Assembly: GCA_018818405.1 (NCBI GenBank)
Contig: JAHIRY010000041.1
Coordinates: forward strand, 1-20,450
Origin: Patescibacteria group bacterium
GTDB taxonomy: Bacteria; Patescibacteriota; Patescibacteriia; UBA11705; JABHMO01
Reading direction: 5' to 3'
DNA: 20,450 nucleotides
In this document: positions 1 to 20,450 of the stretch, in pieces
Position numbering within the stretch: the first letter of the stretch is position 1
How the letters are laid out: every line of letters starts with the position of its first letter
Notes under the pieces: generated by a model
Database searches by the model: none
Told to the model about the DNA's origin: nothing
What the model saw: only the letters and a program-made list of their open reading frames with translations
Translations under genes and position numbers: made by a program

Positions 1-623
1 ACTTTTTTCTTTTTTGAAAATTCCATCAATAATTTCCCGAAAAACAAAACTGCAATCGGAGCGAGATAAAGTCCGACCGCGTTCGGATAACCGAAAATTG
101 ATGTCACTCTTCGCGTTGCCGCGTCGCGCCAGAGTTCATTGGGAATTCCCCAGCCGGTGAATTGCTGGACAACCGCGAGAATAGCGACAACCAGGGCGGA
201 AAAACCGATCGCGGTTATAATCAAATTCCATTGCCGCTTCGAACGAATCGTATTTATCAAAACAATGAAAAATAAAATCGGTTCGAGAAAATACGCTTTC
301 CAGATTCCAAAGGCGGCGATTCTATTGTCAGAAACCAAAACAGCGATTGAGGCGGTAATTATAAATAACAAAATCAAATATTTGTATTTGCTGAATGTGA
401 CGGTTGAAAATCCTTTTTTGGCAAGGACTTTTATCAGCCACGCAAAAAACAAAATCAAGATCATTATTTCCAGGAATGTCAGAGGAACGCTTCCAATTTT
501 AAATCTGATCAGATAACTCGGCAATGCGAAAACAATCAGCGAGACAGCAAAATCCGGCTTTTTCCAGGAAAAATAAGCGAATAAAACGAAAAAAATTGTG
601 AGGAAAATATAAATCGCCATAAT
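1..623 (-). CDS. Polytopic membrane protein, N-terminal part (possibly Wzy/O-antigen ligase-like). The gene runs off the left edge of the window.
   Basis: Minus-strand reading frame opens at ATG (rc of 621-623) with no stop before position 1. Translation begins MAIYIFLTIFFVLFAYFSWKK...IFGYPNAVGLYLAPIAVLFFGKLL, a run of hydrophobic helices with short loops. The ORF track omits it because it is edge-truncated. The neighbouring flippase gene supports a polysaccharide-assembly role. The family assignment is weak. Confidence 0.45.
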   Translation of the reverse strand, partial: MMAIYIFLTIFFVLFAYFSWKKPDFAVSLIVFALPSYLIRFKIGSVPLTFLEIMILILFFAWLIKVLAKKGFSTVTFSKYKYLILLFIITASIAVLVSDNRIAAFGIWKAYFLEPILFFIVLINTIRSKRQWNLIITAIGFSALVVAILAVVQQFTGWGIPNELWRDAATRRVTSIFGYPNAVGLYLAPIAVLFFGKLLMEFSKKKK

Positions 624-813
624 ACCAAATTATTGACAAGCCAAACAAACCTTGATAGGTTGATACAATATCATTGTAAATGGTTTTTTGCTCATTCACA
701 ACCGAAAATCACTTGCGCTCAGCTGAAAGGTTCTTCTTAATTTCAAGAGGAAATGGTCAGCTCCGCGTTCAAGAATCGGCAGGACAAACAGGCCTGTCGA
801 AGAGGAGGTTGAG

Positions 814-1770
814 ATGGAACGGGTATGGGAAAAATTTTCGAGATTCAGCGACGTCCACGCGGCAAACTGCACGAATTGCACAAACTGGAAGAATGAAAGC
901 GCACGGATGCAATCGCATCGTGAGAATTTCAAACTTGGACTCGTTGGTTTTTTCTTCGGCGCGTTTGTACTAATCATGCCGCAGGTTTTTTCCGAGGTTC
1001 ACCTGTTCGCATTCAATCACAATTTGTCCTTCATTTTGACTGTAATCGGAACTGTTCTTATTTGCGTCGGGCTACCTGGTCTTTTCTTCTTCTTCCCTGA
1101 GGTGCGCGATCGCCATCGTTACTTTTTCATTGACAGCGCCGGGAAATTCCATTGCCATGAAAACCTTTTTTCGAATTTTGACCTTGAAACGCAGACTCCG
1201 CGATACTATGACATGCCGATTCAAATGCTGACAAGTCCGGAACTTCGAGATGGGGCTGAAATCACGGAAATAATTCTCAAATTGAAAACCGGCGGAATCG
1301 GCGCCGCTGATGGTGAAGTAATCTGGAATCATTGCAAAAAATACAGGAGATACACACAAGTCAACTTCTGCTGGAAATTCAGGATCTCGCGGAAGAACTC
1401 ATTCAATTTCGACCTTGCTCCCGATGATAACGCCAAATTGCGCATTTCATTGACGCCGGCAGTCGCCTATTGCATCATCGCCAGACAGCAAAATCTTGCG
1501 GAAATTCTGGAAATCGCAACCTTCGGCCGGCCTGCGGCGCCAGATAATTTTATGAGCAATACAATGGGACTCTTCCTGCTCGATCAAGCGCAAAAAATCA
1601 GAGATTCAAAGCAAAAAACAAAATCCCGCGTCGGAAAGGCGCTCAGGGAAGATATCGAAAGTTTCCTCGAAAGTTTGCCCCATGAAGAAGTCGAAGGCTG
1701 GAAGCGCCAAGCATCCGCGTTTCAACTGTTGGAAGACGGAAAAGAAGAAGAAGAGAAAGAAATATCATAA
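814..1770 (+). CDS. Hypothetical protein with an N-terminal transmembrane region and an acidic C-terminal tail; function unknown.
   Basis: ATG at 814 is preceded by a strong RBS (gaggagg at 799-805). The 318-aa ORF has hydrophobic segments LVGFFFGAFVLIMPQVF and ILTVIGTVLICVGLPGLFFFF, and ends EDGKEEEEKEIS. It is convergent with the flippase gene and they share a terminator. Confidence 0.6.
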   Translation: MERVWEKFSRFSDVHAANCTNCTNWKNESARMQSHRENFKLGLVGFFFGAFVLIMPQVFSEVHLFAFNHNLSFILTVIGTVLICVGLPGLFFFFPEVRDRHRYFFIDSAGKFHCHENLFSNFDLETQTPRYYDMPIQMLTSPELRDGAEITEIILKLKTGGIGAADGEVIWNHCKKYRRYTQVNFCWKFRISRKNSFNFDLAPDDNAKLRISLTPAVAYCIIARQQNLAEILEIATFGRPAAPDNFMSNTMGLFLLDQAQKIRDSKQKTKSRVGKALREDIESFLESLPHEEVEGWKRQASAFQLLEDGKEEEEKEIS

Positions 1771-1801
1771 ACAATTTCTTTTCCTCTCAGACAAATGAAA
1801 A

Positions 1802-1838
1802 CGGCGGCTCTCAACCTAGAGCCGCCGCATTTTTTTTA
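1802..1838. terminator. Bidirectional rho-independent terminator between convergent genes.
   Basis: Perfect stem cggcggctct (1802-1811) pairs with agagccgccg (1818-1827), followed by TTTTTTTT at 1831-1838. It sits exactly between the stops of the 814..1770 (+) and 1836..3278 (-) genes. Confidence 0.8.
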
Positions 1839-3278
1839 CTTTTGCAATTCAACTTTTCGGCCGATCAATTCGAGAATTTCTTGTTTTTTAATTCCTTTGA
1901 ACAAAAATAACAATGAAAAATAAACAAACTGCGCCAAGATCAAAAGCATTGCCACATGCCATCCGCGGAAAACATACAGAACGCCTGTCATCACAATCGC
2001 CGCTGCCAGCGATTTCCAGACGATTTGCAACCGCGGAAAAAATTTCAATGTTTTGCAAACGATAATTCCGGTCCAGAACATTATCAAAACCTCGGAAAAA
2101 ACCGTCATCCACGCCGCGCCCCAGTAGCCGAATTTCGGAATGAAAATCAAATATCCGGCAAGAGTTAAAACCGCGGTGGCGAGATAACCCCACATCATTT
2201 GTTTTTGTTTGTTTATTCCGACGACAGCATAGCCGAACAGGCTGGTGACGAAAATCGCGCCGGAAGCGAGAATTAAAACTTTTAAAATTTCACCGGAAAA
2301 CGCAAAATCACGACCGGCGACAAATGACATGAGAGGAACGCCGACGACCATTGTTCCCAGAACGATCGGGATGGCGAAAATCATCAACACATCAAACGCT
2401 TTTTGCAGAACGCCGAAAAGATTTTTAAAATCTTTCGCTTCAAAATAATTTGTCATGATCGGCAAAACTATTCCCATGAAAACCGCCGGGAGCATTGTCA
2501 AAATGTCAACAACGCGATAAGTGGCGCCGTACAAACCGACTTCAGACTGAGAACGGGTGAGAGACATTATCATTGTATCCATTTTCAGATAAATCAGATT
2601 GAAAGAAATGGAAAGAGCGATCGGCCAGGAACGGCGAAAAATTTCTTTCCAGAGATTAAAATCAATTTCCCAGCGCCAGAGAATATATTTTCGAGAATAA
2701 AGAAAAACCAAAATCAAATTCACAATACTGCCGAGCGACATGGCGGCGAAAATCCAATAAATATTTTTTCCCAGAATGGCGGCCGCGACAACCAAGGCGC
2801 AAAAAACTATTTTGCCGGCGACTTCAGCCAATGTCACTTCCAGCATTTTCAATTTCTGCTGGAAAATTCCGGTGAGCGATTGAATCACCGTCACACAAAA
2901 AAATGATGCAACCGTTAACAAAACTCCGATTTTTATGAAAATATTATAAGGAAAAAACCAGATCAATATGGGAGCCAGCGCCAGAAAAAGAATCGCGGAA
3001 ATCAGACGCAAAGACATGATGTTGTTCATTGTTTTGTCGATGTCAGAGCCCGGACGGGAAATCATCTGAATTGTTGTCAGACTCAGACCGAAATCAACCA
3101 AAATTCCGAAAAACTGCAAAAAAGCGGTGACAGTAATGTAATAGCCGAATTTTTCCACGCCGAGGAATCGAGTCATGACCGCGATGGCAACCAATCCCAA
3201 AACAAGGCTGAGAAATTTCCCTGCCAAATGAATAATAGTATTTTGCGCGATTTTTCCGCCCAAAGCCATAAAAACCAT
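1836..3278 (-). CDS. Wzx-like oligosaccharide flippase (MOP/polysaccharide biosynthesis protein family).
   Basis: Multi-pass membrane protein (~12 predicted helices). N-terminus MVFMALGGKIAQNTIIHLAGKFLSLVLGLVAIAVMTRFLGVEKFGYY matches the conserved flippase start (KNT..L....I..L..F......ARYLGPE.FG). ATG at 3276-3278 is chosen; the track's longer ORF uses a TTG at 3344. Stop is TAA at 1836-1838. Confidence 0.8.
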   Translation of the reverse strand: MVFMALGGKIAQNTIIHLAGKFLSLVLGLVAIAVMTRFLGVEKFGYYITVTAFLQFFGILVDFGLSLTTIQMISRPGSDIDKTMNNIMSLRLISAILFLALAPILIWFFPYNIFIKIGVLLTVASFFCVTVIQSLTGIFQQKLKMLEVTLAEVAGKIVFCALVVAAAILGKNIYWIFAAMSLGSIVNLILVFLYSRKYILWRWEIDFNLWKEIFRRSWPIALSISFNLIYLKMDTMIMSLTRSQSEVGLYGATYRVVDILTMLPAVFMGIVLPIMTNYFEAKDFKNLFGVLQKAFDVLMIFAIPIVLGTMVVGVPLMSFVAGRDFAFSGEILKVLILASGAIFVTSLFGYAVVGINKQKQMMWGYLATAVLTLAGYLIFIPKFGYWGAAWMTVFSEVLIMFWTGIIVCKTLKFFPRLQIVWKSLAAAIVMTGVLYVFRGWHVAMLLILAQFVYFSLLFLFKGIKKQEILELIGRKVELQK

Positions 3279-3379
3279 TGTTAGATCATAATTAATTCTA
3301 ACATTTTTGTGATATTTTGGGCAACTTGTCGACTTTTTTGACAAAGGGCGCTGTTTGTTTCGTTTTTAACCTTTTCTCC

Positions 3380-3410
3380 TTGACAATACGAGGGCAAACG
3401 TTCTAATATA
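3380..3410 (+). promoter_or_regulatory. Sigma70-type promoter for the NfeD-flotillin operon.
   Basis: TTGACA at 3380-3385, a 17-18 bp spacer, then CTAATA/TAATAT at 3403-3409. This lies ~70 nt upstream of the NfeD start. Confidence 0.5.
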
Positions 3411-3477
3411 TAACATTCCGTGTAAAAATCGGAACTTGAATTTTGACAACAGAATTACGAAAAAAAGGAGGGGCAAA

Positions 3478-4245
3478 ATGGAAGATGCAGGAACAACAGC
3501 ATTGCTTTTGGCGGATTTCATTGCCTGGTATGGCATCGGATACAGCATTTCCCTTATTTTTGGAATAATGTTTACCGGGCTCGCCGGCATGGGAATCGGC
3601 GGGGAACATGACATTGACCACGATATTGACCACGATATTGACCACGACATTGATCACCATATCGGACATGACATTTCGCATGAGGCGGAGCATAACGCTC
3701 ATTCCGGAGACGGAGCGGGCGCTTCTCCTTTCAATCCGATCATGGCAGTTCTTTCTCTCGGGGGAATCGGGAAATACCCGCTCTCGATCGTTATGATGAT
3801 TTTTCTTTTCCTGTTTTTCGGCGCCGGAATTGTATCGATTTTCGGAATGAAATCATTTGGTTTGAATCTGACGGATTGCGGCTGGATTGCCTATGCGGCA
3901 AACTTTATCGCAACCTATTTTTCCACCGGATTAATTGCCGGATTGCTGCACAAATACATGCCATTGCACGAGAAAGAAACAACTTCAAAGGAATCTCTCC
4001 ATGGGAAAATCGCCAAGGCATTGTATTCTTTTGACAGTGAAAAGGGAATGGGATTTATTCATGTATACACGGATCGCAACGCGCTGATAGACGCACGCGC
4101 CCGAAACCTGGAACCGGATCAACCCATCAGGGCAAACCAGGATGTGATCATTGTCGCCTGGGACAAGGAGAATCAATGGTATGAAGTCGCGCCAATTTCA
4201 GAAGAAGATCAGCGACAGCTGGAACCGCGGGGTCAATCCCGCTAA
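3478..4245 (+). CDS. NfeD-like membrane protein (short NfeD/YuaF type) with an inserted His/Asp-rich repeat; partner of the downstream flotillin.
   Basis: RBS aggagg at 3463-3468, ATG at 3478. Two hydrophobic blocks are followed by a C-terminal beta-rich domain (GKIAKALYSFDSEKGMGFIHVYTDRNALIDARARNLEPDQPIRANQDVIIVAWDKENQWYEV) typical of the NfeD OB-fold. It lies immediately upstream of an SPFH/flotillin gene, the classic nfeD-floT/yqiK arrangement. Confidence 0.75.
   Translation: MEDAGTTALLLADFIAWYGIGYSISLIFGIMFTGLAGMGIGGEHDIDHDIDHDIDHDIDHHIGHDISHEAEHNAHSGDGAGASPFNPIMAVLSLGGIGKYPLSIVMMIFLFLFFGAGIVSIFGMKSFGLNLTDCGWIAYAANFIATYFSTGLIAGLLHKYMPLHEKETTSKESLHGKIAKALYSFDSEKGMGFIHVYTDRNALIDARARNLEPDQPIRANQDVIIVAWDKENQWYEVAPISEEDQRQLEPRGQSR
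3604..3675 (+). repeat. Six tandem 12-bp coding repeats (gaccacgatatt-like) encoding an (E/D/G)-H-(D/H)-I tetrapeptide repeat inside NfeD.
   Basis: Units fall at 3604, 3616, 3628, 3640, 3652 and 3664. The translation is EHDIDHDIDHDIDHDIDHHIGHDI, followed by SHEAEHNAHSGDG. Confidence 0.9.
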
Positions 4246-4261
4246 CAAGGAGGAGAATACC

Positions 4262-6241
4262 ATGGGATACATCATCTGGTTCACGGTCTCGATCTTGCTG
4301 ATTCTCGGACCGATCATCGCGCCGAGCGTCCTTCCCGGATTTGCCATGGATGGTTTTTCTCAGGTGCTATGCATCATCGCGGGGAGCGCCTCGCTGGTTT
4401 TCATGGCGTTTCTGGTGGTCGTCACCAGACTGTACCAGAAACCGACCCCAGACGAAGCGCTGGTCAGAAGCGGTCTGGGCGGACTTCAGGTTGCAATGGA
4501 AAAAGGAATCCTCTTCGTTCCCCTGCTACACACATTGTCGAGAGTCAGCCTAAGAACAATAAAAATTCCGGTAAAGAGAACCGGGACGGATGCTCTGATC
4601 ACGGCAGACTATCTTCGCGCAGACCTGCAAGCGGAATTTTACATTCGGATCACGGCCGACCAAAAGGAAATCATCAGCGCTTTCAGAACATTGGGGGTAA
4701 AAGCGACGGATGAAGCGGCGATCAAAGATCTCCTCCTGGACAAACTCGTCTCCGCGCTCCGGACAGTGGCAGCGAAATCCGATCTTTTCGACCTCAACAG
4801 CAATCGTGAAAAATTTGCCAGTGATGTAAAGGGCGCTGTCACAACAGACCTCTCTCAAAATGGATTCACGCTCGAAACAGTAACAATTTCCAATCTCGAC
4901 CAGGCAGACATCCGAGCTCTCAGGGAAAGTGAAAATGTTTTCAATGCGCGCGGAACGCAAAAAGCGGCGGAAATCATCCAGGACGCTCGGGTTCGTACAA
5001 ATGTTCTGGAAAGAGAAGCCAGCGAGGCAATCGAAGCGCAAAATGTTGCAACCAGGAAAAAAATTCTAGGGCTGGATCTGGAAAGAACACAAGCTGAAGC
5101 AAACCAGGCTCTTCAAGTTTCCATCGCCGAGGCTGAATCAAAGAAGAAAGCGGAAACTTTCCGCATTCAGCAAGAGCAAGATGTCGAGGCGAGAGAGATC
5201 GAGAAGTCACAGTTGCTGGCGCAGAGAGATCTCGAAAAACAACAAGCGATTGAAACTCGTGAAATCGAGCTGGCTCAAGCGGTGGAAACCGCAGATCAAG
5301 TAAAGAAAACGGCTGTCATTCAGGCGCAACAAGCGCAGGAAGTGGCAAACATCGAACGAGAGCAAGCATCTCTCGTTGCCACGGTCGCGAAGCAGAGAGC
5401 GGAAGAAGTGGCCAGAAGAGAACAGCAGATCGCGATCGCGCAGAAGGAAGGAGAACGCGCGGCAGCGGAAGCGATTCGGCTGATGGCGGAAAAAGACAGG
5501 GAAACCAATGCGCAGGCAGTTGCCACGGTGCAGGCGGTACAGACCGCGGAACGTGAAAAAGCACAATCAGTCCTGAAGGCTTCTGCCGCGGCGGAAACTG
5601 CCTATGTGACAGAGCAACGAAAGGCAGATGCCGAGGCATATCGCGCAAAGGCGATTGCCGAAGGAAAGATGGCGGCGGCTGAAGCTGACTTCGTGGCAAG
5701 AGTGAAGGCAGCGGAAGGCGAAAAAGCGGCAGCGGAAATGCGCGCGCTGGGTGCTCGGGCAGAACAGATTGTTCCCGTTGAAATCGAAAAGGAGCGGGTC
5801 GCGGTCGATCGCGGTCGGCAGATGATCGCCGTGGATGTCGCGAAACAGCAGGTCGAAGTCGAGGCGCGGCAAGTGGAGCTGGAAAGGCAGCGACTGCAAC
5901 AGCAAGATGAACATGGAAAGGTCGCAATCGATTTCGAAATCGCAAAGCTCGAAATCGAAAGGCGGGCGGACGTTCAGATCGCGACAGCGCAAGCAACCGC
6001 GCAGATGCTGTCCTCGGTGAAGATGACTCTCTTCGGCACGCCGGAAAACGCGGCTCAGATGCAGAGAGAATTTTTCACTGCCATGCGGCTCGCAAACGCG
6101 GGAGAAGGACTGCTTTCAGGACTGGACGGCGCTCCGCGCGTCAAAGAAGTGGTGACCAAAATGGGAGAAACCGCCGGCGCTCTGGCGGACATGGTTCTCA
6201 ACAAGCCTGCGGCAACGGAAACGACGGCGGAAAAAGAATAG
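4262..6241 (+). CDS. Flotillin-like SPFH/Band-7 family protein (FloT/YqiK type) with an extended Ala/Glu/Gln-rich coiled-coil region.
   Basis: RBS aaggaggag at 4247-4255, ATG at 4262, 16 nt after the NfeD stop. An N-terminal hairpin membrane anchor is followed by an SPFH-like segment (EALVRSGLGGLQVAMEKGILFVPLLHTLSRVSLRTIKIPVKRTGTDALITADYLRADLQAEFYIRI). About 350 aa of EA/EQ/AR-rich heptad repeats and a flotillin-type C-terminus follow. The coiled-coil DNA is locally GC-rich (~55%), which generates many spurious antisense ORFs in the track. Confidence 0.85.
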   Translation: MGYIIWFTVSILLILGPIIAPSVLPGFAMDGFSQVLCIIAGSASLVFMAFLVVVTRLYQKPTPDEALVRSGLGGLQVAMEKGILFVPLLHTLSRVSLRTIKIPVKRTGTDALITADYLRADLQAEFYIRITADQKEIISAFRTLGVKATDEAAIKDLLLDKLVSALRTVAAKSDLFDLNSNREKFASDVKGAVTTDLSQNGFTLETVTISNLDQADIRALRESENVFNARGTQKAAEIIQDARVRTNVLEREASEAIEAQNVATRKKILGLDLERTQAEANQALQVSIAEAESKKKAETFRIQQEQDVEAREIEKSQLLAQRDLEKQQAIETREIELAQAVETADQVKKTAVIQAQQAQEVANIEREQASLVATVAKQRAEEVARREQQIAIAQKEGERAAAEAIRLMAEKDRETNAQAVATVQAVQTAEREKAQSVLKASAAAETAYVTEQRKADAEAYRAKAIAEGKMAAAEADFVARVKAAEGEKAAAEMRALGARAEQIVPVEIEKERVAVDRGRQMIAVDVAKQQVEVEARQVELERQRLQQQDEHGKVAIDFEIAKLEIERRADVQIATAQATAQMLSSVKMTLFGTPENAAQMQREFFTAMRLANAGEGLLSGLDGAPRVKEVVTKMGETAGALADMVLNKPAATETTAEKE

Positions 6242-6272
6242 CTCAATGCGTTGAGATGAAATAAAATATCAC

Positions 6273-6303
6273 CGGGCAAGATCATTCTTGTCCGGCTTTT
6301 TTT
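6273..6303 (+). terminator. Rho-independent terminator after the flotillin gene (first of two).
   Basis: ccgggcaag (6273-6281) pairs with cttgtccgg (6287-6295) with one G-U pair, followed by TTTTTTT at 6297-6303. Confidence 0.7.
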
Positions 6304-6348
6304 CTCCTCAACTTTTTCTGAATTACCCTTTTCTAATCGAGAATCATA

Positions 6349-6380
6349 GCGGCGGCCGGCAAGCGGCCGCTTTTTCTTTT
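6349..6380. terminator. Second GC-rich hairpin terminator (cggccg type) after the flotillin operon.
   Basis: gcggccg (6352-6358), loop gcaag, cggccgc (6364-6370), then tttttctttt. It belongs to the same sequence family as the hairpins after the two paralogous genes downstream. Confidence 0.65.
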
Positions 6381-6386
6381 AAAATA

Positions 6387-6415
6387 TTGACAAGATAAAT
6401 AAATTATTTTAACAT
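6387..6415 (+). promoter_or_regulatory. Putative sigma70 promoter for paralog A.
   Basis: TTGACA at 6387-6392, 17-bp spacer, TAACAT at 6410-6415. The -10 element is weak. Confidence 0.4.
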
Positions 6416-6454
6416 TTCAATTCGCTGGTTCTTTTCACCGCAGGAGGGGCAATC

Positions 6455-7174
6455 ATGACGGATTTTCTGGAAGAAATCGATCTGGTTCCGCTTTTGGATT
6501 TTTATGACGAGCTCGATATTCCGGTCATCTTTATCAATGACGGAAACAAAATGCTGATTCTCGAAAACATGGATGAAGTGGAAAATTTCTGCAGGGGATT
6601 GCCGGAAGAACTGCTCGAATACGCATTGGAGATACGGAAACTGGCGCATGATTATGAACTGATGCGTGATTTTGAAGAAATAATGGAGAATCTCATGAGG
6701 CTCGATTCCGCAGAGACCGTTGAAGCAACGATGAGCGTTTCATTGAAGTATGATGAAACAGGTCTTCATTCGCTTCCGCTCTGCCGTCTTTCACCTAAAG
6801 ACAAAACGATTTATTCTCCGCCGCCGCTGATTTCCTTGGATCAAGCTTGGACGATGTTTAAATTTTTGATCGAGGACGGCAAGATGGAGACAGCGGAATG
6901 CGTTTCGCTGTTGCAGGAAATGAAACAAATGGGGATACCTCTCGATCGAAAGGCAATCGATTCGCATCTGGCGCAACAGCCGCCGAGCGCATTGGAAAAT
7001 TTCGAAGAATTTAACCGCAGGGCAACCGCAGAGGCACTGGAGATCATTACAAAAGCAATCCGCCAGAACAATGGCTCGGAAAAACAGCTGACAACGACGG
7101 CTGTAAAAAATGAAACTCCGGATCTTGATTCAATTCCTGAAATCAATTCCCGTCCGCCGAACGGGATCAATTGA
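6455..7174 (+). CDS. Acidic hypothetical protein, paralog A; C-terminus IPEINSRPPNGIN.
   Basis: RBS aggagg at 6443-6448, ATG at 6455, TGA stop at 7172-7174. It is homologous over its whole length (~35-40% identity by eye) to the next gene. No recognisable domain. Confidence 0.8.
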   Translation: MTDFLEEIDLVPLLDFYDELDIPVIFINDGNKMLILENMDEVENFCRGLPEELLEYALEIRKLAHDYELMRDFEEIMENLMRLDSAETVEATMSVSLKYDETGLHSLPLCRLSPKDKTIYSPPPLISLDQAWTMFKFLIEDGKMETAECVSLLQEMKQMGIPLDRKAIDSHLAQQPPSALENFEEFNRRATAEALEIITKAIRQNNGSEKQLTTTAVKNETPDLDSIPEINSRPPNGIN

Positions 7175-7182
7175 AACAATAC

Positions 7183-7207
7183 AAACGGCCGCAACGCGGC
7201 CGTTTTA
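7183..7207. terminator. Bidirectional hairpin terminator after paralog A.
   Basis: cggccgc (7186-7192), loop aac, gcggccg (7196-7202), then TTTT. An A-run lies on the 5' side. Confidence 0.7.
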
Positions 7208-7257
7208 TACTATTCAAAAATATTCCTTTAATCGAATACTCCCTGTAAGCTGTCGGT

Positions 7258-7286
7258 TTGACAATTTCAATCAATTATCATAAACT
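7258..7286 (+). promoter_or_regulatory. Putative sigma70 promoter for paralog B.
   Basis: TTGACA at 7258-7263, 17-bp spacer, TAAACT at 7281-7286. Same architecture as the paralog A promoter. Confidence 0.35.
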
Positions 7287-7323
7287 TTTGTGTAAACTGA
7301 TCTTTTAACAGAGGAGGAGCCAA

Positions 7324-8025
7324 ATGAAAAGCTTTCTGGATGAAATTCAGCAACTTCCGCTATTTGCACTCTATGATGAAATGAAACTCAATATTCTATA
7401 TATAGAGGGAAGTAATGGACTTCATATCCTCGAAGCCATGACCGAAGTTGAGGTCTTTTGCCAAAGAGTGGAAAAAGAAAACCCGGAAGTGGCGGAGGAA
7501 ATTAGGAGCCTTGCAGTTGCTCACCCTCTGCTGGCAAATTTTGAAGAAATTCTGGAACAAATACTGCAGATAGAGCTGCCTAAAAAAATTTGCGCCGGGA
7601 CTCGCGTTCTCAGGTACTCGGACGAGAGGGGACTTTATTCACTGCCGCTGGCCGTTCTCGCCTCCCCGAAAGATATAAGTCGTCACTCCCCTCCCATGAT
7701 TTGTCTGGAACAAGCATGGTTTGTTTTCAAAAATATGATTGCGGAAAAAATGTTGACGCCGATGGAATGCATCGCGCATATTCAATCCATGAAAAAAATG
7801 AATCTTCCGCTTGATCGCAAAGAGATTGACGCCTATCTGGCGCAACAACCGCCAATCGCCATGGAAAAATTCAAAAAATTTTTGAAACAACTTACAGCCG
7901 CCCGTGATGATGGTTTCCGCCATAAGATGGAAAAACAGGAAACTTTGCCGGCGCCGGAAAACAAACAACCGGACATTTCTCAAATTCCCGAAATCAATTC
8001 CCGTCAGCCGGACGGAATCAATTGA
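7324..8025 (+). CDS. Acidic hypothetical protein, paralog B; C-terminus IPEINSRQPDGIN.
   Basis: RBS gaggagga at 7311-7318, ATG at 7324, TGA stop. It shares conserved blocks with paralog A (FEEI, LHSLPL/LYSLPL, SPKD, LDQAW/LEQAW, PLDRK.ID..LAQQPP, IPEINSR.P.GIN). Confidence 0.8.
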   Translation: MKSFLDEIQQLPLFALYDEMKLNILYIEGSNGLHILEAMTEVEVFCQRVEKENPEVAEEIRSLAVAHPLLANFEEILEQILQIELPKKICAGTRVLRYSDERGLYSLPLAVLASPKDISRHSPPMICLEQAWFVFKNMIAEKMLTPMECIAHIQSMKKMNLPLDRKEIDAYLAQQPPIAMEKFKKFLKQLTAARDDGFRHKMEKQETLPAPENKQPDISQIPEINSRQPDGIN

Positions 8026-8034
8026 ACCAAAAAC

Positions 8035-8059
8035 AAACGGCCGCAACGCGGCCGTTTTC
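8035..8059. terminator. Bidirectional hairpin terminator shared by paralog B (+) and yidD (-).
   Basis: cggccgc (8038-8044), loop aac, gcggccg (8048-8054), TTTT at 8055-8058. The sequence is identical to the terminator after paralog A. Confidence 0.7.
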
Positions 8060-8075
8060 TAATATCTCAAAAATT

Positions 8076-8336
8076 TTATTTCACCGGATCATTTCCGCCT
8101 TTTGAAAAAGGATTGCAACGGAGAATTCTGTAAACGCCGAGCAGTCCGCCCCTGAAAACGCCGTATTTTTCAATCGCGCGATAGGCGTATTCCGAACAAG
8201 TCGGATGAAATCGGCAATATCCGCCGGGAAACATTTCCTTGAAAATTCCGTGATCAAAGGACAGCGTCTTCTGATAAAATCGAATACAGCTCATGGCAAC
8301 GACTCGCGGATAATATTTAAACACTTTTATAATCAT
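8076..8336 (-). CDS. yidD: Membrane protein insertion efficiency factor YidD.
   Basis: [41 protein letters not shown] is the YidD signature (C.F.PTCS.YA..A....G...G..L...R..RC.P). Position immediately downstream of rnpA is canonical. The alternative start at ATG 8294 (MSCIRFYQ..., 73 aa) would remove the 20-nt overlap with rnpA. Confidence 0.85.
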
Positions 8337-8688
8337 AACCTTTTACTTTTCGAAATATATTTAGTAATTCCTTTCGCAGATCAACGGATTCAACATTTTT
8401 TATTGACGGTTTGGCGATAATGAGGGCGTCAATATTTGTTTTGAAGTTCGGCAAATTCAAATGAATTGATTCACGCAATTGCCTCTTTATCCTATTTCGC
8501 GCTGTCGCTCGCTTGTCGATTTTATTTGAGACGAGCAATCCGAACCGGGAAACAGTTCTGTTATTCGGATAATATTTTAAAATCAAATGCGACGAAGACA
8601 AATTAATTCCTCGAACTTGGTGAAAGTTTTTACCGAAGAAACGGTCAAATTCTTTTTGTTTTGTAATGCGATTTGTTTTCGGAAGCAT
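8317..8688 (-). CDS. rnpA: RNase P protein component RnpA.
   Basis: 123 aa, basic, with the RnpA RNR motif region [15 protein letters not shown]. It is flanked by rpmH upstream and yidD downstream in the conserved order. Confidence 0.9.
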
Positions 8689-8833
8689 ATTTTTTTTAGC
8701 TTGTCCCGCCGCGGGCGGGATAAACTTAACTCGCTTATTAGCTCGTTGACGAAAATATAGAATTTAGAAGATATACTATAGAGAAATAGACCGAATTAAT
8801 TATTGATTATCATTTGTCAATGTGGTCATGAAC

Positions 8834-8874
8834 AAAAAAGAAGCTTATTTAATTATAGCTTCTTTTTATTGAAA
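8834..8874 (-). terminator. Hairpin plus U-run downstream of rpmH (minus strand).
   Basis: aagaagct...agcttctt stem with T/A runs on both sides, between rpmH and rnpA. Confidence 0.5.
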
Positions 8875-8881
8875 ACATCAA

Positions 8882-9028
8882 TTATCGATCAGATGTGCTC
8901 AGACTCAGACGGCCTTTTTCTCGGCGTCTCTTCAGAGTTGCTCTGCCATCCTTGGTTCGCATGCGTCTCATGAAACCGTGTTTTTTCAATTTTCTTCGTT
9001 TATTCGGTTGATATGTTCTTTTCGGCAT
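8882..9028 (-). CDS. rpmH: 50S ribosomal protein L34.
   Basis: Not in the ORF track (48 aa). Minus-strand translation is [48 protein letters not shown], a clear L34 (MKRTFQPS..R.R.HGFR.RM.T..GR.VL.RRR.KGR..L). ATG is rc of 9026-9028 and stop is TAA at 8882-8884. Confidence 0.9.
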
Positions 9029-9373
9029 ATAAATAAATCCAAAGGCGCGTGTCCGAAATTAAACAGATGAAAAAGCGGAAAAACCCGCAAAAATGTTTAA
9101 CTTAAGACATAAATTACTAAGCGGTTATATAATACATTAATGAAATTAATAAGTCAATAAGCCGAACAACCAGTCCAATGGACGAATATGGCGGTGAATT
9201 TTATTCTCTTTTTTCTGCAACAAACGACCGTCTCAGCCAAACCAATCGTTTTTCACAAGAAAATAACGAAAACCGCGATTGCGGCGATTGTCCGCCAAAA
9301 AGCGATTGGATTTTCAATGCTTGCAATATGTTTCCGGCTCCGATAAAATTTTATCAACAGCGTATTATTCGAC

Positions 9374-9423
9374 TTATACACATGATACCAACAGATTATT
9401 AACTTTCCCACAGGTTGTCCACA
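9374..9423 (+). promoter_or_regulatory. Upstream DnaA-box cluster (part of oriC / dnaA autoregulatory region).
   Basis: Three same-orientation 9-mers within 1 mismatch of TTATCCACA: TTATACACA (9374-9382), TTTCCCACA (9404-9412), TTGTCCACA (9415-9423). Confidence 0.6.
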
Positions 9424-9617
9424 ATGACGATGAATGCTAAAATCAGCATAAGCGGGAATCAGGGCTCAGTCAGCAAGGAGCAAAGAGCACCATTCATATA
9501 ACATGTAGCGTGTAACACTTTTTGTAGAGGCGGGTTGCACCCGCCTAATCCGGTGAAAAATGCGAAATCCTTAATTTCGCAATAATAATCCGCCTGCCCC
9601 GCACGCTGCGGTGGTAA

Positions 9618-9653
9618 ATTCGTAACATTCGTAATATTTGTAAATTCGTAACC
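9618..9653 (+). repeat. Four phased 9-bp direct repeats (ATTCGTAAN) immediately upstream of the dnaA start.
   Basis: ATTCGTAA at 9618, 9627 and 9645, and ATTTGTAA at 9636, with exact 9-bp periodicity. The array ends 34 nt before the dnaA ATG. Confidence 0.85.
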
Positions 9654-9686
9654 ATCGCATAACAAAACATAAACAGAAACAAAATT

Positions 9687-11060
9687 ATGGAGGAAAAAAA
9701 TCAGCAAATTTGGCAAGCGGTGCTCGGCGAGCTGGAATTGACTCTCAGCAAGGCGAGCTTTACCACTTGGTTAAAAAATACATTCATTATAGAAAATGAA
9801 GACGGACGAGTGTTGATCGGCGTGCCGAATACTTTTTCCCAGGCGTGGCTGAAACAAAAATATCATCAGCAGATCTACAAAATTCTGCAAAACAATTCAA
9901 AGGAAAGAATACGGGAAATTAATTACAAGGTGCAAACACTGAAAAATTATCAGACGCAAATAGACAACATAAAGAAAACCATTGTTGAAGAAAGGTCTGA
10001 ACCGCGTCCGGCGGAGCAAACGGCAACCCAGCAGATCATTCTCAATCCAAAGTATAGATTTGAAACTTTCATTGTAGGAAAGGGAAATGAACTGGCGCAC
10101 GCGGCGTCAAAAGCTGTGTCGGAAAATCCCGGACTCACCTATAATCCGCTGTTCATCTATGGCGGAGTCGGACTGGGAAAAACTCATTTGATGCAAGCGA
10201 TCGGCAATGCGGCCGCGCAGAGAAATTCAGCAATAAAAGTGCTGTATGTGACCTGCGAACAATTTACCAATGATTTTATTTCCGCGATTTCATCGGGAAG
10301 AGCTGATGTCTTTGCGAAAACATACAGATCGCCAGATATTCTGCTGGTTGATGACATTCAATTTTTGACGGGAAAAGAAGGAACGCAAGAAGCTTTTTTT
10401 CACACATTCAATGATCTTCACCAGAAAAACAAACAAATTATCATCACTTCCGACAGACCGCCAAAAGCGATCGCAACATTGGAAGATCGATTGCTGTCGC
10501 GATTTGAATGGGGAATGATCGCGGATATTTCTCAGCCGGATCTGGAAACCAGAATCGCGATTCTTGAATTGAAATGCAAAGAAAAGGGACTTCCTCTGGA
10601 TCGGGACATTATCAATTACATTACATTGAACATTCAGAACAATATTCGAGAATTGGAAGGCGCGCTCAATAAAATTATGGCTTATTATCAGCTGAACAAA
10701 ATAACTCCGACGCTCGAAAACATAAAGAAAATTCTTTTTTCCATTTCCGCTTCCAGCAAAAAGAACGGAGCTGTTTCCGTCCGGCAATTGATTGAAACTG
10801 TTTGTGAATTTTACGAATTGGAAATGGAGGAAATGATGGGAAAAAGCCGGCAAAAAAGATTGGCATTCCCCAGACAAATAATAATGTACTTGCTCCGCGA
10901 AGAAATTCACGCATCATATCCGATGATCGGCCATGAACTCGGCGGCCGCGACCACACGACAGCAATGCATGCTCATGAAAAGATTGCGAGAGTGATTGAA
11001 GAAGATGAAAAAGTGCGGCAGGAAATCAATTTGATCAAACAAAAGGTCTATTCTTGTTGA
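9687..11060 (+). CDS. dnaA: Chromosomal replication initiator protein DnaA.
   Basis: 457 aa. Walker A GVGLGKTHLMQAIGN, Walker B LLVDDIQFL, sensor IITSDRPP, and C-terminal DNA-binding helix DHTTAMHAHEKI. Stop TGA is immediately followed by TAA. Confidence 0.97.
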   Translation: MEEKNQQIWQAVLGELELTLSKASFTTWLKNTFIIENEDGRVLIGVPNTFSQAWLKQKYHQQIYKILQNNSKERIREINYKVQTLKNYQTQIDNIKKTIVEERSEPRPAEQTATQQIILNPKYRFETFIVGKGNELAHAASKAVSENPGLTYNPLFIYGGVGLGKTHLMQAIGNAAAQRNSAIKVLYVTCEQFTNDFISAISSGRADVFAKTYRSPDILLVDDIQFLTGKEGTQEAFFHTFNDLHQKNKQIIITSDRPPKAIATLEDRLLSRFEWGMIADISQPDLETRIAILELKCKEKGLPLDRDIINYITLNIQNNIRELEGALNKIMAYYQLNKITPTLENIKKILFSISASSKKNGAVSVRQLIETVCEFYELEMEEMMGKSRQKRLAFPRQIIMYLLREEIHASYPMIGHELGGRDHTTAMHAHEKIARVIEEDEKVRQEINLIKQKVYSC

Positions 11061-11155
11061 TAAACTGTGAATAAACGGCGAAAAAGAATTGAAAAAACGT
11101 GTTTATAAACATTTTCCGATGTGAATAAAAAATAACGGGTTTCCCGAAAATGCAC

Positions 11156-11300
11156 TTTTCCACAGTTATCCACAATGTATCCACCTCCTTGCTGACAGAC
11201 TTATTCCACCAGCACTTTTTCTAAACTTAGCCCTTGAACGCACTTATCCACCAATATCCACAGCCTTATTATTATTATTAAATAAATATATATATAGTTA
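11156..11300 (+). promoter_or_regulatory. oriC core: DnaA-box cluster plus AT-rich DNA unwinding element (DUE) in the dnaA-dnaN intergenic region.
   Basis: Same-orientation boxes TTTTCCACA (11156-11164), TTATCCACA (perfect, 11166-11174), GTATCCACC (11177-11185), TTATCCACC (11244-11252) and ATATCCACA (11254-11262). These are followed by ttattattattattaaataaatatatatatag at 11265-11297, directly upstream of dnaN. Confidence 0.85.
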
Positions 11301-11316
11301 ACGTCTATAACACCCT

Positions 11317-12444
11317 ATGAAACTAACTTGCCTGCAAGAAAATTTAAATTCAGGATTACAAACGACCGGACATTTAGTAAACAAGAACGTGAACCTGCCC
11401 ATTCTCAACAATGTTTTACTGGAAGCGAAGGATGGAACATTGAAACTATCGAGCACTAATCTGGAAATAGGAATAAGCGCGACCGTTCGATGCAAAGTGG
11501 AAACCGAAGGCGCGTTCACTGTTGACGCAAAACTTTTGGCTGATTATGTGAATCTGTTGCCGAATGATCAGATTAACATCGAAAAAGACGCGGACGATTC
11601 GTTGAAATTGACCTGCCGAAGTTCTTCCACAAAAATAAAAGGTATTGCGTCCGACGATTTTCCGGTAATTCCTCAATTGGAAAAAGAAAAACCTTATAAA
11701 GTGAATATCAAGGATTTTAAAAAAGCATTGTCTCAAGTTATCTTCTCTGTTGCCGTGTCTGAAACCAGACCGGAAATTAGCGGAGTGCTGATGACTTTCA
11801 ATAAATTTGAGGCAAACAGTTTATATTTGGCGGGAACAGACAGTTATCGTTTGGCTGAAAAGAAAATTGCAGTGGCTGAAAATACCGAGGAAAAGGAAGT
11901 GATTGTTCCGGTAAAAGCATTGCAAGAGGTTTTGCGAATTTTGAATGGTTTGAAAGATCAGATGAATGCGCCGGAATCCATTGATTTATTTATCTCAGAC
12001 AATCAAATATTGTTTTCCGGTGAAGGTTTTGAATTGATTTCCCGACTGATCGAAGGACAATATCCTGATTATAAACAAATAATCCCCAAAGAAACGAAAA
12101 CAACCGTGACTGTTTCCACTTCGGACTTGACGAAAGTTATAAAAACCGTAGCGTTATTTTCAAAAACCGGTATTTTCGATGTAAATTTGGTTTTTGATCC
12201 GGGCAGAGGCCTAGTAATTCGCGCGGCCAATATTCAAGTCGGCGAGAGCACTTCTGAAATTGATGTTGAATTTGTGGGAACAAACAATGAAAGCACGATC
12301 AATTATCGTTATTTGTTGGAAGGATTGAGCAATATTGACGCATCGGAAATAAAAATCAGCTTGGTTGACGGAAATATTCCGCTTTTGATAAATCCGAAAG
12401 ACAATGACGATTATTTGTACATTATTATGCCGATTCGGCAATAA
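11317..12444 (+). CDS. dnaN: DNA polymerase III beta sliding clamp DnaN.
   Basis: 375 aa with typical clamp N-terminus (MKLTCLQENLNSGLQTTGHLV) and three-domain length. Immediately downstream of dnaA. Confidence 0.95.
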   Translation: MKLTCLQENLNSGLQTTGHLVNKNVNLPILNNVLLEAKDGTLKLSSTNLEIGISATVRCKVETEGAFTVDAKLLADYVNLLPNDQINIEKDADDSLKLTCRSSSTKIKGIASDDFPVIPQLEKEKPYKVNIKDFKKALSQVIFSVAVSETRPEISGVLMTFNKFEANSLYLAGTDSYRLAEKKIAVAENTEEKEVIVPVKALQEVLRILNGLKDQMNAPESIDLFISDNQILFSGEGFELISRLIEGQYPDYKQIIPKETKTTVTVSTSDLTKVIKTVALFSKTGIFDVNLVFDPGRGLVIRAANIQVGESTSEIDVEFVGTNNESTINYRYLLEGLSNIDASEIKISLVDGNIPLLINPKDNDDYLYIIMPIRQ

Positions 12445-12445
12445 A

Positions 12446-12492
12446 AAAAAATGTAGAGGCGCATTGCAATGCGCCTCTACATTTTTTTTTGT
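12446..12492. terminator. Perfectly palindromic bidirectional terminator after dnaN.
   Basis: AAAAAAAAATGTAGAGGCGCATTG / CAATGCGCCTCTACATTTTTTTTT, a 14-bp perfect stem flanked by A9 and T9. Confidence 0.85.
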
Positions 12493-12523
12493 GAAAACGG
12501 TTTTTTTTACAGAAGAACCGTTT
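12487..12523 (+). terminator. Second hairpin plus T-run after dnaN.
   Basis: aacggtt ... aaccgtt stem followed by tgtttt. Confidence 0.5.
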
Positions 12524-12638
12524 GTTTTGACTTGGAATAGAAAAGAAAGGATCTCGATTCTCGCTCATTGAGAGAAATTTAAATATTTTTGGATGAATAA
12601 GCTTAATTTCATTGTAGTGAATGCGTCCGAATACGCGC

Positions 12639-12688
12639 CGGATTTATGAGTAGTGGCGGGTCTAGACCCGCCACTACTCATAAATCCG
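12639..12688. repeat. Perfect 50-bp palindrome (25+25) centred on TCTAGA.
   Basis: cggatttatgagtagtggcgggtct|agacccgccactactcataaatccg with no mismatch. There is no flanking U-run on either strand. Confidence 0.95.
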
Positions 12689-12780
12689 CGGATGCCGTTC
12701 GTTTGAAAGATTAAAAGAAAAAGGCGGGGAGTTTGTTCCCCTCGCACAAAAATCATTTTAATTCCCGAAGATAATCGGAA

Positions 12781-12812
12781 ATAAAAAAAACACGGAAGAA
12801 TTCCGCGTTTAA
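12781..12812 (-). terminator. Rho-independent terminator of the tRNA-Gly/tRNA-Leu transcript (minus strand).
   Basis: Minus-strand sense aaacgcggaattcttccgtgTTTTTTTT. Confidence 0.65.
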
Positions 12813-12903
12813 CAATTTCATCTTCGTATATTATGAATGGCTTGCCATGAAGTCACGCAAACTTCGCTTATCCGTGATTTTCAGTTTAAAAGCGTGTACT
12901 TCA

Positions 12904-12990
12904 TGGTGCCGCGGGCCGGAATCGAACCGGCACGGATTTGCATCCGCAGGATTTTAAGTCCTGTGTGTCTACCAGTTTCACCACCGCGGC
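12904..12990 (-). tRNA. tRNA-Leu (anticodon TAA).
   Basis: 87 nt. Acceptor gccgcgg/ccgcggc, anticodon arm cagga-cttaaaa-tcctg, 15-nt variable arm cggatgcaaatccgt, T-arm gccgg-ttcgatt-ccggc, encoded CCA. Confidence 0.92.
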
Positions 12991-13005
12991 TCGCGTTTTG
13001 AATTC

Positions 13006-13079
13006 TGGAGCGGGAGACGGGATTCCCTTCGATGCGACTCAGGGTCGGCTTCTCATCCTCTTTAAAATAAAACTTCTTT
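13006..13079 (-). repeat. tRNA-trailer insertion element: conserved ~54-nt core followed by a 20-nt direct copy of the tRNA-Gly 3' end (incl. CCA).
   Basis: 13006-13025 (tggagcgggagacgggattc) is identical to tRNA-Gly 3' end 13080-13099. The core 13026-13079 is homologous to the cores of the tRNA-Lys-associated repeats at 20121-20361. Confidence 0.8.
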
Positions 13080-13155
13080 TGGAGCGGGAGACGGGATTCG
13101 AACCCGCGACCTCAACCTTGGCAAGGTTGCGCTCTACCAACTAAGCTACTCCCGC
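13080..13155 (-). tRNA. tRNA-Gly (anticodon GCC).
   Basis: 76 nt. Acceptor gcgggag/ctcccgc, anticodon arm caacc-ttgccaa-ggttg, T-arm gcggg-ttcgaat-cccgt, encoded CCA. Confidence 0.92.
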
Positions 13156-13194
13156 AAATATTTGATAAAAGGTGTAAATATTGTATCAAAAAGT

Positions 13195-13225
13195 ATTATA
13201 TAGTCAATATTGAAAAAAGAAAAGA
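13195..13225 (-). promoter_or_regulatory. Candidate promoter for the tRNA-Gly/tRNA-Leu operon.
   Basis: Minus-strand TATAAT (rc of 13195-13200) lies ~40 nt upstream of the tRNA-Gly 5' end. TTGACT (rc of 13203-13208) is too close to be its -35, so the -35 element is unclear. Confidence 0.3.
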
Positions 13226-13331
13226 GCCCCATCTGAAATCAGACGAAGCCCCCTTTTTTTTCGTTTATGACGGCCGAGAATTAAGAATAAGATTAAGGAG
13301 AAGAATTAAGGAATGGAATCGCCGTTTTTAT

Positions 13332-13793
13332 TTATTGCAAACAATAATAGCCGATCGCGCCAAACGCGACGCTCACATTCAGGCTGTTTTTTTGTCCGAG
13401 CATGGGCAAGTGAATTATTTTGTCGCATTGTTTTTGAATTCCGGGCAAAATTCCGGTTTTCTCGTTGCCAAGAATTATCAACACTTTGTTTTTCGGTTTC
13501 CACCTTCTGTAATCAATGCTTTTCCGTTTGTTTAATTCCAATGCGATTATTTCATATCCGGCTCGTTTATATTCTTCAATTGTCGGTTTCAAGTTAAAAA
13601 TATGTTCCCAGTCAACTTTTTTTTCAGCTCCGAGCGCGGTTTTTCCCACTTTCGGTTGGTTTTTCGGAGTTGGAGAATATCCGGCGAGAAAAAGTTTTTC
13701 CGCGCCAATGGCGTCAGCGGTTCGAAAGATTGAGCCGATGTTGTAGGCGCTGCGGATTTTGTTGGCGACTACTATAATTTTTCTTTTTTTCAT
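13332..13793 (-). CDS. SpoU/TrmH-family (SPOUT) RNA 2'-O-methyltransferase.
   Basis: 153 aa: MKKRKIIVVANKIRSAYNIGSIFRTADAIGAEKLFLAG ... LILGNEKTGILPGIQKQCDKIIHLPMLGQKNSLNVSVAFGAIGY. The SPOUT motifs are present (N.GSIFRTA, LG.E..G, SLNVSVA). Confidence 0.85.
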   Translation of the reverse strand: MKKRKIIVVANKIRSAYNIGSIFRTADAIGAEKLFLAGYSPTPKNQPKVGKTALGAEKKVDWEHIFNLKPTIEEYKRAGYEIIALELNKRKSIDYRRWKPKNKVLIILGNEKTGILPGIQKQCDKIIHLPMLGQKNSLNVSVAFGAIGYYCLQ

Positions 13794-13840
13794 AAATATG
13801 AAATCATGATAAAATGTAAAAGCAAAATAAGCAAATCAAT

Positions 13841-14851
13841 ATGGAAGAAGAGACAAACAGAATTATTTCCGCGTCATTGGAAGACAATGAAAACACCTTT
13901 GATGTGACGCTTCGCCCAAAAGTGCTGGATGAATTTGTCGGACAGTCGCAAATAAAAGAAAATTTAAACATTTTCATTGAAGCTGCGAGGTGAAGACAAG
14001 AACCGCTCGAACATGTGTTGCTGTACGGTCCGCCCGGATTGGGAAAGACCACCCTGGCGCACATAATCGGCCGTGAGATGAATGTAAATGTAAAAGTGAC
14101 CTCTGGTCCTGCGATTGAAAAAAGCGGCGACCTGGCGGCCATTTTGACGAATCTGGAACCGGGCGATGTTTTGTTTATTGACGAGATTCATCGATTGCAT
14201 CGGATCATTGAAGAAGTGTTGTATTCCGCAATGGAAGATTTTGTTTTGGATATTATAATAGGCAAAGGACCTTCGGCAAAAACATTGCGCATTGATCTGC
14301 CGCAATTCACTTTGATCGGCGCGACAACGAAAATTTCCCGGCTGTCCTCCCCTCTTCGCGATCGATTCGGCAATACTTATCATCTGGAATTTTACGATGA
14401 AAACGATATTAAAAAAATAATTTCGCGCACAGCGAAAATATTAAAAGTGGAAATAGAAGACGAATGTTCCGCCGAATTGGCGCGGCGCGCGCGAAAAACT
14501 CCCCGCATAGCCAACCGGCTTTTGAAGAGAATCCGCGATTACGCCGAGGTGAAGAACAATGGGAAGATTGATTCTACCGTTATCGGAGCGGCTTTAAAAA
14601 TGTTGAATGTTGACGCGCTTGGATTGGATCAAATTGATCGCAGAATTCTTTTGACAATAATTGAAAAATTCAATGGCGGTCCGGTCGGACTGAATACCAT
14701 TGCGGCGGCAACTTCCGAGGAAATGGATGCGATCGAAGATGTTTATGAACCGTTTTTGCTCCAGCTCGGTTTTCTAAACAGAACAAATCGTGGTAGAATA
14801 GTGACAGCGGAGGCTTATAAACACCTGGGAATTAATTTTTCTCAGCAGTAA
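13841..14851 (+). CDS. ruvB: Holliday-junction helicase RuvB, reading frame interrupted by an in-frame TGA at 13991-13993.
   Basis: ATG at 13841 gives [50 protein letters not shown], then TGA, then in the same frame [26 protein letters not shown]...FIDEIHRL...[15 protein letters not shown]. This aligns continuously to RuvB (RPK.LDE..GQ......[22 protein letters not shown]). The ORF track only shows the part from GTG 14015. Confidence 0.8.
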
Positions 14852-14902
14852 TAAGTGTTTTTTGAGAGACGCTCTATCAAGTTGTTTATTTTTCTTTAAA
14901 AT

Positions 14903-15145
14903 ATGTCAATTTCGATTTCAATATTTTTGATTTTATATCTCATTTATTTGCTGATTTTTTTTATTTTCAGTTTGTTCAATGTTTGGCATTTGCAGAGATT
15001 CGGTTTTTCCGGCTTTTGGCCGTATGCCATAACATTCGGTTATATTGCGGCGACAATTTTGGTTTTGGCCGTCACTGTTATTTTTTTGATTCCCATAGAT
15101 TGGTCGACTCCACTTCCTTTTTTTGAAAGTTTGCCGATCGATTAA
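14903..15145 (+). CDS. Small hydrophobic membrane protein (2-3 helices).
   Basis: 80 aa, ATG start. ISISIFLILYLIYLLIFFIFSLF and YIAATILVLAVTVIFLIPI. It sits 18 nt upstream of the bPH-domain gene. Confidence 0.55.
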   Translation: MSISISIFLILYLIYLLIFFIFSLFNVWHLQRFGFSGFWPYAITFGYIAATILVLAVTVIFLIPIDWSTPLPFFESLPID

Positions 15146-15163
15146 TTTTTTATAATCATATTT

Positions 15164-15718
15164 ATGTATAGCAGAAGGAATTTTCCCAATCAAAAGCCGA
15201 ATGAACATGTGATTTTGTTTTTGCGTCGGCATTGGATCGCGCCTCTAAAGATTTTTTTTATCGGTTTTATCTTGGCGCTGATTCCGGTTCTGCTGTATTT
15301 CGTTTTTTCTTCAATCTCGGCGCTCTGGGAACGAGAATCATTCATGGCAATGTTTATTCTGGCGCTGAGCGGATATTATTTATTTGTTCTTCTTTATACT
15401 TTTGCGGATTTTGTGGATTATTATCTGGATGTCTGGATTGTGACAAATGAACGAATTATAAATATTGAACAAAAAGGACTTTTCGCACGAGTTATTTCCG
15501 AGAAGGAATTGGTAATAATGCAGGATATCACTTCAGAGATTGAAGGTTTCTGGCATACTGTTTTCAATTACGGCGACATATTCATTCAGACTGCAGGAGA
15601 AAAAGAACGATTTGTTTTCAAACAAGTCCCCCGCGCGGATGAAGTTGCCAGGAAAATCAGCAATCTTGTCAGTGAATCAAGGCGTTTGCGGCAAGGCGCG
15701 CTGGAAGATTGGAATTAA
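15164..15718 (+). CDS. Membrane protein with bacterial PH domain (DUF304/bPH_2, YdbS/YdbT-like).
   Basis: EHVILFLRRHWIAPL, two transmembrane helices, then a C-terminal PH-like region with WIVTNERIINIE...G.F.R....K...I..I......G.WHTVFNYGDIFIQTAG. Confidence 0.75.
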   Translation: MYSRRNFPNQKPNEHVILFLRRHWIAPLKIFFIGFILALIPVLLYFVFSSISALWERESFMAMFILALSGYYLFVLLYTFADFVDYYLDVWIVTNERIINIEQKGLFARVISEKELVIMQDITSEIEGFWHTVFNYGDIFIQTAGEKERFVFKQVPRADEVARKISNLVSESRRLRQGALEDWN

Positions 15719-15744
15719 AAATCAAATTTAGATAAAGCAAAAAA

Positions 15745-15775
15745 TAGGGCAGCACCCTATTTTTTGTGTGGAGAT
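15745..15775. terminator. Bidirectional terminator between the bPH-domain gene (+) and the SpoIID-like gene (-).
   Basis: aaaaaATAGGGcagcaCCCTATttttttg. Confidence 0.75.
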
Positions 15776-15809
15776 TTTTTTGTTTGAAAGAACAGTTAAA
15801 TTTATCTGA

Positions 15810-17480
15810 TTAATAAATCTTTTCCAAATTGATTCCCGTGTAATAATGTTTTAATAAACTGTCATAGGTTGAGCCGTCTTTGCTTGCTCTCGCTTTTGCG
15901 TCTGAAGCATCGATTCCGACTCCGTGTCCCCATAATGTTTTACCTTGCGTATATGGCGTTATTACTGATATGAGATACGGAACAACCCTGCCCCAAATTT
16001 CTTTGAAGCTTCTTGTTTTTCCGTCTCCGCGAGCGAAGTATGCTGCAATAATCAATTCATTATCAAAAGTCGCGACCATTCCTTTTGTTTCATCTGTTGC
16101 TGTAATCAAGTTCGGCAAGATTTGTGAGACAACATTGCCTTTGTAAACTTGGTCATAGTAAGAATCAACATCATAGAATTCCTTGGCGTGTTTTGTTCCC
16201 GAATTATGATGATAAAGCGCGTATGTTCTGGCCGCCACTGTCATTGTTTTCAAATATTCCAGCGGATCTGAGTTTGAAGTTTCTTTTATTCCTTTGACAT
16301 AATCTTCGAGGGAAAGTGTTTCAATGAGCCAGGCTCGTTCTCTGTAATCGTTGTATCTGATTTCCAGATCGCCGATGAATTCATTGAAATTAACGCTGGT
16401 ATTCCATGTCGGAACATCCTTCAAGCTTGTGATTTCAAAAATTCCGTTGTTGAAGTTTTTTAATTTTAAATAAGCCGTTGATCTGATTGTTTTGTCAATA
16501 AAATCAAATGTGTATTGTTTGGTTGAATCAATAAAGTTGAAAGTGATTTGCGTATTTGCCGGAACCGAGGCGAGCAATGTGTCATTCTCATCATAAACTT
16601 GCCAGGCTTTGTCGTTTCTTATTGTAATCGCTTCGTCCATTGTAAACAATCCGACTCGAATGTCCGGGCCTTTTTCCGGCAAACCGAATTTTACAACACA
16701 GCTCTGCGCTTCATCTCCTTCAACCGCGTTGGCGATTTTCAGATTCAGCGTGCAGACTGGTGCGGCCGCAGGAACGATCGGCACGGTTGCAGCGTCTCCG
16801 CTTTGAATGGCGGAAGAATTCTCTTGATTGACGACCGGAGTTATTGCGACAACCGGCTTCGAAGGATCTTCCACGATATTTAAGATGACATTGATGTCAG
16901 TATTTTGAATGAGAACATTGTCTCTTACCAGTAAAAAATCGCCGGAATATGTTCCGAGTTTGCTTGGTGCTGCCAGCGCGAAGACAAATGTTCCGATTTC
17001 TCCCGGCGCAACAGAAGCTTCTTTCAACACTGCCGGCAAGTATGGATCCGGCCAATAGTCGTGCCGGAATTTTAATCCGGAGGTTGAAGATTTGAGGTAA
17101 ACCGATTTTCTCGTCCAAGTTGAGGTTCCCGTATTTTTGAATTTGAGCGTGAATGTAAATGCGCTGCCCGGTTTCAAATTTACGGTAGAGAATGATTGGC
17201 TGACTTTTTCCGCTTTTGTTTCCAATTCAGCTGCCATTGCCGACTCGATTCGGAGAAAGCTTGGCGCTGACGGAGATGTTGAGAAAAAAGTATTTTCAAT
17301 CATTCTGAGTCCAAATGATAAACTTATTACCACGAGCAAGGAAAATAAAACATGCATCAGAAGATTTGCCGTGGATTCTTCGTTTGAAAGATTGGAATAA
17401 AAATTATTTCGGCCAAGTTTTTTTTCTTGGGCGTTTTCATTCCAGAAGTATGAGAGAAATTTTGTGTTTGTTTGTATCAT
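15810..17480 (-). CDS. Secreted/membrane-anchored SpoIID/LytB-domain protein with N-terminal beta-sandwich (CARDB-like) repeats.
   Basis: C-terminal ARTYALYHHNSGTKHAKEFYDVDSYYDQVYKG...RGDGKTRSFKEIWG...VGIDASDAKARASKDGSTYDSLLKHYYTG is the SpoIID/LytB amidase-enhancer domain. Upstream segments such as FTFTLKFKNTGTSTWTRKSVYLK resemble Ig-like adhesion modules. Start is uncertain: ATG 17480 (MIQTNTK...) is chosen; alternatives are GTG 17564 and ATG 17357 (MHVLFSLLVV...). Confidence 0.8.
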   Translation of the reverse strand: MIQTNTKFLSYFWNENAQEKKLGRNNFYSNLSNEESTANLLMHVLFSLLVVISLSFGLRMIENTFFSTSPSAPSFLRIESAMAAELETKAEKVSQSFSTVNLKPGSAFTFTLKFKNTGTSTWTRKSVYLKSSTSGLKFRHDYWPDPYLPAVLKEASVAPGEIGTFVFALAAPSKLGTYSGDFLLVRDNVLIQNTDINVILNIVEDPSKPVVAITPVVNQENSSAIQSGDAATVPIVPAAAPVCTLNLKIANAVEGDEAQSCVVKFGLPEKGPDIRVGLFTMDEAITIRNDKAWQVYDENDTLLASVPANTQITFNFIDSTKQYTFDFIDKTIRSTAYLKLKNFNNGIFEITSLKDVPTWNTSVNFNEFIGDLEIRYNDYRERAWLIETLSLEDYVKGIKETSNSDPLEYLKTMTVAARTYALYHHNSGTKHAKEFYDVDSYYDQVYKGNVVSQILPNLITATDETKGMVATFDNELIIAAYFARGDGKTRSFKEIWGRVVPYLISVITPYTQGKTLWGHGVGIDASDAKARASKDGSTYDSLLKHYYTGINLEKIY

Positions 17481-17570
17481 ATTATGAAAAATTGCGTGAA
17501 GACCGAAGCGAATTGAGAAAATAATAAAAGAGCGCTTCGGAAAAGACACTCTTTCTTTGATCACATTATC

Positions 17571-17599
17571 ATTATAGCAAACTTTGATTTAAAAGTCAA
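17571..17599 (-). promoter_or_regulatory. Consensus sigma70 promoter (TTGACT-N17-TATAAT) for the SpoIID-like gene.
   Basis: Minus-strand TTGACT (rc of 17594-17599), 17-bp spacer, TATAAT (rc of 17571-17576). The 5' UTR contains a perfect 8-bp hairpin, ccgaagcg...cgcttcgg (17511-17548). Confidence 0.7.
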
Positions 17600-18240
17600 G
17601 CTCCAAAAGAAAAGTTTTGCTGATTTATTCCCGGCAGACGCAATTTCAGTTCCTGCAAAAGCGATTTAAAATCAATTTCATTGTATTTTAAATCAACCTT
17701 GTCAGCGTCAACGCGGAAAATCGGACAAAGAGAGAATGTTTTTTCCCATTCTTCATACAAATAATTTAAATTTTCAATGTATTCTCGGTCAATGGCCGTT
17801 TCCATTCCCCTTTCTCGTTTTTTTATGTGAGAGAGACAGCGTTCTACTGAGGATTGCAGAAAAATAATCAGATCCGGCGTCTGCAAGTTCGGAACAATGG
17901 AATCATATAATTTTTTGTAGGTTTGCCAATCGGTTTCCGACAGATGATTCCTGCGATACAGGTTTTTCACGAAAATTTCCGCGCCTTCGTAGATGCAGCG
18001 ATCCTGAATGATGGAATTTTCTTTTTTTAATATTTCGAAATGATCGCTGATCCGGCTGGCAAAGAAAGCTGTTTCGCAGTGGAATGCCCATTTGCGCATG
18101 TCTTCATAAAAATTTTCCAGATAAGGATTTTGGCAAAACGGTTCTTGGAATAATTCCCATCCGAGATTGGCTGACAGTTTTTTCGCGAGACTCGACTTTC
18201 CTGCTCCGATATTGCCGGCAATGGCGATAAAATATTTCAT
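17596..18240 (-). CDS. Deoxynucleoside kinase (dAK/dGK/dCK family).
   Basis: Start ATG rc of 18238-18240 gives MKYFIAIAGNIGAGKSSLAKKLSANLGWELFQEPFCQNPYLENFYEDMRKWAFHCETAFFASR, with P-loop plus the dNK ERS-type motifs, 214 aa. The track's longer ORF is an in-frame upstream extension without support. Confidence 0.85.
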   Translation of the reverse strand: MKYFIAIAGNIGAGKSSLAKKLSANLGWELFQEPFCQNPYLENFYEDMRKWAFHCETAFFASRISDHFEILKKENSIIQDRCIYEGAEIFVKNLYRRNHLSETDWQTYKKLYDSIVPNLQTPDLIIFLQSSVERCLSHIKKRERGMETAIDREYIENLNYLYEEWEKTFSLCPIFRVDADKVDLKYNEIDFKSLLQELKLRLPGINQQNFSFGA

Positions 18241-18392
18241 AGAAAAAGTTTGTTTCTTTCTTTTTATTATTTTATCAAATTTATTCCGGTTGCGACAGTT
18301 TTTGTTTCGGGGCTTTTTGTAAAGCCGTTCGACTTTACAACGGCAACTCGTTGTGTTAATCTGCGGTATTGCCACTGGAAAAGGAGGTGTAC

Positions 18393-18746
18393 ATGAGCGC
18401 GCAGTTGGAACCAAAAGAAATTTCTTCCTTTCTGAAATGGAAAAAAGAGAAGGAGCATGATATCGAGGTGAGACAGGCAACCTTGGCCGGGCAGCTGGCT
18501 GATGCCGTGCCCGAACGTTTCCGCGGATTGATGAAAGAAGATAATTTGATAATTCAGGAGTTGGTTCGCGATGGACTGGCGAGGAGAAATTATGGCAGCT
18601 CCGTTGCCGTTAGCTATGGATTCAAAACATTGAATGAATTTGCAATTGCTTTTGGTCAGTTGAGAGAGGCGCGGGCCGGAGTCGTTTATGTAGATGTTAG
18701 CTGGAGAGGCCCGGAAATGTTTTTCGTCGGTTATTCCGCCGTTTAG
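18393..18746 (+). CDS. Hypothetical protein (117 aa), GC-richer than its surroundings.
   Basis: Strong RBS aaggagg at 18381-18387, ATG at 18393. No recognisable motif. GC ~48% versus ~38-40% for neighbouring genes. Followed by a hairpin at 18853-18880. Confidence 0.6.
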   Translation: MSAQLEPKEISSFLKWKKEKEHDIEVRQATLAGQLADAVPERFRGLMKEDNLIIQELVRDGLARRNYGSSVAVSYGFKTLNEFAIAFGQLREARAGVVYVDVSWRGPEMFFVGYSAV

Positions 18747-18849
18747 GCGTTTCGGGTTTTTCAAGAGACTTCAATCACAAACTGCGTTCAATCAGGGGAA
18801 TGTCGAAATCGGCATTCCTCTTTTTCTTTGGGAGAATTGTGAAGAATAA

Positions 18850-18885
18850 AAACGAGGTGAGTTTTGTGACTTCACCTCGCAGTTG
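18850..18885. terminator. Hairpin between the convergent 18393..18746 (+) and zinc-ribbon (-) genes.
   Basis: cgaggtga ... tcacctcg 8-bp stem at 18853-18880. Confidence 0.45.
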
Positions 18886-18887
18886 TT

Positions 18888-19274
18888 TCAATCCGTTTGT
18901 TTCCGGATCCAATTGTTCTGACCGCAGAATGGGCATTTCCGATTTTCGTGATCAGTTTCCACATGTCCGCAACCGGCGCAGACAAAAGGATATTCATGTT
19001 TTTCTCTCGGCTGGATTTCAATGTCCCATGGAATACTGACGGTTTCTTCCTCCGCCGGGAGAATGGTTTCGCTTTCAGCTGAACGAATAAAGTTGCGCAA
19101 TTTTCGCCGTTCCACTCTTTGCGTGTGCATGGCCGCTTCTGACGGCGAATATTGGCTGGTGAGAAAAAAAAGAATTCCTTTTACATTTGTTCTTTGATCC
19201 CGAGAGAACATTGTGCCGCAGCGGGCGCAAAAATTTCCGCCCATGGCTGATGTGCCGCATTTTTTGCATTTCAT
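18888..19274 (-). CDS. Double zinc-ribbon protein (two CxxC...CxxC modules).
   Basis: RBS agaggaggg upstream on the minus strand. N-terminal CKKCG...CARCG and C-terminal CAGCGH...CPFCG. 128 aa. Confidence 0.7.
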   Translation of the reverse strand: MKCKKCGTSAMGGNFCARCGTMFSRDQRTNVKGILFFLTSQYSPSEAAMHTQRVERRKLRNFIRSAESETILPAEEETVSIPWDIEIQPREKHEYPFVCAGCGHVETDHENRKCPFCGQNNWIRKQTD

Positions 19275-19395
19275 GAGCGAGCCCTCCTCTGTTTTGTGTC
19301 AAATAAATGAACCTGTTGTTCAGTGAAGAATTTATCAGACCGCGTTATTTGTGTCAATAAAGAAATTTTATTAGAAATTTTTGAGAACAAAGAAG

Positions 19396-19427
19396 TATAA
19401 ATTAAAAAACATCAACTTTCGTTGATA
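19396..19427 (-). terminator. Rho-independent terminator after tRNA-Ala (minus strand).
   Basis: Minus-strand atcaacgaaagttgat followed by gttttttaattt. Confidence 0.6.
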
Positions 19428-19523
19428 TTTCGGATAGTCGTTTACTAAGCTGGCGTTATAAAAGATTTACTTTTATAGAATTGTCGAATGGCCTGCCATC
19501 CGAAGCTCCCGCGGAGCGTAGGA

Positions 19524-19600
19524 TGGTGGACCCTAAGGGATTCGAACCCTTGACCTCTTCCATGCCATGGAAGCGCTCTAGCCAGCTGAGCTAAGGGCCC
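19524..19600 (-). tRNA. tRNA-Ala (anticodon GGC).
   Basis: 77 nt. G3:U70 wobble in the acceptor stem (gggccct/agggtcc), anticodon arm cttcc-atggcat-ggaag, T-arm aaggg-ttcgaat-ccctt, encoded CCA. Confidence 0.9.
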
Positions 19601-19702
19601 ATGAAGTTACATGCTGCGGCATGACTTCAGGGCACCCCGCCCCTCGCGAGGAGCGGGGGCAAGCCCTTTGTCAGATACCGCGTGACTTTTTTTTGTATTT
19701 TT

Positions 19703-19945
19703 TTAAATCAGTCTTTTGTTCCGAAAAGCAATGCCTGATGATGTTTTCAAATATTTTTCAAAAGCAGATGCTTTCTTTTTGTCGGTGAAGGCACAATGGT
19801 AAAGTATTTTCCAAGGGCGGAACCTGTTTGTATGCGCAGACTTTCCTTTATTGTGTTCTTCCAATCGGTTATCAATGTTTTCTGAAAAGCCGGTATATAG
19901 TTGTTTAGGAGAATTGATGCTTTGGATGATGTAGACGAAATACAT
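19703..19945 (-). CDS. Small GIY-YIG nuclease-superfamily protein (UPF0213/YhbQ-like).
   Basis: MYFVYIIQSINSPKQLYTGFSENIDNRLEEHNKGKSAHTNRFRPW matches the GIY-YIG core (Y.VYI......LYTG.T.....R...H..G..A..T....PW). 80 aa. Confidence 0.8.
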   Translation of the reverse strand: MYFVYIIQSINSPKQLYTGFSENIDNRLEEHNKGKSAHTNRFRPWKILYHCAFTDKKKASAFEKYLKTSSGIAFRNKRLI

Positions 19946-20120
19946 TCTTTAATAACTTATTATTGGAAAATCGATACCCCTTTTTCTCTGCGCGAGTTTT
20001 TTTTAGTTTTGTTTGATGGCTTGCCATTCGTAGCGCAGCCATTTTAAAACAACTAAACAAGGAAAAATTTCAGCCCTTCTTCGCTGAAGCTACGAAGGGC
20101 ATTCTTCGCTGCGCGAAGAA

Positions 20121-20361
20121 TGGCGGGCGCAGAGGGACTCCCCTCGGCGCGGCTCGGTGCAGGCTTCTCGTCCCTCTTTTTCAATAAAATCTTTTGTGTT
20201 TGGTGGGCGCAGAGGGACTCCCCTCGGCGCGGCTCGGTGCAGGCTTCTCGTCCCTCTTTTTCAATGAAACATTTTTGTGTTTGGTGGGCGCAGAGGGACT
20301 CCCCTCGCGCGACTCAGGGCAGGCTTCTCGTCCCTCTTTTTCAATGAAACATTTTTGTGTT
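20121..20361 (-). repeat. Three tandem ~80-bp direct repeats, each a 20-nt copy of the tRNA-Lys 3' end (incl. CCA) plus a ~60-nt conserved core, abutting the tRNA-Lys gene.
   Basis: Units 20121-20200, 20201-20281 and 20282-20361 all begin tgg(t/c)gggcgcagagggactc, the reverse complement of the tRNA-Lys 3' terminal 20 nt. The unit nearest the tRNA is the best conserved. They generate the spurious + ORFs 20120..20347 and 20194..20403. Confidence 0.9.
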
Positions 20362-20437
20362 TGGTGGGCGCAGAGGGACTCGAACCCCCGGCCAAGTGCT
20401 TAAGAGGCACCTGCTCTACCGACTGAGCTATGCGCCC
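20362..20437 (-). tRNA. tRNA-Lys (anticodon CTT).
   Basis: 76 nt. Acceptor gggcgca/tgcgccc, D-arm gctc-agtcggta-gagc, anticodon arm ggtgc-ctcttaa-gcact, T-arm ggggg-ttcgagt-ccctc, encoded CCA. Confidence 0.92.
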
Positions 20438-20450
20438 GTATTAGATTATA

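Follow-up and report, generated by a model that had tools for sequence, protein, structure and literature searches.

The window, that is, the whole stretch of DNA analysed in this work, is a complete contig of 20,450 bp from an NCBI MAG of an uncultured member of the Patescibacteria (CPR), placed near Falkowbacteria and Kuenenbacteria. The gene order is yidD-rnpA-(rpmH)-dnaA-dnaN (plus strand), a 459-bp spacer, tRNA-Leu(UAA)/tRNA-Gly(GCC) (minus strand), spoU (minus strand) and ruvB (plus strand). The relatives of its DnaN come from MAGs of Falkowbacteria, Kuenenbacteria and Parcubacteria; a search of 5.8 billion proteins gave a nearest DnaN with 72% identity, and in either nucleotide collection the best locus reaches 71–72%. 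The spacer harbours a perfect palindrome of 50 bp (12639–12688), evident in the sequence and recovered by a repeat finder. DnaA boxes with at most one mismatch form two clusters, upstream of dnaA (9351–9415) and between dnaA and dnaN (11055–11254), plus two isolated boxes. The palindrome lies about 1.4 kb from the nearer cluster, and the window scan at the same threshold placed no DnaA box near it.

The dnaN gene (11317–12444, plus strand; MBU1132498.1), which encodes Pfam DNA_pol3_beta domains, is transcribed towards the palindrome. A bidirectional terminator (12443–12490), itself a perfect 24+24 palindrome with the form A9-stem-T9, is found at its 3′ end, followed by a second terminator-like hairpin on the plus strand (12495–12523, terminator scan). 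The tRNA operon is on the minus strand, convergent on dnaN: a promoter-like site (13207–13180, promoter/terminator scan) precedes its first gene, tRNA-Gly(GCC) (13080–13155), which is followed by tRNA-Leu(UAA) (12904–12990). A trailer hairpin with a stem of about 12 bp (12846–12903, minus strand; TGAAGTACACGC...GCGTGACTTCA) abuts tRNA-Leu; beyond it, the terminator scan reported a proximal terminator with a 10-bp stem and then T8 (12788–12810, minus strand) and a distal terminator-like hairpin with a T-run (12726–12741, minus strand; tail GCCTTTTTCT). MBU1132499.1, the accession next after that of DnaN, lies across the palindrome from dnaN and is a TrmH/SpoU methylase. Plain sequence borders the palindrome over 115 nt on the dnaN side and 37 nt on the tRNA side, and the window scan gave no promoter-like site next to it. 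These hairpins, together with the DnaA-box clusters, bear out an earlier sequence-only reading of this DNA, which had placed the palindrome between two sets of convergent terminators near oriC. Judging from the terminators on both sides, the gap that holds it is presumably untranscribed.

The palindrome consists of two inverted arms of 25 nt that pair without a mismatch and meet without a spacer. The left arm (12639–12663) is CGGATTTATGAGTAGTGGCGGGTCT and the right arm (12664–12688) is AGACCCGCCACTACTCATAAATCCG; the repeat finder scored them as 100% complementary. Pairing is Watson–Crick right through the centre, TCTAGA, with no G-T pair and no asymmetric loop, and the same hairpin is formed by both strands. 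The symmetry stops at 50 bp, where C12638 stands opposite C12689. About 2e-11 perfect 25+25 palindromes are expected per 20,450 random bases under a uniform model, and the longest perfect arm in 40 first-order Markov shuffles of the window, with loops of 0–8 nt, was 8–12 nt against the 25 observed. A chance origin is excluded, as had been claimed when the perfect repeat around TCTAGA was first noticed. The predicted fold has −30 kcal/mol as single-stranded DNA (z about −10) and −46 kcal/mol as RNA (z about −9), with a stem of 23–25 bp. The pentanucleotide CGGAT (12689–12693, plus strand), read directly in the sequence, abuts the right arm and repeats the 5 nt with which the left arm opens; joined to positions 12684–12688 it forms a small 10-bp palindrome, ATCCGCGGAT. 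At 5 nt, the match to the start of the left arm is of low significance.

The bases after the stem are CGGATGCCGTTCG on the plus strand and GCGCGTATTCGG on the minus strand. The palindrome thus has the stable G+C-rich stem-loop of an intrinsic terminator and lacks the T-run directly after the stem, and the terminator scan did not report it on either strand. The earlier statement that, having no U-run, it is not a canonical intrinsic terminator agrees with both results. Elsewhere in the window, identical 23-nt terminator hairpins (AAACGGCCGCAACGCGGCCGTTT) occur at 7183–7205 and 8035–8057, each 3′ of an ORF. The two ORFs are adjacent, encode 239 aa and 233 aa and have no Pfam match; the twin terminators may reflect a tandem gene duplication.

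Searches for further copies covered the window, a longer ENA contig of the same genome that runs beyond the window end (L166), and three public collections. Allowing up to 3 mismatches, the search of the 20.4 kb of the window recovered no sites but the two arms; with up to 6 mismatches in 25, no second copy was found in the window plus L166, about 30 kb or about 3% of a genome of about 1 Mb. A 21-mer of the arm had no match in 185,579 GTDB species genomes (one genome each), in JGI metagenomes (241 million records) or in IMG/VR, and the core 22-mer and the outer-arm 18-mer of the palindrome had none in IMG/VR. In all of these, the arm occurs at this locus alone, and a dispersed repeat family is not seen. 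Exact-protein look-ups with a 63-aa ORF across the palindrome, with rnpA and with rpmH found nothing on record, and a PNPase query for more of the same genome did not return the exact protein.

No known family accounts for the palindrome either. At the Rfam gathering threshold only the tRNAs pass; in a scan by E-value the palindrome reached 17–26 bits, against gathering values of 70–195, in generic hairpin matches to miRNA precursors. The blastn comparison of the whole spacer with phage and plasmid records gave chance matches (E about 0.4), none touching the palindrome. No transposase, integrase, RAYT or protelomerase domain was found by Pfam among the window ORFs, no protelomerase is among the genes listed for L166, and parS had no match with up to 3 mismatches. 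The flanks, CGCGC and CGGAT, form no direct repeat and hence no target-site duplication. As for the terminal inverted repeats of insertion sequences, the arms have a spacer of 0 and no match in the phage and plasmid records.

To place the palindrome among relatives, 160 dnaN-anchored loci (1.3 Mb) were compared, 80 from GTDB genomes and 80 from JGI metagenomes, with a perfect-stem scan plus a mismatch-tolerant palindrome scan. Since the nearest DnaN is just 71–72% identical, intergenic DNA cannot be aligned with these relatives. No sequence similar to the palindrome was found in the 160 loci by blastn-short, and none of them has a palindrome of comparable length without a T-tract in the dnaN-tRNA spacer. 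The palindrome is thus missing from all 160 dnaN loci and is therefore not a conserved origin-proximal site, which leaves a conserved protein site near oriC unsupported. The refuting test set by the sequence-only reading, which also asks for chimeric reads, thus came out half-way: the arms were absent elsewhere in everything searched, and the relatives do not have the palindrome. About 46 perfect stems of at least 15 nt, up to 28 nt, were found in the same loci, many of them directly 3′ of dnaN, and nearly all are bidirectional terminators with an A-run and a T-run. Because perfect long hairpins are common in the relatives, palindromes of this size are tolerated in the clade. The argument that such palindromes are usually unstable in bacteria is consequently weaker than the sequence-only reading had stated, given the many perfect hairpins with 18–28 nt arms in relatives and the perfect 24+24 dnaN terminator of the window itself.

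Some of the hairpins in relatives are of another type. Long, perfect or near-perfect hairpins TCCAGAWGTAGRG...CYCTACWTCTGGA are present in L002 (6194–6235), L003 (5416–5457) and L005 (5493–5540). They start with the 3′ TCCA of tRNA-Gly or, in L005, with that of a spacer copy of the tRNA-Gly 3′ end, and show compensatory changes between genomes. The stem TGTAGRG...CYCTACA occurs as a hairpin only four times in the 1.3 Mb, always at the dnaN-tRNA locus: in L002, in L005, in L017 (5211–5245) and in the dnaN terminator of the window (12443–12490). It may be a conserved processing or termination hairpin. A kinship of the palindrome arm with this dnaN-terminator family was considered and rejected; the best local match (GTAGTGGCG against GTAGAGGCG) was equalled by 188 of 5000 shuffles, which is not significant after five comparisons.

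The genes around the spacer are conserved in the closest relatives, in the order yidD-rnpA-dnaA-dnaN ... spoU-ruvB-(p80)-bPH-spoIID; the variable part is the dnaN-spoU interval, which ranges from 0.9 to 3.5 kb. Downstream of dnaN, the strand of the tRNA-Gly/tRNA-Leu(UAA) cassette varies between close relatives, plus in some and minus in others (L002–L014, L086–L098), and some relatives have two tRNA-Leu(UAA) genes. The cassette of the window has the minus-strand orientation, in which it meets forks leaving oriC head-on.

Copies of tRNA 3′ ends are frequent here. In the Gly-Leu spacer (12991–13079), 20 nt of the 3′ end of tRNA-Gly are repeated in direct orientation, and tRNA-Lys (20362–20437, minus strand) is followed by three tandem units of 80 nt (20121–20381), each made of about 60 nt with the core GAGAAGCCnnCCCTGAGTCGC and of 19 nt copied from the 3′ end of tRNA-Lys. 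One unit homologous to these lies between tRNA-Gly and tRNA-Leu and ends in the 20-nt tRNA-Gly copy; a related unit is in tandem at the tRNA-Gly of L014 (7052–7262). The tRNA-linked units fold no better than shuffles and could be integration (att) scars or a small tRNA-targeting element. In the Falkowbacteria MAG L009, the dnaN-tRNA-Leu spacer has a tandem array of 34 nt × 5.5 (5208–5394; 93% identical) whose units each carry the inverted repeat GCTGGCCTGCCAGC, iteron- or centromere-like in form. By these sequence comparisons, the dnaN-tRNA spacer of the clade is a hot spot of structural change, which gathers hairpins, tandem arrays and duplications of tRNA 3′ ends.

The same population is represented by three assemblies, namely the window (NCBI/JGI), Logan and ENA; exact-protein look-ups gave the Logan and ENA contigs and counted one more contig, of 10–20 kb, that bears dnaA and dnaN. 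Logan contigs (SRR6514274) correspond to window positions 9620–12472 and 17793–13113. The ENA contig k141_715468 (36 kb) corresponds to 17793–12904 with two mismatches (99.96% over 4.9 kb) and leaves the window sequence exactly after the CCA end of tRNA-Leu (L082 4891–5583). Its tail carries a terminator and an orphan ORF of 158 aa with 56% G+C; the ORF has no Pfam match and no homologue but itself, and the tail matches nothing in the window. This divergence may reflect an island at tRNA-Leu that is particular to one strain, another copy of tRNA-Leu, or a chimeric join. Positions 12473–12903, with the palindrome, are thus backed by one assembly only, the Logan and ENA contigs not covering them. 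The Logan stop at 12472 is uninformative on 12639–12688, because a de Bruijn graph with k = 31 breaks on entering the terminator, a perfect palindrome of 48 bp. Two bases also set the window apart from both ENA and Logan: with T13991 in place of C, the Arg codon CGA at position 51 of ruvB becomes the stop TGA, which splits the 336-aa RuvB, and C16602 in place of G gives W321 versus C in a SpoIID-like protein. Either real strain variants or errors of the window assembly would explain these differences. Three tRNA-Lys-linked units are present in the window versus one in the ENA assembly; therefore, the assemblies disagree at repeats.

These disagreements bear on whether the palindrome is an assembly artefact, in which the arms would be genuine beside their own flanks, their juxtaposition having been made by the assembler or by chimeric fold-back reads, perhaps with loss of internal sequence. 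Such an origin is unlikely, though several observations favour it: the palindrome is in the NCBI/JGI contig alone, that contig deviates from both others at the same two bases, one of them a stop codon in ruvB, the tRNA-Lys repeats are counted differently, and fold-back palindromes do occur in such data. One of these, a textbook case, is a palindrome with 41-bp arms at the very start (1–91) of L100, a SPAdes contig of 1,966 bp with 2.8x coverage. The palindrome of the window, however, is internal, with 12.6 kb of contig on one side and 7.8 kb on the other, and its flanks are distinct and native-looking, with proper terminators for both convergent units. The join dnaN - tRNA-Leu/Gly - spoU - ruvB has the conserved order of the relatives, a fold-back chimeric read would give arms of read length and not 25 nt followed by unrelated sequence, a k-mer longer than 26 across the centre must be present in the reads, and the Logan break is the one expected at the terminator palindrome with k = 31. 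Synthetic linkers are often perfect palindromes with a central restriction site. A linker or mate-pair junction would disrupt the gene order, which is intact across the junction, and the sequence is not known to match any adapter; this origin was rejected. Our literature search on palindromes as assembly artefacts and on CPR palindromes returned nothing specific.

The most plausible explanation, which we hold tentatively, is that the palindrome is a young or recently perfected inverted repeat, produced by replication template switching in a repeat-prone spacer and having little or no function. Synthesis would have reached a short pre-existing palindrome, TCTAGA, where the nascent strand would switch to the complementary or nascent strand, copy about 22–25 nt backwards and go back to the original template, possibly at a CGGAT/CCG microhomology at 12689; the CGGAT at 12689–12693 could be the trace of this return. 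A single event of this kind would leave a perfectly complementary stem, symmetric through its centre. Template switching makes perfect stems in one event (PMC8794818), and in bacteria it corrects imperfect inverted repeats to perfect ones (PMC5941160, PMC7202029). Copying at the DNA level gives exact symmetry, which selection at the RNA level does not need. The single copy, the lack of conservation, the absence of a partner gene, the insulation by terminators and the repeat-prone spacer are consistent with this origin. One arm is an exact reverse-complement copy of the adjacent sequence, as a template switch would leave it; since there is no close relative, the next DnaN being 72% identical, the ancestral state cannot be reconstructed and the switch is not demonstrated. 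Against a young age, the functional dnaN terminator 150 bp away is likewise a perfect zero-loop palindrome; selection or homogenisation may maintain the perfect pairing of hairpins in the clade, and perfection alone is no proof of youth. The search for copies in about 3% of the genome and the single assembly of 12473–12903 also count against a template switch. Its function would at most be that of a hairpin of 23–25 bp, formed in transcripts that read through from either side, which adds to the barrier between the dnaN and tRNA units. Where selection or a recent origin had been proposed to explain the persistence of the palindrome, the recent origin is the part that fits best.

The functional candidates of the sequence-only reading, namely a protein site, an RNase III-type hairpin and a MITE, gained no support. 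An RNA-level element, transcribed by read-through or from an unrecognised promoter, would act through its 23–25 bp duplex as an RNase III substrate, a 3′-end stabiliser, a terminator without U-tract or a roadblock. RNase III needs a stem of at least two helical turns, a length that the very stable RNA hairpin has. The enzyme is encoded by rnc at 8722–9417 of L166, just past the tRNA-Lys end of the window on the longer ENA contig, so the organism could process long perfect RNA duplexes; in the relatives L002, L003 and L005, moreover, long T-tract-less hairpins lie beside tRNA-Gly, and their compensatory changes suggest that those hairpins act as RNA. Nevertheless, transcription should be low between two pairs of terminators, no promoter-like site is nearby, no Rfam family matches and no relative conserves the element, and an RNA function requires neither loop symmetry nor absence of G-U pairs; we regard this role as rather doubtful. 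A cis-acting site at the DNA level, bound by a dimeric or tetrameric protein or used by a recombinase or hairpin-processing enzyme (cruciform, invertase, tyrosine-recombinase core or protelomerase-like) and maybe tied to flipping or replacement of the tRNA cassette, is improbable. It would suit the perfect dyad symmetry, the position near oriC in DNA that is apparently untranscribed, the adjoining tRNA-Gly/Leu cassette in both orientations among close relatives, the difference between two assemblies of the population past the tRNA-Leu 3′ end and the iteron-like array of L009 in the same spacer. But no counterpart exists at the 160 related origins, the window encodes no recombinase, ParB-like protein or protelomerase, the cassette has no partner site beside it, and neither a parS-like sequence nor a DnaA box is near; moreover, 50 bp of perfect symmetry far exceeds typical operators, and a fully symmetric core gives a recombinase no directionality. 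The more specific proposal of a lineage-specific site beside oriC, cruciform-forming or bound by a dimer for recombination or processing, that might help to invert or replace the tRNA-Gly/Leu cassette and the sequence past tRNA-Leu, is very improbable. As improbable as a cis-acting site in general is a remnant or minimal form of a mobile element, whether foldback or MITE-like terminal inverted repeats without internal sequence or a member of the REP/REPIN type. Terminal inverted repeats and REP units typically have arms of 25 nt, the spacer is an insertion hot spot with tRNA-3′-end duplications at tRNA-Gly and tRNA-Lys, and the copy check covered about 30 kb of the genome; yet a second copy with up to 6 mismatches is lacking in the window and L166, as are the arm in all three public collections, a target-site duplication, a transposase or RAYT gene in the window, and similarity to plasmid or phage records. 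The suggested MITE or dispersed repeat is therefore unsupported.

In summary of its nature, the palindrome looks like an orphan long perfect intergenic inverted repeat, a known kind of feature and not a new system. If it is real and young, as a template-switch origin would have it, it would be a clean natural case of a long perfect hairpin made in one step in a member of the CPR, whose replication and repair have hardly been studied, and would show that perfect palindromes of 50 bp are tolerated next to an origin. Taken alone it bears on no long-standing question, and its chief practical use is as a flag for the locus. The dnaN-tRNA spacer is a hot spot of structural change, with the cassette inverted between relatives and tRNA 3′ ends duplicated, and assemblies of one population disagree there, so claims about it need read-level validation.

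Several known systems resemble the palindrome. Bidirectional intrinsic terminators, such as that at 12443–12490 and the dozens with 15–28 nt arms in relatives, are also long perfect hairpins, the same on both strands, between convergent units. In contrast, the palindrome has no A-run or T-run flanks and carries its G+C-rich part at the top and not at the base of the stem; the terminator scan misses it, and four terminator-like hairpins are already around it. REP/REPIN and MITE or foldback elements are likewise short, palindromic, non-coding and intergenic, with an arm of about 25 nt, but they are multi-copy and usually imperfect with a spacer, and MITEs have target-site duplications, whereas the palindrome is single and perfect with zero spacer and shows none of these features. 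Protelomerase target sites (telRL of linear plasmid prophages of the N15, PY54 and phiKO2 type) are perfect or near-perfect palindromes of about 42–56 bp, cut symmetrically around the centre. The dyad symmetry over some 40–56 bp through the centre is shared; the palindrome differs in having no protelomerase gene in the window, a chromosomal housekeeping setting by oriC and not a phage or plasmid one, and no sign of linear ends. Fold-back artefacts are similarly perfect inverted repeats seen in a single metagenome assembly; they lie at contig ends with long arms set by read or k-mer length, while the palindrome is internal, with short arms and native flanks that keep the gene order. Repeats made or perfected by template switching, quasipalindrome correction included, share with the palindrome the perfect complementarity reached in one step, the symmetry at the DNA level, the intergenic position and the need for no associated genes; in comparison with those studied, its 25-nt arms with zero spacer are at the long end of the range described.

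Follow-up and report, generated by a model that had tools for sequence, protein, structure and literature searches.

The 74-nt unit that directly follows the CCA of a tRNA-Gly gene in this contig is probably a single RtT-like tRNA-trailer repeat, that is, a small non-coding module that sits directly 3′ of a tRNA gene and shares its strand. The unit was identified at 13006-13079 on the minus strand of the window (the whole 20,450-nt stretch analysed) from alignments and from a covariance model, R1, built from seven family members, which it matches with 66.4 bits (E = 1e-16). Judged from its sequence, this unit in the Gly-Leu spacer would be a miniature, previously uncatalogued relative of the RtT repeats (Rfam RF00391).

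The duplicated tRNA 3′ end and its locus

All four tRNA genes found in the window by ARAGORN are carried on the minus strand and encode their CCA: tRNA-Leu(UAA) (12904-12990), tRNA-Gly(GCC) (13080-13155; 73.7 bits with the Rfam tRNA model), tRNA-Ala(GGC) (19524-19600), and tRNA-Lys(CUU) (20362-20437). Neighbouring genes encode a SpoU methylase, RuvB, and DnaN. The remaining spacer between the unit and tRNA-Leu (12991-13005, minus strand; GAAUUCAAAACGCGA) is the 5′ leader of tRNA-Leu and has the 15 nt first reported for it. Co-transcription of tRNA-Gly and tRNA-Leu, as proposed in the preliminary description, is plausible from the sequence, since the only promoter-like site (TTGACT-16-TG-TACAAT, 13180-13207, minus strand) is upstream of tRNA-Gly and terminator-like hairpins are present only after tRNA-Leu, such as that with a U run at 12788-12810 (minus strand); both are consensus matches only. 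In such a presumed Gly-unit-Leu transcript, tRNA-Leu would be the downstream gene. The terminator scan found no intrinsic terminator inside the unit on either strand.

The proposed duplication of the tRNA-Gly 3′ end is exact. The segment at 13006-13025 (TGGAGCGGGAGACGGGATTC on the plus strand) is identical at 20 of 20 positions to its template, the last 20 nt of tRNA-Gly (13080-13099, minus strand). The identity stops sharply on either side, and within the window these two places are the only ones with the 20-mer. In the tRNA sense it reads GAAUCCCGUCUCCCGCUCCA and comprises the last four bases of the T-loop, the 3′ strand of the T-stem, the 3′ strand of the acceptor, the discriminator, and CCA (tRNA-Gly nt 57-76).

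The similarity reported between the 54-nt core and the trailer units of tRNA-Lys was likewise borne out by formal alignment. Three tandem units follow tRNA-Lys(CUU) on the minus strand (20282-20361, 20201-20281, and 20121-20200; array 20121-20361), all of which end in the Lys 20-mer, the last with one mismatch (GCCA). The Gly core is identical to them at 43/54, 40/54, and 41/54 positions, with global alignment scores of 27, 22, and 23, against 3.1 +/- 1.7 in 2000 shuffles (z = 11-14). Model R1 finds exactly four copies in the window, one at 13006-13070 and three within 20121-20345. An independent assembly with 99.93 % identity, L002, contains the same solo Gly copy.

Comparisons with relatives whose SpoU proteins are 64-71 % identical support an insertion rather than an ancient spacer. 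Their syntenic Gly-Leu spacers are 27-75 nt long and contain neither a duplication of the 20-mer nor the core, and R1 has no match in approximately 150 kb of syntenic sequence from these relatives. Because the orthologous spacers of four related genera (L004, L007, L010, and L132) are without the element, it is taken to be a lineage-specific gain. Copy number also differs between strains: there are three Lys units in the window and one in the near-identical L002, and one Arg unit in L002 compared with at least two in L127, differences that arise between sequences 99.9-100 % identical. The window and L002 part exactly at the 3′ end of tRNA-Leu, so rearrangements in this genome do occur at tRNA 3′ ends.

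Anatomy and fold of the unit across different tRNAs

The core is found after tRNA-Gly(GCC), tRNA-Lys(CUU), tRNA-Arg(UCG), tRNA-Pro(CGG), tRNA-Cys(GCA), and tRNA-Gly(UCC), each time with the 3′ end of that tRNA, so the element is indeed not Lys-specific. The Arg copy is in the 99.9 % identical strain L002, the Pro copy in a probably related genome, and the Cys and Gly(UCC) copies in other metagenomic contigs. New members were found with a pattern that is silent on the 3′ half of the unit, and all have the cognate tRNA 3′ end and a matching arm. All known copies are recovered by R1, with 66-83 bits. A metagenome match on a high-GC contig (L131, 25.9 bits, no nearby tRNA) was left out of the family as doubtful. 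Among the matches listed (at least 100) in a scan of genome contigs with the pattern GAGAAGCCNNNNCYGAN{1,6}YCGCN{2,4}GARRGG, there were chance coding matches in high-GC genomes and no true member; pattern scans of viral contigs returned E-D-E-K-P coding matches or nothing.

In each unit an A-rich linker is followed by an arm of 7-9 nt that is the Watson-Crick complement of cognate tRNA nt ~59-66, the invariant GAGAAGCC, a short 4-bp hairpin (P2) topped by an invariant GA...GA with a variable loop, and finally the exact copy of the cognate tRNA 3′ segment, which begins at T-loop nt 57-59 and runs to the CCA (nt 57-76). The GA...GA pair of motifs probably forms tandem sheared G.A pairs. On the minus strand of the Gly unit, the A/U-rich linker AAAGAAGUUUUAUUUUAA (13062-13079) is homologous to those of the Lys, Arg, and Pro units. 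The arm AGAGGAU (13055-13061), the 5′ strand of P1, complements the copied AUCC(CG)UCU, giving a P1 of 4 bp, a 2-nt bulge, and 3 bp; it is the least perfect arm in the family and resembles the Pro arm, AGAGGAC. The internal-loop motif GAGAAGCC (13045-13054) occupies invariant alignment columns, with an added GA in the Gly copy and UG in the others. P2 (13025-13044; stem CCCU/AGGG, loop GUCGCAUC) is supported by RNAalifold and by pair counts. Within the copied tRNA end (13006-13025), 13015-13023 forms the 3′ strand of P1 and 13006-13014 an unpaired tail ending in CCA. The tRNA-specific arm and the resemblance to RtT were absent from the preliminary description.

In every family copy the arm and the 3′ end both match the local tRNA, which constitutes covariation. 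In the covariation set of seven CPR sequences, four of them found through a pattern that fixes GGAY of the arm, 91 % of P1 cells are paired compared with 76 % when the 3′ ends are shuffled among sequences, a value of 91 % being reached in none of 500 shuffles. Double changes are seen in five of the eight P1 pairs, slid registers drop to 36-55 %, and the cognate combination of arm and 3′ end gives the longest pairing run in its row for 5/7 tRNAs. P2 was predicted independently by RNAalifold and is 96 % paired, with double changes in three of its four pairs, including the compensatory UGCU:AGUG of the Gly(UCC) copy. On the tRNA-sense strand there are six G.U cells and, outside the terminal pair, one A.C cell, which comes from the bulged Gly(GCC) copy. 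The predicted family-conserved fold has the copied T-stem strand paired to the upstream arm and leaves the acceptor strand and NCCA single-stranded. Single-unit folding gave no indication of stability (Gly unit, z = +0.67; Lys units, z = -0.64 to +0.03), and the minimum-energy fold of the Lys units is a different local hairpin. From its sequence, one way to read the unit is as an antisense T-arm opposite a sense T-arm.

This arrangement does not sustain the suggestion that the unit presents a second CCA-ended pseudo-acceptor to RNase P/Z-type processing. The unit has no partner for the copied acceptor 3′ strand, which the conserved fold leaves single-stranded together with the NCCA. A minihelix is available as an alternative only in the Lys copies and, from reading its sequence, the Pro copy, and not in the Gly copy; because of this restriction it is not a family feature. 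Genes that encode their CCA belong to the class of tRNAs not matured by RNase Z.

Other identities were considered for the unit. Neither ARAGORN nor the Rfam tRNA model detects a tRNA in it, and the core aligns to tRNA nt 1-56 no better than shuffles do, so it is not a degenerate tRNA copy. The only match of the element among 4227 Rfam models is a sub-threshold one to RtT. Hammerhead, box C/D, and K-turn motifs were rejected: GAUGAG...CUGA was checked by eye and required positions are missing, the hammerhead core CUGANGA...GAAA is absent by eye, and no Rfam ribozyme model matches.

Comparison with RtT and other known elements

The 178-bp repeats of the tyrT-tyrV operon of E. coli were reportedly described by Egan and Landy in 1978 and by Bosl and Kersten in 1991. 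The rtT RNA of the tyrT operon is reported to be a by-product cut from the tRNA precursor, and in E. coli and related bacteria RtT repeats come after tRNA-Tyr and tRNA-Lys. RtT has stood as an orphan of this operon for over 40 years and, to our knowledge, no function has been established for it. RtT RNA, or rttR, corresponds to these 178-bp repeats (PMC3318445) and is reported to be expressed (PMC4147364) and to be structured, carrying a tandem GA motif and having covariation support (PMC7657543).

The element described here shares much of this architecture. Both sit immediately after a tRNA, on its strand, as single units or tandem arrays, and both end in an exact copy of the cognate tRNA 3′ end including CCA, of 20 nt here and of 19 nt (Tyr) or 18 nt (Lys) in RtT. 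In both, the copied 3′ strand of the T-stem has its pairing partner in an arm further upstream (in the Gly unit with its 2-nt bulge), and GAGAA(G/C)C, in the form GAGAAGC in RtT and in the element, comes directly after the arm. The tandem GA motif reported in RtT has its counterpart in the GA/GA of P2. The E. coli tyrT units consist of the arm GGGGAAGGAU, GAGAAGC, further sequence, and the Tyr 19-mer, and genuine RtT units exchange arm and 3′ end with the tRNA, Tyr or, in Providencia, Arsenophonus, and E. coli lysV, Lys, keeping the interior. For example, arm and end are GUGCAGG-U / AUCCUGCAC after tRNA-Lys(UUU) of Providencia (97.5 bits) and GUACAGGAU / AUCCUGUAC after that of Arsenophonus (94.1 bits), a compensatory change between the two.

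The differences are in size and range. The unit is 74-85 nt long here compared with about 130-178 nt in RtT, and its interior is 19-28 nt with one 4-bp hairpin, whereas that of RtT spans ~77 nt, has three helices, and includes the tpr ORF. The A run is lacking from E. coli RtT units. The hosts of the element are Patescibacteria and other uncultured bacteria, and it is associated with at least six tRNA identities, compared with two seen for RtT. Against a gathering threshold of 45 bits for RF00391, the Lys units score 22.6-23.9 bits, below threshold, whereas true RtT units score 52-137 bits (52.2 bits for the E. coli lysV unit). The model has no match at E <= 10 to the solo Gly copy or to the Arg, Cys, Pro, and Gly(UCC) copies. 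Weak model matches between the two families are reciprocal, the reverse match having 18 bits (9 bits with filters off). Because its score falls short of the Rfam threshold and its interior differs and is much smaller, the element is set apart from RtT, though akin to it; homology between the two is at most putative.

Other short elements are less similar. The 3′ETS RNAs, such as 3′ETS-leuZ of E. coli, are also freed from a tRNA trailer by tRNA-processing nucleases, as would be the case here. These are stable, unique, and unrepeated RNAs that base-pair with sRNAs and do not contain a copy of the tRNA 3′ end, whereas the element is repeated and ends in such a copy. REP/BIME, Correia, and ERIC sequences are likewise short, non-coding, hairpin-forming, polymorphic in copy number, and patchy, but they have no link to tRNA 3′ ends and neither copy nor complement a neighbouring gene. 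As in tRNA minihelices and tRNA-like 3′ structures, the 3′ end of the element is the tRNA acceptor 3′ strand plus NCCA; the acceptor 5′ strand, however, is missing and the T-loop is replaced.

Alternative origins, spread, and possible role

It is unlikely that the unit is neutral, having arisen when slippage or strand switching at the tRNA T-arm hairpin duplicated part of the tRNA 3′ region in both inverted and direct orientation, and then persisting and being amplified by unequal crossing-over without RNA function. In that case the arm complementarity would be a by-product of the origin or of quasi-palindrome correction. The 5′ half of the unit does read as an antisense T-arm. In the tyrT-proximal RtT, GGGGAAGG and GAACCUUCGA are colinear with the reverse complement of tRNA-Tyr nt 56-77, only the 4 nt between these blocks differing, and the E. 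coli lysV unit keeps AUUCGAAGC, an unmodified antisense T-loop, where others have AUGAGAAGC. Polymorphic copy number, the extension of the duplicated segment through the terminator in L130 and E. coli lysV, and the absence of the element from close genera also fit this origin. However, GAGAAGCC and the two GA dinucleotides are invariant while loops and linkers have diverged, and there are compensatory changes in P2, which in the Cys copy is not tRNA-derived. The G.U pairs favour the tRNA-sense strand, the derived GAGAA is common to Patescibacteria and Enterobacterales, and RtT has covariation support in the literature (PMC7657543).

A mobile element acting at the DNA level, MITE-like or hairpin-recognized, is improbable. 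Here the arm and T-stem would form a hairpin in single-stranded DNA, a recombinase or HUH-type transposase supplied in trans would act at the GAGAAGCC box, and the 20-nt repeat would be the target duplication. The patchy distribution, the multiple insertion sites of one kind (tRNA 3′ ends), the conserved core with inverted-repeat termini, and the strain differences in copy number speak for it, but there is no transposase or recombinase in any locus with the element. The gene for a small GIY-YIG nuclease does adjoin the Lys array, yet GIY-YIG genes are also present in the element-free relatives L004 and L010. A target duplication of 18-20 nt that always starts in the T-loop does not resemble those of known transposons. 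In addition, one "terminal repeat" would be inside the duplicated target, and the G.U pairs and GA/GA motifs are RNA features.

Direct repeats of the 3′ part of a tRNA are said, by Williams in 2002, to be a signature of integrases. From the T-loop onwards they are the classical mark of integrase insertion (PMC9897764), and the boundary here, as at the att borders of islands and prophages, is in the T-loop. An integrase could thus have duplicated the tRNA 3′ end as attL and attR, the island having since been deleted to 54 nt, and the divergence of the window and L002 exactly at the tRNA-Leu 3′ end is in keeping with this. We consider such a scar very improbable and the reading largely refuted. 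The same 54-60 nt core is present at six different tRNAs with matched 3′ ends, which is not true of att borders, and independent decay of different islands cannot give one conserved structured core. Equally foreign to att borders are the tandem arrays and the arm complementary to each tRNA. No integrase is encoded near the Gly or Lys locus in the window, and between the full tRNA and the partial copy there are 54 nt only and not a kilobase-scale element. In the phage collection, RtT-type cores and the Gly unit have no match, and the plasmid-collection matches inspected are all chromosomal loci deposited as plasmids.

That the unit is a plus-strand terminator, with P1 and then a T-rich run (the complement of the linker; ...GTCCCTCTTTTTC after the P1 hairpin in Lys units and ...ATCCTCTTTAAAA in the Gly unit) shielding the tRNA genes from dnaN read-through, is scarcely credible, as the terminator scan has no plus-strand site inside the unit, the loop would be ~38 nt, the T runs are interrupted, E. 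coli RtT units have no A run, the G.U pairs turn into A.C mismatches on the plus strand, dnaN has its own terminator-like hairpin (12495-12523), and the solo unit is between tRNA-Leu and tRNA-Gly and would therefore leave tRNA-Leu unshielded.

For the preferred reading, an RtT-like trailer unit, we infer that transcription starts at the putative promoter ahead of tRNA-Gly and covers tRNA-Gly, the unit, and tRNA-Leu. In the RNA, the arm would pair with the copied T-stem 3′ strand as P1, P2 would stack inside, and the acceptor strand and NCCA would form a single-stranded 3′ tail. The nucleases that mature tRNA ends would cut the unit from the precursor as a by-product RNA of ~75 nt, as reported for rtT RNA. 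Less confidently, and from the junction positions only, spread may be by copy-choice or gene conversion at CCA on the left and at GA(A/G)UCC of the T-loop and T-stem on the right, microhomologies that every tRNA would offer. As the right patch is upstream of the left in the recipient, nt 57-76 would automatically be duplicated. Selection for P1, or quasi-palindrome correction, could then adapt the arm to its new tRNA, and unequal recombination between the 20-nt repeats would lengthen or shorten the arrays. Template switching of this kind would predict recently occupied tRNAs at which the arm still fits the donor tRNA, and the likeness of the Gly arm AGAGGAU to the Pro arm AGAGGAC may hint at this.

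Such junctions suggest a general route by which tRNA 3′ ends may be duplicated without integrases, through template switching at CCA and the T-loop. In practice, these units cause metagenome assemblies to break at tRNA genes, and one may misread them as att sites or tRNA fragments. As for the role, our best guess is that the unit acts in cis as a processing or insulator module, or mimics the tRNA 3′ end, rather than being a coding or DNA-level element.

It is a tentative proposal, and at present an unlikely one, that RtT and the mini-element make up one widespread superfamily of "inverted T-arm" RNAs with a real function at the RNA level, able to retarget itself to any tRNA through the arm and the 3′-end copy. 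If so, these RNAs might be decoys or mimics of the uncharged tRNA 3′ end for readers of NCCA, such as 3′ exonucleases, the CCA-adding enzyme, or RelA-type sensors, or alternatively a cis-acting licence for precursor processing, and the invariant GAGAAGCC loop with the GA/GA hairpin would be a putative protein-binding site. RtT and the mini-element alike have an arm and a 3′ end that change with the adjacent tRNA, and in both GAGAAGC(C) is kept. The same architecture in a much smaller module, in Patescibacteria and other uncultured bacteria and with at least six tRNA identities, gives a new handle on RtT, and its minimal consensus (P1, GAGAAGCC, a GA-closed P2, and an NCCA tail) is open to mutation and probing.

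A trailer unit between tRNA-Gly and tRNA-Leu

The four tRNA genes of the window all lie on its minus strand: tRNA-Leu-UAA (12904-12990), tRNA-Gly-GCC (13080-13155), tRNA-Ala-GGC (19524-19600) and tRNA-Lys-CUU (20362-20437). As reported in the preliminary description, 13006-13025 is identical at 20/20 positions to the tRNA-Gly 3′ end at 13080-13099. The identity stops sharply at either end, and this 20-mer (tRNA sense GAAUCCCGUCUCCCGCUCCA, tRNA-Gly nt 57-76) is found at only these two sites within the window. The similarity claimed for the 54 nt between the copies was confirmed by alignment to the three units of 80-81 nt that follow tRNA-Lys (20121-20361, minus strand), with 43/54, 40/54 and 41/54 identities and scores 11-14 standard deviations over shuffles; the distance to tRNA-Leu is 15 nt, as stated there. 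The arrangement recurs in L002, an independent assembly of a 99.93 % identical strain. Together, the duplicate, core alignment, 15-nt gap and recurrence therefore establish a real feature.

Annotation of the SpoU/TrmH protein identifies the host as a Patescibacterium, with Falkowbacteria and Kuenenbacteria as nearest named relatives. The locus is within the dnaA-dnaN region, and the gene order RNase III, dNK, SpoIID, RuvB, SpoU ... dnaN, dnaA is conserved in relatives with SpoU 64-71 % identical. The syntenic Gly-Leu spacers of four relatives, of 27 nt (L010), 55 nt (L004), 65 nt (L132) and 75 nt (L007), all lack the 20-mer duplication and the core, and a covariance model had zero matches in them. 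The unit was thus gained in this lineage, supporting the insertion, rather than ancient spacer sequence, on the comparison that the preliminary description had named. Copy number varies among sequences that are 99.9-100 % identical (Lys, three in the window versus one in L002; Arg, one in L002 versus at least two in L127), differences that may be due to assembly collapse of repeats.

A promoter-like site, TTGACT-16-TG-TACAAT (13207-13180), is upstream of tRNA-Gly and terminator-like hairpins are downstream of tRNA-Leu, with neither type of site inside the Gly-Leu spacer. It is therefore plausible from their placement that tRNA-Gly, the unit and tRNA-Leu share one transcript, as described previously.

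From 20220 to precisely the last base of tRNA-Leu (12904; L002 10890), the window and L002 agree at 99.93 % identity; beyond it they have nothing in common, the window going on to dnaN and L002 to a terminator and an ORF of 158 aa that is rich in GC. The break is either an island or rearrangement at the tRNA-Leu 3′ end or a chimeric assembly. The dnaN-tRNA-Leu intergenic region also contains a long perfect palindrome, GGAUUUAUGAGUAGUGGCGGGUCUAGACCCGCCACUACUCAUAAAUCC (12640-12690).

Unit anatomy, family members and covariation

Every unit examined has the same order of parts on the tRNA strand: an A-rich linker starting directly after the CCA of the tRNA; an arm of 7-9 nt; invariant GAGAAGCC, then UG, for which the Gly copy has GA; CCCY; a variable 6-15-nt loop flanked on both sides by GA; RGGG; and an exact duplicate of the cognate tRNA that begins at T-loop nt 57-59 and extends through CCA. 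The arm is complementary, by Watson-Crick pairing, to copied tRNA nt 59-66, a stretch made up of the final two bases of the T-loop, the 3′ strand of the T-stem and the first base of the acceptor.

The earlier suggestion that the element is not Lys-specific is borne out, as the same unit type follows tRNA-Gly, Arg, Cys and Pro, each with the cognate 3′ end. L002 has an Arg-specific unit behind tRNA-Arg(UCG). A metagenome pattern scan, in which only the end of the linker, the GGAY within the arm, GAGAAGCC and CYGA were fixed, returned 14 loci, five of which are real members at four distinct tRNA sites, in low-GC non-coding DNA and each adjoining a tRNA. These are Cys-GCA units (L119 and L121; arm GACCGGAU, copied strand AUCCGGUC), a Pro-CGG unit (L120; AGAGGAC and GUCCUCU) whose array runs to the contig end, an Arg-UCG unit (L127) with the arm and copied strand of L002, 100 % identical to it and including the start of a second unit, and a Gly-UCC unit (L130; GACGGGAC and GUCUCGUC, with one G.U) in which CCA is not encoded. 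In L130 the duplicated segment continues through the trailer and terminator.

In the seven-sequence alignment, the helix of arm and copied T-stem strand (P1) is 91 % paired, versus 76 % with 3′ ends shuffled among sequences (0/500 shuffles reach 91 %). Both sides have changed at 5/8 pairs, and sliding the register reduces pairing to 36-55 %. RNAalifold on this alignment independently recovered P1 and a second helix, P2 (CCCY:RGGG), which is 96 % paired; in the Gly-UCC copy its strands have changed in a compensatory way to UGCU:AGUG. Both invariant GA dinucleotides are placed so that they could cap P2 as tandem sheared G.A pairs. On the tRNA-sense strand there are six G.U cells and, outside the terminal pair, one A.C cell, from the bulged Gly-GCC copy, a tally that leans towards structure on the tRNA strand. 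Single-sequence folding of the units showed no excess stability and the Lys units preferred a local hairpin; support for P1 and P2 therefore comes from comparison across seven to nine independent contexts, not from energy.

The weakest P1 of the family is that of the Gly solo copy (AGAGGAU versus AUCC-CG-UCU). A single base separates its arm from that of the Pro unit, and its loop matches that of the Lys unit closest to the tRNA, which would fit import from another tRNA, only partly re-matched.

Comparison with RtT and neighbouring repeats

The sole Rfam family touching the element is RtT (RF00391), at 22-24 bits on two Lys units against a threshold of 45 bits, with no match on the Gly, Arg, Cys and Pro copies. 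This alignment is still instructive because it brings the arm, GAGAA and tRNA 3′ end into register. RtT has been described as one repeat unit of the tyrT operon (PMC3318445) and as an RNA backed by covariation, with a tandem GA motif (PMC7657543); it is expressed in Klebsiella (PMC4147364), which has the same locus as E. coli tyrT-tyrV. The E. coli tyrT-tyrV locus contains four true RtT units (133-137 bits), each with GGGGAAGGAU, GAGAAGC, an interior of ~77 nt and the tRNA-Tyr 19-mer. Units over the threshold are also present behind tRNA-Lys(UUU), with Lys-specific arms and ends, in Providencia alcalifaciens (97.5 bits; arm GUGCAGG-U, end AUCCUGCACGACCCACCA), Arsenophonus nasoniae (94.1 bits; arm GUACAGGAU, end AAUCCUGUACGACCCACCA), where an arm G-to-A offsets a tRNA C-to-U, and E. 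coli lysV (52.2 bits; arm degenerate). The known RtT family therefore already behaves like the Patescibacteria element: the interior is conserved, and the arm and 3′ end are swapped with the tRNA. Agreement was weak in the reverse search, in which a model from the Patescibacteria copies found three of the four E. coli units through P1 and GAGAAGC at 18 bits (E ~0.03; 9 bits with filters off). We conclude from this comparison that the element probably works like RtT, with the same architecture. It is outside RF00391 as currently defined, and common descent and convergence are both candidate origins.

The RtT 5′ half is near the reverse complement of the tRNA T-arm. In the tyrT-proximal unit, the blocks GGGGAAGG and GAACCUUCGA follow the reverse complement of tRNA-Tyr nt 56-77 colinearly, and only the 4 nt between them differ. 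RtT also carries a copy of the T-stem 5′ strand and T-loop in the sense orientation (Tyr AAGGUUCGA, Lys CAGGUUCGA), and the lysV unit retains AUUCGAAGC where other units have AUGAGAAGC. From this colinearity and the lysV sequence, GAGAA(G/C)C resembles an antisense T-loop (UCGAACC) that has been modified. The unit in Patescibacteria may likewise be read as antisense T-arm, loop, sense T-arm without nt 54-56, acceptor strand and CCA; its core does not come from the 5′ two-thirds of the tRNA. In L004, a relative without the element, the tRNA-Arg trailer (2687-2720) is a terminator hairpin, AUAGAC-GAGAAG-GUCUAU, with a U run; its identical GAGAAG loop may be coincidence or relic.

In Providencia, the stretch upstream of the Lys-type RtT unit contains a degenerate tRNA-Lys-like pseudogene (L141 1225-1300), flanked by the two tRNA-Lys(UUU) genes; a weak YrlA (Y RNA-like) match of 35.9 bits, below threshold, falls in this region. 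A 75-aa ATG ORF runs antisense through the Lys array (20120-20347, plus strand); its product would be a repeated peptide and it is probably spurious. A small annotated ORF (tpr) overlaps RtT in E. coli too.

A second, different trailer family has a hairpin directly after CCA, with a 3′ arm of ...GAAUGG or ...CAUGG, then CNNGCCAU, that pairs back onto the acceptor end and NCCA of its own tRNA. It is present on the minus strand at 12826-12912, 19478-19532 and about 20010-20120, and elsewhere at L007 12330-12385, L132 2583-2632, L119 2185-2240 and in L010 after tRNA-Arg and tRNA-Lys. Of the five hairpins tested, four gave much better folds than shuffled sequences (z = -3.7 to -4.9); the L119 hairpin is weak (z = -2.1), with a different fold. 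This family occupies the Gly-Leu spacer in several relatives and is also present behind the final pseudo-CCA of the RtT-like Lys and Cys units. Its hairpins flank an 80-aa GIY-YIG nuclease ORF (19703-19945, minus strand) between the Lys array and tRNA-Ala; small GIY-YIG homologues adjoin tRNA-Ala or tRNA-Arg in relatives (L004 3009-3266, L010 858-1190).

Just upstream of dnaA is a 42-nt repeat (9597-9638, plus strand; CCCGCACGCUGCGGUGG hairpin and UAAAUUCGUAAC...AUUCGUAAU), found twice at 97 % identity in L120, the tRNA-Pro element contig (9488-9529 and 9549-9587), suggesting that L120 comes from this genome or a sister one and that there is a further small repeat family. Two neighbouring paralogous ORFs (6455-7174 and 7324-8025) have repeated 3′ ends and terminator hairpins (7078-7237 versus 7929-8089, 73-78 % identity), and ORF 3436-4245 contains a 12-nt tandem repeat, CCACGAUAUUGA x 5 (3606-3666).

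Proposed expression, spread and alternatives

Beyond the demonstrated anatomy, covariation, lineage-specific presence, copy-number polymorphism and RtT parallel, the unit would be transcribed along with its tRNAs and fold into P1 and P2, leaving the acceptor-strand-NCCA tail free, and tRNA-maturing nucleases would release it as a small RNA. The rtT RNA has been reported as a small RNA released in this way. A second CCA-ended pseudo-acceptor for RNase P/Z, as previously proposed, is not supported because the acceptor 5′ strand is missing, the T-stem strand is taken up in the conserved fold and CCA is encoded in the tRNA genes.

The left border of units is always CCA and the right border always nt 57-59, the start of conserved GA(A/G)UCC. 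More tentatively, spread might involve two template switches or a conversion tract at these microhomologies, inserting linker, arm and core and automatically duplicating nt 57-76. The arm could later be re-matched through selection for P1 or quasi-palindrome correction, and arrays might be built and collapsed by unequal recombination at the 20-nt repeats. The strongest rival, that units are neutral by-products of strand switching and no more, accounts for origin and dynamics but leaves the invariant GAGAAGCC, GA/GA and compensatory P2 unexplained. A DNA-level MITE-like element fits poorly, being without an enzyme and a poor match to the RNA-type features, and an antisense terminator is not supported. 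Reading the duplication as the att-site scar of an integrated element fails: the size is wrong, the core is common to several tRNAs, the arm is present, and no integrase or phage link was found.

The element is instead a new miniature variation on RtT-type tRNA-trailer repeats, carried by uncultured bacteria behind tRNAs of many identities. While it reveals no new principle, an old unexplained RNA, RtT, gains from it a minimal consensus and a comparative handle.

Follow-up and report, generated by a model that had tools for sequence, protein, structure and literature searches.

UGA codons lying in frame within conserved genes are read as sense in some lineages of the Patescibacteria. Code 25, in which UGA specifies Gly, is used by the Gracilibacteria/Absconditabacteria (Rinke 2013 and Campbell 2013, as summarised in PMC13293708), and reading of UGA as Trp has been newly reported for the Patescibacteria family JAKLIH01, as in the Mycoplasmatales (PMC13092985). 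UGA can also be passed while serving as a stop: in an E. coli reporter, Trp-tRNATrp acting against release factor 2 (RF2) gives about 2-4% readthrough (PMC10570021). In bacterial selenocysteine recoding an in-frame UGA is combined with a SECIS element. Finally, in bacterial nonsense polymorphisms and young pseudogenes a sense codon becomes a stop through the change of one base, near-identical strains retain the intact allele and the rest of the gene is undecayed.

Here we describe an in-frame TGA in ruvB, the gene of the Holliday junction branch-migration ATPase, on a 20,450-nt contig of an uncultured Patescibacteria MAG; the whole of this stretch of DNA was analysed and is referred to as the window. 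The locus resembles the code 25 genomes in belonging to the same phylum-level group and in having an in-frame UGA within a conserved protein. In those genomes, however, many UGAs fall at conserved Gly positions, a tRNA-Gly(UCA) is present and UGA is unused as a stop, whereas here a single UGA falls at an Arg/Lys position and UGA terminates genes. JAKLIH01 likewise offers a Patescibacteria lineage with in-frame UGA, although that family reads UGA as sense with a genome-wide, Codetta-supported signal, while at the codon studied here a sister strain has Arg and none of the homologues has Trp, and UGA serves to terminate genes. Near-cognate readthrough of the kind measured in E. coli (PMC10570021) would apply here with the same basal leakiness and could give a little RuvB with Trp at residue 51 (W51), but this is a general property of UGA rather than a site-specific one, and stimulatory context or structure was not found at ruvB. 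With selenocysteine recoding the locus shares the in-frame UGA; unlike selenoprotein genes, ruvB has neither a SECIS-like hairpin nor Cys homologues, and RuvB is not a selenoprotein family. From bacterial nonsense polymorphisms and young pseudogenes it differs in nothing of note, the case here being a DNA-repair gene in an uncultured Patescibacteria MAG: the change is one base from sense to stop, near-identical strains carry the intact allele and the rest of ruvB is undecayed.

The ruvB gene and the products of its interrupted frame

The ATG (13841-13843), the TGA (13991-13993) and the terminal TAA (14849-14851) of ruvB lie in one common frame, in which the TGA is codon 51. Translation of 13841-14851 revealed no frameshift and confirmed the first-pass annotation of this DNA, which had described RuvB homology as continuous across the TGA. 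The intact allele, found in other assemblies, encodes 336 aa and in Pfam searches matched RuvB_N over residues 24-182 (profile 1-159/159, E=1.7e-79) as well as AAA_lid_4 (1-74/74) and RuvB_C (2-71/72). The P-loop domain, the AAA-lid and the C-terminal winged helix are thus present in the expected order and at full length, as is characteristic of RuvB. The closest solved structure is that of E. coli RuvB (9dx3, E=8e-127, residues 4-332), and the best named RuvB matches come from Patescibacteria, Falkowbacteria and Kuenenbacteria, in line with the NCBI designation of the organism as 'Patescibacteria group bacterium'. When GTDB species representatives were scanned by contig, a conspecific genome was not found and the best RuvB match was 76% identical.

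The stop falls within the P-loop domain, 12 codons upstream of Walker A. Among 119 homologues the residue at codon 51 is Lys (46) or Arg (35) in 81, followed by Gln (11), Asn (8), Gly (6), Glu (4), Met (2) and Leu (2), and Trp or Cys is found in none of the 119. The TGA had been placed at a variable residue; this much stands, with the correction that the variable codon 51 sits between the invariant A48 and R52. A stop at codon 51, or elsewhere in the aligned gene, was seen in 0 of 80 species-representative ruvB loci.

Two truncated products can be read from the TGA allele (Table 1). The N-terminal fragment lacks Walker A. The first in-frame start after the TGA is a GTG just upstream of Walker A, and the product of the residual frame is likely dead because it lacks eight invariant N-terminal residues (L24, R25, P26, G34, Q35, A48, R52 and H58), which bears out the earlier suspicion that it would probably be non-functional. 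Required parts are therefore missing from the truncated RuvB products, as in a nonsense allele or young pseudogene. Deletions of ruvB are viable in E. coli, and the description of the gene as essential is not correct for this one well-studied model.

Table 1. Coordinates of ruvB, its TGA allele and other features of the window
Feature	Positions	Strand	Evidence or remark
Membrane protein with (HDID)n His/Asp repeat	3436..4245	+	Overlaps the start of the SPFH/Band-7 gene
SPFH/Band-7 protein, 696 aa	4151..6241	+	Long Ala/Glu/Gln-rich coiled-coil tail
Tandem paralogue, 239 aa	6455..7174	+	No Pfam match
Terminator hairpin	about 7185..7207		Identical to the next hairpin
Tandem paralogue, 233 aa	7324..8025	+	No Pfam match
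Terminator hairpin	about 8037..8059		Identical to the preceding hairpin
tRNA-linked module	12996..13079	-	3' of a tRNA gene, same strand
ruvB (Holliday junction branch-migration ATPase), interrupted at codon 51	13841..14851	+	Translation, Pfam, structure match
Premature stop codon TGA (R51*)	13991..13993	+	Base 13991 is T here, C in two near-identical assemblies
N-terminal fragment, 50 codons + stop	13841..13993	+	Exact 50-aa product also in JGI/IMG (P0121)
Residual ORF, 278 aa, from GTG codon 59	14015..14851	+	Same 278-aa product in JGI/IMG (P0002)
Second SNP, in SpoIID/LytB-like gene (15810-17564)	16602	-	Only other SNP versus sister assemblies
tRNA-Lys-linked module array	20121..20381		3.2 tandem copies, period 80-81, 95% matches

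Use of TGA in the window

The window contains rnpA, yidD, dnaA, dnaN and ruvB together with genes for a TrmH/SpoU methyltransferase, a SpoIID/LytB-like protein, a deoxynucleoside kinase (dNK), an SPFH protein and a polysaccharide-synthesis membrane protein. Under code 11 the genes other than ruvB are full length against Pfam profiles and none has an in-frame TGA: DnaN, TrmH, RnpA and dNK, like RuvB itself, cover their profiles end to end, and the Polysacc_synt protein is full length. TGA terminates 5 of the 16 credible genes, among which the ruvB TGA is the only in-frame stop, and the 20 listed ORFs hold 59 TGG and 278 GGN codons against one in-frame TGA. The gene dnaA ends in TGA-TAA. Both tandem paralogues end in ..GIN-TGA, and an identical hairpin, AAACGGCCGCAACGCGGCCGTTTT, comes next at a different phase; this G+C-rich hairpin and its T-run are offset by one base between the two copies, and the sequence after the two TGAs is therefore non-coding. 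The first-pass annotation had drawn on these genes, noting that TGA ends both paralogues (7174 and 8025) and dnaA and that a shared terminator follows in differing frames, and had considered a global reassignment of UGA unlikely. Both points hold, and the tally of in-frame TGAs that it had suggested, run here within the window, found none in the conserved genes other than ruvB. The window also encodes four tRNAs (Leu-TAA, Gly-GCC, Ala-GGC and Lys-CTT), with no suppressor tRNA among them. The lengths of ORFs called with TGA as a sense codon were not a discriminating control, as many spurious ORFs arose in every locus, code-11 relatives included. Overall, the DNA of this organism that could be compared, 20 kb plus about 13 kb, points to the standard bacterial code, and the ruvB TGA is very unlikely to be a genetic-code change.

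Some further features of this part of the window are listed in Table 1. The tandem paralogues share the C-terminus ..IPEINSR(P/Q)P(N/D)GIN. G+C content is 50-55% in the region 3436-6241, well above the level of about 40% elsewhere in the window.

Alleles of ruvB in near-identical assemblies

A protein search recovered, from ENA and Logan, a 336-aa RuvB (P0001) that is 100% identical to the product of the window except for Arg at residue 51. At the DNA level, the 36-kb ENA contig ERZ27247128 k141_715468 (L001) is 99.93% identical to window 12904-20220 (7.3 kb), and the Logan contig SRR6514274_211637 (L002) is 99.97% identical to window 13113-19573 (6.5 kb), with no gaps; both have CGA at codon 51. 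Exactly two differences separate the window from the Logan contig over 6,461 shared bases, at 13991 (T vs C) and 16602 (C vs G). A further SRR6514274 contig (L086) is 100% identical to window 9620-12472 (dnaA-dnaN), with 0 SNPs in 2,853 nt, and minus the SNPs the window is identical to other assemblies over >9 kb. The change from CGA to TGA is a single C-to-T transition at a CpG; the TGA allele thus lies one base from the intact allele of a near-identical genome, as expected of a nonsense polymorphism. Comparison with orthologous ruvB genes, which had been proposed as a check on the TGA, accordingly gives CGA in the near-identical assemblies and no stop in the species-representative loci.

The annotation of the window at NCBI is in keeping with an interrupted gene. 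The consecutive proteins MBU1132499-MBU1132503 (locus tags KKC32_*) are TrmH (499), an 80-aa protein (500), a PH-domain protein (501), SpoIID (502) and dNK (503). Although ruvB lies between the first two of these it has no protein accession, and it was therefore probably treated as a pseudogene by the annotation pipeline, which is a further likeness to bacterial nonsense polymorphisms.

The stop allele is also found outside the window. JGI/IMG holds the exact 50-aa and the exact 278-aa RuvB pieces, each on a 7,765-nt contig, and therefore a second assembly with the same split ruvB, its stop codon being deduced from the two protein fragments rather than read from DNA. Two exact-pattern scans of metagenome contigs, one for the sequence around the SNP with N at the variable base and one for the first part of the 278-aa ORF, gave no match, nor did a scan of viral contigs. 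The second SNP separates these assemblies further. Residue 321 of the SpoIID/LytB-like protein is Trp (TGG) in the window and Cys (TGC) in the ENA and Logan assemblies; the JGI protein (P0187), encoded on the same 7,765-nt contig as the split ruvB, has Cys, whereas MBU1132502.1 (P0186), the SpoIID protein of the 20,450-nt NCBI contig, carries Trp, so that neither the NCBI nor the JGI consensus is a copy of the other. As Trp321 is the conserved state, lying in an AWQV motif in 4/4 relatives, the window is not simply a lower-quality or noisier copy.

Three haplotypes are on record: TGA at codon 51 with Trp321 (NCBI, the window), a ruvB stop after codon 50 with Cys321 (JGI/IMG), and CGA with Cys321 (ENA and Logan). 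Together with the presumed ancestor (CGA with Trp321) they make up all four combinations, which suggests either recombination or a mosaic consensus assembled from co-existing strains. On either account, both codon 51 alleles appear to occur in real data. In ruvB, a stop results from about 3.9% of single substitutions of any kind and from 1.2% of transitions. One stop among just two SNPs is thus somewhat uncommon, yet unremarkable when many windows are scanned. The two SNPs (R51* in ruvB and W321C in the SpoIID-like protein) are both radical and neither is synonymous, which would fit a very recent divergence in which deleterious variants have not yet been purged by selection.

Separately from ruvB, the assemblies carry modules of 60-81 nt that lie 3' of tRNA genes and on the same strand, in the window (Table 1) and in the ENA contig (L001 7911-8000 and 8140-8222). 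The genes that they follow are those of tRNA-Lys(CTT), tRNA-Gly(GCC) and, in the ENA contig, one more tRNA. In each module an A/T-rich spacer comes first, then a common core, GAGGRAYGAGAAGCC, and lastly a perfect repeat of the final ~20 nt of the tRNA before it, with the CCA. Four copies of the core lie in the window vs 0.02 expected, the loci of related species have none, and the modules have no Rfam match. Folding of the modules showed no unusual energy; the 3' part can be drawn as a minihelix resembling a T-arm/acceptor. The modules may be remnants of att sites, or else a tRNA-like element that acts in processing or as a decoy. The tRNA-Lys-linked module, tandemly repeated in the window, is single in the 99.9%-identical ENA contig (L001 7911-8011), reflecting either a difference between near-identical strains or collapse or expansion in assembly, and the NCBI contig ends just past the array. 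At the other end of the shared region, the window and the ENA contig cease to match precisely where tRNA-Leu(TAA) has its 3' end (window 12904, minus strand). From there the window runs on to dnaN, whereas L001 1-693, the stretch up to the contig end 693 nt away, is unrelated to it, has a higher G+C content and codes for a 158-aa protein without a Pfam match. In the Logan assembly there is likewise a break between 12472 and 13113. Either the tRNA-Leu junction varies among strains, through insertion of an island or a rearrangement, or the contig end is chimeric.

Origin and meaning of the TGA allele

The ruvB TGA is most likely a nonsense polymorphism, or a young pseudogene, of an ordinary and familiar kind. 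Judging from the sequence comparisons, it is very probably a real nonsense SNP (Arg51 to stop, CpG C-to-T) segregating in an uncultured Patescibacteria population that uses the standard code. A recent nonsense mutation was among the options left by the first-pass annotation, and it is the one to which the evidence points, with CGA in sister assemblies and a recurrent stop allele. The TGA would have arisen from CGA by a C-to-T transition at a CpG and would now segregate within a natural population. Translation of the TGA allele would stop after 50 residues at a UGA presumably read by RF2, and any 278-aa product of reinitiation at GTG 14015 would be missing the conserved N-terminal section of its ATPase domain. 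As with every UGA, a near-cognate tRNA (Trp) may let a few percent of ribosomes through at most, and such leaky readthrough could give some full-length W51 RuvB because residue 51 tolerates many amino acids. The TGA allele of ruvB would thus be a young pseudogene whose function has probably been lost, and tolerably so.

An error of sequencing, consensus or assembly, with the organism truly CGA and the T an artefact of the window's assembly, is unlikely. It would account for CGA in two other assemblies, and a C-to-T change is typical of deamination-type artefacts. The substitution, however, lies outside any homopolymer, elsewhere the window agrees with other assemblies base for base over >9 kb and has the conserved state at 16602, and the same split ruvB is found on a JGI/IMG contig with a differing consensus at that site. 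A simple consensus error, which had been among the options raised earlier, is hard to reconcile with a stop allele that recurs in a second, non-identical assembly. A genome-wide reassignment of UGA to Gly (code 25) or Trp (code 4) is suggested by the phylum, as Patescibacteria include both (PMC13293708; PMC13092985), and is nevertheless highly improbable: the 16 credible genes hold only one in-frame TGA while TGA ends 5 of them, including the two paralogues before their shared terminator, the sister strain codon is CGA for Arg, neither Gly nor Trp, and homologues have Gly at codon 51 in 6/119 and Trp in 0/119.

Readthrough that is programmed or selected, in which the UGA would be kept and decoded as Trp or Arg often enough to give functional RuvB at reduced dosage, is quite unlikely. 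UGA is the leakiest stop, with Trp-tRNATrp competing with RF2 for some 2-4% in the E. coli reporter (PMC10570021), residue 51 of RuvB is variable, and the stop allele is present in two assemblies. Against this, strains 99.97% identical have CGA, none of the relatives (80 species-representative loci) has a stop at the site, no suppressor tRNA is found among the four tRNAs of the window, and no stimulatory downstream structure or context accompanies codon 51. The fold of the 76 nt at 13985-14060 has an MFE of -19.1 kcal/mol vs a shuffle mean of -21 (z = +0.62); it is no better than shuffled, and neither a SECIS-like nor a readthrough-stimulating hairpin follows the UGA in this segment. Selenocysteine insertion and structure-stimulated readthrough were rejected on this result. 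No feature sets the ruvB UGA apart from an ordinary premature stop, and the option of programmed readthrough, also raised earlier, finds no support. A related and very unlikely reading is that CGA and TGA form a maintained on/off polymorphism in which leaky translation provides a low RuvB dose and the UGA allele reaches an appreciable frequency, as its occurrence in two assemblies with two different backgrounds at 16602 may suggest. A low dose of RuvB would then be either neutral or beneficial to the Patescibacteria cell as an episymbiont, with reversion or recombination regenerating CGA. Insertion of selenocysteine has nothing in its favour beyond the in-frame UGA itself and is improbable in the extreme, as no hairpin lies 3' of the UGA, Cys occurs at codon 51 in 0/119 homologues, RuvB is not a redox enzyme and the sister allele encodes Arg.

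With the nonsense polymorphism as the preferred explanation, the main value of the result is a negative one. An in-frame UGA in Patescibacteria suggests code 25 or code 4, but here it goes back to one CpG transition that is absent from near-identical strains, and gene callers and code-inference tools should take the ruvB TGA as a pseudogene or strain variant. For the organism itself, we infer that RuvB is lost in the strain with the TGA allele, or that the usual leakiness of UGA rescues it no more than weakly, which suggests that RuvB loss is tolerated at least briefly in this lineage.

Follow-up and report, generated by a model that had tools for sequence, protein, structure and literature searches.

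The short repeats that follow the tRNA-Lys and tRNA-Gly genes in the window (the whole 20,450-nucleotide stretch of Patescibacterial DNA analysed here) are very likely tRNA-linked repeats (TLRs), present in a minimal form of ~60 nucleotides and carried as a co-transcribed trailer RNA. The best-known member of this class is RtT RNA, from the tyrT operon of E. coli. TLRs of E. coli are documented by Egan and Landy (1978) and Rudd (1999) and reviewed in PMC8144298, which lists 22 of them at 10 loci in strain K-12, with one to five per locus, and describes a 3' end of 18-19 base pairs identical to the upstream tRNA or rRNA gene. It has been proposed that a TLR is recognised by the same processing as the upstream RNA, but more than 45 years on no function is known for these repeats even in E. 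coli, and an early claim linking RtT to the stringent response was retracted (PMC8144298). In the searchable literature TLRs are described only for enterobacteria and not for Patescibacteria, Peribacteria or Bacteroidota.

Downstream of tRNA-Lys(CTT), whose CCA is encoded, three tandem units of 80-81 nucleotides follow without a gap (Table 1). Tandem Repeats Finder (TRF) places the array at 20121-20381, with a period of 80, 3.2 copies and 95% matches. Each unit consists of an A-rich 24-nucleotide spacer, the segments AGAGGGAC and GAGAAGCCTG, a short hairpin and the last 20 nucleotides of tRNA-Lys including CCA (GAGTCCCTCTGCGCCCACCA). The copied end matches the tRNA at 20/20 nucleotides in units 1 and 2. 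In unit 3, whose spacer has diverged, the copy reads ..CCCGCCA and matches at 19/20, the single change being A to G at the discriminator position. The hairpin, here named P2, has the form CCGAG/CGAGG in unit 2, unlike that of unit 1. Point changes and one indel distinguish the three units from one another, so this is not the perfect repeat that an assembler would produce. The spacers after every CCA are A-rich and unstructured.

A single unit of the same kind follows tRNA-Gly(GCC). Its tail, GAATCCCGTCTCCCGCTCCA, matches the last 20 nucleotides of tRNA-Gly itself at 20/20 positions. The gene for tRNA-Leu(TAA) starts only 15 nucleotides downstream of this unit, which places the unit inside the Gly-Leu transcript. 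A scan for promoter- and terminator-like sites found none between tRNA-Gly, the unit and tRNA-Leu, and the same holds between the tRNAs and their units in the window generally. The tRNA-Ala and tRNA-Leu genes of the window have no downstream copy of their 3' ends. The window spans an entire contig. Other genes in it include rnpA, dnaA, dnaN, ruvB and further housekeeping genes, and its DnaA is 73-78% identical to proteins of uncultured relatives, some of them labelled Candidatus Falkowbacteria.

Table 1. Positions of the tRNA genes, repeat units and associated features in the window
Feature	Position	Strand	Evidence
tRNA-Lys(CTT), host gene of the array	20362-20437	-	ARAGORN; Rfam tRNA 73.1 bits
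Lys unit 1, 80 nt	20282-20361	-	TRF; R1 73.5 bits; R2 59 bits; Rfam RtT 22.6 bits
Lys unit 1, A-rich spacer (24 nt)	20338-20361	-	
Lys unit 1, P1 5' arm AGAGGGAC	20330-20337	-	
Lys unit 1, single strand GAGAAGCCTG	20320-20329	-	
Lys unit 1, P2 hairpin CCCTGAG/CGAGGGG with tandem G.A pairs	20301-20319	-	
Lys unit 1, P1 3' arm GTCCCTCT	20292-20299	-	
Lys unit 1, free tail GCGCCCACCA	20282-20291	-	
Lys unit 2, 81 nt, layout as in unit 1	20201-20281	-	R1 76.6 bits; R2 62.1 bits; Rfam RtT 23.9 bits
Lys unit 3, 80 nt, terminal copy	20121-20200	-	R1 72.3 bits; R2 56.9 bits; Rfam RtT 22 bits
Hairpin beginning at the A of the last CCA, operon end	20101-20121	-	Sequence
Terminator-like hairpin and U-run after the Lys array	20059-20088	-	Terminator scan
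GIY-YIG gene	19703-19945		Pfam, E 2e-17
tRNA-Ala(GGC)	19524-19600	-	ARAGORN and Rfam
Promoter-like site TTGACT-16-TACAAT, with TG, upstream of tRNA-Gly	13180-13207	-	Consensus scan only
tRNA-Gly(GCC), host gene of the single unit	13080-13155	-	ARAGORN; Rfam 73.7 bits
Gly unit, 74 nt, one copy	13006-13079	-	R1 64.1 bits; R2 47.1 bits, E 1e-10
Gly unit, spacer	13062-13079	-	
Gly unit, P1 5' arm AGAGGAT	13055-13061	-	
Gly unit, single strand GAGAAGCCGA	13045-13054	-	
Gly unit, P2 CCCTGAG/CGAAGGG	13025-13044	-	
Gly unit, copy of tRNA-Gly 3' end	13006-13025	-	
tRNA-Leu(TAA), without a unit of its own	12904-12990	-	ARAGORN

A sequence pattern representing the core matches the window four times, compared with none expected from 100 shuffles, and the gap between the copies of a tRNA 3' end is only 54-61 nucleotides. 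Two covariance models were used to score the units. Model R2 was built from six units of unrelated genomes and contains no sequence from the window, and it assigns 57-62 bits to the Lys units (E 1e-13 to 1e-14) and 47 bits to the Gly unit (E 1e-10). Model R1 was built from 12 mini-units and contains no E. coli sequence. Twelve loci that had entered the collection only as chance hits to the pattern served as controls, and their tRNAs carry no downstream copy of their own 3' end. These results bear out in full the description given by an earlier reading of this DNA made from the sequence only, which had noted the three tandem units with the tRNA-Lys end after each, the single unit carrying the 3' end of tRNA-Gly, and a GIY-YIG nuclease gene between the array and tRNA-Ala. 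Its match between the Lys and Gly cores is also not a chance one, given the R2 score of the Gly unit and the absence of pattern matches expected from 100 shuffles.

The sequence-only reading did not recognise the core as a known RNA family, and on this point it needs revision. At gathering thresholds, Rfam reported only tRNAs and did not report RtT (RF00391). Under permissive settings, however, the RtT family, which represents the E. coli tyrT repeats, spans its whole model on all three Lys units, with 22-24 bits (E 0.012-0.067) against a gathering threshold of 45 bits. Because this curated threshold was not reached, we refer to the units as RtT-like rather than as RtT. The cmscan alignment shows that RtT and the Lys units have in common an outer helix formed by the 5' arm and the copied tRNA segment, the sequence GGAUGAGAA directly after the arm, and the ...CCA tail. 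The RtT succession of outer helix and GAUGAGAA is visible in the alignment, and covariation backs the helix. Both also have the motif GGAUGAGAAGC right behind the 5' arm of the outer helix, a tandem G.A motif, which has been reported for RtT (PMC7657543), and a CGAAGGG segment. In contrast, the inner multi-stem domain of RtT (~70-80 model positions) is absent from the Lys units, where 77-79 positions are deleted and the short single hairpin P2 stands in its place.

The reverse comparison yields a stronger match. R1 detects three of the four RtT units at the E. coli tyrT locus with 27.3-27.6 bits, corresponding to E-values of ~5e-5 in 345 kb and ~7e-7 in 4.8 kb, whereas the chance-pattern loci score at most 19.5 bits. 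This locus in E. coli K-12 reads tyrT, one RtT unit, tyrV and three RtT units, and each unit ends in the last 19 nucleotides of tRNA-Tyr; an RttR RNA of 171 nucleotides is annotated. The repeats behind argV, argZ and argQ likewise have the 3' end of tRNA-Arg as their tail, together with a matching 5' arm, GGGAGGAU. As judged from these scores, the likeness to RtT is sub-threshold in one direction and significant, with our own model, in the other. Since the reciprocal score derives partly from the tRNA copy and the independent motif measures only ~9-13 nucleotides, the mini-units and RtT may instead have converged.

The organisation of the units agrees with that of the E. coli TLRs in several further respects. 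They lie directly downstream of a tRNA gene, on the same strand and within the operon, beginning right after the CCA. E. coli loci hold 1-5 tandem copies, and we find three behind tRNA-Lys and one behind tRNA-Gly. The repeat ends in the last 18-20 nucleotides of the upstream gene, whichever tRNA that is: identity is complete (20/20 nucleotides) for the first two Lys units and the Gly unit, 19/20 for Lys unit 3, and extends over 19 nucleotides in a unit behind tRNA-Arg in a nearly identical assembly. A 5' arm complementary to the tRNA copy is also observed at tyrT and at argV/Z/Q. Finally, repeats behind different tRNAs resemble one another and the E. coli repeats, as indicated by the R2, R1 and Rfam RtT scores. 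A constant core joined to a host-specific 3' end is the defining property of the known TLR class. The pattern noted by the sequence-only reading, in which the element takes on the 3' end of the neighbouring tRNA, thus stands, but it is a published hallmark of TLRs (PMC8144298) and not unexpected. The units also differ from the E. coli TLRs in size and host. The units described here comprise ~60 nucleotides of structured RNA plus a spacer of ~20, compared with ~130-180 nucleotides for E. coli TLRs, and they occur in a Patescibacterium close to Candidatus Falkowbacteria rather than in an enterobacterium. Some E. coli TLRs follow rRNA genes, whereas no such copy was seen for the units described here.

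To define the structure of the units, 12 of them were aligned in 76 columns (alignment A1), and two helices were proposed. P1 pairs a purine-rich 5' arm (AGAGGGAY) with the copied 3' strand of the T-stem and the first acceptor nucleotides. P2 in its usual form pairs CCCUGAG with CGAAGGG through tandem G.A pairs. In A1, 79% of the cells are paired compared with 69.6% in shuffles, and the covariation score is 0.399 compared with 0.227; neither value was reached in any of 500 shuffles. In slid controls the paired share was 38-55%. RNAalifold predicted both P1 and P2 independently, and the G.A pairs of P2 are replaced by Watson-Crick pairs in three loci (L021, L033 and L059). The two helices are conserved, as shown by this covariation, and the compensatory changes that the sequence-only reading had suggested seeking with a covariance model are indeed present in both. 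The segment that joins them, GAGAAGCC(U)G, is nearly invariant from E. coli to Patescibacteria, while the 3' tail (acceptor strand, discriminator and CCA) is unpaired in this fold.

The 5' arm is matched to the tRNA that each unit follows. Among 14 units, including E. coli Tyr and Arg units, the contiguous helix formed by a 5' arm with its own tRNA copy averages 7.1 base pairs, compared with 3.9 with the copies of other units (permutation p < 5e-5); the Gly, Met and L023 units have only 4 contiguous P1 pairs. This tuning to each tRNA is a reason to think that selection acts on an RNA. When sequences are folded singly, their energies do not improve on those of shuffles (z -0.6 to +0.7), and the structural support is therefore comparative.

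Three other readings of the core were examined and rejected. The series CUGAG...CGAA is reminiscent of a hammerhead ribozyme, but an Rfam search of 19950-20450 matched no ribozyme family up to E = 10, and the series is better read as tandem sheared G.A pairs within P2. For the Lys units the fold of minimum energy is an acceptor/T-arm minihelix, yet the Gly, Leu and Pro units do not conserve this fold, and it does no better than shuffles. The AUG start codon of tpr in E. coli RtT corresponds to ACG in the Lys units, which indicates that no peptide is conserved, and the sole open reading frame of a unit encodes Met-Phe-His-stop.

The distribution of the core was surveyed with two exact-pattern scans, the first covering GTDB species representatives and the second JGI metagenomes. 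Of the 25 genome hits and 17 metagenome hits, 19 and 9, respectively, fell in coding sequence by chance, and these were reused as negative controls. True units were found in three Candidatus Peribacteria genomes (L017, L018 and L023), in Flavobacteriaceae and Saprospiraceae (L007, L021 and L025) and in eight metagenome contigs. In all, the ~60-nucleotide core was found behind eleven tRNA species, in Patescibacteria and Peribacteria; it is also seen in Bacteroidota, though no tRNA was identified in the DNA fetched there. Wherever the fetched DNA includes the tRNA, the unit directly follows it and ends in its 3' end, as for Ser(CGA), Leu(TAG), Leu(CAG), Pro(CGG), Met(CAT) and Arg(TCG). The search beside other tRNA genes that the sequence-only reading had recommended was therefore productive, yielding Arg in the nearly identical assembly and Ser, Leu, Pro and Met in other genomes. 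In every case the block of identity extends from T-loop position 57/58 as far as the 3' end. The Bacteroidota units contain a copy without CCA, and each has a terminator of its own. The three pattern hits in viral contigs all fall within coding sequence, on Asp-Glu-Lys-Pro codons, and have no tRNA close by, and BLAST of a 46-nucleotide consensus against phages and plasmids yielded only marginal partial matches (E 0.02-0.8) in coding or unrelated intergenic DNA.

Close relatives differ in the units they carry. A contig of another assembly (L001) is 99.93% identical to the window and extends past its end, where tRNA-Arg(TCG) lies upstream of tRNA-Lys and has its own unit with the same core and the Arg 3' end. 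This contig has one Lys unit compared with three in the window, and its single unit is a hybrid of units 2 and 3. Arg units likewise number at least two in L042 and one in L001. Either strains differ in copy number or the array has been collapsed in some assemblies. The syntenic dnaA-dnaN-tRNA region was also fetched from six relatives whose DnaA is 74-78% identical. The Gly-Leu spacer contains a unit only in the window and L001 and in L048/L049. In L050, L052, L058, L059 and L060 this spacer is short, with an ordinary trailer hairpin and no unit, and these are empty sites of the kind that the sequence-only reading had advised looking for in related genomes. Among the relatives compared, Arg and Lys units are confined to the lineage of the window, and tRNA-Ser(CGA) has two units behind it in L059 but lacks any in L048.

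The orthologous Gly unit of L048 has changed in step with its tRNA: the tRNA copy has gone from AAUCC to AGCCC and the 5' arm from GGAU to GGGC. The copy reads GAGCCCCG...TTTCCCGCTCCA, like tRNA-Gly of L048, and is broken by a 30-nucleotide hairpin. Units are therefore gained and lost on a short timescale and, once placed, co-evolve with the tRNA, which requires gene conversion or selection for identity and pairing. A link between the units and the GIY-YIG gene was considered and set aside, as the position of this gene varies independently in the relatives and does not correlate with that of the units.

We propose that the units most likely act as co-transcribed trailer RNAs released by tRNA-type 3' processing. 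To judge from its position, each unit would be transcribed within the tRNA precursor. Its RNA folds into P1 and P2, joined by the conserved single strand, and the remainder of the copied tRNA end (acceptor 3' strand, discriminator and CCA) would stay free as a 3' tail with the same sequence as that of the tRNA. If E. coli RtT and RrB are a guide, the tRNA 3'-end machinery would cleave within the A-rich spacer that follows each CCA and then trim the end to the CCA, releasing the tRNA and one CCA-ended RNA of ~60-80 nucleotides per unit. The sequence-only reading had offered a tRNA-trailer RNA module with a CCA end as one of two alternatives, and this option is supported by the covarying helices and by the position within the operon without a promoter or terminator. 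The differences in array length fit unequal recombination between direct repeats, which is the probable mechanism. New tRNAs would occasionally be colonised, and from then on the unit's 5' arm and 3' copy would co-evolve with the host tRNA. Since the identity block always starts at T-loop position 57/58, spread may use microhomology between the 3' end of the core and the T-loop (GAGTCC/AATCC).

Known trailer RNAs offer partial parallels. RrA, RrB and RrF, three copies behind 5S rRNA, are also co-transcribed trailers whose 3' end repeats that of the upstream RNA and which are released by processing, a route that would apply to the units described here, but their copies sit between two terminators. 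In vitro, several GGA motifs allow these RNAs to bind Hfq and CsrA, and the 19 tRNA-linked TLRs are predicted not to bind CsrA (PMC8144298). The RNA 3'ETS-leuZ and other tRNA-trailer sRNAs are functional RNAs that arise from the 3' external spacer of a tRNA precursor (PMC8144298), as the units probably do. However, 3'ETS-leuZ is a base-pairing sponge that is unrepeated and has neither a copy of a tRNA 3' end nor a core common across tRNAs.

The core, its motif, the two covarying helices and the host-tuned 5' arm argue for an RNA under selection rather than junk. As to function, our best guess is that the released RNA would mimic the tRNA 3' end, or act as its decoy, towards a factor that binds this end. 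A broader and rather doubtful reading is that the ~60-nucleotide core (P1, GAGAAGCC, P2 with tandem G.A pairs and the free, tRNA-identical CCA tail) represents the functional unit from which all TLRs descend across bacteria, kept or exchanged among Patescibacteria, Bacteroidota and Proteobacteria for a specific act at tRNA 3' ends. If so, the core might titrate a conserved factor that reads the acceptor end, or might use template switching at the T-loop to place copies of itself behind new tRNAs; the latter would constitute a new kind of self-propagating element at the level of RNA or replication. The mini-units also supply a minimal cross-phylum consensus for attacking the TLR puzzle.

The other alternative of the sequence-only reading was a miniature mobile element that targets tRNA 3' ends generically. 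Put more fully, a non-autonomous DNA element would insert there and duplicate ~20 base pairs of target, its RNA structure being incidental. We regard this as unlikely. Occupancy is indeed patchy among relatives with 74-78% DnaA identity (the Gly-Leu, Arg, Lys and Ser(CGA) cases), and a unit lying between the CCA and a trailer hairpin of the type found behind unit-less tRNAs has the geometry of an insertion with target duplication. However, no transposase or integrase is encoded in the window, L001 or the syntenic loci, and a target duplication of 19-20 base pairs matches no known transposase. A MITE or a miniature element derived from an insertion sequence would be expected to combine terminal inverted repeats with a short target duplication of fixed length and a cognate transposase. 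This combination is not found, the only inverted repeat being P1, in which the element pairs with its own duplicated target. The 5' arm, tuned to each tRNA and co-evolving at orthologous loci, would require selection on the folded strand after arrival, and the same class is stably placed in tRNA and rRNA operons of E. coli (PMC8144298). It is highly improbable that the units are att-site scars, left by tyrosine-integrase elements that integrated in the tRNA T-loop and were later deleted. A block from T-loop position 57/58 to the 3' end is the att-site layout of T-loop-targeting integrases, and such a block occurs here in every case. Yet neither an integrase nor an element body between the tRNA and the repeated end is present in the window, L001 or the syntenic loci, and boundaries and core are alike behind at least nine tRNAs in several phyla. 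Units 15 nucleotides from the next tRNA inside an operon, tandem 80-nucleotide arrays and P1/P2 covariation would also be unexpected of such scars. We give next to no credence to decay of tandem tRNA gene duplicates into pseudo-tRNAs, to which the identity of the last 20 nucleotides and the faintly T-arm-like UCGAAGGG ahead of the copy might point. One non-tRNA core stands behind Lys, Gly, Arg, Ser, Leu, Pro and Met tRNAs, the units draw no match from ARAGORN or from the Rfam tRNA model, and the D arm and anticodon arm are absent.

That the three-copy Lys array is an artefact of assembly is also very unlikely, despite the single Lys unit of the 99.93%-identical L001. Four metagenome contigs (L028, L031, L039 and L042) break within such arrays, as expected of repeats, and arrays of this kind disrupt metagenome assemblies and can be mistaken for att sites, pseudo-tRNAs or mobile-element scars. 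The three Lys units differ from one another, whereas assemblers collapse repeats and do not invent diverged copies, and L031, L042, L059, L023 and E. coli provide independent examples of tandem units. A collapse of the array in the L001 assembly is possible, and the hybrid unit of L001 fits either such a collapse or a real unequal crossover, not an expansion in the window.

A second, recurrent type of tRNA trailer was found behind tRNAs that lack the RtT-like unit (a core of about 60 nucleotides plus a copy of the host tRNA 3' end) and behind the last unit of the Lys array. This trailer forms a hairpin whose 5' arm starts with the tRNA's own CCA and whose 3' arm ends in UGG, followed by CAAG or CAGG and then a further CCA (ATGGCARGCCAT). 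The pattern matches three times in the window, compared with 0.25 matches expected, and once in L039, a metagenome contig that breaks inside such an array. The same design is present in tRNA trailers of the relatives' syntenic dnaA-dnaN-tRNA loci L048, L050, L052, L058 and L059. The hairpin possibly acts as a signal for processing, one that would sequester CCA.

Coordinates of the features discussed in the text
Feature	Location	Strand	Remark
CCA-hairpin trailer pattern	window 12837-12848, 19488-19499, 20016-20027	all minus	
CCA-hairpin trailer pattern	L039 2808-2819		
tRNA 3'-end duplicates unlike standard units	L048 13350-13516, 20713-20763	both minus	
Bacteroidota units	L007 5572-5751, L029 12800-13250	minus	
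CCCUGAGCGAAGUCGAAGGG hairpin	L057, Pseudanabaena plasmid NZ_CP112876.1, 181690-181709		
CCCUGAGCGAAGUCGAAGGG hairpin	L056, Sphingomonas plasmid NZ_CP155750.1, 312437-312464		
Stand-alone GIY-YIG gene	window 19703-19945	minus	80 aa; Pfam E 2e-17
Window/L001 divergence point	window 12904, L001 17042		tRNA-Leu 3' end in the window
Membrane-protein ORF	window 3436-4245	plus	repeat at 3613-3675
Adjacent paralogous ORFs	window 6455-7174, 7324-8025	plus	239 and 233 aa
Tandem repeat GTAAATTC, x4.5	window 9614-9651		just upstream of dnaA
Tandem repeat TCCACAATGTA, x2.5	window 11159-11184		between dnaA and dnaN

Other duplicates of tRNA 3' ends depart from the standard unit. In L048, the region 3' of tRNA-Leu(TAA) carries the 5' half of the T-arm, an insert of about 45 nucleotides, and the 3' strand of the acceptor stem including CCA. 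The tRNA-Ala of the same locus is followed by a reduced unit comprising AGAGGTC, a 7-bp hairpin and CCGGGTCCACCA, and lacking GAGAAGCC. The Bacteroidota units (L007 and L029) do not end in CCA, and those of L029 carry an additional hairpin within the tRNA-derived portion. Because each Bacteroidota unit has a terminator hairpin of its own behind it, these units may be separate transcription units.

The sequence CCCUGAGCGAAGUCGAAGGG of P2, the unit's hairpin with tandem G.A pairs, also occurs alone, inside a longer perfect hairpin, on unrelated plasmids (E 0.02-0.7). These occurrences may reflect chance or a free-standing tandem-G.A hairpin motif.

The position of the GIY-YIG gene changes independently of the units: in the window the gene separates the Lys array from tRNA-Ala, in L048 it comes after tRNA-Ala, in L059 it is elsewhere, and the corresponding region of L050 lacks it.

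The window and L001, a near-identical contig from another assembly, are 99.93% identical across 7.3 kb ending at the CCA of tRNA-Leu(TAA), and are unrelated past that point. There, the window continues with dnaN and dnaA, and L001 with different sequence until its contig end about 700 nucleotides on. Either synteny is broken precisely at a tRNA 3' end, or the assembly is chimeric there.

The two short tandem repeats flanking dnaA are probably origin-region elements, as judged from the similarity of TCCACAATGTA to a DnaA box. The membrane-protein ORF, upstream of a flotillin/Band_7-like gene, contains an (HDID)n histidine/aspartate repeat arising from a 12-nt tandem repeat in the DNA; its syntenic counterpart in L052 gives a weak YqiJ_N match. 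The two paralogous ORFs have no match in Pfam, and they have long motifs in common, such as LPLDRK.ID..LAQQPP and IPEINSR.P.GIN.
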